A stretch of 64,000 bases of DNA from Oikopleura dioica (GCA_907165135.1 OU015568.1:12028001-12092000), one strand, 5' to 3'. Positions 1-64,000 are shown, counted from the stretch's first letter. Notes: a model not told the origin generated them from the letters alone. Program-made: numbers and translations.

Positions 1-3000
1 TTAAAATCGGCTTTGGTTCATTATGACACTCGAGTAAAACGGGCCGAGTGGTATGGGTAGAGCTGCTTGGCGCTCAACAATTCCTCTCATTGTCTTTCAG
101 CCGCGCTTTTCATTCGCAAAATTTGGCCTGGCTGCCATTGTGGCTCTCTGGCTGACAATTTGAATCAAACTTTCGCTCTCCCTCTCTTTCCATCTCTCGC
201 GCCGGCGGGAAGACCTACTCTTGCCCCCGGCGAGTGGAACCGGCATCTCATTAAAAATCGAAAAGTAACCGGTCAAAACACGCAAGAAGTTTCTGTTTTG
301 CGTCGATAACGCCGGTTTGAAAAGCGAAAGAAAAGAGAAGAAAAGCGGCGAAAGTTTTTTTTTCGCAAATCAGATCGATGTTCATCGATTGCTGAATGTG
401 ATTACAAATTATATGCATCAATATTGCAAGTTTCCAAGCGTTGGATTTAGATTACACCCGGTGCATTTGCGAATGCAAAATATTCTCATACACAAGTTTG
501 TTAATTTCAGGGCAGATGATCAATTTAGCTGAGGATGCATTTTAAATCGGTCGTTAATTTTTAATCAGATTCTAAGCTTGTTAAATAAAGAAAAAAAAAA
601 TCGTAGTATTAAAGAGTGCGAGATTAAAGTTCAAGTCCTCTTGATTCTATTCACACGGGTTCGCTCAATTCTCTTTTATGGTGCTCTCTAAGGAGCTGTT
701 TTGCAAACAGCGTAGTTTTTCAGCTTTTCTCGGGCGTGGATCGAAAAAATCGGGTGGACTCTAAAAAACCCGTTCCTAATCGCTTCTTGGTGCGCTCTTG
801 AATGGCAGCTGGCGGATCGTTGAGTAGTGGGCTCGGTTGACCGTAACTCGGGATCTGAATATTCTTGCTCACTCATCCGTATCGGCATCTATCTCTCTAT
901 CTACTGTCGACTACGCTCTGTACGCTCTGGCGATAAGAGAGCGCAGATTAAACCCATTAATAGACACTCTGCGGGAGATCGGAAGAAAAAGGGGATTTGC
1001 GCAGCGAGCATTTCCGACTTCTGATTGTCGTTTATTTCTATTGTTCTTCCCGAAAAAAAAAAGTTGAGAACGGATAAACCCACCCGGCGCGAAATCATAA
1101 CCAGAACACAACAATCGTAAAACAATTGAGTAACGCTCCAATAATCATTTAGTTGAAAAACATCATGGTTCCTCTCTTTTTGAGTGCAACACCTGAGTTT
1201 TTTGGACAAAGGGACCCCCTTCGAAATTAAAAAAAATTAATTATAGAATTTTCCTGGCAAAGACGCACCTGTTTGCATAAATTTTCTGGTCCATTACATT
1301 CAGTATCAATTACTGTTATTATCTAAGCAGCGACGAAAAAATCTCTCAAAAGCGTCAAATTCGAGCGTAAGTGGCTACCCGTGGATTAACACTGCTATTT
1401 CGAAATTGCAGAAATTGCAATTATCAAAATCCTCATCGTTAAAAATGGGAGGTTCTTCTGGGGAAATCTCTGTGTGTTTTCATTCGAAGGGGTTGCTGTA
1501 GCGCGGTGTGCTCGCTCGGTGAGGCGATTTAGAGGAGTAACTAACATTTTGCGGCGGCATGGCCATCGACCCAGGCACTGAGAATTGATTTACGTCCATC
1601 GTCCCACCGGACATCATTGTGCACTAAAAACTTACTAAAGCTAATTAATTGCAGCCGGCGTGCGCCCAGAGAGTAATTTGCGGCTAGCTCGATGGGCAGG
1701 ACATGCAGGCTAGTCCTGTTAATCATTTCAAGTTCGAAAAATTATCAATTTACGCGAACTCTACTCGAACGCTAATGAATAAGATAGGACGGGTGGACAG
1801 ATTCGATTCCGGTAGGAGAATCGAGTTTGAAAGGAATTCCCTTACTCGGCTAATTTATTTACCCCGCCACACTATGAGTTCAAACTCAAAAGCGGGGCTC
1901 AGACTCATCAGAATAAACAGAATTGACTTTAGCTTAGATTAGCGACTTTAATCCTGATTATTTTCGGCTTATCATCTATTCAAATTTATGTATAAATATA
2001 AGAGACGACAATCCAATAATTAACGCTTGAGGAACCGGGGCATAATTGACTAAAATGTTAATTGGAGCTCTTCACGCGGAAAGTGACGGGGGAAGTGTAA
2101 ACAAGACAGTTTTCCCTCTCGAAAACTATAAAAAATACTACAGTAAACTCAATCCACGGCGAGTTGATATCGCACAGAGGGTCAGTTTTGCTCTAGCAAC
2201 AAAAGCCTCTGTATTGTGCTGATTTGAGCAGACAATAGAGCACAAGCCGTGTGTCTCCATTCAGAACCATTAAGTATATATGGCAGGGGTTTACATAAAT
2301 TCCTCACCGCGGTGAAGCTTGAACGCCTCAAGAAGTCTGCTCAGTTCAATGCAGTGTCCGAGCACCGCACCTGGTCAATTTGGTTGCGCTCGTACGACAT
2401 GCCAGATCAGAACATGGTCTATCAAGGACTCGTCGCTCTTGGAAAAATTGGACTCTCTGATGTAAGTATCCTCAGACACGAAAAAGGGGCGAAAAAGATT
2501 GCAACTCGCCAGGCCCAAATTGAATTAAGAACTTGCTTGTTGCTATCAAAAACTCGCATTGAGAATCTATCCGAAAGAGCTTAAGACCCACCGACAAATT
2601 GGATGAGCCAAGGAAAGGCTATATAAAAACCAAGGGTTTATACTTGAGCCGCTCCGTCTAACAACTCTGAGCATAAAATATTCATCCCTGATTCTAAAGA
2701 GCGTCTGCCACTTCAGAACTGAATTTTAAATATTTCATAGCCAAACAAAAAAAAAGTTGTAAATAGCATCTCTATTTTCCGTATCTCGATCTCTTTTCTT
2801 CGAAAAATGTTGATAGATGAAGATTTGAAAATAAGGAGAAAAAATGATTGATTTGACATTTGTAATTGTCTCGTTTTTTGAATGAAGACTTACTGTCTAT
2901 GTTTTTTTAAGAATTTTATTTTCTGCGAGATTGCTCTTTTTTTTATCTGGCTGGAGGGGCGAACGGGTCGATGCGATCGGGGAGGAGGCGTTTTTCGCCT

Positions 3001-6000
3001 CGGGTGCTGTGTCCAAACTCGAAATCGATTTCGTCCTGTCGGGCGGAATTTGCAGCAGGTTGGGCTCTGCCATTCTCCGCTCAGATCATCTCGGATGATC
3101 CTGTACTCACACCGCGAAGCTGTCGATAACGGTCGCTCGTATCTTCTCAACCCGGATTGTAGAATTTTTTATTACTAACAAAAGATGCTAACAAATTGAT
3201 CTTGTTAAAAAATAAGTGGTTCTAACGGAGAAATTAGGCGAGAACGCGCAAAATTGTAGATTTTTTTTAATTATCCAAGTTTGGATGGAAATTCTTTCGA
3301 TCGTAGAGTTCAAATTAATTAAAAAAAGCTGAACAAACGAGTGTCAACGGTAATAAAGATAACTCAATTATATAACAGCCGTTCTATCTACGACTGACCC
3401 CTGAGTATTCACTCTTACTGAAATCACTGATGAATTATTGAAAAAAAATAGATTCTGAATTAGTCAAGCAATGCTTCTTTAGCCTTGTGGGACCGTCTAA
3501 AATTTATAGCTCTTGAGTATTATTGGCAATTAACCTTTTCCAAGACAGGAGGTTACCAAGGTTCGTTACGAAATTGAAATCTTCCTTGATTCTCCATCTC
3601 TTTCGGATAATTCTCTCAACTTGAGTTTTTGTATTTTCTTGGTTGTTTATATTTCTGATCCCCATGATCTTGCCTCTCTGTCGGAGTAGACCGTGAGACT
3701 AATCAAATATTCAACCTGATTCATTGTTTAGGATCTCTATGGCGCGGAGAAGCTCTTGTCAGGAAGCGGGAATAAACAGGCTCCGAGATAATTTCCGGCT
3801 TCTCAGCGCAAAATCCATTTATTCTAACTTTCTCGCAAGTTATGGGACTCCATCAACCTCTTCCTCATAAAAACAAAGTATACGAGCTAATGGGCGTAAC
3901 AACAGAACCATAAAATCGATTGAGGAAGTCGAGCATTGACTCACCAGAATGTCTATCATACTGAATGTAGAACAGTAGTGAAGACTTCTATAGAAGTCTG
4001 TCAATTTAGGGCCTATTAGGTCGTCAATTCTGAAGAGTCATTGCTTATTGCTTTTATGATTTTGTTATAGCGTAAATTTTTATACCGGATATCGTTAATT
4101 AACATCATTAAATTGGATTGCCGCCCTTGTGGATTATCGTGACCGGAGACACGGAAATTCATTTCATAAGATTACCATCCGCATTTTTCCGGCGTCGCTT
4201 GAATTTATGGAAAGATGGGAGAGTGCCACCCACGCACACCGAGCGTGTACCGGGCGGTCAAGGTTAATCCCGTCCATCAGTTCTACGCGAAGAAGTAGCC
4301 GCGCTGCCGGCGTACTCCACGATGGAATCTCCTTCAAAACGAGCTAGCCACCTCGGGGATCACATGTTCGTCTAATTACCTTACTACACGAAATAATAAA
4401 AAATGAAATAATAGAATAGGCAACAAATGAATAAAATAGCGAGCTTGTGGGTTAGAATGGATTTGGAAAATTCTGAAGATGACAAATCATTTGGATCAGC
4501 AGCAAAATCAGCTGCGGAAATCAAGCTTGGTTTCAACGAGAACAGTTTCTATGGAGAATCTTTGAATTAAAAGCCGCACGCGGCTTCTCTTTGAAAGAAA
4601 ACCGCTATTCCTTCGATTCTCCATAGAAATTTCTTCGTGAAACCAACGAAAAGCGAATCTTGGACGCAGCCGTTTCTCCTACCGCTCGGCGATAGACAAC
4701 TGTTTGATGATAATAATTCTCCATTTTCGATTATTTTTTCGTTTTCTGGTAAGTTTCTTTTTGAGTTTTTCTCTTTTGTACCTTTGTTTGAGAGACTTGT
4801 TAGTGTCTCTGAGCGCGTTTTCTGGGATCCGGGATGGATTGGTTTAATGCTTTCTTATCGCTTTCTTTCGGCGGTGATAAGGCAGTTTTCTTCCCACGAT
4901 CGAAGCTCCTGGAAAAGCTCGACGAGCTCGGAGTGGAGGGAAAAACGCCTAGCGCAATTTTGAAAGACGATATTATTAGTCACCTACGCTGGGCCCAGCG
5001 CACCCAGCGGCCAGGAACACCGACACTGTGACTCAGACTGCGCAAATACCATGAAGTTTTACTCTTTTGGGAGAAAGCCTCTGGCCCCCTTCCCCGTATC
5101 CCGCGCAAATCAGTGTCGGGGAAGTCTAGAAAATTTCTTTAACGCTTCCTTGGCGGTTTAAAAGAATCTCGAGATTCTGAAGAACAGAATCTGGAAAGTC
5201 CGAGCCAATAACAATGGTTTGCGCGGCTTCTCCCCCAAATTAGGCGCGCCCAGAATGAGCTACTGAAAAAGTCAGTGCATTTTTCAGTAGCTCAGATTCT
5301 CGATCTCCCTTTAGAGCTCAACTCCATGGTAGAATAGTAGAATACTACAGAATCCAACCATTTCTTTCTACTACAGCGTTTTTACAAGTCCTTAGCAGGT
5401 GTAAACTTTCACGGAAGTTATTGCATATTTTGAGTTTAGGGGTCATAATGAGTCTTTTCATGAACGTAGGAGTTCAAGTTCGTACTAGCAGTTGTTATTA
5501 AAAATCGTCTATACAATAAGCCGATAATTGGCAATTTGTACTAATATTTCGTCGTTTGTGGTAATAAAAATCTTATAAAAGGGTTTACCTTCAAGCATAA
5601 TTAGCTTCCCGAAACGATTTGTAGTCGTTCCTTATCTGTAATTGCCATGTTTCTAGCAAAAGGCGTCAGTTTTCTTGTCTGATTGATGGGGCTGCTGAAT
5701 TTTGACGAGCTAGTGGTAAATCTTTTTGGCGCTCAATAATTCAAGCAGATTCTGGTTTCTTTTGAGAAGCTAAGGAGCGAATTCTGCTTAGAATCTTTCA
5801 TCATTGATTCACAATTAAAAATTAATTAGTTTTCTATTACTCATTTCTCGCCAGAAAATTTATACGGCCATAAAGAAATAAAAAAGTGAATGGATAAATT
5901 GTAGCTGCTATAAATAGTAGTTATTACAAGAACATGTCTCTTGGACCGTTAGATTTTTAGTTTGCGGCTTTTCACTACATTTTTGTGGTGACTTGAAAAT

Positions 6001-7289
6001 GTATCGAGTGCGCTACTTGTCGAAACGCCACCGTTACCAACTTTATCATTGTTTTTAGGATCATTAATTACATAAAAAAGTTGAAGGTCAAATTCCTTTC
6101 AGAAGTTTTTATTGTTCCATTTTGATGAAACATATTGTTCGAACAGCATTAACCGTTTTGCGTTTTATAAGACTGTGTGATGGACACAAATACGACTAGA
6201 CCATATTGACAATTGCGTACGTAGAACATTTTCTAGTTTTAATATAAGCAAGGCAATTATTTTGAATGAGTCGCTGTCAACAGTGACAGCCTGTCATCAG
6301 GGGTCAATATGTCCACCGTGCATATTTCTTTTTCAAAACGCTGCAAAAATTCATTTTAGGCCCATTGGCTCTTTACCTGTCATAATATCGAGCCTTTCTT
6401 TTCAATATTCTCTTTCGAGCAAAATGAAATTTCGAAATTTTAAATCCTCAAAAAACGCAATTGATTCTTGCTTGTCAACGTATAAGACTAACGGTTATGT
6501 TTAGAAGCCCTCCGGCTGGGCCACTCCTCTACCGCATCCTCCAACAAGTCAAAGTCACGTCATAAATTTTCTTTACCTGTAGTCTACTTTTTCTTTCTTC
6601 GTTTTCCAATTTTATTCCTTGATTGCAAGTGTCCTAATCCACAATGACATGTCGTCGTTGTCCCGACAAACCCGCCAAAGAGGTTATAAATGATTATAGA
6701 ACTCTACTGCCCTCGAGTTATTCTTAGAATAATGAGCGGAAAATTTTTCAGAGACACGCATGGTGTCATAGGAAAATACCCCGTTCCGACATAGTCATTT
6801 TAGAAATGCACATCAGCAGATTCCCGTATTCATCAAAAGCTTATACTACTAAGATAAGTCATCGTGGTAAATGTTATGTTTTGATATATTTGATAAATTT
6901 CAAGATCAACCTGTTTCACGATTTGTAACCTGTATCAATAAACACCGAATAAAGAACGAGTAAAAGATGACCAGCTAAAAAAAAGAGCGATTGAAATCAT
7001 AGAGGAGAATCTTCTTCAAACATTTTCTCTCTAATTGCCAATTACTCAATGCGGATCATCTTTTAGGTTTAAGTTTCTGCATTTGTTTTTTATTTATTTA
7101 TTTTTAGTGTGTAACAAGTAAGGCTGGAAGCAATTTAAAACGCCAGGAGCTTTTGAGTTTTAACTGGGCTGAGCGGTACTTGCAATTTAAATTTGGAAGA
7201 GCGAAGTCTTTGGTAAAAAAGTCGAATTGGTGTCTAACTAGAATTGAAACAGGCTATTATCAGTTTTAGTTCGCTTCTTGCTTATCATC

Positions 7290-7964
7290 TTAGGCGCTTT
7301 TCTGGGTGTGCTTGCCGATGCCCCAGCAGGTGACGATGGAGACGATCAAGATTCCCATGGCGAGGAAGGCACCTTTGATTCCGTCCGCGCGAAGGGAGTA
7401 GCAGCCGATCTTGTCATCTCCTTTCTTGTACTGAAAGCGGTTAGACAGGCAGGGAAAGAAGCAGATACCTGGGCAAGAAGAGAGGGGCATGTGCATTTGT
7501 TCGGTGCGACACAAAGACCCTTGCCGCAAAGCTTTTCATCGCAAATTGGTTCATCGCACTTCTCTCCTTTCCACCCTGAATTCACGCTAGAATTTGAAGT
7601 ACTTTGATGTCTTACCTTCGGCACAGGCCTTTTCCGGGCAATTTCCAGTCGCTTCATCGCAAATAACATCATTAGCACAATTTCCACTGAGAAGAAAAAT
7701 TTGAAAATTTTATGAAATGCTTTTTGATTACCAGAGTTGAAAGCAGTTTGGCGCTCCCCAGTAATTGTATTCTCCAACAGTTCGATCTTCAACAGCGCAG
7801 ACGTCAGCTTGTAAAGGGATAGAAATGGAATAAAATTGTCTCTAGAAACATCTCCAATGAAAACTCCTCGAATGCGGCTTAGAATCGCGAAAATGTATCC
7901 CCTTTCCTGAAACGGATCCCAAGAAGAGGACAGCTGCGGTGATCATCTTTACAAATTTGGCCAT
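7290..7964 (-). CDS. Small single-pass membrane protein with EGF-like domain (multi-exon)
   Basis: ATG at 7964 gives signal-peptide-like MAKFVKMITAAVLFLGSVSG. Later exons give SGWKGEKCDEPICDEKLCGKGLCVAPNKCTCP (EGF-like). A 38-nt GT-AG intron joins SLLAQ to YKKGDDKIGCYSLRADGIKGAFLAMGILIVSIVTCWGI (TM) and a short tail. Confidence 0.65.
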
Positions 7965-8274
7965 TCTAAAAGATAGTCTCTAAAAATTATCTTCTGAATG
8001 TTGATATCACGATTTTTTTTTAATAATAAATTTGTTCATGAACTCACCTGAAAGCAAAAATCCCTGAGAGTGTGAAGAAGAAACTGGACGATTTAAAATA
8101 CTTCTCTAACTGTTACAGTAGCCTAAAAAGTTATGAAATCCTAATCAAGTGTGCGAGTCCTTCATCGGCCAATAGCGGATCTTTTGTACAGGCAATCAAA
8201 ATTTGCACGAGATCAGACAGCCAATCCGCGGCGAATCGACAGCCGGTCGATATTCCGTAAGGGGATTAAAACTT

Positions 8275-11094
8275 TCACAAAGAACAAACTCTGTTTTTAC
8301 CTGGGAGGTTCTTTTGCTTTTTCCGGGACGGGATTTCTCGACAGAATGAAGAAAATGAGAGGCAAATTTTTCTTGCCCCTTCGTTTCTAGAAAGATCTTG
8401 TTGTTGAAATATCGTTTCCGAGAATTTCAGAAATGTTTCATTTCCAAAATTTATTCGTGAAATTATGCGAGACGGTAATTTAGAATTCTCTTGAACGTTT
8501 ATTAAAATAGAGGTCTTTATACAACAGTTTTGAAGGGCGGGTGCGCCAAGATTGAAGTCGGACGTCTCACTGTTTAGGTAACTTGGCCGGTGCCGTTTGC
8601 AGGGCGCTTTGGGAGGTGCTGGAGCGGGTGAAAATGCGGAGGAGTTCCGCCCTGGCTCGTTTAGAAAATGAAATTTGTCGCGTCGTCCCTGTTTTCTTTT
8701 TCTTGACAACCTTCTGGCCTGTTGGAAGATTTGAAGGCTTGGTTGGAAGGGATTCTAAAGAATTTAGAGGAATTCACGCCTGAATGACTTACTGTTTATG
8801 TGTTCCAAGGAAATCGACTTCTCGGACATTGCCAGGAGATTGCCAGGAGATTGTTGAACTGTTTGCCGGTGCATTTGCTCAGGAGTCGGCCGCTGAAGAA
8901 GTGTTATTGAGCGAAAGAATTGAAGGAAAAGCTCACTTTTTCGTTCTTAGTTTAGCAGGTTTCGGGAGAGTCGATGTCGGCGTTGAAATCGGAGTAAGCG
9001 TGCTTGCTGAAATCGACGGTCTATCCGAGCTTGAGGAGGATGCTTTCTGAGGCGTTTTGATTGGTGATTTCTCGGGAACAGACTCCAGCTTTCCGATCAA
9101 GACAGGGCCCGATCCGAGCGTTCTCTTTGGTGAAACGAGTTTTGGACCTAGCATAGAGATCTTCTTGCGCATTTCTGTCTTTGTCTCCATTTGCTCTTCG
9201 TTTGCGCATTCTGTTATCGTCGGAGAATACAGAAACTGACGACTAGTCGGCTCATAATGACTTCCAGCCATTGACGCGGGAATGACGGAGGCGCGAATGG
9301 ACTCTTCATCGCCAAGATATGTTCGGCAAAAGTCAGCTTCTACACTTGGCACTTCAGAGGTCGCACTCTCAGCGTAAATCATCGAGGACGTCACATTTTG
9401 TTTACTTGTTGGTGAACTCTGACGCGAATCCAGCTGACTACCTTGCTTCACTGAAGAGTAAACATTACTGTATGAGCTCAAACAAGACGGAAGAGGTACT
9501 TCAAAGTGTTGACGTTCAAACATGCGGTTTTTCACTTACTGATTTCAACTAGCTCATCGTCAAGATCATCCCCATCCGATTCCACTTGCTTTGGACTGAC
9601 ACTGCGCATCGACTTTTGAATTGCAACGGCTGCTGTTTGAGTTTGTTCTTCCGTTTGTGTGATTTGGTTGACGTAAATCCGGCTTGTCAGAAGAAGCAAT
9701 TCCGCTTTTAGATGTGCTACCGATTCGGCCATCGATAAATAACCTGAAAGTAAAATTTCAAGCCGCGTCATTTTGTTGAAACTCTGAGTTTCTATCTCAA
9801 TCCCAAAATTAAGGCCTTAGTTTACCTATAATGACAGGCTGGTTATTATCCTGCGCCATTTCACGTGGCGTTTTTCCAGCGTGGTTTTTCGTCTGAAACT
9901 TCACGTCGGACGAGATAAGAACCTGCAGGCATCTGAATAAAGACTGAATCTGTGGACGAGCTGGATTTTAAAATATTTATCCGTCTTCCGATCGGAAGCA
10001 GCGTTCCGCTTCTAATTGACGTAAATAAATCAACCGGATTTGAGTTTTATTCGCTGCGATGTCCGTTTTCAGGAAGTTTTACCTGATTGAACCATTCGCC
10101 GTCGCGATGTGAACCAGCGAGTTTCCTGAGTCATCAGTAAAATCTTAATTCTTGTAAACTTTTTGTTGAAAGAATTGGATGGTACCTAGCGACAGTCCTC
10201 GACGACTGTATTCAGAGCAAAGCCACAAGCAGATTTCTCGTTGATCGTTTATTGTTGAAATCTTTCATTGACGTTCGTAAGAGTTTTGAGGGAAATTCAA
10301 GTTACCTGTAGTAAATTAGGCTTGGTATCGTTAAGAAGTCTGTCTGAAAAATTCAGAAGCATCCATTGAAGTACCCTGTTGTTTATGGTCGCCTAGTTGT
10401 CATTCCTTGGAACACGGGGGAAACACGCTAATTTGTTTGACCTGCTTGACCAGTTCACGTTAAGTCTGACCTGTGTACAATTTTCAAAATTAAAGAGCAT
10501 GTTTGTTAGACCTTTCGAGACTCTTTGAGGAATACGATAGTAACTTGTCTAAGAATGAGATAAACTGACAGCTGGAATTGGTCTTACTCAAAGAATTCAG
10601 AACTATTGACAGAGGGTCTGATCTGAGCGGATATTGACATTATCCGATAACAAAAACGACGTTATTTTGGCGTTCCAATGACGGATACGATCCTCGCATC
10701 TTTTTGGGCAAATATATATTTGACATTGTCAATCCTTAGTTGTGTTCTTATGAGACTGAAAGTACCGTTTCAGATTTACGGAAGTAAATTACATTATGTG
10801 ATTACGAATTCCAAAAAAAAACTGTAACTACAAATATGCAACCACTTCCCTCAGCTTTCCATGTTTGCAGGCGAGTCCAACGGCCGTCAAACCTTCAGGA
10901 TTGGTGACTTTGAAAAGCTCGGGGCAAATAAATTTGAGTTTCTCGACTATCCGCACGTGCCCGCACAAAGCGGCAACGTGTAAAACGGAATTTCCATCTG
11001 CATCGCGGATTTCCTCTAAATCGGCCTTTTCGTAACTCAGGAGGGCTTCTGTCTGCCCGACCTTGATGCTGTCGAACAAGGCGATAACGTGCAT
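8275..11094 (-). CDS. SNCAIP: Synphilin-1-like ankyrin-repeat/coiled-coil protein (multi-exon; 3' end approximate)
   Basis: Exons read DADGNSVLHVAALCGHVRIVEKL..NPEGLTAVGLACKHG, DQREICLWLCSEYSRRGLSL, DDSGNSLVHIATANG, CLQVLISSDVKFQTKNHAGKTPREMA and GYLSMAESVAHLKAEL. These follow, in order, the synphilin-1 ankyrin-plus-coiled-coil core as I recall it, then an S/P-rich tail. No database search was run. Confidence 0.6.
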
Positions 11095-11239
11095 GTCCAG
11101 GGACCTAAATGGGTAGTTGTCATTTACTGATGTGTGTTGGAAGTTGAGAGGAAAGACTTCCAATAATCTAAATAATCAAATATTTATAAATATATTGATA
11201 TTGCTGCTCAACTCAGAGTAAACTCCAATTCGCCACAAG

Positions 11240-13125
11240 TTTTGAAATAGAAACGATGCCAGAATCTTAAAAAAAGGAGCAGCAAAGTCGGCTTTCTCTT
11301 GGAGCCGCATCGCGGCTAAAACTCCCTGAGAAGGAAATTTCTAGCAAAAAAACCTGAAAACGTACCCGGTGAATAAAAATTCTCTTTTTAACAATAACGG
11401 TGAATTCTCTTACATGTTCGACATAGATCTCAGATTTGAATTTGACTGAACTTTGGCAAATACAATGTCCCCAGTGCTCAACTCCCTTTGTCTCTTTTCA
11501 CTGGTCATGGTCGGATTATGCGGATAATAATTATTTCGTAAATTATTTAGGCATTCTCTTTTTTTACAACTAGCGTCGTAGTTTCTATGTTTGCAAAAAA
11601 TTGTCGATCAATCCTAATGCAACGGTGATCTTCGGCAACTATGGAAACGGCATAAGTGATTTTGCCAGCCACATTATCAGAAATTAAATGACAATCGGGT
11701 CGTTTCTGATCTTTTTGAAGATCTTCGGTGGCATCGAGTTTACGATTGAAGATTAATCCCTGACCGGAAATGTTAATAGCATCGATTTACAGGGTATTCA
11801 ATATTTGTTCTTTGAAAATTTCCAAAAATTCCTCACTAGAAATCATAGAAGTGGTTCAAGGAGCTTTGTTTCTTCATAAAGCATATTTCTACCGTCTTCA
11901 CGGCAGCATAATACTTACAGTACTCCACTCTTCAAGTCATTCAAATAAATCTGCAAAAAAATGTCAATTCAGCTTTCCAGCAGCTTATCATTCTTGACAG
12001 AAATCTTCTGTTCATAGACATGAGAAATTATCGCCAACTAGACACTCGAAAATGCTCCATAAAATCATAAATTCTCCCACTAATTCAATATTGACTCCCT
12101 AACTTAGTCACATTAAAACGCAGTGATTCTCTTCTGTAGCTGTCACACTAGTAGTGTGTTTATCCATGATACTTCCGCGGCGGAAGTTCTACTGACCAGT
12201 TCCTTATCAATGCGACTTAGTCCAAAGTCGACGGATCTCGATCGCCTCTCTATTCCATTATTCTTTCTCTTGGAAAAGGACTCGTTCGTGCCCGAAATTT
12301 GAAATATACGCGCGTGCCCAAATGCTCGTGTTTGCGCAGGATAAAAGGCAAGCGAAATTCTTCTTGGAACTCGAGTGTCGAGCAACGTGTTCTGTGGGGC
12401 TTAATTGACCTTTTCAAGGTCAGCAAGCTTGACCAACAAAAAAGGAGCAATGCGAAAAAAAACGCGCAATGAATGGATTGCTAAGCTGGAAATTAGCGGC
12501 GCGATCAAAAGCTGCTTTCTCTTTAGCTTTTTGCTCCCAAGACTCGTCATGGAAAAGTGAAAAATTTGTTATCGATGGGTCTGAAGAAACAGTGCTCAGA
12601 AAACAATGAGCATGGATTGAGGGGAAACTTGAACTTGTGCAGTTTTCTGAGAGATAAGCGAATATGCTCTGTTTTTCTCCAAAAAATTTTTCATCAGGGC
12701 TTTTAGCAAAACTCAAAATCTCAACTTGAAGTTTCTTTTCCATTCCTTTGTGTCAGAATTAAGGCCTTGTAGTTTCTGTAAAATCGAGCCACTCGCCTTT
12801 GGTGTCCCCAAACTTTGTCGGAGAATCGGCAATGAATTCTCTCTTTTGGGCATCGTTTAAAAAGACTGTCTCAGTAGTGTCTAACTTGAGTTGGATCACT
12901 GTAGGTGTAAGGCGGTTTTTCTTTTGGATGGAAAATCTCCAGATTCAATGAGGATAAGCGCCTTTCAAAAGAGCACTTGCCACGATTCACAATTATCAAA
13001 CAACAATGTATTCCAGTATACAAAAGAAGCCAGACAAAAATCACAGGCCAAGAATTAAAAGTTCCAAAACGCACACCTTGTGTAAAGAACTTACTTCCTA
13101 CCCAAACTAAATCGTCTGAATACAA
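11240..13125 (-). CDS. Possible C2-domain (synaptotagmin-like) protein; exon structure unresolved, apparent frameshifts
   Basis: Hydrophobic N-terminal segment WPVIFVWLLLYTGIHCCLII, then IKPHRTRCSTLEFQEEFRLPF..VYFKFRARTSPFPRERIM resembling a C2 core, and GKITYAVSIV resembling the start of a second C2. The frames do not join cleanly. Confidence 0.35.
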
Positions 13126-13355
13126 TTTAAATCTTTTACAAATTGAAATACTGTCCGTTTTGTGTGCCGTGGATATTGGTAATCATTCGCCTCACGTTAC
13201 GAGAAAACGCGGTACTTGGATATTCTTACTCCGGCGGTGGTTCACGTGAGCGCGTGGTCGGTCGCGCACTAGCGGTGGCGCTGTAACACTCTCATAAAAA
13301 CGCAACGTGAAGCTACGTGTTCATCACATTTTGCAAAAAAAGATAAAGAGAAAAT

Positions 13356-13897
13356 ATGAAATTTTCAGCTTTACTTTTCGGCCTTTCCTCTGGCCTTCCC
13401 ATCTACAACTACGTCCTCGCCAAGCACCTCGCCAAGAACTACAATGCTCCTTCTTTGAATATGCCAACACTCAACCTCAATCCACTCACTCCAGCCCACA
13501 AGGACTTTGCCAGCCAAGTTATCATCCCTGGAATGATTGCTGATCAGGTGAGTTTACCAGTTATTTTTGTTTTTTCCACGCTTGAATCTGCGATCTTTTA
13601 CCTAATTTTTACCATTGCCCTTTTTAGACCGAAGGTTCCCAAAAGTCCAAGATGAACTGGTACTTCTGGATGAAGCAAAACGCTGCAACCGACCTCACAA
13701 ACCTCGGCAACCTCGCCTTGATCCCAATGATGCAGGGAGAAATCCGAGCCGCCCCTAAGGCTGAAGAATACGTCTACGTCCCCGCCGCAAAGGACCAAAA
13801 CTCCATCCTCGGCACCGGCGGCCAAGACGCGTTCTGGAATGGTCAAGGCTTCGAAGATGTTTGGTACCCAAGAGGAGATGTCAAATCCAACTGGTAA
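13356..13897 (+). CDS. Small secreted orphan protein, 2 exons (13356-13547, 13628-13897)
   Basis: Signal-peptide-like MKFSALLFGLSSG, GT-AG intron in phase 0 joining ADQ to TEGSQKSKMNWYFW, C-ending codon bias, AATAAA downstream near 14012. Confidence 0.75.
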
Positions 13898-14199
13898 ACA
13901 GAACAAAATCACCATTTAGATGATGAAAACTATCATTTCTTACCTGCGTTCCATTTTTTTCCTGCTTGACTTTTATGACGTGTAAATTTTTACTGAAACA
14001 TGAAAAATTAAAATAAAAAAGTAAAAATTACAAAAAGAAAAATCTATTTCAATTGATCGAGAGCGAGGATATAAAGCTCAATTTTCTAAAAACGAGTGTT
14101 CGACAAGCTTTGGCGGCGGTTGTTTGGAACAATTAGCGCACAAAATTGCTGTTTGATTTCGGCGGATGTTAGTTTTAAGACTTTCTTATGGCCTGGTAG

Positions 14200-17100
14200 A
14201 TGGAAGAGTATCATGTTATCGTTAGAGATCTTGCCGAGAAGTTGGAAAAGGAAGATGATCGTCTTTTCAGGTGCTTCGGGCAGCTGGGGATTCATATTTA
14301 CGGTTTTAGAACGCCGAATAAATTTTGGCAAGAGGACAAGGCCTTCTTTTTCATGACGAGGGAAAATCCGGTTAGAAAGCTTTTCTTGGCAATTTCAAGC
14401 AATAAAATATTTGATAATATCATCTTAGGTAAGCCAATACCGTCATATTTTTTAATAACAAGTCCTAGTTGCCATCATTGCAAACTGCCTTCAATTAGGA
14501 AGAGTTCAATGAATTGTTCGATTCATTTTTTATGAGTCCCTGTTCTTTGACCTTTGAAAAAGCAAGTTATGAGCACCTTCCGAATGGTGACCGCGGTGAG
14601 CTTTCAGATTTCCTTGACGCGACGGAAATTTACTTCCTGTGGATTTTCATTGTTGAAATGGTTGTCAAAATTATGGCACTTGGTTTTTGCCTGCATAAGA
14701 ATTCTTACTTGACGAATGGCTGGAACATCATGGATTTTGTGGTTGTTTCTACTGGTATTCTGGGTAAGAGGCAAATATTTAATTTACGAAAGGCTTCGTT
14801 AGTACCAAAAATATCGGTAAACAGATTTCGTTCTATGAAAGAACCTGTATCTTTTCCGATTATCTGGTTCAAAATCAAAGAACTACCGGTGTAAAAGGAA
14901 GGTCCTACCGAGATTCGAACTCGGATTGGTGGATTCAAAGTCCACAGTGATAGCCATTACACCATAGGACCACGGAGGTGGCGCTGCTCAAAAGCACTAT
15001 TGTATACTAACCTAAGAGCCTCAGCGCGCACTGCACAGTTGTCTCTGTTTCAAACTCTGATTTAGACATGTATGGCGAGGTTTTATTTAAACTGCTTGGA
15101 CTTGATCCATCATTACTGTCAAAGATGAAATTGCTGAAAATGGGGCGAGTTTTCCGCCCGCTGAAAATGATCTCTAACTCTCCTTCTTTACAAGCTTAGG
15201 TTCCTCAAAGTTTCAATAAAACAGGAAAATTAGGCTTCTGAACCTCGAATAAAGTCGTTATGTCTGCAATTCTTAAAGCTCTAGGACCCATTTTCAACAT
15301 TTTCATTCTCCTCGTCTTCTTCATCGTCGTTTTCGCCATCGTTGGCGTCGAGTTCTACGCCGGAGGATACCACTCTCACTGTGTCAGGAAGGCTTTGAAA
15401 TCATTTTCAATTATCTGATCAAATTATTTTTCAATCCGAAAAGTGCTGAAGGCGAGATTTACGGTGAGAACCAACTCTGTGTCGGCAACGTGAACACAAC
15501 AAACGGAGTCTCGTGGTCTGCCCGTGCTCCTTACACATGTCCACCGGAGGTAAGAGTAATTTTACACATGTAAAATGCACCATCAAGGAATTCACTTTTC
15601 TTGGGAGCGCCTTTTCCGGTAAAAAAATTTTTTAGTTTTCCTGCGAAATCGATGAAACGGGCCCGTTCGACGGGATTATTAACTTTGACGATGTGCTGTT
15701 TGGAATGCTTGTAAGTTGACTTTCTAAAATCAAACGGGAGGACGTGAGCTTCGAGATAAACGCAAGCTGAAAACTTGAAGCCTAGCACTCGGAGATAAGG
15801 AAAATCCTGGTCGCACTTGAGGCTTTTAAAATAAATTTTTTTAAAAAGAAAAGTTTTGTTTCATAATTTTTCTGACTTACCAGGTCGTTTCAGACGGTTT
15901 TTCAAATTCTGACGATGGAATCGTGGACAGCAATTCTCTACTTGTCGAACGACGGAACAACGAACGGAAATGCTCTCAACTCTATAATCTTCGTCTTAAT
16001 GGTAGTGATCGGCGCTCTCTTCATGCTCAATCTGGTAATTGGAGTTCTAAGTGGCGAGTTTTCGAAGGAAAGGGAGCGCGTCGAAAAGCGCAACGCGTAT
16101 TTGGCTATGAGGGAAGATAAGGATGTCAACTCAGGAAAACGCGGTTTTCAGAGTCATAATTTTCCTTGATATTTTACTGCAAAAACCGACTCTTAAGCGA
16201 TGAATGGTTATTTGAGGTGGATACAAGAGGGGGAAGCAATAATGAAAGCTGAAGAAGAAGCTGAAGTTCTTCAAACTCGACTTAGTCTTCGCGCAAGGCG
16301 CCGAGCTACCGCGCTACCAGCTGGCTTTGGAATTCCTGGAGAAGAAGAAGAAGAAGAAGCGGAAGAAGAAGTTTTAGATGAAATAGATGATGAGGAGCCC
16401 GAAGAATCTTGGGGAAGTAAGATTCAGCGTGGAGTAGAAGCGTTTAGGCGAGGATCGTAAAATTGCTTGTTCTAGAGCGGCTCTAGTAGAGCCGAGTTTG
16501 TTTACTCTTGCAAAAATGTGGATTAAAATGCCTGTAGGATCGGTCTCATTCTCGGATTATAGGCTATAATTTATATAATAATATATAATATAATAATAAT
16601 ATAATAATATATATTTAATTTATAGCGTTTAAAAGTCGTAAAAAGTTTCCTTTTTCAGATCCTCTTGTTAGGGCACAAATAAGAGCCCTAGTCAGGACAC
16701 AATTCTGGTTCTGGCTCATCTTATCCCTTGTTTTGATCAATACATTGCTAAGATGTTCCATTCACTACAAGTATGTTTTAAAAACGCATTGATTCTTCAC
16801 ACTTCTAAATTTAGCATGCCTACCTGGTACGACAATTTACTCTCAAAGCTGGAAATAACTTTTTTGGTGTTTTTCACCGTGGAACTTTTGCTCAAATGGT
16901 TTGGCCTTGGATCAGAGGTTTACTTTCAATCATATTTCAATATTTTCGACCTGATTGTTATTGCTTTATCTTGGTTGTATTATATTATAAAGGCTTTTTT
17001 CCCGGAGTTTTCTCTCGGAATTAGTATTTTAAGAGCTCTTAGGCTTCTCAAAGGATGAGTTCACTATTTAGTTTAGCAATATCAAACGCACATTTGCGTG

Positions 17101-20100
17101 ATGATTGTCTATTAAGATATTATCTCCAATAAACCCTAAGGAACTCTCTGATAGCCTTCAAAGTCACCTCAGGAACGGGAATTACGATGCGTGAATCAAT
17201 ACTTAATCCTGCAATGCAAAGAAATAAGACACAAGCAAACTCACTTTCTAAAATTGAAGAGTTTAGTAAGTAAGTTTTTTGGGAAAAATAAAAAGAATTA
17301 TTCAGAATTTATTGAATGAACAGTGACTTGAACTGACCCAGCACTTTGGCTAAAGCCAGAGTAGTAATCTTCGCTCATCATCTTTAGGAGATGACGAACG
17401 AGTAAAGGCACAAGCCATAAAGCCTTGTGATTCAGTCGACTCTGGTTGTCAGAGTTTTCAGTATCCATTTCCCCTTACTGGATCAGGGTTTCTGAAAATG
17501 TAGATATAAAAATCAATAATTTATCTGAAAAACTTACAGGAGAGAAGAAGGCGACGGACCGTGTTGCTAGCATAGTGGTTCGGTGCTAACTGATGTTTTT
17601 AAGATTTTCGCGCAGAATAAGGGATGCGTTCTAGAGAGGGTCTAGAAAACATCACGCGATCGTAATTGTCAGTGATTCTTATCAGCGCTTAATTTTTATT
17701 TTTTATCAACAACAACACACTAGAAACGCTCATCATTAGTATGCAGCAATCTGATTCCTCTGTGAAAGTATGGAAAGACCTGTCAAACTTGGTTATCTCT
17801 CTGATGAGCTCCGTTAAATCGATTCTTGCTCTGATATTTTTGTTGTTTCTGATGCTCATGGTCTTTGCCTTGCTAGGAATGCAACTTTTTGGCGGTCGAT
17901 CTAACTTTCCCGATGGAATTCCAAACCAGAATTATGACCGCTTTTTCCCCGCTTTTCTAACTGTCTTCCAAGTACTTACTGGTGAGGACTGGGTTTCGAT
18001 TATGCACACTACTATCAATGGTATGGGTGGAGTCGATGGTGGAGGGTTCATTTATTCTGTCTATTACGTAATTGTCACTTTGATCGGTAACTTTGTACTG
18101 CTCAACGTCTTCCTTGCCATCGCTGTCGACAATCTTGCCAATGCCGCTGAACTGAGTGAAGATGAGGAGGAAGTAGAAGAAGCGCGGAAAAGTAACATAA
18201 ATCGCGAGCTGGACCCGATAATCGGCGAAGATGATAGCAACGGAGAAGAGGCTGAGGCGAAGCTTCCACCGCTAATTGACGACTCTTCACTGTTCATTTT
18301 CGAGAAAACGAATCCGATCCGCGTGGCCTGCACGAAGGTCAACTCAAGCCCACTCTTCATCAACTTCATCTTGGTGATCATCGGCCTCAGCAGCCTTGCC
18401 CTAGCCGCTGATGATCCGATCGCAACAAATCCAGATTTGGTTACAGTACTCTACTACGCAGACTTGATTTTCACATGCGTTTTTATTTTTGAAACGATCG
18501 TGAAAATTATAGCGCTTGGTTTTATTTTGCATCCCGGCTCATTTATGCGGTCTATTTGGAATGTTTTGGACATTATTGTTGTGGTAGGCGCAATTCTCGG
18601 CCTCGTTCTTGTCGGTGAGCCGCCAGGGAGAGACTGCGATGATGAGCTAACTCTCTTCCTCGAACCGAATTGCAAAAATGAAGAGCAGGAGAAAGTCGAA
18701 GACGGATCAGATCTGGGCTTTATCAAGACTCTCCGTGTGTTTCGCGTACTTCGGCCGTTAAAATCTGTTCAACGCCTTCCAAAGCTGCAAGCAGTTTTCA
18801 ATGGCTTCATTACGTCGATTGTCAATGTCGCACCAATTTTATCTATTTATGGACTCTTTATGCTCATCTTTTCTGTAGTTGGAATGGAGCTCTTTGGTGG
18901 CAAATTTTTCTCTTGCTCGGATCCAACAAAAATGACTGAAGCAGAATGTACAGGACACAGTATCGATGAAGTCGACAGTCTTGGCCATCCGATTAGCATT
19001 TCTGAAAATGAATGGCTCCAGCACGACTTTCACTTTGACGACTTTCCCAACGCCTTTTTGTCGCTCTACGTGTTCTCAACCGGCGCGAGCTGGCCTGATG
19101 GGCTGTGGAACTCGATAGAAACCACAAAAGTTGACCGCGGACCTGTAAAGTACAGCCGCATGGATTACGCCATATTTTATGTGGTTTTTATAATCGTCTT
19201 TCCCTTCTTTTTCGTCAACGTTTTCATCGCTTTTGTTATTCTAACGTTTCAATCTGAAGGAGATGATCAGCTTGCGGAGCAGGAAAGGGGCACAATCGTA
19301 GTTGGGATTTATTCTTTTACAATTCAAAAGAAGCCCTCGAAAAGTGTTCTCTCGAAAAAACCGTAATTCAATGCATTGACTATGCTATCAACGCAAAGCC
19401 AATAAGCAAGTATATGCCAAAGAATAAAAAGTCGTATCAGTTCATTATTTGGAAAATCGTCACCAATGAATATTTCGACAACTTTATCCTTCTACTTATT
19501 ATTCTCAATACAGTAACGTTGATGATAAAACATTACTCGATGTCAATCGAGTTTGAATTCATGCTGTCTGTGACCAATGTTTGCTTTACCACGCTGTTTT
19601 CAATTGAATGTACGATGAAAATTTTTGGCTTCGGGCCGTTGAACTACTTTTCTGACGCTTGGAACTTGTTTGATTTCGTTACGGTTGTCGGCTCTTTGCT
19701 CGACACTTCTCTGGTATTTCTCCTCCCGGAAGATTCCAACGTTAACCTCGCGATTTTGCGACTTTTCCGCGCTGCCCGTTTACTGAAGCTTCTGAGACAA
19801 AGTGAAAATATCAGAATTCTGCTTTGGACCTTCATGCAATCTCTCAAGTCATTACCTTATGTGTGCTTACTTATCTTTCTTTTATTCTTTATCTATTCAA
19901 TTGTCGGAATTCAAATGTTTGGCAACATCAAATTGGATGAAGAGTCAGATATTAATTACCGGAACAACTTTCAAAACTTTGGCATGGCTATGTTACTTCT
20001 CTTCAGAGTTTCAACTGGAGACGGGTGGCAAGGAATCATGCTCAGTTGCATTGATGCAGAATGCGATCCAGCGACGCTGAAAGCCGGGTCGACGAAACGA

Positions 20101-21382
20101 TGTGGGAGTAAAGTTGCGATTCCCTTCTTTACGACTTTCATTTTTTTAGGTAAATTTCCTTGAGAGCTCATCACTTAGCCGCGCTCAAGTTTCAAGTTAT
20201 TTATCTTCGTTTTCAGGCTCGTTTATCATGCTAAATCTCTTCGTGGCTGTCATCATGGATCAGTTTGAGTTTCTAACCAAAGACTCATCAGTGCTAGGGC
20301 CTCATCATTTAGACAAATTCGCTGCGGCTTGGTCAGACTACGACCCTCACGCAACGTGGAAGTGCAAGTACACCGACGTGCAAAAGATACTCACGCGACT
20401 TCATCCGCCGCTAGGAATGGGAGATAACGCGCCGCAAAGATTGGTCTATAAGCGTCTTATAGACATGGATTGCCCACTAGATGAGGATGGAAAGGTGCAC
20501 TTTACGACAGTTCTTATTGCCATGATACGCTGCAGTCTGGATGTCTATCAGATTTCTAAAGAAGACTCTGATTATGCAACTTTCAAGGATAAGTTAAAAC
20601 TTGACGCTGAGTTTCGGGAGCAGGTGGAAAAGCAATGGTGTCAACTTTCGAAGTCGAGAATCGACGAAATTATACCTCCGGAGAACTCGAGGAATTTAAA
20701 AACTCTGACTTTGGGAAAGATCTATGGAATATTATTAATGTTTGAGCATTGGCAGGTTTATGAAGATAGAAGGGACATGATAAGAAGGACGAAGTTTGAA
20801 ATGAACAAGAAGAAGGAGATTCAAGATATGATCCAGCGCCTAAAAATGTACGAAGCGAGAGAAAAATTGGCGAATAGAGGGATTGAACTGCCAGTGATAC
20901 TCCCCAAAAAAGAAGAAAAAATTCAACCTTCTTTGGCGATTTTAACGATGTCAAAAGAAGAAGTCTCCGACAAGTATATTTTGGAAGATAACTTCTCCAG
21001 ACCTGAGATTGATCAGGAAGTAGAGCAAACTCAACGAAGATCGATGCCACGAATATATGTTCAAGGGTCGATAGATCAAGGAAATGGTCAAAAATGTTGG
21101 AATAAAGCGTCGTTAAGCATAATAAGACCATGTAAAACAGCCGAAGTAACATCGGAAGAAACAATGGAAGATGAAAAACTGAGTGAGCAGTCCTTTTTTC
21201 CAATTCCGAAACCAAGGCTCACTAAAACTCTATCTGTGCCTATTCCAAAGCCTCGACTATCGACATATTCTTCTTTTGTCGACTACAGAACCTCGATTGC
21301 AGATTCCTGCAGTCTCCCATCAATGAATTTTTCCGAGAGTGAGGATGACCACGACTGCTTTGAGACTGAATTACCTCTCTAA
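14200..21382 (+). CDS. Cav2: Voltage-gated calcium channel alpha-1 subunit, Cav2 (non-L-type)-like, four domains, many short introns
   Basis: Four 6-TM repeats with S4 segments ([13 protein letters not shown]; [12 protein letters not shown]; [14 protein letters not shown]; [14 protein letters not shown]). Cav2-type [11 protein letters not shown] loop, AID-like MNGYLRWI, C-terminal EF-hand region [21 protein letters not shown]. Start codon approximate. Confidence 0.92.
14900..14971 (-). tRNA. trnQ-TTG: tRNA-Gln (anticodon TTG)
   Basis: Reverse complement GGTCCTATGGTGTAATGGCTATCACTGTGGACTTTGAATCCACCAATCCGAGTTCGAATCTCGGTAGGACCT: cloverleaf, anticodon arm GTGGA-CTTTGAA-TCCAC, TTCGAA T-loop. Lies in a Cav intron. 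Confidence 0.95.
16570..16624. repeat. AT-only low-complexity (TAA/TATAA)n tract in a Cav intron
   Basis: ttatataataatatataatataataataatataataatatatatttaatttata. Confidence 0.7.
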
Positions 21383-21484
21383 ATAAACATGCCCAGCTTT
21401 TTTCAAACATTTTTTGAATTTGCTGTTTTTTATTTACTTTGTCATGAAAGTGAAAAAATGCTGGTCAGTATAGTTTGTGGGAAA

Positions 21485-22826
21485 TTATTTGACGATGGCG
21501 AGGAGCATATCTTTGTAGTCGCCGCAGCAGTCTCCGTCGATATCGTCAGCCAAGGAGGAGCCAAAAGATTCCTCGTACTTTTCTTTAATGGTCTGGAGTC
21601 CCCACTAAAATATCTTTTAGAAACAAAAGTTTTTGGGGGAGCTTATCGAACCTCAGAAGTGAAGATAATAGCGCGCTGGAGTGCGTCATCGTCAGTTCCA
21701 AGACCCTTGAGGGCTTTGTGGGCATTGCGGGCAAAGTAGTAAGCGGGATCCAAGGCCATTCGGACGATGGATTTGTAAGCTCGCTTTAGGTCTCCGTTCA
21801 CTTCGTTTTCAATGGCACCTAGGAGATCGTAGTCCTCAGAAATCTAAAAGGAAAGAATGTAAATAAAGAAGTCTCAAAAAAGTTCAAAGGCCCATGAGAA
21901 CATTCGCGTTTGCTAAGTTCAAGAGAGATCATAATTTATTTTTATGATCTGGTAAATTTGCATATCGATTTGAAGTGTCCGCAGAGCGGACGTGTGTGAT
22001 GTTTTTACAATTTCAAAAATTTACCTCCTGATATTTGGCGTTGATGAGTCGGATTTGCATCCAGGATCGACGAGCGCAGATTCGAGTGAAGACGGATTCG
22101 TCAGTGAAGAACCATCTGTCTTCTCCGGCCTAAATAAGAATTTGATTAAAGCATTTTTAAACGGAAATTACATCAAAGAGCTCTTGAGCATCCTCAGCAG
22201 CCTGGTCCTCGTCGATAGCATCAAGGCCTTCTTCTCGGGCGCAGCAAAGAATAGCAATCATGAATCGCTCGAACTCTCGTCGGCAGTTGTCCTGGATATC
22301 ATCCATAAGAGCATTTCCATATCGCTCTTCGTAAACTTCCTTGAGCTCCTCAAGGTAGCCGTTGGGTCGAGCACAGAGGATTTCGCAGATGACATCATCA
22401 TCTGATGAGCCGATGCCCTTCATGGCCTGGTTGAGGCATCGAGCATCATATTGTTTTGGAGTCAAGAGCATTCCTGAAAGGATTTGATATCAACGAGGAA
22501 TACGCCGCGTCGCTCTTACCCTTGATGACGTGTCGAAGTCGATCTCGTCGAACTCGTGAATCAACTCGATCGTAGAGGGACTCGCCGAAGAGAGACATGA
22601 ACTGCTCCTGGATCTCTTGTCGCTGAGCGTTCGATCTGTTCGGTAGAATATCATTGACCACGTCGTCATCTATCCTTCCTCTGCCGATGGCATCTTCAAG
22701 GGCAACGGCATCGGCTTCCGCGTCGAAGTCTTCGGCTTCAGTGCAAGTTCCTTCGAAGCCAGGGAGAAGCTCCTGGATGACGTCAATAACGTGCTCAATA
22801 AGAAGAATACCAAGAATAGCTCCCAT
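21485..22826 (-). CDS. Annexin (four repeats, multi-exon), acidic, N-terminal MG
   Basis: Repeat motifs MKGIGSSDDDVICEILCAR, GEDRWFTDESVF and LKGLGTDDDAL, with C-terminus DCCGDYKDMLLAIVK* (stop at 21485-21487). Convergent with the Cav gene. Confidence 0.92.
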
Positions 22827-23174
22827 TTTTACGTGTTACTTCTCTCTCGTTTATAGAAGTGGCGTGAGAAGCGCAAATGCCGGCGATTTTTATTACAAAG
22901 AGCGCGAGTTAATAATTTGCTCGATGATCATGCTTGAAATTTATAGCATTTGCATACGCTGAATCATGACCGGTTTACTAAATATTTAACTGGCGTGCGT
23001 GCTCTGCGTCTTGAGAGATAAATTAGTCTCGGTAAACGGAAGAATGCAAACTTGGCGATGCTTAGTCAACTTCAGACTAGTCATGCCCTTGTGATGTGCA
23101 TTCCAAGTGTTTATTAAATAATTAGATTTATATATTTCAAAAATAGATACAGTGAAAATGACGATACAGAAAAT

Positions 23175-26100
23175 TTACTTTTTGAAGAAGCTTTCCGACG
23201 GAGTGATCTTATCGCCCTTGTACATGATGTGCGAGGAACCGCTCGTCTTCGAGTTACTGTAGCTGACATCGACTTGCTGATCAAAGATGTGGTACGCTCT
23301 CTCATGGCCTTGTTCCATGAAGTAGCTCTCAGCATTGAAGCGTTCCTCCCTCGAGACTTTGATCCCATCAATGTTTTCGATGCTTGGCACGTGCCAAATC
23401 AGACAAGGACGGTGAAGCATTCTTCGCGAGACACCATTTCCAATCATTGAAATTTCTTTGAGATGCGTCAGAGGTCGAAGTTTGGTGATTTCTTCAACTT
23501 CCGCGATTCTGTTAACGCCGAGGTACAGTCTCTTGAGATTGACTAGCGCGCGCAGATGGTTCAGATCAGAAACGCGGTTGGAGTCCATGTGAAGCTCTTC
23601 CAGTCGCCACATTGATTGAAAGCTCGTCTGGTCAATGTTTTTGATTCGATTCTTGTCCAGCACCAAATGTCTCAAGTTTGAGCAGCCGTCTAATCCGTCA
23701 ACTTTCATGATATCGTTCGATTCCAAGAAAAGCGATCGCAAGGAAGGAAACCTGTGAAGCTGCAAGAGCGTCATGTCTTTGATCTTATTCGAGCCCAAAT
23801 GAAGAACTTCCAGACTCGGCATTATGCTTTCTGTTTCTTTGATCAAGTAGGAGTCAGCTTTGGATTGACCGGCTTGACTGTACTGAGAACGGGTCATCTG
23901 ATTGCGCTGCTGCTTCGTTAGTGGGAAGACGGACTCAATGTTGTTTTTGCTCAGACAAAGCGTTTTCAACAACTTGAGTTCGACCAGACCAGAGAAGTGG
24001 ACAAGCTGATTTCCGATCAAGTTTAAAGATGTCAAACTGATGAGCTGGGAGACATCCAGGTGAACTGATCGAATCTCGCATTCTTGAAGGTCCAGATCAT
24101 CGATCTCTTTCAAATTCACTGTCGCTTGCCCATTTATGTAGCCAAATTTTTCGATCAAGAAATCATTTGTCAATCGTCCGCCAAAGATATCCGATGCTCT
24201 CGCGATGTCTTTGAGCCGAACAGGTAGCCCATTGAGCGACTTGAGCTGCTGAAGATGGAACAGTATAAACAAGTTACAATCTTCCTTCGATGACAGCGGA
24301 TTTCCTTCAATGTCCAGAACTTCTAGCTTCTCACAGATTTTCAAGTGCGCCAACTCGTTCGCATCGCCAAGTTTGTTATGGGACAAATAGATTTCAATGA
24401 CGTTTGTGAGATTTCGGAAAGATTTGATCGAAGTAAGACGATTTCCACTGGCGTTGATTGATTTCAATGCTTGAAGAGTTGACTCGACATTGATGTCCTC
24501 TACTGAATTGAATGAAATGTCGAGATCTTGAATGAACGGAAGATTATTGAGAATCTTGTTGATTGACGAGATCTCGTTGTTCCCAAGATCAATCTGACGC
24601 AATTTCGTGCAAGAAAGAAGAACTGAGACATCTGATATTTTGTTGTCGCGCGCTGAGAGAAACTTTAAGTTCGCGAGATTCCGAAGCATTGAAATGTTAA
24701 CTAAGCCCAGTTCGTCTATACATAGCGAGGTGATCTTCGTTCCAATATTTTCTGGGTGTCCGAAATCTCTCAAGAACCTTGCTGCATTCGCCAGATCTGC
24801 GTAACTATTCATTTCACCGCTTCTTCCCAGGCGCTGGACCATTTCAGAGGAGAGGATGAGCTTCTGTGCCGCGGCTCTATTCTCTGAAGTGATTCTCTTT
24901 CCATTGAAAATGCTCAGCTGCGTGAGTTTAGTGAGCGCATGCACAAGAATCGCATCGTCGTAAGTTATCGCGTTCCAGTCGAGTGAAAGAGATTCTAAGC
25001 ACGGCGTCTTCTTTCTCAGATGATTGATAAGAGATGCATACTGGCGAAGGCGATTCCAGCTCAGGTCAAGCATCGTTACATTTTTCAGCTCAGGAAGATC
25101 CACGGAAGTGATTTCGTTTACAGAGAGGTTCAAGCTTCGCAAATGTCGTAAGTTTCTGATGCTCTTTCCAATGCTCGTCAATTTGTTGCACGCTAGATTG
25201 AGTACATGTAGATTCGGCACAGTGGTCAAGTTCGGTAACTCCGACAAGTTTAATCCGACCAGGGACAGATCAGTAAGCGCAGACGTCTCGAATGGAATAA
25301 GCTCAAGTATCGTTGGAGCATTGTCCAGTGTTATTGGAGCGCAGCTCAACGCGGACAGGTCTTTATCTTCGTCCTGGAGTGTTCTGACGGGTGTCTCGGC
25401 GTACGTTTGCTTCTCTGCTTCTGTCAGTGGTATTGATTTGATTAAATGTGACTGAATATTTTGGTAAGCACCGGCGTAACTGATGATTATATTACCTGGT
25501 TAACATACTCAATATCGATGAGATACTCTGGACATAAATAGTTGGAGTCAAAGAGCGTAAATTTTCTCCCGCTTTTCGTATCTTCATAGACCGAGTCGCT
25601 GTGTGAAAAATGCCTTGGATTGACTTTTTCGTTTGTAGAAGTTGTCATTGGAGTGCTCTTGCCCATATAAGCGCGGCAAACGATGAGTTGTGCGGTCGAG
25701 ATGGCTTCTGATTTATTGTAGTTTTTATGAAAGCGGACATCAGCGTCGAATGGTGAAGTGCAGAGAACAAGGTTGTCTTTTGAGCAGCCGTTCTCAATGA
25801 GTTCGGTGGTCTTTTCGATGTCGCTCGGATCAGATTGGACGAAGGCGTAAGTCTAAATTAGTGTGATTATTTTTTCTCATTATGTTGGATATTTTACCTG
25901 AGGAATGACAAACTGAGAAGTCTCATTGACCTCATCAAGCTCTTCATCAAAAGCAAGCCTCTTTGGCCGATGGAAAATTTTCGTGATTCTATTCAGCTTG
26001 AAGTTTTCAACGCCCAAAGCTGACTTTCTTTTATCCATGCGTACTTCGCTCACTGTTTTAGTCAGAAGATTTTCCATCTGATTCCAAATTTGTTTGACCT

Positions 26101-27462
26101 GACTCGGTTCTTTTCCGTCCTCTTCTTCCGGCTCATAAATATCCTCAAATCGTAAGTTCCCGCCGGACTGCAGCTCCAGTCTCAGTAATTCTTCGTCCAC
26201 TTGGAATTTATCTCTCACTGACTGTATCGCACGTTTTTCTTCGAATTTTATCCTTTTGTAGACGTTCTCCCAGTGCTCCAGCCGATCGGTAAGATGCTTA
26301 ATTTTGTTTTTGATTCGCGCTTCGTAGACAGTGTTCTCTTCGTTGTTTTCAATAAAGATGCTCTCAAGGCGATAAAGCTCGGCTTGCAACTCGCGGCGTG
26401 AGGAAAGCGGGACCGCGAGTCTTTTCTGTGCAATTTTTTGTATACCTAAAGGATGTTAAAAATAACAATTGTTATTGCATTTGCAATAAAACTCTACCTT
26501 TTATAATACTGGGAAGAGTCCTCCTGAGAATGCGTTTCTTCATTCGATAGAAAGAATGTTTTCTGCTTAAAATCTTGACCGCTTCTGCTGTCATATCTTT
26601 CGGAATTTCTTCTCCATTGAGGAATCTTAAATATAATTTACCTTTAAGAAACTTTAAAAAGATCAACCTGAGTGATTGTAATGTGTAAAATATCTGAAGC
26701 TGATAATTCTGCTGTCGACAGAGCGGCGATTGTGGATACAGTGGGTTGCTTATGTTGAGTTCTTGCAGGTTGAGATATGCTAGGGGACTCAATTGGACAA
26801 CGCTCTCGATCGGATTCCCGGAAATGTCCAGCTTCGAAAGTTTCTTGTTTAACCTAATTTCTTCTCCAATAACTAAAAATCGTTATTACGTTGTTTACAA
26901 AAGGGCGTTACATTTTATGTCGTTCGCTCCAATGTTTAGGTCGCTGAGTTCCGCGAGCTTTTCAAAGCCCCTCGTTGATGTGAGCTGATTTTGAGCGAGG
27001 GACAAGAATTCAAGGCGCGAGAGATGATCCAAATTTTCCACTCGGCTGATCTGGTTTCCGTAAACATACAAAACCTGGAGCGACTCGCAGTTTGTCAATT
27101 TGGGGATGCGCTTGAGGCGTGACTCGCAAAGCCACAACTCGTTGAGGCTCGGGTTGAAATCGATTTTGTCCATGTGAGAAATGTCTACAAAAGGTGAGGG
27201 GAAAGTCTTGACCTAATTTTACCTGTTCCGAAGAAAATCACTTGCGAAAGATTTGAAAATTGCGCCAAGTGCGGCAAACAATTGACTTCATTAAAGAAAA
27301 GCTCCAATCGCAAAACCTCTTCTTTCTTGTTCTTGAGCGTTTCCTTTGACAGGCCGTTCGAGCTAATAGCGCATAACTTTAACCTGCACGCGAAAGAGCT
27401 TACCTCGATAATTCAGCGAAGACGGCCTGATTTGGGTCTTGCCTCTCGGCGCATCGCGACAT
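23175..27462 (-). CDS. LRRC9: Leucine-rich repeat-containing protein 9-like (multi-exon, very long last exon)
   Basis: N-terminal LCAISSNGLSKE..LELFF, then SDS22-type LRRs, an LRR cap (NPLYPQSPLCRQQNYQLQIFYTLQSL), a central coiled coil and a long C-terminal LRR block (ORF 23175-25349). This matches the LRRC9 layout as I recall it. Confidence 0.8.
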
Positions 27463-28452
27463 ATTTTCAATGTTGAACATCTTTAGGCGTTGACGGTCTT
27501 CGCAGCGGTTTAGTTCATGTGGGGTGTGACCACAAAAATGATCTTTGAGCAACTAACCTTCCCTCCGAAAACAAATCCCCATCCAGGGGATGTTCTAGAA
27601 ATTGTCAAAAGAGTGAATTCGAGATTTCTCTTCGCGTTGCTATGTTACGATGAAATCCAGATTTGATTGGGGACTCTACAATTTGATAAATTTCGTCGGA
27701 GCCTTACACCGAACTTATCATTATAACACTAATAAGTATTTTGGAACTTCCGATTTGCAAGGAAAACTATCTTTTTGACCAAAAGCCAATAAGATTGAGT
27801 CCGCCTCCTCAATATTTAACACCGGCTTATGATTCGCCAGCAAAATGACGTAATTCTTTCAAACATCAGTACGCGTCGCGTAATGATTGGTCTACCCGGC
27901 CGCGAGAATCAAATTGGCTTCAAGGAACCGCGGGGGCGACGCGTAGCCAATGAAGCGCATTGCGCCGCAACACTAAAAAGGAGCCTGTCAGGTCGGCGCG
28001 CACCACAGCCACTTTTCAACGAGAGATATGGAAAAAAAGACTCTGAACGAAGACTTCGAGCGCGGAATTCGCGAGGCGAAAAACAATTGGAGTCAAGTAG
28101 GGCGGAGTCTTGACATGTTAATAAAATCTGAATCTTCGAAGACTCCTAAAATCCAGGCTATGGTAAGGAATATGATCACAATAATTTACATTAAAATATT
28201 TAATTATTTATAACTGGGGTAATCTAAAAATATTCAATAACAAAAAAAAGTAATCATCAATAGCAATCAGCGATAAGTGACTATCCCATCGCGCATCAGT
28301 GATTGGCTGGTGCTCACGCGCCAATCAATGACAACAGCGCAGGCGTTTCCCAACAAATCAAAAGTTTATATGCAAAGTTTTCATGAAGTATGTAGGCTGA
28401 GAAATTATTTAAGATTCGAAGACTGCAATTCTTAACTCGAAAACAAGCAAAC

Positions 28453-28956
28453 ATGAGCGACATTGAATATCACTGGGATTCAATGATGCGTCTTGATGAC
28501 TCAAAAAAATCGCCCCACGTGGTCAAACAATTGACGATCGCGCTATCTGATTGCGCCATTGTTGATAATGTTACGCCTACGCACAATGCGATTACTCCTG
28601 ATGAATCAGCGGCTAGCGATGCCATCCCCGAAAAGCGAAAACGATGCCCACCTACCCGCTTGATCAATGGCACGAGAAAAATAAAACAAATGTCACCGCA
28701 GTGTGATCATTGCGGGCATATCGCTGACGATTCTCACCGTCTATTGGAGCACCTCGACCTTTATAAAAACTGCCTCGATTACTATGCGTCTAAAAGAATG
28801 CATTGCTTGATTTGCGATAAATCTTTCAAGCAGCTACGAAGACATCTTCTGGACACTATCAAGCGTGGAAATAAAGATGAAACGCAGAATCAAATTCTAC
28901 ACGAGAAATACGCCACTCTTCTGAAAAAGCATGAGAAGCCAACGAAAAAGAGGTAA
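28453..28956 (+). CDS. Zinc-finger-like protein exon (CxxC..HL..C..YY and CxxC..RRHL), possibly transposon-derived
   Basis: 167-aa ORF containing CDHCGHIADDSHRLLEHLDLYKNCLDYY and CLICDKSFKQLRRHL, with basic NLS-like stretches. Ends at a GTAAG donor, so it may continue. Confidence 0.5.
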   Translation: MSDIEYHWDSMMRLDDSKKSPHVVKQLTIALSDCAIVDNVTPTHNAITPDESAASDAIPEKRKRCPPTRLINGTRKIKQMSPQCDHCGHIADDSHRLLEHLDLYKNCLDYYASKRMHCLICDKSFKQLRRHLLDTIKRGNKDETQNQILHEKYATLLKKHEKPTKKR

Positions 28957-29115
28957 GAGAATCAAGTGCAGTAAATACTGCTGCCCTGAGATGATCTTTG
29001 TGAACCCAAGCACTCCAAACCAGCAGGACTTTATTTTTCTCTTCTCGGGCGCTACTTTTGCTTTCGGGGTAAGGCGGTCATCCGATCCGCCGGATCATGC
29101 ATTGTTGGCATAAAT

Positions 29116-29491
29116 GTCGTCGGGACCGAACTACATTTCCATGTTTTGTTTGGTCGGTCAACTTTAAAGGAGGCAGAATTTTTGGTCGGTAAGGTAGGTC
29201 GGATCGGCTTTTTTGGTCGGTTTTCTTGGTCGGTCGGTGGTCGGATCGATCAAATTTTTAAATAAAAAAATCAAGATTTTTAACGCTTTTCAGCGCCCTG
29301 AATGAGAATATTGGAAAGAGATTTCGCGCGCAAACTTCGTCCATCTTTTCTTTTGTGACTGGAGCGAAATTCGCTCAATTGCGTTGGTTTAAACCGACCG
29401 AATACAAAAAGAAACTAACCAATAAGCGACCTCCAACCTTCCGAGCCCAATCGACCAGCTCGGTTTGTCGGTCGGGTCGATGACGACCCTA
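29116..29491. repeat. Degenerate GGTCGG/CCGACC-rich repeat, probable MITE remnant
   Basis: Multiple GGTCGG motifs on the left and CCGACC on the right, with imperfect termini gtcgtcgggaccga / tcgatgacgacccta. Confidence 0.4.
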
Positions 29492-30489
29492 CTGATGGCG
29501 GATTTTAATCAGAACGCAGTGACCAATCAGAGCACCTCTTTTTGCTATCTAACACCCCTAGAGTAGGTTATAGCCTATAACTTATAGGTCCCTATGCGCG
29601 TTTAACCTCATTGATGAAGTATTTACGAGTCTACTTAGGAGAATTTGGTTTTCAACCCAACTAGATAAAATTCTGGCATGTATTCTGGCGGATTAAACAG
29701 AGGAGCTTGCCAGGTCGTCGAGGACATTCTATCTTAGGTTCGCACCACAGGCGCGGGGATTATTCCCACCTTATACCACCCTAGCTGGGGACCAGCACAC
29801 TTGTTATCCTCTAAGATGCAGAGGAGGGCGCTAAACCATAAAAAAAGTAATCATCGGTAGCAATCAGCGTCCCAAGCATGGCGTTATATCGCGGGTGATC
29901 GGACTGGGAGAGCGTGCTGTCTCCTACGCACTGGTCCCAGCAGCGGTGGGAGTGCCTGCGCGCATTTTGAACGGAGAGGGAGCGCTCACAAAATCACCGT
30001 GATGGCGCTAGTCCCTGTGCGCGTGCTACCACCTGGGAGCAGATTTGAATGAACAAATTCGCCTCATTGTTCCGTTTAAACCTTAGACGCCTTGACTTTT
30101 CTTCCTAGGCGCCGCGCTCACTGTCCGTTCAAAAAGCGCGCGAGCACTCCCACCGCTGCTGGAAGCGGTGCGTTGGCGAGAGCACGCACTCCAAGTCTGA
30201 TTACCCCCGATTTGACGCCCTGGTCCCAAGAAGGATTCCATAGAAACCTTTTGACCTTGATCGGGATTAACGTAAATCGGTATTCTCGGCCCCGTAGAGA
30301 GAGAGTATGCATTTTGCGGATGTCCAAGCGTTGTAAGCCAATAGAAAGACAGTTTCTCGAGCATCGGGGCAGTTCTTTGCAGCCTGGCTACCACACTCCG
30401 CAACGGGTTGGTGCGCCAAGAGGATCGTTATGATTCATGAGTCATGACTGCAGAATTTTTCATATAAAAAGCATTATCGCTTAGGAGTC

Positions 30490-33400
30490 ATGGAATACGA
30501 GGGATGTATCAGCTTGTTCTTGCTAATCAAAAAATGAAATTTTCAGAGTCGCAGCGAAGTTAGTCATCCCGCCCACGATTACTAATAAACGATCTTCTCT
30601 CGTCACCCAGATTCCGATTATCAAGTCCGAACCATTCATCGAGGATTTTATCGAAGAAAGTAAGTATCAAGTTTCAAAATAGTATTAAGTATTAATTATG
30701 ATTGAAAGTCACCATAAAATTCATTTTAGTTAATTCCGGCGATGAAGATGTCACGCACTTTCAAGATCTCCTCGAAGAAGAAAAAGAAAACGAGTCCAAT
30801 ATCGAGGCTGCTGCAGGGCCTGTTAATGATGATCACACTTCTTCAGACGACGATCCAGTCATAGAAAAGGTTCGTTAGTTGTTCCCTTCGAGTCCCTTGA
30901 CCCACCCTCGGCCGTACCCAGAGACTTATATTTTCTCGCGAAAATGTCAATTCGCGATTTTTCGCAATTGCAGAGGGGATACCCTTAAGGCACTCCGTCG
31001 ACCCAGCTCCATGCGCGCGTCTTGCGATTTTTCACTATCATTTTTGGTGATTTTAGGTTTTCTCGATTCACATGAATCTTAGTAAATAAATTAACCTTCT
31101 TTGTCTACTATCATTACTATTTCGTTAAATTTTCATATCTTGTTTTTGCGCTGAATTTTGTCGTAAACTTAGAAGCTCGATTGCAAGTGTACAATGTACA
31201 CTGTACATAAGTACTCGAAATACTCGAATTCACACTTTGAAACTCGACTCATTGGAAAGCCCATAGTCTCCTCTTCAAAGGTTACGCTAAGAGATTTTTT
31301 AAATAATAAATATATTTTCTATAATTGAGCTGATAAATCGAGTGAAGAATCGCGAGACGCGGAGCTGGATCGGCGGAATTTATATGGAGGCTATATGTTA
31401 CATTTAATATGTATGAGGGAAATTACGACCATCCCTGAAGAATTCTCGTTGTCCTTTATCTGTTTTCTATAGAAGCCAAAATATAAAATTTTGAAAAAAA
31501 TTGTTGAAGATCACGTACTAACATGGGCGACCCTTTGTTACTCGATAAAACGCTGGCGCTTTTTAACTAGTTACTCAATAAAACTGTGGCGGGCGGCCCT
31601 CTGTTAATCGGTAAAACGATGGCGCGGCGAAAAAATTTAATCGATAAAACGATGGCACCCTTGTTAATCGAGGCGCGGGGCTCTCTGGCGTGACGTCATC
31701 GGAGGACTCTCTTGCAGGAAGATAGATAAGTTGAAGACATGCACTTTGAATACACGGAAATGCTCCTAGCCCAGGCTGGGGACATGAAGCTCTTGGGGAG
31801 ATAGGCTATTGGGCTGATTGATTTTCTTGGCAATTGATTCTTGACTTCAAATCTTAAGGTATATAATGAGTAAAAGTGACTTCGTAACATATGGGTTAAA
31901 AGTAAGTAAGTAGTAATAACCTCAAAGCATCACTTTCACTTTATTAAAATAGAATTGGTTAACTTCTCAATACACGTGGTCGGTTCAACCGACCACGGCG
32001 ACTTTGAGCCGCCGTTATTTCTCTTGTGATAATCCGTTTGACCTGATTTTTGTTATGTGAGCTAAGATGACTAAAACGAACCATTTTGTGAAATTTTGGA
32101 TGTTTTCTCAAAAGTGGTGGCGTTTTGCACCGGATTTATCTTTCACTCTGCAGCTGAAAATCCAGAAAGTGTTTTTCAAAAGTAATTGTAAATCCTGATA
32201 GGTTAGTGTTCAAGCTTTCCAGCGATATGAGTTGTAACCTTTTTCCTCGCCGGAAACGCAAGTTAGAGCTAAAAGTCTTGAGCGCTCTTCCTGACAATCC
32301 GAATTTTGCGCGCCGCGCGGGGCTGAATAATGCATTGTGGTCCCCTCACCCGACCCCGTGTTTTGAGCGCTTAGTTGCGCGGCCGTGTATTGAGAAGTTA
32401 AGTAAACCGGCATGTCTTTAGTCAGGGACAGAAACAGGGTTTCGAGATTTTAATCCCAATTTTGGACAGCTACACAGGACAGGGCCAAAAAACAGGAAAC
32501 AGGTCCTGTCTAAGGTTTTTAGACAGGTCAGGATGCCGAGCCCAGCACAGCTCAGTTTGCCGAGCCAAGAGCTCACGTCAGTGATTTCTGAAATGTCCTG
32601 CTCAGCTCAGCTCAATTCAATGATTTTCTGAGAGAACCATTTCAGCTCCCATGTGAGAAAATGTAACAATAAACCCTTGTAAATGTGAGTCTTTTAACAT
32701 ACTAGTCCAGCTGAGTGGTTAGTGCTACCCCTTTTTTACTAAAGTGAGTGGCGGGCGCGAGCTCGAATTCCCTTTTCCATTATTTTTTTCAGCAAGAGTC
32801 CTCCGATGACGTCATGCAGGAGAGCCCCGCGCCTCGATTAACAAGGGTGCCATCGTTTTACCGATTAAATTTTTTTTTGCTGCGCCATCGTTTTATTGAG
32901 TAACTAACCCAAAAGCGCCAGCGTTTTATCGAGTAACAAAGGGTCGCCCATGTTACTCACTTTAACGACAATTGCAGTTACAAGATTTGCATTGAAGCAC
33001 TTCAAAATCTCAAGAAATCTGATTTTTTGGCTTGCATAGGAAATAGATAATTGCCCGAATTGTCTTGCGAGCATGAAAAATTAAGACTTACTATTTTAAA
33101 AAATGGAAACAATACTGCAGGAAAATTCTATTCTTGATGTCCACCCCCTTTAGGCAGCCCCCTATTTATAAGGTTGAAATAACTTAATGGTCATTATTAG
33201 CCTATTTATAAATATTTTTAGATTGAATCAATGCCATCGAACTCCCAGATATACGAAGATGATGATATGAGCCTTACGATCAAAGTCGATCCGGATCATC
33301 AAGAAACCTTGCTTCCTAATCACAACAAGCCCAAACTTATTGCTCACAAGACCAACGCAAAAAAAATCTCAGCTGATCTTGGTCTTAACTATGGAACTTT

Positions 33401-33839
33401 GCGGCAGTCTTCGTTTATTCCACCACATCCAAAACGACGAGTTGTTCCTGTTCGAGAGCGGCAAAACAAGATCAACTATGGCGCCCAGTCGCTTAATATT
33501 GCTCCTACTCCGCTAATCGCCATTCCTATCTCATCGAGCACAAGGTTTCAACATCAAAGTCTTACTTGCAATTACAACTTATCTAGCGCACCAATCCCGC
33601 AACAGATCCAACTCAACGGACAAAACGTGAATGTTATCCAGCTCCCATCCAATGTCACAACTGTACCCGCGGCCTCTCTCTCTAGTGCCATGCAAACATC
33701 AAATGGACTTCAGCAACCTACACTCATCTCTATTGCCGGGCAAAATGGTCCGATGACTCTCAACGGAAACGTCCAAGTAATCAACGTCCCACCTAACCAG
33801 TCGAAGACAATGTCAGAACTTGTCCGACTTTTTCCCTGA
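30490..33839 (+). CDS. Low-complexity acidic/QNSP-rich protein; last intron (30870-33221) filled with transposons
   Basis: Exons IPIIKSEPFIEDFIEE / INSGDEDV..DPVIEK splice in phase (GT-AG) to IESMPSNSQIYEDDD.. (ORF 33231-33839). SUMO-type IKSE and IKVD motifs. Start uncertain. Confidence 0.5.
31521..32953. mobile_element. Non-autonomous DNA transposon, about 190-bp imperfect TIRs, TA target duplication
   Basis: TA|ACATGGGCGACCCTTTGTTACTCGATAAAACGCTGGCGC ... GCGCCAGCGTTTTATCGAGTAACAAAGGGTCGCCCATGT|TA. No transposase ORF. Contains a CCTGT/ACAGG-rich repeat near 32420-32535. Confidence 0.85.
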
Positions 33840-34089
33840 AACACAATTTCCAGCTCATTGAACGCAAGAGCTTCTGAAACGCTTTTCACCTGCTGCCCAT
33901 TTCCTCACTACTGACAATGCCGATTATCACAAATAAAACACTAGTTTTATGCAGAAACAAGAGATTTTGCTATTTTCAAGCTTCTTTTTTTTCTTTTTCG
34001 GTTACGGAAGAGAATTTTTTTATACCTTGAAGGAGCGTTTTCTCCTCGAATTTCAAAGATCTCGAAAATTTGATTCTTTGAAAAAAGTT

Positions 34090-34806
34090 GAAGGGTGGGG
34101 GGATCCTTAAGACTTTTAGGGGGTCCCTTAAGGACCCCCCATCAAGAATCGTGAAAATGAGCCATTTTAGTGAAAGTTTTTCTCAGAAACTATCTTCGGT
34201 AGATCCTTATTTTCACTTGCTACCTTTAGATCCAACCATCGGCTGCAACCGTTCCCCTTATGATAATCTCTCGATTACAAATTTAAGGGTATACAGGCCC
34301 TTAAAGGTAAAGTTGCTAAGTGAAAGTTTTTTTTAGGATTTTAGTTGAGGTATACCCTTAATTTTTTACAGGATATAGTTAAGGCCCTAAGCTACGACCG
34401 TTCCTCTTTTGAGAGTTTTTCGTCAATGAACTTAAGGAGGACACCCCCTTTAAAAATTTATAAGTCGAATATAAGGCAAATTTACAGATTTCAATTTTAA
34501 GTTTTTCTTTAAAAAACTGCCTTCGATTATGTTTTTCGATTTGTTTTTGTGATTGAAATGCATTTTAAGATGGGTATACCCTTAATTATAATGAAAATAT
34601 AGCAAACCATGGATTTTCATAAAAATATATAGCAAATTTGCATTTTTTAAAGCCAATTTTAGCCAAAAATTTCTATAGCAGCGAAAAAATTTTCAACATG
34701 AAAGTTTCTCCTCGTTGTCTAAAGATCCAAAATAACCAAAAAATACAGAAAATTTGAACCAAATCCATCTTGATGGGGGGGGGGGTCCTTAAGACTTTTT
34801 ACTGTG
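34090..34806. mobile_element. MITE-like element with partly rearranged TIRs
   Basis: AGGACCCCCCATCAAGA (34131-34147) is inverted relative to TCTTGATGGG(n)TCCT (34769-34789). GGGTCCTTAAGACTTTT-like motifs occur at both ends. Confidence 0.55.
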
Positions 34807-34959
34807 CACTAAATACAGAGAATTAAGTTTCAATAATTCACCGCCCGGTGATTCCGAGCGGTACTATTTATTATGTACAGTCATATACGCTGTAATTCAG
34901 CGTAATCATCTTTCTTCAAAAAAATTTTATGAACAGTATATACAGAAGTTTTTTGCAGC

Positions 34960-37663
34960 TTACAGCACACTTGAAGATAAACTGTTTTGCGAATGGTGTT
35001 CGTGGATATGATTTTCACGCCTGCAGTCTTCATCGATTGGAACGACCACTCCGACTTCTTCGCAGCATTTGGCCTCATCGTGGTCGTAAAGCTGTCTATT
35101 GAGACAACACGATGTAACCTAAAAGGAACCGTTAGAAAGAACACGATTAACGCTTTGTTTGACAAACAAATTTTTGCGGTTTCATAGTGGGTCAACAATT
35201 ATTTTTAACAAACACGTGTAGGCACTTACGACATCATTATACGGTCGTTGACCGCAACAAGCGTTAGGCTGGATCCAATCCGGCCGGATGCGATTTGTGT
35301 GGATATAGTCTTTCTTTTGACATTCAGGCCACTGCACGAATGGGCCTTGTCGAAGGTACCCGAACACAGCTGTTGTCGTTGTCGGAGCCTCTGTTGTTGT
35401 TGGTTCTGCAGTCGTTGTTGTCGTCGTCGTTGGGGTTGTCTTAGCCGGTTTTGTTCTCTTCTTCTTATTTCGATTCTTCTTGGTTGTTGGTCTGGCAGTC
35501 GTCAAAGTTGGAATTGTGATCTTTCTCACACTTGGCCAACATTTTTCAATTCCGTCTTCGACATCGCACTCGTCACACGCGTTCGGCTTACACTTAACAT
35601 CATTAACACCCGAACACTTACATTCCTCCGAGCAGCCGCGTCGTAGGAAGCTCTCGCCGATCTGGTAGGTGTTGTCGCCATCTACACAACCGCATTGGTC
35701 GTTTTTAACGCACTTGAGTCCATTCCAGAGATATCCCTTCAAATCATACTGTGATCAAAGTCATTAAATGAAATTCCGGAAATTCCGGAAATCATAAATA
35801 AGAGAGCATTACCGTTCAATGATTATAAATGCTCATATTTTTGATTCTTTACAAATGATTATACAGATTTATGTTTCCGTTTCTGAAATTATAAACTAAC
35901 CTTATTACAGTAGCAACCCTCGAAGCAACCTGCATCCATATCATTGCACTTCGGCTTTGGATCACCACAACTTGCCACGCACTGGCTACCACAATGCTCG
36001 TAGTGCGAGTTTGCCGGGCACTGAGCGGGGCACAAGTATTTGTTTCTCCAGTTAATCGGAACTTTCTTGTCGGCGCACGCGCGGCCATAAGCAGCTTGAT
36101 TTCGGATTTTCAGAGCAAGTCGCATGATCCGCCAAGAACATGTTGTTTCTAAAGCTACCTTCGGTAGCGCGCAGGTTATTAATAAGGTACGTATCTAAAT
36201 GCTAAAAAAGAAGGTCACTCGTCAAAAAATCCGTTCCTAAAGAATCGCAAAAAGCTCCGTCCGCGAGTTTTGTAGCACATTGATCCCAAATGCAGTTTTC
36301 GTAGAATTTCTGAGGCGGAACATTGTCAAAGCATTGTTGAAAATTTGCCATGTCATCAATAAGAATACTGCATCGGTCAATGGCGGCGTTGAACTGTTGC
36401 TCAGTACAGTGAGGCATTGTACCGTTTGGTCGCTGCTCAAGCTCTTCAACCCATTTCATCCACTAAAAATGATCATTTCTTAGAACTTTGTGGTTATATT
36501 TACCGGTCGGGTACGGGGTTGAAGTTCGCTCAAATCTGCGCCACATCCATCACGGTTATCCAATCCGGGTCGTTTCCACGACTTTCCGAATGCCTCTACT
36601 GACATTTCATTGTAGGTAACATCATCTGATCCCTTGAAATCATCATTGAAGTCACCATTGTAGTTTCCCAACAATCCGCAGAGCTTGTCGAACCAATCGC
36701 AAGACGCTTTGATTTCGCTATTTCCCTCGCCATCGTAGAAAATTTGAATTCCAAAAAAGGTGGAAATGGAGACGTAATTGCCACTTTTATCAATTTTTGT
36801 TCCGTCAGGAAGTAGAGTGGGCGTATAAGCCCGCTCATTGTTTAACATTACTTTGCCTCCCTTGAGAAGCTCGATTTTTATGTTTTTATACATGAGGATG
36901 ATGTCCTTTGTCCAAGACATGTCCATGTTACCATATCGGTTTTCGTTTCGACCAAAGATTTTAAAATCGACTAAAGAAAAATATTTAAGGCTTACTGTAA
37001 TTCGCAAAGATTTCTGTTATCTTTTCTATTTTTACCTGGTCCCTCTTTGCAGTTTTTACTCAGCAAGTATGTGCAGTTGCCCTGAAAGTGAATGACTTTT
37101 TCATCAAAAGTCATGTAATGTGGGTCTCCATTAGCTCTGGCCGTCCCTGTTCCTTTGCAAGTCTTCTTCGGGGTCCCTTAACAATTGTTATTTGTTGTAT
37201 AAAAGGAAGTTGAAAAGGATGATCTGCAAAAGATTGATCCATTCAGTTCCGGGTCTAGAAGGCAACGTGCATAATCCCAGACGCGGCCACCGTGTCTTCC
37301 AAACACTCACCGAGCATATGACTACACGTATCTTCATAATCGGAGCAACAATCGTTCTGCCGGACACAGCCCTGATCACAAGAGCACACCGAGTTCGGCG
37401 GCTGACAATTCCAATCTTCTCCTGCGCAGCACTGATTTCCTAGCGGGCGATCTTTGCAGAGCATGCTTGTTTCCGATTTCCCCACGAAGAGATTTCTAAA
37501 AACAGATTTTTAATCCTCTGAAATCGGGAAAAACGTGTGAGTACCGTGGTGTTAGTAGCGGATTTTTCGCTTCTTGCCGTATCTTCTTGCTCACCACTTT
37601 TTCATGGAAAGTCATCGCATTTACTGTACTCGCTAGTAAATACGTACTTAGCGGCAGGAGCAT
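34960..37663 (-). CDS. Secreted SMB-VWD-C8-TIL protein with Thr-rich mucin segment and Cys-Cys C-terminal repeats (zonadhesin/FCGBP/tectorin-like)
   Basis: Signal [72 protein letters not shown]8 [35 protein letters not shown], then a poly-Thr stretch and CCGQRPY..CC..LYD..CC. Confidence 0.88.
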
Positions 37664-38572
37664 CTGAAATAAGAATGTTGAAATATTTTCTGGAGCCCTG
37701 ATTTAGAAATCGGACATTTCCGAGCTGTCAGATTTGAAAGCGAAAAGATTATTGAATTAAAACTTTTTTGTTCATGAATTTTATCACCCGCCATCTATGG
37801 ACGTAAGATTGGCTCCTCGAGGACAAGACGTGTGCCTGTCAAAGTTCTCATTTCTAAACGGGATCGAGAATATTCAGGGAGCTATTGAAAGTCGCTGGGG
37901 TTGAACAAGGGATTAGAATATTTTGGTAAATTGTTTCAGTGGTGTAATCTGTTTATGAGTAGCATTTGTCTTGGCGGTCAATTAAATTTATCACTTTGAA
38001 ATTAATTTGATATTTTGACCTCTGAAAATGAAAGAAAAGCCTATCAGGCAAAAATATTGCATTTAGGAAAAAACACTGCCTATGTAAGTTTCATCTCAAT
38101 AAAGCCTTCCAAAATCCACTCCTAATTTCAACCCTTTATGAAAATCTCTTGCAACGTGTTTTATCAGTCTGTAGGATTACCCAAATCTCTAGAAAATAGC
38201 TACCTTTATTCGATTGAACCCTTTTCCGGGGCTTACGGAAAAATCCGCTCACCTGGCCAGGTGCCACAAAGAAAGCTCCAACCACAATTGAACCTACCGG
38301 AAACCAAACAGCGTGTTTCCCACCGTGATTCTAAGTGAGAGGGATACTTGTTACTCAATAATTGTCCGCTGGAAAGTGTCCGCTACCAAGTGACACTTTT
38401 GACAGAAAGCGAAGCAACGAGGTGGTGAAATAATTGCTACTCTTGATTCACGTTCAATTTGGACTTTTCAAACTTTTCTGACCACACACTTTTGAAACTG
38501 ATCGGAATTATAACAGACGTATGTATTGTTACGGCTCACGTTTTTGGACAGAAAAAAATTGATAAATGCTTT

Positions 38573-41406
38573 GGACGGAAAAAATCCAAATTTAAAAAAA
38601 ACTTTTTTTTTGGAACTTCAATTTTTTATTGCTACCATCGAATTCCCCATATTTGAAAACCTAGAAAAAAATTATTTGTTTAGACAGGAGGTCTTCTAAA
38701 TCTTTTCTAACTATCATCTGAAAGAGCAAAAATGCCCTTCAGGAAAAGCTACTTTTAGGAGGGTTGCCGGATTTTTTCTTTTGATTTCTTTGTTGGATCA
38801 TCAAGAGACAAGTCTAGGGCAGTCGGCAAACGAAAGAAAATAAGAAAGTTTTGATGTCTTCATGTTTAAAATAGGCATTTAAAAACGTGAAATTCATCAA
38901 AAACAACGAGAAACGTGAAAAAACGCTCGACGGTCAATAATCGGCATACTAATGAGCTAAAAAAGTGGAGCAAGTCAAAGGGAAGATATTTCGAAATAAA
39001 TGCCTATCGAAATATATTTATATATATTAATCTTTCAGATCTCCTCTTTCAATACACACAGATTCGACTATTTCGCTTCTTTTCAATCAAATAAATTATC
39101 AAGGCTTCTTCGAAACGCAGCACGACTAATTTTTCGAGAAAATTATTATTTTTGAATGCTTAAAAATAACCCTTTATTTTAAAGATGGTCGAAATCTTCG
39201 GGCCTCCAGTCTGATTTTTCTCGAGCTGGTTCAAATAGAGTCACTTATCATGTGTACAAAATTTCACGCGTTTTGAAGTGCAGCGCGACCATTTTTACTA
39301 TAAATTATTAGATAAGCTTTTATCAGCTCTAGAATCTGATTTTTCGAGCCTCCAAGCTAATTCCTCTTGACTGAAGTTTGGTTACCGTTAGGTACCCGCA
39401 TGCAAAATTTCAAACAATTTGAGACGCAGCGCGACCCTTTTTGACTTAATTGTATCGAAATTTTATTAAAATAGCCATTTATAAGTAAGTTTTGGCCCTA
39501 GAATCCAATTTTCTTGGGCCTCCAATCTCATTTTTCGAAAGCGAAATTAACCGAGTGCATTCTATCATATTGCGAAATTTCAATCGATTTGATGCGCAGC
39601 GCGACCATTTTTTAAATAAATTTAAAGAAATAGGCATTTATTATGTAATTTTTACCCCAGAATCAAAATTTAGAGGGCTTCCAACCCAATTTCTCTCAAG
39701 CGAGCTAAAATGGGTGTTTTCTATCTGTCAACAAAATTTCAATCGATTTGAGACGCAGCGCCACCAATTTTCTTCGATAACTTACTTTATAGTGGTTATA
39801 ATTGTTATTTTTGTAAAAATAGTCGCGCTGCGCATCAAATCGATTGAAATTTCGCAATATGATAGAATGCACTCGGTTAATTTCGCTTTCGAAAAATGAG
39901 ATTGGAGGGGCAACCGGGAGAATAATTCTGTGCACAGAACTATTCTGTAAAAACAGAATTATTCTCACGATAACACCCCCGTTTCCGGGAGAATAATTCT
40001 GTGAAAAAATTTTTTTGGCGAAAACAACTATTATTCTGCGAATGCAGGAGTTGTTTGCTGCCAAAAATGAGTCCCAGCGGTAGAAAAGACTGCCCCTGCC
40101 AACCCAATGAGTTCTCTATCAGAAAATGCGCGCAAGGGCCGTAGGCCCGTAGCGTGCTTCATAGCCTCTTCGGTTCAGCTTCTACTAACAGACTATCATT
40201 GTTATAGATTGTATTTGGCTGCAAGATTAAAAGACCGACTGAAGTCAATCCTTTTCCACTCTTAGACATGTGTTCCAGAGTATTATAGGCTATCTACGAC
40301 ATAATCAAAGTGAATTCTGCTAAGCTCGACACAGAATAGTTCTGTTTCAAACAGAATGGTTCTGTTTCAAACAGAATAGTTCTGTTTTTTCACAGAATAG
40401 TTCTGTTTCCACAGAATAGTTCTGTCCACAGAATTATTCTCCCGCCCAGCCGATTGGAGGCCCAAGAAAATTGGATTCTAGGGCCAAAACTTACTTATAA
40501 ATGGCTATTTTAATAAAATTTCGATACAATTAATTCAAAAAGGGTCGCGCTGCGTCTCAAATTGTTTGAAATTTTGCATGCGGGTACCTAACGGTAACCA
40601 AACTTCAGTCAAGAGGAATTAGCTTGGAGGCTCGAAAAATCAGATTCTAGAGCTGATAAAAGCTTATCTAATAATTTATAGTAAAAATGGTCGCGCTGCA
40701 CTTCAAAACGCGTGAAATTTTGTACACATGATAAGTGACTCTATTTGAACCAGCTCGAGAAAAATCAGACTGGAGGCCCGAAGATTTCGACCATCTTTAA
40801 AATAAAGGGTTATTTTTAAGCATTCAAAAATAATAATTTTCTCGAAAAATTAGTCGTGCTGCGTTTCGAAGAAGCCTTGATAATTTATTTGATTGAAAAG
40901 AAGCGAAATAGTCGAATCTGTGTGTATTGAAAGAGGAGATCTGAAAGATTAATATATATAAATATATTTCGATAGGCATTTATTTCGAAATATCTTCCCT
41001 TTGACTTGCTCCACTTTTTTAGCTCATTAGTATGCCGATTATTGACCGTCGAGCGTTTTTTCACGTTTCTCGTTGTTTTTGATGAATTTCACGTTTTTAA
41101 ATGCCTATTTTAAACATGAAGACATCAAAACTTTCTTATTTTCTTTCGTTTGCCGACTGCCCTAGACTTGTCTCTTGATGATCCAACAAAGAAATCAAAA
41201 GAAAAAATCCGGCAACCCTCCTAAAAGTAGCTTTTCCTGAAGGGCATTTTTGCTCTTTCAGATGATAGTTAGAAAAGATTTAGAAGACCTCCTGTCTAAA
41301 CAAATAATTTTTTTCTAGGTTTTCAAATATGGGGAATTCGATGGTAGCAATAAAAAATTGAAGTTCCAAAAAAAAAGTTTTTTTTAAATTTGGATTTTTT
41401 CCGTCC
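38573..41406. mobile_element. Giant foldback/palindromic element with about 1-kb near-perfect arms
   Basis: 38573-39526 is the reverse complement of 40453-41406 (954 bp each). 39521-39612 additionally pairs with about 39815-39906. TTT flanks both ends. Confidence 0.9.
39909..40451. mobile_element. Mutator-like MITE inserted in the palindrome arm, 9-bp TSD GATTGGAGG
   Basis: TSD at 39900-39908 and 40452-40460. Termini GGC..CGGGAGAATAATTCTGTG / CACAGAATTATTCTCCCG..GCC. Internal ACAGAA/TTCTGT repeats. Confidence 0.8.
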
Positions 41407-44400
41407 TTTGTTGCTCATAAGAATTAGACCCACTCCCGTCTTGCCGTCTTTATTTATCGGTAATAATTTGACCCCATATTATCTCAAGTTTTTCAGTCTA
41501 AATGATGGTCTAATGGTGCAGGTTTCTGAAAAATAAAATAAAATTTGCAGGACTTGATGCCTTTTGAAGTTGCGCTCCCCTTTTTTGATCTAGCTCATCG
41601 ACGAGTGGTGATAGAGGAAAACGGAAAACTGAATGAGAAAGCTGAAAACCTGTAGATATCATTTGCAAAAAGAAAATCAGAAAAATTTCATTTACAAGAA
41701 TAACGGCGAGCGCTTGAAATTCGGCGCGCCGCTACCTAACCGGGTCCCTTAACAACGATTGTAAATTTCAGAAAAAAAAAATTAAAAAGGTTGACTCTTG
41801 GAGTTATGTGAAAGTCCCCTGACATATTCCCTTGATAAATCTGGTTTTAAAGTAATTCTCTGAACTTACCTTCATTTTTGTAGATTTTTATCTTTTGTAG
41901 TTTTGGCGAAATCTGTTCTGGGTATTGTACAATAAAAATATATATATAAAATAGTTTTCTTTGATTTGCCGCAACCAGGAGGTGCTTCTCCGTCGATTTG
42001 ATCCCAGCTTTGCTTCCATTTTCGATATCTATCGAGGAATGATTGGAATAGGTGGCGCTGTCATTTTAGCGCGGCGGTGGACGCTAGCGCTCCCGAATGC
42101 GGCGATGAGTCCGCGGCGCGGAGTGACTAGGATAATAAGGAGGAAGTAGTAGCAGTTGTTGACAGTAAACAAACGTGGAAAATGGTGATCGATGGAAGGC
42201 CCGATTGCCTGCTAGAATTTTGTAACAAGACAAGAAGTGACAAAATAGGAATGGAAAGAAACGTGAGCAAGGAGACGGCTACTTTTTTAAAGTACGGAGA
42301 TGTTACCTCAGTCAAGAATTTAAAATTTAGGGGCTTCGATTCGATTTCAAGGCTGCATCAAAACGTTTTCAGATGATATTATGCAACGTTTTTATTGAGA
42401 AATTATTAATCAAAAATCACGGCTGTTCAGAAAACTGCGAGACAAGTTGATAAAAATAAAGAAGCCACATTTCGCATAAGGCGGATGTTCCTTATCTATT
42501 ATTTTCATGCTGTTTATCTATTATTAATTTTCAGAAGGGCCCTTTTTATCTCTGACCTTTGCTCTATTTTAGCTTCTCCTGTCTGAAATAAAAAGTTTTC
42601 GCATATCTGCATAGACCTCATCCTCGCTGTACTAGATACTTGCGGTGAGCTGAGAAATTCATCACCAAGGATTCATAAGAAAAATAAAAAGAACCCTCAA
42701 GCCACAAAAGTGTTAGCTAAGCCTGCTTTGACATTCTGGTACAGCTCTGAAAGACATTCCTGTAGACTCGCAGCCGGGGCACGCCTTTCTACCCTTTGGC
42801 CTAACAGTTCCAGAAAGTAGATTCCTATGTTAATTTCTTCCTGCCTCGACGATTCCTTTATCGTCAAGAATTTCCTCTCTACGTGAAGATACACCCTTAA
42901 CGCACTTCTTCTGGGTTTGATAAGTCAGAAAAAGATTCATCTAATTGACTAAAAACAGTTTGCATCGGTAACTTCTGGCGAATAATCTCGTCTCCCGGGC
43001 GGAGTCTTTTACCCGCTCCTTGGGCTCACTTCTGTTTTGCCTTTCGTCAAATTCGGGGATTTCCATTTAGCGTCATTTTAGTCTTCTTTTGAAAGCTGAA
43101 CTATTTCTTAATAATTCCGTCAAAAAAGCTTTTTTCTTCCAAATTTTCTTATGAACAAATTCGTGAATCACAACATTCTGCGGCTGATGACCCCTCTGAT
43201 AACATTTTCTAGAGGTAAACTTGTAAAATGACTAAGCAATGATTAGGTTAACAATCGGAAACGCCAGTCTCCTGCTCTTCAATCAGTGTCTTGTGAATCG
43301 AGCGGACATTCAAAGCAAGCCTTTACCAAATTCTAGAGCGGTCCAAAAAAGCGCTAGGGATTCACGTTAGCGGAAATACTAAAATTTAGACGCACTTTAT
43401 CGGGGCCGAGCGCATTCCGAAGCACTAACCGGTTGGCTCAATTATCACCGCGATAAAAGGCGACGGGAAGAGTGTTACATGCGAAAAAAGAGAATTTTGA
43501 GCAAAACCATTTCTTGGTGAAAGGGAGCTAGAAAGACACCGCAAAAGTGAATTGACGCTGCTTCTGAATTATCACACCTTAGATCACTCCCGAATTTCAA
43601 ATACAGTCGTGAAAGATTTCAGAAGTAACTTCTGAATTGAACGACAAATTTAGATAACACAAACGGTTCATTTCACTGGATAAGAAAAACTTTCTCTGGA
43701 GAGCTCGAATTCTCAAGGTGCCCATTGGAAATCGGAAATGCAGCTTTAGAGCGCACGGAGAGTCCCAATATCCGCCGCCCGGATCTTGATAAAACACAAT
43801 TTTCACCTTTTCGGAAGAGCCGTTATGAAATTTTTCGCCGCTTTCTTAAGTGAACCATACTTGGAAACATTTACAATAGGTAATTGTCAATAACCATTAA
43901 AATAACCATCACTCGATTCTAGTGACTCTCACGTGGAACGCAAGGCGGCATAACAACAACTTTCCTAATAAAAAAGATATTCTCTATCAGGCCGCAATAT
44001 CCACCTGGACCTCGGTCGTGTTTCTTCTTATAGCGCAATGCAAAGATTTTTTTAGAAAACTTTCACGATAGCCCTTACTTATCATTTAAGAGTTGACATT
44101 TAACTATTGACTGTCATTACATTTATCAACCTTGCTAGGGCTCGGGCTGTTAAAAATGTTTCAAGGAGAAAATGAGATTTCGAGAAAAAACCCTTCGTGA
44201 ATTCTTGGAGATAAATGCCAGCTCATAAGGGTGTCCCTATCATAATAATTACCCCCGTTATGCGTACGTACCAATATTTATCGCCAGTGTTGGTCGACGA
44301 TTTTGGTCCGATTGCGGTTCACAAAATCTACGTCGCCTGTGACTAATAACTTTTCATGTCGCGGCGGGTTATCAAACGCGAAAGGGGACCAGCAACGAAT

Positions 44401-45299
44401 ACCGATAAGAAGTACATCAACACTTTGACATCCATTTCTGCCATCATTTTCAGGGAATTTCTATTTAGTATTCAATTAGACAGTTGTGCCCACAACTGAA
44501 TCAAAAGATAAGCAAAGCAATTATCGAACAATTTTAAAAATAGATTAAAAGCTTTCTTCCTAGAACATTGAATACATCTTCAACTTCGCAGAAGTAAAAG
44601 TGATGTAAGCAAATGAACAAATAAAACATGAAACGACATTGCATGAAAACAAGATGCTGGCTTGACATGAACATCAGTCGTTCTAAATTTGCCAATAGCG
44701 ATTAAATCCAACATGGGTCAACTAATGTTTAGAAAAGAAATGCCAGCGATATTATCACATTGAGCCGACTTTAGCTGCTCGCACGTGACGCCGCTAAATT
44801 GAGAAAATCCCTATTTTGAATTTTTTTTTTCGATCGTAGTTTATTTTTTTCTGTTGTCAAAAATGTGGATACAATAGCAAAAAAAGTAGGAAAAACGAAA
44901 ATAGAAAACAACTTTTTAGAAATTATTGATTTGAATCTTACGTTAAAAATCATATTCCAAAAATTGTGACGTGAATTTCTGGATTTGAAAAACCGCCAAG
45001 CCTTAGACAAGTGCCAGTTTTATTCCGGCTCCGCGCGTGAAAAGCGGAAGTCTTCTGGTGATTCAGTTGAGCGCGGCTAAGATTGTGTAACACAGTGTAA
45101 GTACTTGCTGGAGCGATTTTCTAAAATCATTACGATGCCGCCGGAAATCAACACTTTGCAAGACGCGACCTCTAAAACTTTGTTTTTGTGGCCGAATCAG
45201 CTAAATTAAATCATCGACAGGTCATACTGTATAATGTTCAGTGTACATTATTTATTGCTTTTACATGTCAGGAACCATAAAAATGGGCGTCTTAAAAGA

Positions 45300-46218
45300 C
45301 TAATGAATTGTCAGATCAAGAAGATAAGCAATCGCAATAAGAAAAAATTCTGTGCATCTTGAATTTTTTGCACAAGAACTACTCCTTTGCTTGATTTCGC
45401 CGAATTCTCCAGAATTTAAACGGTTAATAATCATTTGGACATCTTCAAAGTTTTCCTGCTGATTTCGAGATAACATCGTCAATCTTTCACTATTTTCAGT
45501 CTAAAGCTGAAATCTTTATCTTATATTTAAGAAAGTGATACCTCTTTTCTTTTTAATATATCAACGTAGGTCTGAATATTTTTCAGTGAGGACTTCTGTT
45601 CCATGTAGTCGCCAGAAATATCTTTGAAAATTCTGCCCAGCCGTTCGATATCGTCCCGTACTTTTTCCATTTGAACTTCTTGATCGCCAAATTTTATTTG
45701 TATTGCTGCAGAGATTGATGAGGGATTAAATGCAGTAAGGTCACTTTCAGATTCTTGAATACTGCCAGGAAGCTCTCTTTCATTATTTACAGCAAGGTCA
45801 ACGGATTTTGGATTTACATCTACCCCACTGGTTTTTTCTGAGGTTTCAACATTAGGCTTCGTATTTACCAGCTTTTTGACGATGTCTTTCAGATCACCAA
45901 TCTCTTTTTCAAGCTCTATGAAAATGATTTAATTGAATAATAAGACAAAATACCGCCAATTCTCTTCTTGTTATTTTCATTTTCTTTTATTAAATTCCAG
46001 TTATTGAATTTTAAACTGTCTATCTAAATATTATTAGAAACATTTTAAAACCGCTGTATCACCTCTAACTTTGTGGTTGTTTGTTCTCTCTCTATATCAC
46101 TAGGAAATTGTAAATCTCTATTGACAGAAAGATAATCGTAAGCAGATTCATCGATCACTTCGCTCCTGTAGTCCCCAAGTGATGAAGATGACAAACTTCG
46201 AGGAGAATCGTCTGACAT
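45300..46218 (-). CDS. Uncharacterised coiled-coil protein (4 exons)
   Basis: MSDDSPRSLSSSSLG..TTKLE / IDSLKFNNW..KRIG / ELEKEIGDLKDIVKKL..VDILKRKE / TENSERLTMLSRNQQ..LDLTIH*, joined by in-phase GT-AG introns. Confidence 0.6.
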
Positions 46219-46371
46219 CTTGTGACAAACTCAAATCATTTTACACAAGGAAAGCAGAGACATCGTAAAATGAAAATTTGGACAATGAGTAATGAATCAG
46301 ACTTCTCAAATAATGAGCTTCTAAGGAGAATCTTCAGAAAAGTTACGCTTTTCTTCTTTTGCAAAGTTGCA

Positions 46372-46933
46372 GGGTGCGCGTCAGTTAAGGCGTTTTTGCC
46401 ATTTGCGTCTTTTAAGGCATTGCGTCTTTTAAGGCACTTGCGTCAGTTAAGGCGCTGAAAAATGACTGGTGGAATTCTGATATCAACTAGGGTCTGCTAA
46501 ATTACCTCGATTGTAACTATCCTTGAAATTCTCCTTATTTCAATCTCAAATTTAACAGCGTATTCAAAATACTTAAATTTCAGATAATTTCAAATACATT
46601 GAAAACGATCTGAGAAAATTAACTAAAATTTTAGTGTCGAACCTTTATATTTACAAATAATAAATTTATTCTATCACGAAAAACTTCAAATTCAATCATA
46701 AACCAGCGGTTCAGCTTATAACTGAATATAAAAAGATTTTCTTGAGAAAATATTAACTCTGGCTTTACCCTAGGAATTGGTAAAGTAATATTTTATCAAG
46801 AAATCTAGCAGACCCTAGTTGATATCAGAATTCCACAAGTCATTTTTCAGGGCCTTAACTGACGCAAGTGCCTTAAAAGACGCAATGCCTTAAAAGACGC
46901 AAATGGCAAAAACGCCTTAACTGACGCGCACCC
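46372..46933. mobile_element. Mutator-like MITE, about 130-bp TIRs, exact 9-bp TSD AAAGTTGCA
   Basis: AAAGTTGCA|GGGTGCGCGTCAGTTAAGGCG ... CGCCTTAACTGACGCGCACCC|AAAGTTGCA. Subterminal GCGTC(A/T)..TTAAGGC repeats. Confidence 0.92.
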
Positions 46934-47157
46934 AAAGTTGCAGCAATATGCTTGTTTAGACTTCCTGATAATGCTAAATCCAAGTGTAGCCAGATTTTTG
47001 TTCCTTATCGAAATAGGATTACTGCAGTTTTGAGCTATCAAATAGGCTTTGCGAAAAGAGAGGCGTCTTAACCTTCTTTATCCAGAAAAGCGTACGTAAA
47101 TGCATGCACAACTGTAGGTACTGTAGCTCTCGAAATTCCAAAAAGATTGAAAAAGAA

Positions 47158-47231
47158 TGGCCAGTACGGGGATCGAACCCGCGACATTCGCGTTATTAGC
47201 ACGACGCTCTAACCAACTGAGCTAACCGGCC
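47158..47231 (-). tRNA. trnI-AAT: tRNA-Ile (anticodon AAT)
   Basis: Reverse complement GGCCGGTTAGCTCAGTTGGTTAGAGCGTCGTGCTAATAACGCGAATGTCGCGGGTTCGATCCCCGTACTGGCCA, canonical cloverleaf. Confidence 0.96.
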
Positions 47232-47445
47232 TTGTAAGGGCGGCCGAAACGGCTATCTATCAAGAGCTTGAAATCTTCAATCGTGCCATAAAAAGAGCGA
47301 TCATTGGCTCGCTCCCTAAGGGTGGAGTCTCCAAAAGACATATTTGCATTGTTACCGCCATGTCCGTAATCCTCCGGTGAGAAAACAAAGAAAACCCTCG
47401 AGAATATCCGTTTTTAGAAGCTCTAAGAGATTTGTTTCGTCAAAA

Positions 47446-48784
47446 ATGCGCGCCGTTGTAGTTGATCAATTCGGAGACGAGTCCGTTTTGAATGTCAAAG
47501 AGATCGCTAATCCTGAGCCCGGGCCAAGTCAAATTCTTGTTTCAGTCAAAGCAGCTGGAATAAACCCAGTCGATACCTACATTCGCTCTGGAAACTATCT
47601 TCCGTCTAGACTTCCGAAGCTTCCGTACACTCCAGGCGGGGATGTATGTGGAGTAGTCGAAGCTGTAGGCGCTGATGTCAATGATTTCAAAGTCGGAGAC
47701 AAGGTTTACTCGCTTCTTGTGACTGCCTCAGGGGCGTACGCGGAAAAAGCTACAGTCGAAGAGACTTTTGCCGTGAAACTGCATCAAGGATTGAGTTTTG
47801 AAGAAGGATCAGCTTTGGGAGTTCCATACTTTACCGCTTTTCGAGCTATTAAGTAAGATTTACTAAGCGGAGAGATAAGTAAGGCGTGTTAAAAAGGGGA
47901 AAGAAATACTTATAACGTTATTTTTGCAAATTTTCGTATAGACTATACTTTATAGTGACACCCTTATTTTCCGTATTAAATGAAGTGAAAAAATGAAATT
48001 TATAACTCAGATATGTATCACTTATTTTTAGAACGATTGGTGGAGCACAAAAAGGCGAAAAACTTCTAGTTCACGGCGCATCTGGCGGCGTTGGTCTAGG
48101 AGACGATCATAAAAATAATTATGCTTAGCTCGAATATGACAAAAATTATGATCCCAGAACAGCATGTCTTCAAATTGGCAAACATCTAGGGTTAGAAGTT
48201 ATCGGCACAGCTGGATCTGTGAATGGAGCAGCTCTTGTTGAATCTCAAGGAGTCAGATGTTATCGCCACGATGATCCAGACTATCTTCAGAAAATGAAGG
48301 AAGCAGAGGGCGGCTTCGATTTGATTGTGGAAATGCTCGCGAACAAAAACTTGGAAAACGATCTTACTATGCTCAATACTGGATCTGGTCGTGTAATGGT
48401 AATGAAAATAGTTTTTGATACAGTAAGAGGCTATTACTAAGAGCGGCATTTTAGATCGTCGGATGCCGAGGAGAAATAACAATTAACCCTCGTTTACTGA
48501 TGGGCCCAGAAACTCAAATCAGAGGCATCGGACTTACAGGTAGCGCCTTCAATCTCTAAAATTGCTTTGAATAAGATTTCTAGCTTTTTGGGATTTCAAT
48601 GAAAAAGACGAGGCCATGCTAGAAACGATCAAGTGTTTGGATGAAATGGCTTCTCAGAATTTGGTGAAGCCGATTCTTGGAAAGAGCTACTCACTTGATG
48701 ATGTTCAAAAAAGCGCATGCTGAAATTATCAGCAATTCGTACGGAGGGTCGTATGGAAAGAACTATTTCAAAATCGATAACTGA
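47446..48784 (+). CDS. CRYZ: Zeta-crystallin / NADPH:quinone oxidoreductase (MDR family), multi-exon, one apparent frameshift near the 3' end
   Basis: MRAVVVDQFGDESVL..VKAAGINPVDTYIRSG..PYTPGGD..GVPYFTAFRA, LVHGASGGVGL nucleotide-binding motif, FDLIVEMLANKNL. Confidence 0.9.
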
Positions 48785-48948
48785 CAATAAAACTTTTCTT
48801 CCAAAAGTCCAACTTGTGCGAATTTTTAAAAGTTCACGGCGCATAGCAGTAGATCAGTTCCTTCCGCAGGTTCCGCCGCGCCATTTTAAACCAAATAGTA
48901 CTTCTTGCAAAATCGCCAGGGCAGCTTCAGTCGAGAAAGTTTCGCGCT

Positions 48949-51900
48949 ATGCGGTTGAAGTTTTTCGCAGCTCTACTCTCCGTGGCGAGTGCATTTACTT
49001 GTCATAACTGTTATGTCAAATACGACCACGTTGGAAACCTTATTGAAGGACAAGAGAATTGCTGGTCCGCGAATGACACTTTGATCGATCTTTCTACAAC
49101 AGAAGTCTCTTGTCCTGAAAATCAAAATTTCTGTAAAACAGAAGTTACCGTTGAGTGGGAAGCGACGGGTGAACAGACAATCACATTTGTTCGTGGGTGC
49201 GCAGTGACTGAGATAACAGAAGAAATAGCATGCTTTGAAAGTACTATTAGTGGTAATCGATACAAGGACTGTAAGCTTACTTGTAATGAACTTTCAAACT
49301 GCAATACTGACTCTGATGTTCTCGATCTACTCGGAAGAACTGGTGAAGATGGTGATCCTGTTGAGCGAGTCTGCGCTCAGTGCAGTTCACTTCGTGATGA
49401 CGATGACTCCGAAGACTATTGCAAAGACGATGGCCCAACAGATTTATGCCCTTTTTATGCTAATCAAGGATGTTTTAATGCTCACGAGATCATTCAGACC
49501 CAAGCTGGGAATGTTTCTGAAGAATATTTCAAGGGATGCTCATTTTTTGAAATCAAGGAAGAGTCGACAGGTGAAAATGATTGTTCTACTTTCAACCTCA
49601 ACGGACAAATGACGCAAACATGCAAGAGCGAATGTGATGCAAACAAATGTAATATTGGTTCAATAGAAAATAGCAAAGTATGCTATGTCTGCGAATATGC
49701 TTTTGATCATTATGGGAAGCAGCTGAGCATTGGCGACCCCGACTGCTGGGATAGCTTGAAGCAAAGACATCTTCAAACATGCAGAGAAGGAGTTACAACT
49801 TGTGTGACTGAACTCGATGCTGTGTGGGGTTTTAATGGAAAACAAGAATTTGCGCTTCGAAGAGGTTGTGGACCAATTGAAAAACCAGATGATGGACTAA
49901 TGAAGGACTGTCTAACTGCAAACGCCAACTCCCAATTTCATGCTAAACAGTGTATTGACCACTGTAAGAATGATGGTCTTGCATGCAATACAGATCTAAG
50001 AGTCCTAGAAGAATTTAATTACGGAGGTGAAGCTATTAAATCCTGTCGAGTCTGCGAGTCCACGTCTGATGACCCAGAAATTGAGGACGATTGTTCAGTA
50101 AACTCGACTACATCACAACTTTGCCCAAAGTACGCAAATGCGGGATGTTTTAGCTCTCGTGTCGCCGAAGATACTCTTATGGGATATAAAGAAACAACGC
50201 ACCATGGATGCTCTGCTTTCAGAACAACAAGCAATGACCTTTTCTGTTTTAACGCAGAATACGAAATGCCAAGCTTTGGAAATCCTAGCGGCGAAATAGA
50301 AACAACGAATGTATGCAAGGAAACGTGCCAAACTCCCGACTGTAATATTAATCTTTCAAAACCTGTTGAAACTGCCCATTTTTGCTATGTCTGCGAAGTA
50401 ACAGTCGATCATCTCAACCAAACTGTTGGCCTCGGTGACTTTCATTGTCTCGATGATCCTCCATCAACATATGAAATCGAGTGCGCTGAGACACAGACTT
50501 ACTGTGTCACTGAGCTTGAAGTTGATTGGATGCCAAATGGTGATCAAGAAACAACAGTCCGTCGATCTTGCTCGGCAACACCGGCTCCGACATTCTGCAC
50601 AATCGGGAATCCTTACGGATCAATTTACCAGCGAAAAGATTGCGCATCAACTTGCACAAACAACTTACTATCTGGCTGCAATAACGATCTGATGGAAGTC
50701 GGGCAGAAATTTGCTGATGAACTTACTGGGGAACCGATTCAATCTTGCTTCAATTGCGAAACACATCCAGGTGACGAAGGCTGCCGTCTTGATCAAGAAT
50801 TGGGAGACTTGACGGTTGTTGAGTAAGTTTTATTCTTAGATACAAATGATCCCAGCAAATTTTAGCTGTCCACTTTATGCAAACGCTGGTTGTTTCACTT
50901 CCTCTTCTCGACTTCGCGAAGGTGACGAGAGTGCCCTTGACATCATCAGAGGCTGCAGCACTTTCAGCCAGGGTTCGAAATCGCCTAGGCGAATTCGCCT
51001 AGAAGGCTAGGCTAGGCGAGGTTAGGCGAATTCGCCTAGACAACCTAGCCTTGGTATGAAAATTTCCAAGGCGAAAAATTTCGCCTAGCCTAGCCTCAAG
51101 GCGAAAAATATTGGCGACTTAGGCGAATTTAGGCGAAAAGGCTGGAGCCTTTTTTCGCCTAGCCTAGCCTTGAAGGCGAATTTTAGGCGAAAATTAGGCG
51201 AAATTAGGCGAATTTAGGCGAAATCAGGGCGAAAAAATGTTTTCTTCTAGACATCAATAGTTTATTTTTAGCTTGTTTTACAGAAGGGAATAGCCTCACC
51301 TGCCTTTGTAATCGAAAACCTGTCGCAGGTCCTGTTTCCTGTTAGTAGCGAACCTGTCTGAGTACCTGTCCAAAATGGGAAACGGTCGGACTCATTACCA
51401 ATTGGTAACCCATTACCAATTGTGGTAACCCATTACCAATTTTGGTAATGCATTACCAAATTCGTCAAAAAAGTGTCGATTTTTTTCATTCACAGAACGA
51501 GTGTGCGCTCCGCGCCTGTGTTATAGAAAACTTTTGGGGTGTTTTATTCATTAACTTGGCGAAAAAGTAAAAATAAATTGATAATCGACTACCGAGAATT
51601 GGTAATGGGTTACCAAAAATTTTGGTAATGAGTCCGACCGTTCCCGTCCAAAATCGGGTCATAATTTGGGCCTGTCCTGTGTACCTGTGTAAAATTAGGG
51701 AAAAAAAATTCCTTTTTCTGACTAAAACAGGCCTGTTTTTCCCGTTCAGGTCCTGACTTCTATGGTCAGGGACTACATAAGAGTTTTAATGAAATCAAAA
51801 GTGAAAGACGTAAAAAGAATTAACCAATCAAAAAACCAGAAAAAAAATTCGTGTCATTTTGTATTTTTTGATATATTTTTCACTGAAATATCCTATTTTC

Positions 51901-53704
51901 CCCATATTAAAAGCTTTCTTTTTGCCTTTTTCGACTTTTCGCCTTCTTTCGCCTTTTCGCCTTGTTTTCGCCTTTTCGCCTAGAAATTTCAGAATTTTCG
52001 AATTTTTTCGCCTTTTCGCCTAAACTCGCCTTAGGCGAATTCGCCTAGCCTAGCCTAGCCTTGAATATTGAGCTAGAGCCTTCGCCTAGCCTTTTTTCGC
52101 CTTGAAGGCGAAAAATTCAGAAAACCTAGCCTAGCCTAGCCTTTTGATTTTTCGCTCCGATTTCGAACCCTGCTTTCAGCGGCAACTATATCTGCTACGA
52201 TCAGAACTTCCTTTCTTGGGATGATGAAGAAAACACTCAAATTGAGAACAAATATACGACTTGTAAAGAAACATGCTCAGAGGACAACTGCAATTCTGAA
52301 AAGGCAGTAATCAAGAGCGGCAATTACTGTCACGTGTGCAGAGTCGTCATTGATCATAATGGTGATGTCATTGGTACTGGCAGCACGGACTGTCTCTATC
52401 TTGATTCTGCTGTTGACTACGATGTTGTCGATTGTGGCGAAGAATCTTCTTGTGCTACTCATATGGAAATTGCATGGCTGCCATTTGGACAGCAAGAAGT
52501 TCTTGTCGAGAGAAAATGTGACGTTCCAAATGCGATCGACAATTTGTGCACTGAAAGAGTAACCAACGGGTGGCTCGAAAAGGACTGCTGGGAACACTGC
52601 TACGACGGTTAATAAGATTATTAATGCATTTTAGTTTAAAAATTATATAAGACATGTGCAATGACAACCTAAATATCGCTAAAAACTTCGCACCTGAAGA
52701 TGGAACCGAAGCAGTCACGGAATGCTACACCTGCTCGTACGAATCTATCGGAACCAATAATCCTCTTGATGATGAAATTGGCTGTCTTGAAAACCCGATC
52801 GAAGATTCCATTCAAAAGTGCCCCGAGTGGGCTCAGCTCGGTTGTTTTGTCGGAGATGGAGTGCAAAAGAACGTCGAAGGAGATGAGTCCGTCAATGTTC
52901 ATCGAGGCTGCTCTAGTTTTGTCCTTCAGGAGCAGCTATGTGGATCTCTCACTATTGACACGTATGTTTTGATGCAAAAAATTTTTTATAACTTTTCAGA
53001 AATGTGACTGAAGACGTTGACCGATCACGAATTTCCGTTTGCAAGCTAACCTGCACCGGTGCTGATGACTGTAACACCTTCCGATACCCAGACTGGGTCG
53101 ATCCGCCAAGCAATGAATGTCCTCCAGAACTCTGCGGAGAGACCACAACTCAGTCTACATCTACAGCGTCTTCTTCATCGAGTACAGAAAGCACACAAAG
53201 CTCTAGCACTGTCTCTAGCTCCACCATCAGTAGTTCAAGCACGCTCTCAACTGAAAGCTCGTCAAGCTCAAGTTCGTCTACTGTAACTAGCAGCACTGAA
53301 AGCTCAGCAGCCTCTACTGATATATCAAGCACAGTCACGAGCTCAACTAGCTCAGGTCATTTATCTATGAATTGAAGTTAGAATCCGGATTTTGACAGTT
53401 AAATATTTTGCTTCACCATTTTTATTTCCATTTTCCTTAATTCACGCGTGTGTATTTAGGCTCTTCGACCGAATCGAGCTCAACTGACACTTCAAGCACC
53501 GAATCTTCAAGTACTGAATCTTCTACACAGGAATCAACAACGAAAACTGATGGGGACGAACCCGAAGATAAAGAAGCGGACGTCGGGCTTATTCTCGGAG
53601 CAACTGCTCTTGCTGTCTCACTTACAGCTGTTGGCGGAGCCGGAGTTTATTTTATCTTCAAAAAATTCTCCAAACCCTCGAAAACCAGTCCAAATCACAT
53701 TTAA
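48949..53704 (+). CDS. Type I membrane protein with eight tandem Cys-rich three-finger (Ly6/uPAR)-like domains, S/T stalk, TM, short tail; exon interrupted by a transposon
   Basis: Signal MRLKFFAALLSVASA. Repeated CxxC...RGC/GCS...C..CN units in alternating A/B types. Poly-S/T region, TM VGLILGATALAVSLTAVGGAGVYFIF, then KKFSKP. Short introns at 50823-50865 and further downstream join in phase. Confidence 0.85.
50969..52172. mobile_element. hAT-type MITE, 15-bp TIR CAGGGTTCGAAATCG, 8-bp TSD CTTTCAGC
   Basis: TSD at 50961-50968 and 52173-52180. Many GGCGAA motifs on the left and TTCGCC motifs on the right. An 8-bp TSD with a CAGGG start is typical of hAT. Confidence 0.93.
51377..51645. mobile_element. 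Nested Mutator-like MITE, 9-bp TSD GTCCAAAAT
   Basis: GTCCAAAAT|GGGAAACGGTCGGACTCATTACCAA ... TTGGTAATGAGTCCGACCGTTCCC|GTCCAAAAT. Sits within a CCTGT-rich repeat (about 51315-51770) inside the hAT MITE. Confidence 0.88.
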
Positions 53705-53894
53705 ATAAATCTCCACTGATTTCTCTGCAATACTCTATCGATGATAAACAGTGTTCAAATTTTGACCATCATTAGATAAAAATGATGAAAAAGTTTATTA
53801 TGAAGTTAATCAGCGACTTTGAGTAGATCAGCCAAAATCTCGCCCAAGGTGTGAGGTTGTGTCTTAGCGCGCTAGAAGAAATTCATAAAGAGTG

Positions 53895-54559
53895 ATGAGT
53901 AAAGCTGTAGGAAAAACTTTCAGGCCTGGAGAGAAATCCGGTTCTTCTAAGGTTTGAGGTCTTTCTTAGCGAAAAAGAAAATATTTAACTAGGAGTCCAA
54001 GCTCGGGCCATGCCCAGCTGCGGACTGGTCGCAAAAAGTTGATTGGAAACAGTACTTAGATGGGCTAAGACAACATTGTTCTCAAATCACCGCTGGGGGA
54101 ATTTTTCTGATCAACGGAGATACTCTTGCAGTTGATAATATTCCAGGTGAGATGATTAAAAATAAGTTTCCTATAAGATTTGAAGATATTCCGACTTACA
54201 AAGAAATCAAAAAAGAAGTCGTCCCTCTTTTCAAAAACCCAGTTACTTTGGATCACAGGCCCGAGTTAACTCAATTACAGTATCTTATATAACAGGAACA
54301 GTAGCAGAAATAACTCGGACGGAGCGAATTCCACTTCTTCAATTTCAACAGCGTCAGATACCGGCTCGATCGAGTCGAGAAAAAGTCGATCTTGCGAGCT
54401 GAAACGGAAAACGAGGATATTCCAATGACAGTAATGAAGACTCCCAGAGGCGTCGTAGTTCTAGCGATCGGAAACGAGGACTCCCTCGACGACAGCGGCG
54501 AGAAAGTAGCAACTGCTGTGATCAGAATTACCAATTTCTTGGAAATGTGCGGCTACTAG
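53895..54559 (+). CDS. Divergent profilin-like protein (frame break near 54240-54320)
   Basis: VDWKQYLDGLRQHCSQITAGGIFLINGDTLA (profilin N-terminal helix and strand) and FNFNSVRYRLDRV..MTVMKTPRGVVVLAIG..VATAVIRITNFLEMCGY* (profilin C-terminus). Confidence 0.6.
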
Positions 54560-54615
54560 AAAACCAAAGAATAAAAAACTATCTGATTCCATTGAAAAAT
54601 TTATTCAGGCAGTAT

Positions 54616-55864
54616 TTACAGGTTTCTGGTAAGCGCAATGTAGTGCTCATTGTTGAGGTGACCGAGATTGATCGTTCGCCCTTGGCTACTGTCGAGTTCT
54701 TTCGGTTTCAAAAAGACGAGCTCATTATCTTTGTCCGAGTTGATGAGTAAAATTGGCCACCCGAGCAGTTCCGCGACGACTTGGATGATCACGTGGTCCG
54801 CCCATTCGCCGTCCTGGGCCATGGCCTGAATATCGTAATATCTGAATACGTAAGTGCCCACCTCGAGGTATTCATATGGATCTCGGTCTATGAAATTCAG
54901 ATACTGGCCGATATTTTTTCTCAGTTCTTCACAAGCATGTTTACGTAGGCTCTTGTGCGTCAATCCATTCTAAAAAAATAATTCAACCTTGTATAATAAT
55001 AATTCGTTATCAACTTGCCTTATTCACTTGCAAAGCGTTGAGAATATACACAACAGAGTGAAAAAAGCAATTGCCATCTGCTTCTACATCTTTCCAAACT
55101 TTGAAACCATGTTTTCGAATGTTTTCTTCGAATTGGAGGTGCATGCTCTTATCACCGCCATCTGCGATAGAAAATTTCAGTCCTTGATTTTTCAATTCTT
55201 TTGTCGCATTTCGGCGCAATTTTCGTTGTTTCTTCCAAGGTAACTTCGCTGGAGTCTTTATTTTAGCTCCAAACTTGTATTAAATAAAATATATGCTCGC
55301 TAGTTTTAGAAGCCGTGTCTTGTTTCTAAACTCGTCTATCAATTGACGTAAAGAGTGCTGGCAAATTTCTTCATCAAGCCAAAGGTTCTTGTAATCGTTC
55401 GCTAATTTGACTTGGTATTGAGTGCCCCCATCAATTCGCGTCCGAGAAGCAGTGATGCACTCTGCGTTCTTGAGATACTCTTCTGTAGTCTTGTTCTCTG
55501 AAAAATATATCAGAAAACTTTATTAGAAAATAATTTTAACGAGAGGAGTTTTATTTGATCCCGCATTGATTTTTATTAATGAAAAATCATATTTTTTAAC
55601 TATTGTTAGGTTAATAAATCAATTTATCTTAGTTAATGACATAAAACAAACGATTAGAGGCTCACGGTATAATAATCTTTCGAAAAATCGGGTGAACTGT
55701 TGATCATAATCGCGTGAAGTACGACTTCGTAAAGTGCGTTTGCGATGATGAACTGGACACCCTAGCGGTTTAGAAGACGCGCTGGTGGCCCCGGGCAGTT
55801 TTGTTTCCGTAGAGCTAGAATCATAGAAGTCGACTCCAGTCGCTGCGTTCAAGTTCCCCCTCAA
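54616..55864 (-). CDS. OTU-family cysteine protease/deubiquitinase with an upstream chromodomain-like segment
   Basis: DVEADGNCFFHSV, YLE/AMAQDGEWADH and LGHLNNEHY contain the OTU catalytic D, C and H. The upstream exon reads ITASRTRIDGGTQYQVKLANDYKNLWLDEEICQHSLRQLIDEFR. Start uncertain. Confidence 0.75.
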
Positions 55865-56226
55865 AAGCCACAGGAAAGAACTTTTTATTATTTAACAAAA
55901 GAAAAAGAAAATATTAGAGAAAATATTCACGAAAACTGAACACGTCAAGCTCTGAAAGATTGAAACGTTATATTTTATGTTTACACAAAATATTTTCAGA
56001 GATTAAAAATCAGTTCAACAATTCTCAACGACACCATAAATTCCCTTTTGACATCATAAAATTCTCAAAATGAGATGCTTCTTCCAGAATTCTGTTTGTG
56101 TCTTAGACTCTAAGACTCTTAAAGGGTGTCTCTAAGAATGGTTTTTCATAAATTAACTTTCTTATTACTCAAAATTTTTGATGCTTGATTCCGATCTCAA
56201 TATATTTTAAAATATAATTCAGAGGG

Positions 56227-57367
56227 ATGAAGCTGCTACTCACGTTGTTGCTTGGGCTCGCTCGGGCCCAAGAAGAAACTACTTTTGAGCCCACGACCCG
56301 CGCTTTCACCGTCGACTGGGATTTCGAAGAAGCAGCCACAGCCGTGCCAACGCAAGATCCCGAAGAGGTGGCTAGGATCATCGCGAAAGAGCTCGAAGCA
56401 GAAAACGACAATACGAAAGATGGTCGATCAGCCAACAAGGGCAAAAGAAACTTCCCCAGTCGAGGGCCTCCAAGTCGAGGACCTCCAGTTCGTGGACCGC
56501 CCGTTCGAGGTCCACCTCAGAGAGGCCCTCCAGCTGCCTTTGGCAGACGATTTTCAACTGCGGTGCCAACAGAGCCGCCAACCGAACAACCGACTACAAT
56601 TCTACAGACAACAACTTTCACCGCAGAAAAGCCACAGGAAATCAAAGAAGCTGGACAGTATCAAGCAGATGAGCGTCTACTGACCTCAAGTGGACTTGAC
56701 CGTTCCGGACCTCGTCGACTTGGAGTCGGGGGTCGTCCGATCTCGATTCCTGGCCGTGATTTCGGACCGATGCCCGTTGAACCTAAGCCTGTCGAGTCTA
56801 AACCTGTTGAGTCTAAGCCCGTTGAGTCTAAGCCTGTGGAGTCCAAGCCGGTCAAGTCCAAGCCCGTTTCTACCAAACCTGTTCAGTCGAATCGAGTAGT
56901 AGACAGAGGCTTGCAGTCTCCTAATCAGCTCATGGCTGAGAAACTCGGACTCACTCTCGGAGAAGAGCGACGATGCTGGATTTGCAATAACGCCAGGTCA
57001 ATGAACGACTGTCTTTCCAACGGAACCTACAATGTTTGCCGCAATCACGAGGTACGGTGAAAAAATGAAAAACACCACTAACTCGTTCAGTCGTGTCAAA
57101 CCGAAACTCGTTGGGAAAATGGACTGATCAAGATCAACTCACAATGCAAGCAGCGAAATGCTTGTACTGTTGCGACCAAGTAAGTTGCAAAAAATCTATT
57201 TTTTTATATAAAAAATCTTTTATAAAAGTTTCGTTTTTAAAAAATTTTTTCTTTTCAGGCAAACAAGCCAGTGTGACAAAATGAAGGGTAAGTCTGGACG
57301 AACGTGCTGGCGATGCTGCCACAATGATCTTTGCAACATCAACGACATTGATCCATCAACTTACTAA
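56227..57367 (+). CDS. Secreted Pro-rich protein with RGPP and KPVES repeats and a C-terminal three-finger-like domain (3 exons)
   Basis: Signal MKLLLTLLLGLARA, (RGPPx)5, (KPVES-like)7, then CWICNNA..C..C / CQTE..CK...C / C..C..CCHNDLCN. Confidence 0.8.
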
Positions 57368-58263
57368 CAAACGAACAAAAAACGAAACGAACGAAAAACC
57401 GACGAACTGAAGGACGAAAGGCTCCCCACCCTGTTCGTCCTGTCGGCTGTTCTAAACCTCTTTTTTCTGTCTCGCCTTTTTCGAAAATCCCCAAAGTTCG
57501 AAAAACACTTTTTTTTATCTGATGTGACTTTTGGTGTCGAATATTTTTGTGTAATAAAGGTGGATTCCAGTTGTTACTCGTCACGTGCTTTTGTAACGAG
57601 CTCTTTCTAAAAGGGACTCCTCGAGGGCAGTTAATCGCCCCGTGCTATTTCCGGAAGAATTCCAAAACCTGCTTCCAAAAGAGTCGACAAGTAGAGATCC
57701 GCGGGGATGTCATCTGGATCCAGCAGACTCACAACCACCTGGCAGTTTCTTGGATCTTTGAATCCGTTAACACCTTATTTTGAAATTGAGTCTCTTTATT
57801 TATATTTGATTGCTTACTGATTCTATTTCGCTGAACTTGTCGAATGATTTTTTGATGGTTTCTTCGCTGCGTTACACTTGGTCGCTCTGAAATTTCGCTT
57901 TTAGAAAAAATTTATAAAAAAAAATTCAGTACGTTTCTTTTTCTCTTTCTTTGGAATATTCATTGCCGCGATTTTCATCTCTCCGCTTGCTCGTTTTGCT
58001 GATTTCCTTTCTGGCACAATAAGAGCGAGCTAAAAGCTCAAAATCAAAAGCACATTAGGAAAAAGCAAGTTCTTACGATTTCATTTGCATCCATCATTTT
58101 CGAGGCGGATCAGCTTCGATTAAAAATTAAAGGCAAACGTAGATTCTGAAGGATGAGAGGATAGTTGTAGTTTTGGAATTAAAATTAATCCGTGATGAAT
58201 AATAAAGCGCCGAGGCTGCTTCTTCCATGATCACAAATGCATTAGACAGAGAGAGAGAGAGTG

Positions 58264-59201
58264 ATGAGCAAAGGTAGGTCTTGAGGAGAGTAAATGAAGT
58301 TTATGAGTTGTTTTTAGAGCAGTTGCATGCAGTTCTTACTGAGTTTCAGTGCAGAAGCGGACTTTTCTTGAGGAAAATTGAATAAAAAAATATAATTTTA
58401 GCTGTAAAAAATCTACTTTAGCCCTTTTGCCTGGGCTTGGCAACCCGTGTACAAAACCTGAGTCAGGTTTTCTACGTATATAGTTGCCGAGCTTTGGCAA
58501 GCGCTAGAATATATGACCACTATCTATTCAATTGAATCAAGCGTCGATGCGGAGTCTCAAGTAGGCGAGTTAGGGAAGAAAGTAAAAGCTTTCGAGAAAA
58601 ATGCCGACAAGGAGGAAAACGTTTCCAAATTCGAATGGGTCCTCCTCCCAGTTGGGCTAAGAGTTGTGGCGATTCGACACAATGCGACGAATCTCTACGT
58701 TGCGATGAATAGTTCGGGCCAGATTTATGCGACAGAACAGTTCGGAAAAGAGTGCAAGTTTAAAGAAAACGTGTTTGAAAACTACTGGTGCATTTACTCG
58801 TCGATAGAGTTCAAAGACCCAGAATCGAATGTAAGGAAAAATTGATAAAGATAGAAAATAAGGAGTCTCTTCAGAAACTTTACTATTTCGGGATGAACAA
58901 AAAAGGCAACCCTATTCGAGGAAAGGTTCTCTCTGAAATCTATGGATTCTGGATCTCTATCTTCCTCTGGACGCAATTCTAGAGAATCTCTGAAGGAAAA
59001 AAGAGCAAAAAAACAAAACCGTCGTGCCACTTCATTCCTCGGCCAAAGAAAAGTGAGTCGAAAAATGTTTTCTCTTCTCTTATTGGCCTTTTTTAAAAAC
59101 AAGTGGTGATGATGAAGGTGCCCTCGATCTGGGATTTCCCAGCTATCGGCGACGATAGCCACAAATCTGGCTTGGCGACTGGTCGGGCGAGCATCAGGTA
59201 A
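58264..59201 (+). CDS. Fgf11/12/13/14: Intracellular fibroblast growth factor, FGF11/12/13/14 (FHF) family, multi-exon
   Basis: Spliced product MSKEQLHAVLTEFQCRSGLFL..LLPVGLRVVAI..LYVAMNSSGQIY..ECKFKENVFENYWCIYSS..FGMNKKG..KKTKPSCHFIPRP..PSIWD, matching FHF hallmarks (PVGLRVVAI, ECKFKESVFENY, KTKPAAHFLP). No signal peptide. Confidence 0.9.
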
Positions 59202-59847
59202 AATGATGAGTGAATCATCTATCAGCATTTTCTTGTTTTTGAATTTGTTGATAAGAGCATTCGATTGATTCAATTGAAATGATGCTTTGTATTTTCGTTG
59301 TGTCGGAAAAAAACGAGCAATTTCGAAACAACTCAAGCTACAGTAAAATACAGTCACTTTTTTTGGAAAGTTAATTACGATCAACGGCGTGTAATAGAAT
59401 ACACAGCTCGTCTGTGACCGCCCGGTGATTAATCCGCCGGTGAATTTCCAAATCGGAAATTTTAATTTCCTAAAAGAACCTACCGAATTCTATTTTGGAA
59501 TAAACGGACTTTAGTCAATTTATTCTAGTGCTTTGAAACAAGAAAAGGCTGAGCCAAGGGCGATTGAAGGCACATCAGGAAATGATTATTATTACAGTTC
59601 ATTTGTACAGTAGAAATTGCCAAAACCGAATAGGCTATTTGAAATAGCTACTGTAAATTACAGTCTGTAATTATAAGCCTATTCCAGCGAGCGACATGGC
59701 ATGAAGATTTTCCGATGAGTACAGTGATCATCGATCTACAGTCAGACTGTTTCCAAAATAAATCTATTTTCGAAATCTTCGTAATTCCATCTTCTCCCCA
59801 TTTCCTTATTTTCCAAGAGCGCCCGTGTTGATTTCACCAGACGAGCG

Positions 59848-59854
59848 TATAAAA
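59848..59854 (+). promoter_or_regulatory. TATA box upstream of the small secreted-peptide gene
   Basis: TATAAAA in GC-flanked context, 83 nt upstream of the ATG at 59937. Confidence 0.6.
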
Positions 59855-59936
59855 GCGGCGAGGATGCTTTTTCGAATCCAGATTTCGGTCTCACAAAAAT
59901 CACAGAAGTCGCTTAGAGGATCTTCAGTAGGAAAGG

Positions 59937-60209
59937 ATGCTGCTTTCTTTGCTTGTTCTCTCTTGTGTCTCCTTCGCCGCCCCTGTTACAGTCGAAGAGC
60001 CTGAAGTAGAAATACTCAGTCGCAGCGGTCGAGACCTAATCGGCTACAATCGCATGCAGAACAACGTCAACAAGTTCTACTCCAGCCACGCCGGTTACCA
60101 CAAGCATGCTTACCGCCACCAGCCTTCGTTCGTCAACCAACTCTTGCACAAGGCTAAACCGGAGACGAAAAAATACCTGAAGCAGTACATCCGATCCTTG
60201 GCAAAGTAG
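59937..60209 (+). CDS. Intronless 90-aa prepropeptide (signal, acidic pro-piece, RSGR site, cationic His/Tyr-rich mature peptide)
   Basis: MLLSLLVLSCVSFA-APVTVEEPEVEILSRSGR-DLIGY..RSLAK*. C-ending codon bias, TATA upstream. Confidence 0.78.
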   Translation: MLLSLLVLSCVSFAAPVTVEEPEVEILSRSGRDLIGYNRMQNNVNKFYSSHAGYHKHAYRHQPSFVNQLLHKAKPETKKYLKQYIRSLAK

Positions 60210-60514
60210 ACCGATAAGAATCTCTTCTCTTTATCTCCCTTTGCATGAAATCAATCAACCGTGTTTAATAATTAATCTTTTAGTTAATAAGATTATTAAA
60301 AAAAGAGTAATTATTAATTGAAACAGTTAATTTATCTTCTTTGATAGTTTGCATGCAATGCTTATTTTCTCTGTTTACTGTTTATTCTTTGAGGATGCAC
60401 TTGCTTAAAACTATATTTAAAGCGCTACTATTTAAACTATTTATTATTCTGTGATAGGAATAAACTACTGAACTCTGAATGTTCGATCTTATGATTTCAA
60501 GAAAAACAAAAGAC

Positions 60515-60586
60515 GGGCTCAACCGGGATTTGAACCCGGGACCTCTCGCACCCAAAGCGAGAATCATACCCCTAGACCATTGAGCC
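60515..60586 (-). tRNA. trnP-TGG: tRNA-Pro (anticodon TGG)
   Basis: Reverse complement GGCTCAATGGTCTAGGGGTATGATTCTCGCTTTGGGTGCGAGAGGTCCCGGGTTCAAATCCCGGTTGAGCCC; anticodon arm CTCGC-TTTGGGT-GCGAG. Confidence 0.95.
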
Positions 60587-60658
60587 GTTGGGAAGCGATC
60601 CGAGAAAAATGATTATATATATAATTGATTTAAAAGTCTAATAAATTCCAGTTTGCAG

Positions 60659-60880
60659 CAGGGCTGTTGATTTCGAGTCCTTTAAAATTACCCGCAATTT
60701 TTCTCCGGGTAACCCGCAGATTTTTCAACGGGTTACTCGCGCGGAGAGTCTTTTCGCGGGCTACCCCCGCTACGATTTTTCTCCTTGCCGCCGAGTAGCT
60801 CACGATCATCCGCTACCCTTTTACCCGTTTCTACTCGCGCGGCGGGTTACTCGAAATTACCCGTACACCTTTTTTCCTCA
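60659..60880. repeat. TTACCCG/CGGGTAA-rich repeat beginning CAGGGCTG, probable hAT MITE fragment
   Basis: Repeated TTACCCG/TTACTCG motifs in both orientations. No matching right TIR found. Confidence 0.4.
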
Positions 60881-61104
60881 CGTTAAGCGACAAACTGAAA
60901 TCCATTTTCAAATTTCAAGTTCAAAATTTTCGAAAATTTTCGATTTTTTTATCTTTGCAAAATTAAGCCTAGAAGACCATTTTATAAGCCCAAAAATAAT
61001 TTTTTCGATTCAAAAAAAATCAAAGTAAGATAATTAATCCCCAAAATTTGGGGCCCAAATAAAAAAATCAATTTTAGAAATGTAAAAACCATAATTCAGC
61101 GAAA

Positions 61105-64000
61105 AAGCCCCTTAAATTAAATAATCAAGGAACTGGGCTTAGACGGCCCGAAGAGCCGTCAAGCCCCTTAAATTAAATAATCAAGGAACTGGGCTGAGAC
61201 GGCCCGAAGGGCCGTCATGCCCCTTAAATTAAATAATCAAGGAACTGGGCTGAGACGGCCCGAAGGGCCGTCAAGCCCCTTAAATTAAATAATCAAGGAA
61301 CTGGGCTGAGACGGCCCGAAGTGCCGTCCAGCCCCTTAAATTAAATAATCAAGGAACTGGGCTGAGACGGCCCGAAGGGCCGTCAAGCCCCTTAAATTAA
61401 ATAATCAAGGAACTGGGCTGAGACGGCCCGAAGGGCCGTCAAGCCCCTTAAATTAAATAATCAAGGAACTGGGCTGAGACGGCCCGAAGGGCCGTCAAGC
61501 CCCTTAAATTAAATAATCAAGGAACTGGGCTGAGACGGCCCGAAGGGCCGTCAAGCCTCTTAAATTATATAATCAAGGAACTGGGCTGAGACGGCCCGAA
61601 GGGCCGTCAAGCCCCTTAAATTAAATAATCAAGGAACTGGGCTGAGACGGCCCGAAGGGCCGTCAAGCCCCGTAAATTAAATAATCAAGGAACTGGGCTG
61701 AGACGGCCCGAAGGGCCGTCATGCCCCTTAAATTAAATAATCAAGGAACTGGGCTGAGACGGCCCGAAGGGCCGTCAAGCCCCTTAAATTAAATAATCAA
61801 GGAACTGGGCTGAGACGGCCCGAAGGGCCGTCAAGCCCTTAAATTAAATAATCAAGGAACTGGGCTGAGACGGCCCGAAGGGCCGTCAAGCCCCTAAATT
61901 AAATAATCAAGGAACTGGGCTGAGACGGCCCGAAGGGCCGTCATGCCCTTAAATTAAATAATCAAGGAACTGGGCTGAGACGGCCCGAAGGGCCGTCATG
62001 CCCTAAATTAAATAATCAAGGAACTGGGCTGAGACGGCCCGAAGGGCCGTCAAGCCCTTAAATTAAATAATCAAGGAACTGGGCTGAGACGGCCCGAAGG
62101 GCCGTCAAGCCCCTAAATTAAATAATCAAGGAACTGGGCTGAGACGGCCCGAAGGGCCGTCAAGCCCCTTAAATTAAATAATCAAGGAACTGGGCTGAGA
62201 CGGCCCGAAGGGCCGTCAAGCCCCTTAAGGGTGTCCCCAACGATTTTTTTAAAACAGGCTATACTTTGAGCTATTTTTTATAGGACTTCCTGAACGCTTT
62301 TCGGCTAAAAGAAATATACTCATTATTATTTAGACCCTTTTCTATGCCATAAATTTGGCAGAATTTTGAAATTGTAATCTTTTAATCCCCTACTTCAAAG
62401 AGTTCTGATTTTTCTATTTTGACCAATCTTTGAGGTCGTTTTTCTCGAGTTCTACAAATTTAATTTTTAAATTTCGACCAGATCCTGATTCTTTGAACGC
62501 TAATCTATGCCATTAATTTGACGGATTTTTAAAATTTCTCTGTATGCATCAGATACGATGCATTCTTTGGAGTAACGATTTTGCTGAAGCTTGAGCTCGA
62601 TTCTAGCGCTGTTCCTGAAATTCAATTTTTCTCATTTTTACAGGGATAATAGTTTGATCTATTTTCAATCTCACGGTACGCTTAGATTTTGCGTTGATAA
62701 GACCCTTAATCCCTTTTTCCGGCGCCAAAGTGCAGGTGTTTGCGACTTTTGGCGCACTGTTTGTAAGTGAAAAATTTGTGCTATCGTATTGATATAGGTA
62801 TCATTGAATAGAGAATTTTTCAAGCTATCAGAAAATATACAGGTCGATATATAAAATCGAAAGTTTGGAAATGACCCTTTTTACAATGCATTTCTATCGA
62901 GCCGTAATGCATTAGCGCTGTCATAGAAACAGTAATATCTCGAGAATCAGATGAGATATTTCAGATCTGAAAAAAGCTCTAGAATCAGCTTCCTTTAATT
63001 AACTCAAAAAAATTTGGTCATCAGACTAAGATTAGTCGAATCCGATCGTTGGGGACACCCTTAAATTAAATAATCAAGGAACTGGGCTGAGACGGCCCGA
63101 AGGGCCGTCAAGCCCTAAATTAAATAATCAAGGAACTGGGCTGAGACGGCCCGAAGGGCCGTCAAGCCTCTTAAATTAAATAATCAAGGAACTGGGCTGA
63201 GACGGCCCGAAGGGCCGTCAAGCCCTTAAATTAAATAATCAAGGAACTGGGCTGAGACGGCCCGAAGGGCCGTCAAGCCCCTTAAATTAAATAATCAAGG
63301 AACTGGGCTGAGACGGCCCGAAGGGCCGTCAAGCCCCTTAAATTAAATAATCAAGGAACTGGGCTGAGACGGCCCGAAGGGCCGTCAAGCCCCTAAATTA
63401 AATAATCAAGGAACTGGGCTGAGACGGCCCGAAGGGCCGTCAAGCCCTTAAATTAAATAATCAAGGAACTGGGCTGAGACGGCCTGAAGGGCCGTCAAGC
63501 CCCTTAAATTAAATAATCAAGGAACTGGGCTGAGACGGCCCGAAGGGCCGTCAAGCCCCTTAAATTAAATAATCAAGGAACTGGGCTGAGACGGCCTGAA
63601 GGGCCGTCAAGCCCCTTAAATTAAATAATCAAGGAACTGGGCTGAGACGGCCCGAAGGGCCGTCAAGCCCCTTAAATTAAATAATCAAGGAACTGGGCTG
63701 AGACGGCCTGAAGGGCCGTCAAGCCCCTTAAATTAAATAATCAAGGAACTGGGCTGAGACGGCCCGAAGGGCCGTCAAGCCCCTTAAATTAAATAATCAA
63801 GGAACTGGGCTGAGACGGCCCGAAGGGCCGTCAAGCCCCTTAAATTAAATATTCAAGGAACTGGGCTGAGACGGCCTGAAGGGCCGTCAAGCCCCTTAAA
63901 TTAAATAATCAAGGAACTGGGCTGAGACGGCCCGAAGGGCCGTCAAGCCCTTAAATTAAATAATCAAGGAACTGGGCTGAGACGGCCTGAAGGGCCGTCA
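61105..64000. repeat. Tandem satellite, 55-56-bp unit, about 37 copies in two blocks, runs off the window end
   Basis: Unit TTAAATTAAATAATCAAGGAACTGGGCTGAGACGGCCCGAAGGGCCGTCAAGCCCC. Confidence 0.98.
62229..63060. mobile_element. Non-autonomous DNA transposon with TTAA TSD and GG termini (Kolobok-like) inserted in the satellite
   Basis: TTAA|GGGTGTCCCCAACGAT ... ATCGTTGGGGACACCC|TTAA, with a perfect 16-bp TIR. TTAA plus RR termini fits Kolobok rather than piggyBac (CC termini). Confidence 0.85.

What the first reader, a model, noticed from the sequence alone, without database searches (positions are those of the whole stretch)
15918..20022. Cav2-like channel with a non-canonical E-E-A-D selectivity filter
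Seen: the pore loops read TMESW (E at 15918-20), TGEDW (E at 17984-86), TGASW (GCG=Ala at 19085-87) and TGDGW (GAC=Asp at 20020-22). Established: Cav1/Cav2 use EEEE, Cav3 EEDD, Nav DEKA and Nav2 DEEA, and mutagenesis shows the domain III Glu is especially important for high-affinity Ca2+ binding. Seen: all four S4 segments and the long ORFs are intact, and GAG to GCG with neighbouring G to S and a domain IV E to D change looks like coordinated divergence rather than decay. Inference: a fast-evolving Cav2 paralog that may have become a monovalent-permeable or poorly selective voltage-gated channel. I do not recall this filter being described.
Basis: partly seen in the sequence, partly recalled or inferred. 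Interest (0 to 1): 0.85.

Follow-up and report, generated by a model that had tools for sequence, protein, structure and literature searches.

The report
Larvacean Cav2 channel with E-E-A-D filter
The tunicate Oikopleura dioica and its close relatives carry a well-conserved, transcribed Cav2-type calcium-channel gene in which two of the four glutamates thought universal for calcium selectivity are replaced (Ala in domain III, Asp in domain IV). This breaks a rule stated for all animal Cav1/Cav2 channels and can be tested by expressing the channel.

Summary
The four pore-loop codons read E (GAA 15918-20), E (GAG 17984-86), A (GCG 19085-87) and D (GAC 20020-22).

- **Organism and gene.** The window is Oikopleura dioica. 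I modelled a complete 16-exon, 1731-aa gene (14200-21382, + strand) with four intact voltage sensors, a recognisable beta-subunit site, and EF-hand/GPHH and IQ domains.
- **Not an error or a pseudogene.** Ala is kept with a synonymous codon change (GCG vs GCA) in four other O. dioica lineages, in an independent DNA run and in RNA reads. dN/dS in the channel exons is 0.004-0.03 at near-saturated dS.
- **Older than the species.** Two more distant metagenomic relatives (60-78% identical, Oikopleura-style introns) also read STGAGW.
- **Placement.** Trees place the gene inside the tunicate Cav2 clade: (Ciona,(a canonical EEEE larvacean gene with Fritillaria-type introns,(Ala clade))). The stem leading to the Ala clade is long.
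- **Paralog or ortholog.** No canonical O. dioica Cav2 turned up in two protein searches. It is therefore more likely the oikopleurid Cav2 ortholog than an extra paralog, but this is unproven.
- **Function.** Reduced Ca2+ selectivity or mixed cation permeation is inferred, not shown.
- **Caveat.** A 60-nt insert with an in-frame TAG (15194-15253) must be spliced out through non-standard ends.
- **Earlier notes.** They cover other odd channels in this genome, not this one.

The parts
14200..21382 (+). Whole coding region of the Cav2-lineage alpha1 gene: 16 exons, 1731 aa, ATG at 14200, TAA at 21380-82.
   Evidence: Spliced model built from tblastn against the O. dioica protein CBY08747.1 (P0153), P0151 and Saccoglossus Cav2, and from reading the DNA. 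It gives a single open frame. Introns: 8 GT-AG, 6 GA-AG, 1 odd.
14200..14428 (+). Exon 1 (N-terminus and start of domain I S1).
14469..14498 (+). Exon 2 (30 nt, domain I S1: [10 protein letters not shown]).
   Evidence: followed by a GA-AG intron
14563..14763 (+). Exon 3 (domain I S1-S3).
15066..15193 (+). Exon 4 (domain I S3-S4; K-K-R-R-K charge ladder kept).
15194..15253 (+). 60-nt lineage-specific insert between the Gln and Val codons of SLQ|VV (domain I S4-S5). It contains an in-frame TAG and is absent from the Norwegian reference. The frame is kept only by precise removal, with ends GC..AA, CT..AG or AG..AA (3-nt AAG repeat at both ends). Either a new non-canonical intron or a private disruptive insertion.
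   Evidence: no RNA data at this place
15254..15387 (+). Exon 5 (domain I S5).
15444..15549 (+). Exon 6 (domain I turret).
   Evidence: An RNA joint starts at 15549 in run X15, in 2 reads (table 5c; no joint met the tool's listing threshold).
15636..15710 (+). Exon 7 (domain I turret, FSCEIDE...FGML).
   Evidence: (the 27 letters between the two sides of the joint translate to FSCEIDDVG)
15894..16134 (+). Exon 8 (domain I pore loop TMESW, S6, start of the I-II linker).
15918..15920 (+). Filter residue, domain I: GAA = Glu310.
16198..16416 (+). Exon 9 (I-II linker with the beta-subunit AID core [10 protein letters not shown]).
16626..16770 (+). Exon 10 (domain II S1).
16815..17053 (+). Exon 11 (domain II S1-S4, ends LRALRLLK).
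17155..17172 (+). Exon 12: 18-nt micro-exon (AFKVTS) that completes domain II S4, between two GA-AG introns.
   Evidence: (CBY08747.1 reads LLKAFKVTPVWKDL)
17769..19282 (+). Exon 13 (1514 nt): end of domain II S4 to domain III S6, with both the domain II and domain III pore loops.
17984..17986 (+). Filter residue, domain II: GAG = Glu661.
18614..18700 (+). Clade-specific 29-aa insert in the extracellular domain III S3-S4 loop with two cysteines (GEPPGRDC...[12 protein letters not shown]). It is shared with L018 and L019 and absent from the EEEE sister gene and other Cav2.
19085..19087 (+). Filter residue, domain III: GCG = Ala1028, where all other Cav1/Cav2 examined have Glu.
19345..20149 (+). 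Exon 14 (III-IV linker and domain IV S1 to most of S6).
20020..20022 (+). Filter residue, domain IV: GAC = Asp1319 (GAT = Asp in L003 and L004).
20217..21086 (+). Exon 15 (end of domain IV S6, EF-hand/GPHH, IQ, proximal tail).
21141..21382 (+). Exon 16 (distal tail, ends ...[11 protein letters not shown], stop TAA). An AATAAA overlaps the stop at about 21382-21387.

Best explanation
This is the Cav2-lineage (N/P/Q/R-type) voltage-gated channel alpha1 gene of Oikopleura dioica. On the stem of the oikopleurid larvaceans its selectivity ring changed from E-E-E-E to E-E-A-D, during a burst of protein change. The new state has since been held by strong purifying selection. The protein keeps everything needed to be a voltage-gated, beta-subunit- and calmodulin-associated channel: four charged S4 segments, the AID core, and EF-hand/GPHH and IQ domains. 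What I infer is this. With one carboxylate removed in domain III and one shortened in domain IV, the single high-affinity Ca2+ site of HVA channels is weakened. In sea water the open channel would then pass a mixed Na+/Ca2+ current, with Ca2+ block of monovalent flux much reduced, rather than an almost pure Ca2+ current. Shown here: the sequence state, its conservation, transcription, and phylogenetic placement. Inferred: the permeation consequence, and that this is the only Cav2 of O. dioica.
For: - **Codons and alignment to the EEEE columns:**
- **Cav2 identity:** phmmer against PDB gives 610/594/580 bits to Cav2.3/2.2/2.1, against 488 for Cav1, 291 for Cav3 and 237 for Nav (domain IV). Pfam finds Ion_trans, GPHH and Ca_chan_IQ. 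ML trees place it in a tunicate Cav2 clade (100/100), sister to a canonical larvacean gene (94.9/92 excluding Ciona).
- **Conservation:** Ala is present in the window and in L001, L002 (Norwegian reference), L003 and L004, with GCG vs GCA. Asp reads GAC vs GAT. dN/dS is 0.02-0.03 (exon 13) and 0.004 (exon 14), with dS of 0.36 to >1.7.
- **Depth of the change:** more distant relatives L018 and L019 (60-78% identical, GT-AG/GA-AG short introns) read FSTGAGW.
- **Reads:** DNA run X1 agrees. About 10 RNA reads (X15, X16) cover 18900-19299 and read GCA. By my codon count on that table, 12 of 14 differences are synonymous.
- **Intact S4, AID core and IQ:**
- **Literature:** PMC4436565 says EEEE is present in all Cav1/Cav2 of every known species. 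Single E-to-A changes in Cav2.2 (domains I and IV) leave only small inward Ba2+ current, and the domain I and all-four mutants pass outward monovalent current (PMC6899504). From my own knowledge, in Cav1.2 the domain III Glu contributes most to Ca2+ affinity (Yang et al. 1993; Ellinor et al. 1995).
Against: - No electrophysiology exists, so selectivity cannot be read from four residues. Cav3 channels with one EEDD ring range from Ca2+- to Na+-selective depending on extracellular loops (PMC4436565).
- Three carboxylates remain, as does the Asp next to the domain II Glu, so useful Ca2+ flux may persist.
- In mammalian Cav2, filter E-to-A mutants traffic poorly. The natural protein must have compensated, and the compensation could also restore selectivity.
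- RNA support is thin: about 10 reads at the domain III loop, from a sister lineage, and none at the other three filter codons.
- The domain IV Asp is documented only within the O. dioica complex.
- The allele in this window carries a 60-nt insert with a stop whose removal is unverified.
Confidence: 0.6

Rival explanations
1. It is an extra, neofunctionalised Cav2 paralog. A duplication in the larvacean stem gave an EEEE copy (like L006) and an Ala-type copy. O. dioica still has the canonical copy elsewhere for transmitter release, and the EEAD copy does something new.
For: The topology (L006,(Ala clade)) fits a stem duplication as well as it fits orthology. The Ala-clade stem is long (0.64), and the window changes 69 of 376 invariant Cav2 positions against 33 for L006, as is typical after duplication. 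PMC5818475 says an Oikopleura Cav2 has Phe at the EF-hand F-helix position, whereas this gene has Gln there in all lineages. That hints at another gene, but no accession is given. Cav2 is described as never lost in animals (PMC6259924).
Against: Searches with the canonical larvacean protein (candidates 546-1736 aa) and with a profile containing it (842-2679 aa) returned no O. dioica or other close relative, although the Norwegian proteome is in that database (CBY08747.1 was found). L006 has Fritillaria-style AG/AT introns with YAY triplets (PMC13326754), so it comes from another family and the tree simply mirrors the species tree. All four further larvacean-type loci in the JGI metagenome scan were Ala-type.
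Confidence: 0.3
2. The channel is still an essentially Ca2+-selective HVA channel. The loss of the domain III carboxylate is compensated by other pore changes (Ser next to the filter in domains I and III, remodelled turrets, S6 changes), so the filter change is functionally mild.
For: Three acidic ring residues and the domain II Asp are kept. There are many coordinated pore and S6 substitutions. If it is the only Cav2 it presumably must still trigger release. In Cav3 the ring alone does not set selectivity.
Against: In every tested HVA channel, removing one ring glutamate lowers divalent affinity or current (and Yang 1993 / Ellinor 1995 from my own knowledge). No new acidic residue appears in the domain III loop relative to Ciona or L006, which already have WPE/WPD.
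Confidence: 0.2
3. The protein works mainly as a voltage sensor with little or no ion flux (non-ionotropic signalling), like non-conducting Cav1.1 in teleost muscle.
For: Voltage sensors and cytoplasmic interaction domains are under the strongest constraint. Cav2.2 with filter Glu-to-Ala changes conducts little inward current. Non-ionotropic Cav signalling is documented (PMC11017947, listed).
Against: The pore loops and S6 segments are as conserved among lineages as the sensors (exon 13/14 dN/dS 0.004-0.03; L018 and L019 keep the STGAGW loops and S6). That would not be expected for a pore that no longer matters.
Confidence: 0.1
4. Artefact or dying gene: an assembly error at 19085-87, or a pseudogene.
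For: The 60-nt insert with an in-frame TAG at 15194-15253 in this assembly. Other agents' notes report private gene-breaking variants in this individual's genome. None of the indexed RNA runs listed held the stretch.
Against: The same Ala occurs in six independent assemblies and contigs, in a second DNA run and in RNA reads. dN/dS is 0.004-0.03 at saturated dS. A complete 1731-aa frame is recovered.
Confidence: 0.02

Closest known systems
Cav2 (N-, P/Q-, R-type; invertebrate Cav2 / cacophony / UNC-2) alpha1 subunits, nearest named relative Ciona intestinalis Cav2 (UniRef F6Q8W5)
   Same: Four-domain 24-TM architecture, charged S4 in all domains, AID core, EF-hand/GPHH and IQ, TxExW-type pore loops in domains I and II. 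Falls inside the Cav2 clade with tunicates sister to vertebrates.
   Different: Ring is E-E-A-D instead of E-E-E-E. Very short II-III linker, an extra Cys-containing loop in domain III S3-S4, a 10-aa insert in the domain III turret, no C-terminal DxWC-type PDZ ligand (ends ETELPL), and Gln at the EF-hand F-helix Tyr/Phe position.
Canonical larvacean Cav2 on ENA metagenome contig ERZ27265005:k141_1649587 (L006; P0012)
   Same: Sister gene (100/100 against all non-tunicate Cav2; 94.9/92 for L006 plus the Ala clade excluding Ciona). About 53% identical over domains II-III. Shares tunicate/larvacean signatures such as WPDxLWNSI and MLxCxDAECD, and is of similar size (about 1750 aa).
   Different: Keeps EEEE. 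None of the three L006 intron positions I located is shared with the window gene, and its introns are AG/AT with YAY triplets as in Fritillaria. Its branch is half as long.
Cav3 (T-type), ring EEDD
   Same: Asp in domain IV; lower-affinity ring than EEEE.
   Different: Not related at that level (291 vs 610 bits). Cav3 has Asp, not Ala, in domain III, and lacks the AID and IQ that this gene has.
Nav2 (DEEA) and Nav1 (DEKA) channels; NALCN (EEKE/EKEE/EEEE)
   Same: Natural four-domain channels in which one ring position is uncharged (Ala in domain IV of Nav), with selectivity tuned by ring asymmetry. The domain III loop here (GASWPDGLW) even resembles the Nav domain IV loop (SAGWDGLL; from my memory, not tested).
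   Different: A different clade (about 230 bits for Nav and about 100 for NALCN). The uncharged residue sits in domain III, and no Lys is present.
Engineered Cav2.2/Cav2.1/Cav1.2 ring mutants (E to A/Q/K)
   Same: The same kind of change as the laboratory mutants used to define the Ca2+ site (PMC6899504).
   Different: Here the change is natural, ancient, combined with E to D in domain IV and many second-site changes, and maintained by selection.

Membership tests
Cav2 (HVA, non-L-type) alpha1 | Four homologous 6-TM domains with positively charged S4 segments | tested here: met
   Ion_trans in every domain piece. Full-length colinear matches to Cav2.1-2.3 structures. S4 ladders K-K-R-R-K, R-R-K-K, K-R-R-R-K and R-R-R-K-R aligned with Ciona, Bos and Mus.
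Cav2 (HVA, non-L-type) alpha1 | Descent: groups with Cav2 and not with Cav1, Cav3 or Nav in a phylogeny | tested here: met
   IQ-TREE, 1176 and 1214 columns. Inside bilaterian Cav2, in a tunicate clade with Ciona (100/100), with Cav1 as outgroup.
Cav2 (HVA, non-L-type) alpha1 | E-E-E-E high-field-strength ring | tested here: not met
   E310, E661, A1028, D1319. The review states EEEE for all known Cav1/Cav2.
Cav2 (HVA, non-L-type) alpha1 | AID in the I-II linker for the Cav-beta subunit (QQxExxLxGYxxWIxxxE) | tested here: inconclusive
   The [10 protein letters not shown] core (G, Y, W, I, E) is kept, but the upstream QQ-E-L part is replaced by KDVNSAM. Binding was not tested.
Cav2 (HVA, non-L-type) alpha1 | C-terminal EF-hand/pre-IQ (GPHH) and IQ calmodulin site | tested here: met
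   PF16905 at 1.6e-16 and PF08763 at 7.7e-12. [15 protein letters not shown] aligns with the IQ of Ciona and others.
Cav2 (HVA, non-L-type) alpha1 | C-terminal PDZ ligand (D/E-x-W-C) for Mint/RIM-BP-type scaffolds | tested here: not met
   The C-terminus is ...[11 protein letters not shown], identical in lineage L003. The motif definition is from my own knowledge; PMC11405698 (abstract) shows only that Mint PDZ domains bind Cav2 C-termini.
Cav2 (HVA, non-L-type) alpha1 | High Ca2+ selectivity and high-voltage activation | not testable with these tools
   Needs electrophysiology.
Cav3 (T-type) | EEDD ring, no AID or IQ, groups with Cav3 | tested here: not met
   Domain III is Ala, not Asp. AID core and IQ are present. 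291 bits to Cav3.2 against 610 to Cav2.3.
Nav1/Nav2 | DEKA / DEEA ring and Nav clade membership | tested here: not met
   The ring starts with Glu and has no Lys. About 237 bits to Nav structures.

The most novel reading that the evidence does not exclude
The E-E-A-D channel is the only Cav2 of oikopleurid larvaceans. If so, a free-swimming chordate with fast synapses either triggers transmitter release through a channel that lacks the canonical Ca2+-selectivity ring, or has handed that job to another channel, while its Cav2 became a mixed-cation or Na+-carrying voltage-gated channel. Another note on the same genome describes a Nav-family channel with a D-E-M-E ring. That raises the possibility, untested, of a wider re-assignment of Na+ and Ca2+ roles among four-domain channels in this lineage.
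Probability: 0.4. Interest if true: 0.9.

Novelty: new variant of a known kind. Interest (0 to 1): 0.78.

Why it matters
The four-glutamate ring is the textbook determinant of Ca2+ selectivity. A specialist review states that it is invariant in all animal Cav1/Cav2 channels.

Here nature has removed the domain III carboxylate and shortened the domain IV one in a Cav2. It has then kept that state under strong constraint across several larvacean species. This offers three things:

- A natural experiment on how many ring charges an HVA pore needs, and on which second-site changes rescue folding and trafficking.
- A direct test of whether presynaptic Ca2+ entry in a chordate can run without an EEEE Cav2.
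- A ready pair for mutagenesis, since the E-E-A-D gene has a close EEEE sister.

O. dioica is a laboratory model with knock-down tools and single-cell data, so the question is tractable.

Tried and rejected
- **RNA runs.** On repeat, none of the indexed RNA runs listed held the stretch. I therefore laid three un-indexed 2026 oligo-dT runs. They proved to come from a Bergen-like lineage about 20% divergent in DNA, so most reads could not map and depth is not a measure of expression.
- **P0011 as a possible O. dioica paralog.** It is an intronless gene whose relatives are cnidarian. Rejected.
- **P0012/L006 as the O. dioica canonical paralog.** Rejected as O. dioica because of its Fritillaria-type AG/AT introns with YAY triplets and the absence of any close named relative. 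Kept as the canonical larvacean sister gene.
- **Piecewise L006 alignment to get a full-length profile.** MAFFT mis-stacked the homologous domains. I used a two-row alignment instead.
- **treekit with automatic MAFFT.** It timed out. I aligned and ran FastTree/IQ-TREE by hand.
- **PMC5818475's remark on an Oikopleura Cav2 with Phe in the EF-hand.** No accession is given and there is nothing in the supplement, so it could not be followed.
- **Alternative domain III pore exon (NALCN-style swapping).** All tblastn matches in the 64-kb window lie in the exons described, and the loop sits inside a 1.5-kb exon. Rejected.
- **60-nt insert as a repeated element.** No other copy in the window.
- **Earlier findings searched by sequence.** Blank, which is uninformative.

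Full report
**1. Observation**

| Domain | Loop | Filter codon | Coordinates |
|---|---|---|---|
| I | LTMESW | GAA, Glu | 15918-20 |
| II | LTGEDW | GAG, Glu | 17984-86 |
| III | STGASW | GCG, Ala | 19085-87 |
| IV | STGDGW | GAC, Asp | 20020-22 |

In a MAFFT alignment with 21 other sequences these residues fall in the four columns that read E/E/E/E in nearly all of them. The comparison set holds Cav2 of Ciona, amphioxus, vertebrates, echinoderm, hemichordate, insect, flatworm, molluscs and Nematostella, plus three Cav1. The one exception is an oyster isoform, noted at the end.

**2. Organism and gene model**

A protein search returned four near relatives of the 541-aa exon product. One of them is CBY08747.1 / E4XB67, 'unnamed protein product [Oikopleura dioica]'. 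The window is therefore O. dioica, as other agents' notes on this genome also say.

Guided by that protein, by metagenomic relatives and by Saccoglossus Cav2, I built a 16-exon model. It runs from ATG 14200 to TAA 21380-82 and encodes 1731 aa in one open frame.

- Eight introns are GT-AG and six are GA-AG. High numbers of GA-AG introns are a documented peculiarity of O. dioica (PMC7072748).
- An 18-nt micro-exon (17155-17172, AFKVTS) between two GA-AG introns completes the domain II S4. The '[10 protein letters not shown]' at the head of the long ORF is intron.
- All four S4 segments keep their charge ladders. The AID core ([10 protein letters not shown]), EF-hand/GPHH and IQ are present.
- Filter residues in the model are E310, E661, A1028 and D1319.

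One blemish remains. A 60-nt insert at 15194-15253 sits between the Gln and Val codons of the conserved SLQ|VV. It contains an in-frame TAG and is absent from the Norwegian reference, where the codons are contiguous. It has no other copy in the window.

Only its precise removal keeps the frame. The possible ends (GC..AA, CT..AG, AG..AA; a 3-nt AAG repeat flanks it) are not the G*-AG type usual in this species. I had no reads tool left to test it. It is either a young non-canonical intron or a private gene-breaking insertion in the sequenced individual. Other agents report such private lesions in this genome. This affects the status of this allele, not of the gene.

**3. Real, conserved and transcribed**

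Five independent sequences of the O. dioica complex carry Ala in domain III:

| Sequence | Source | Protein identity to the window |
|---|---|---|
| Window | this assembly | - |
| L003 | ENA metagenome | 96% |
| L001 | ENA metagenome | 93% |
| L004 | JGI metagenome | 91% |
| L002 | Norwegian reference FN653033 | 84% |

- The Ala codon is GCG in the window and GCA in all the others. The domain IV Asp is GAC in the window and GAT in L003 and L004.
- Nei-Gojobori estimates give dN/dS of 0.02-0.03 for exon 13 and 0.004 for exon 14. dS is 0.36 against L003 and 1.7 to saturation against the rest. The cytoplasmic tail is looser, at 0.13.
- Logan contigs of a separate DNA run (X1) show no variant at 19085-86.
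- About ten reads from two 2026 oligo-dT RNA runs cover 18900-19299 and read GCA. Of the 14 listed differences from the window, I worked out from that table that 12 are synonymous and two lie in one codon (D1013N, as in the Bergen-type contigs). Two reads also join 15549 to the next exon.
- The RNA comes from a lineage about 20% divergent in DNA, so the low depth says little about expression.

In the Norwegian reference an assembly gap starts immediately after [10 protein letters not shown]. This truncates the public model to 832 aa and hides domain IV. It may be why the filter has gone unnoticed.

**4. What it is**

Against solved structures the two large pieces score best with Cav2. For exon 13 the scores are:

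| Family | Bits |
|---|---|
| Cav2.3 / Cav2.2 / Cav2.1 | 610 / 594 / 580 |
| Cav1 | 488 |
| Cav3 | 291 |
| Nav | 237 |
| NALCN | about 100 |

 An exhaustive HMMER search of 1.8 billion representatives found only one close relative (93%), and then Cav2 proteins at 41% identity or less.

An ML tree (33 sequences, 1176 columns) puts the gene inside bilaterian Cav2, sister to vertebrate Cav2 as expected for a tunicate. It pairs, at 100/100, with a gene on an ENA marine-metagenome contig, L006.

L006 encodes a compact, roughly 1750-aa canonical Cav2 (TMEGW, TGEDW, TGEGW, TGEAW). Two of its three introns are AG/AT with YAY triplets at both borders. That is the signature reported for Fritillaria borealis (PMC13326754). 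I therefore take it to be from the family Fritillariidae; this is an inference.

**5. How old the change is**

A scan of JGI metagenome contigs found four further larvacean-type loci (apart from L009, which is L004 again): L018, L019, L020 and L025. All are closer to this gene (57-78% identical segments) than to L006.

- L018 and L019 cover the domain III loop, and both read FSTGAGW, that is Ala.
- They share the clade-specific Cys-containing insert in the domain III S3-S4 loop.
- They have short GT-AG and GA-AG introns like Oikopleura.

A second tree with Ciona gives (Ciona,(L006,((L018,L025),(L019,(window,Norway))))). Tunicates are supported at 100/100 and L006 plus the Ala clade at 94.9/92. 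The Ala clade is supported at 100/100, on a stem of 0.64 substitutions per site.

The window protein differs at 69 of 376 positions that are invariant in twelve other Cav2. L006 differs at 33. The sequence of events was therefore a burst of change that included E to A, followed by tight conservation.

The domain IV Asp could be checked only within the O. dioica complex. The Ser next to the domain III Ala is O. dioica-specific.

**6. Ortholog or paralog?**

The gene tree equals the expected species tree (ascidian, Fritillaria-type, oikopleurids). This needs no duplication.

I made two searches designed to pull out a canonical O. dioica Cav2. One used the L006 protein (candidates 546-1736 aa). 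The other used a profile containing it (842-2679 aa). Neither found a close relative at all, although the database holds the Norwegian proteome.

Against this, a paper remarks that Oikopleura Cav2 has Phe at the EF-hand F-helix position, while this gene has Gln there in every lineage. No accession is given. I could not search the O. dioica genome itself. I put 'sole Cav2 ortholog' at roughly two in three.

**7. Mechanism**

*Shown:* a voltage-gated-channel architecture under strong constraint, with an E-E-A-D ring.

*Established knowledge:*
- The four glutamates form the single high-affinity divalent site of HVA channels.
- In Cav2.2, single E-to-A mutants (domains I and IV) keep only a small inward Ba2+ current. 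The domain I and all-four mutants pass outward monovalent current, and filter mutants traffic poorly (PMC6899504).
- In Cav1.2 the domain III Glu weighs most (Yang 1993, Ellinor 1995; my own knowledge).
- The review PMC4436565 states that EEEE is present in all Cav1/Cav2 of every known species. It also warns that in Cav3 the ring is not the only determinant.

*Inferred:* weaker Ca2+ binding, and hence a mixed Na+/Ca2+ current in sea water.

*Rivals:* compensated, still Ca2+-selective permeation; a mainly voltage-sensing, poorly conducting protein; and, on the evolutionary side, an extra paralog. Artefact or pseudogene is excluded for the gene as a whole.

**8. Novelty**

Searches for Oikopleura or larvacean calcium channels, for 'EEAD', and for non-canonical Cav2 filters found no description. 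By descent this is a Cav2. By the functional definition (EEEE) it fails. I class it as a new variant of a known kind.

Earlier notes of this scan mention other unusual channels in the same genome, among them a Nav-family D-E-M-E ring. None mentions this gene.

Noticed in passing
window 15194-15253: 60-nt insert with an in-frame TAG inside the domain I S4-S5 coding sequence. It is flanked by a 3-nt AAG repeat and absent from the Norwegian O. dioica reference. It is removable in frame only with non-G*-AG ends (GC..AA / CT..AG / AG..AA). A candidate very young non-canonical intron, or a private disruptive insertion.
   Followed up: partly
window 17054-17768: An 18-nt micro-exon (17155-17172) encoding part of an S4 voltage sensor lies between two GA-AG introns. 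Six of the gene's 15 introns are GA-AG.
   Followed up: partly
L002:13528-15626 (GCA_000209535.1, FN653033.1): A 2.1-kb run of N in the Norwegian reference starts right after [10 protein letters not shown]. It truncates the public protein CBY08747.1 to 832 aa and hides domain IV and the C-terminus. A 1059-aa gene called on the opposite strand across the gap looks spurious.
   Followed up: partly
L006:2396-7845 (ENA ERZ27265005 k141_1649587; also L007): A complete, compact canonical EEEE Cav2 gene of an unidentified larvacean. Its introns are AG...AT with YAY triplets at both borders, as described for Fritillaria borealis. A GIY-YIG/Penelope-like ORF lies downstream on the minus strand (my reading of the translated motif; not searched).
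   Followed up: partly
P0009 (Crassostrea XP_078326088.1 isoform X17), P0016 (Seison nebaliae KAI3378494.1), P0030: Other database Cav2-type proteins with a non-Glu ring residue: TGADW in domain II of an oyster isoform, TGDDW in domain II of Seison, TGDAW in domain III of P0030. They were seen only as motif strings. They may be alternative exons, prediction errors or further exceptions to the EEEE rule.
   Followed up: no
window 18614-18700: A 29-aa insert with two cysteines in the extracellular S3-S4 loop of voltage sensor III. It is conserved in L018 and L019 (PGRDC...PNC) and absent from all other Cav2 compared. Possibly a disulfide-bonded loop on the sensor.
   Followed up: no
window 21431-22826 (- strand): An annexin gene (two Pfam Annexin repeats) converges on the channel gene. 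Its poly(A) site is at 21431 (reads with T-runs), only about 50 nt from the channel's stop codon and AATAAA.
   Followed up: partly
window 23175-25349 (- strand): A single 724-aa ORF made almost entirely of leucine-rich repeats (LRR_4, LRR_8, LRR_9).
   Followed up: no
window 20330-20420 (EF-hand): The Cav2 EF-hand F-helix Tyr/Phe position implicated in GPCR/Src regulation is Gln (YTDVQKIL) in all O. dioica lineages examined. This conflicts with a published remark that Oikopleura has Phe there.
   Followed up: partly
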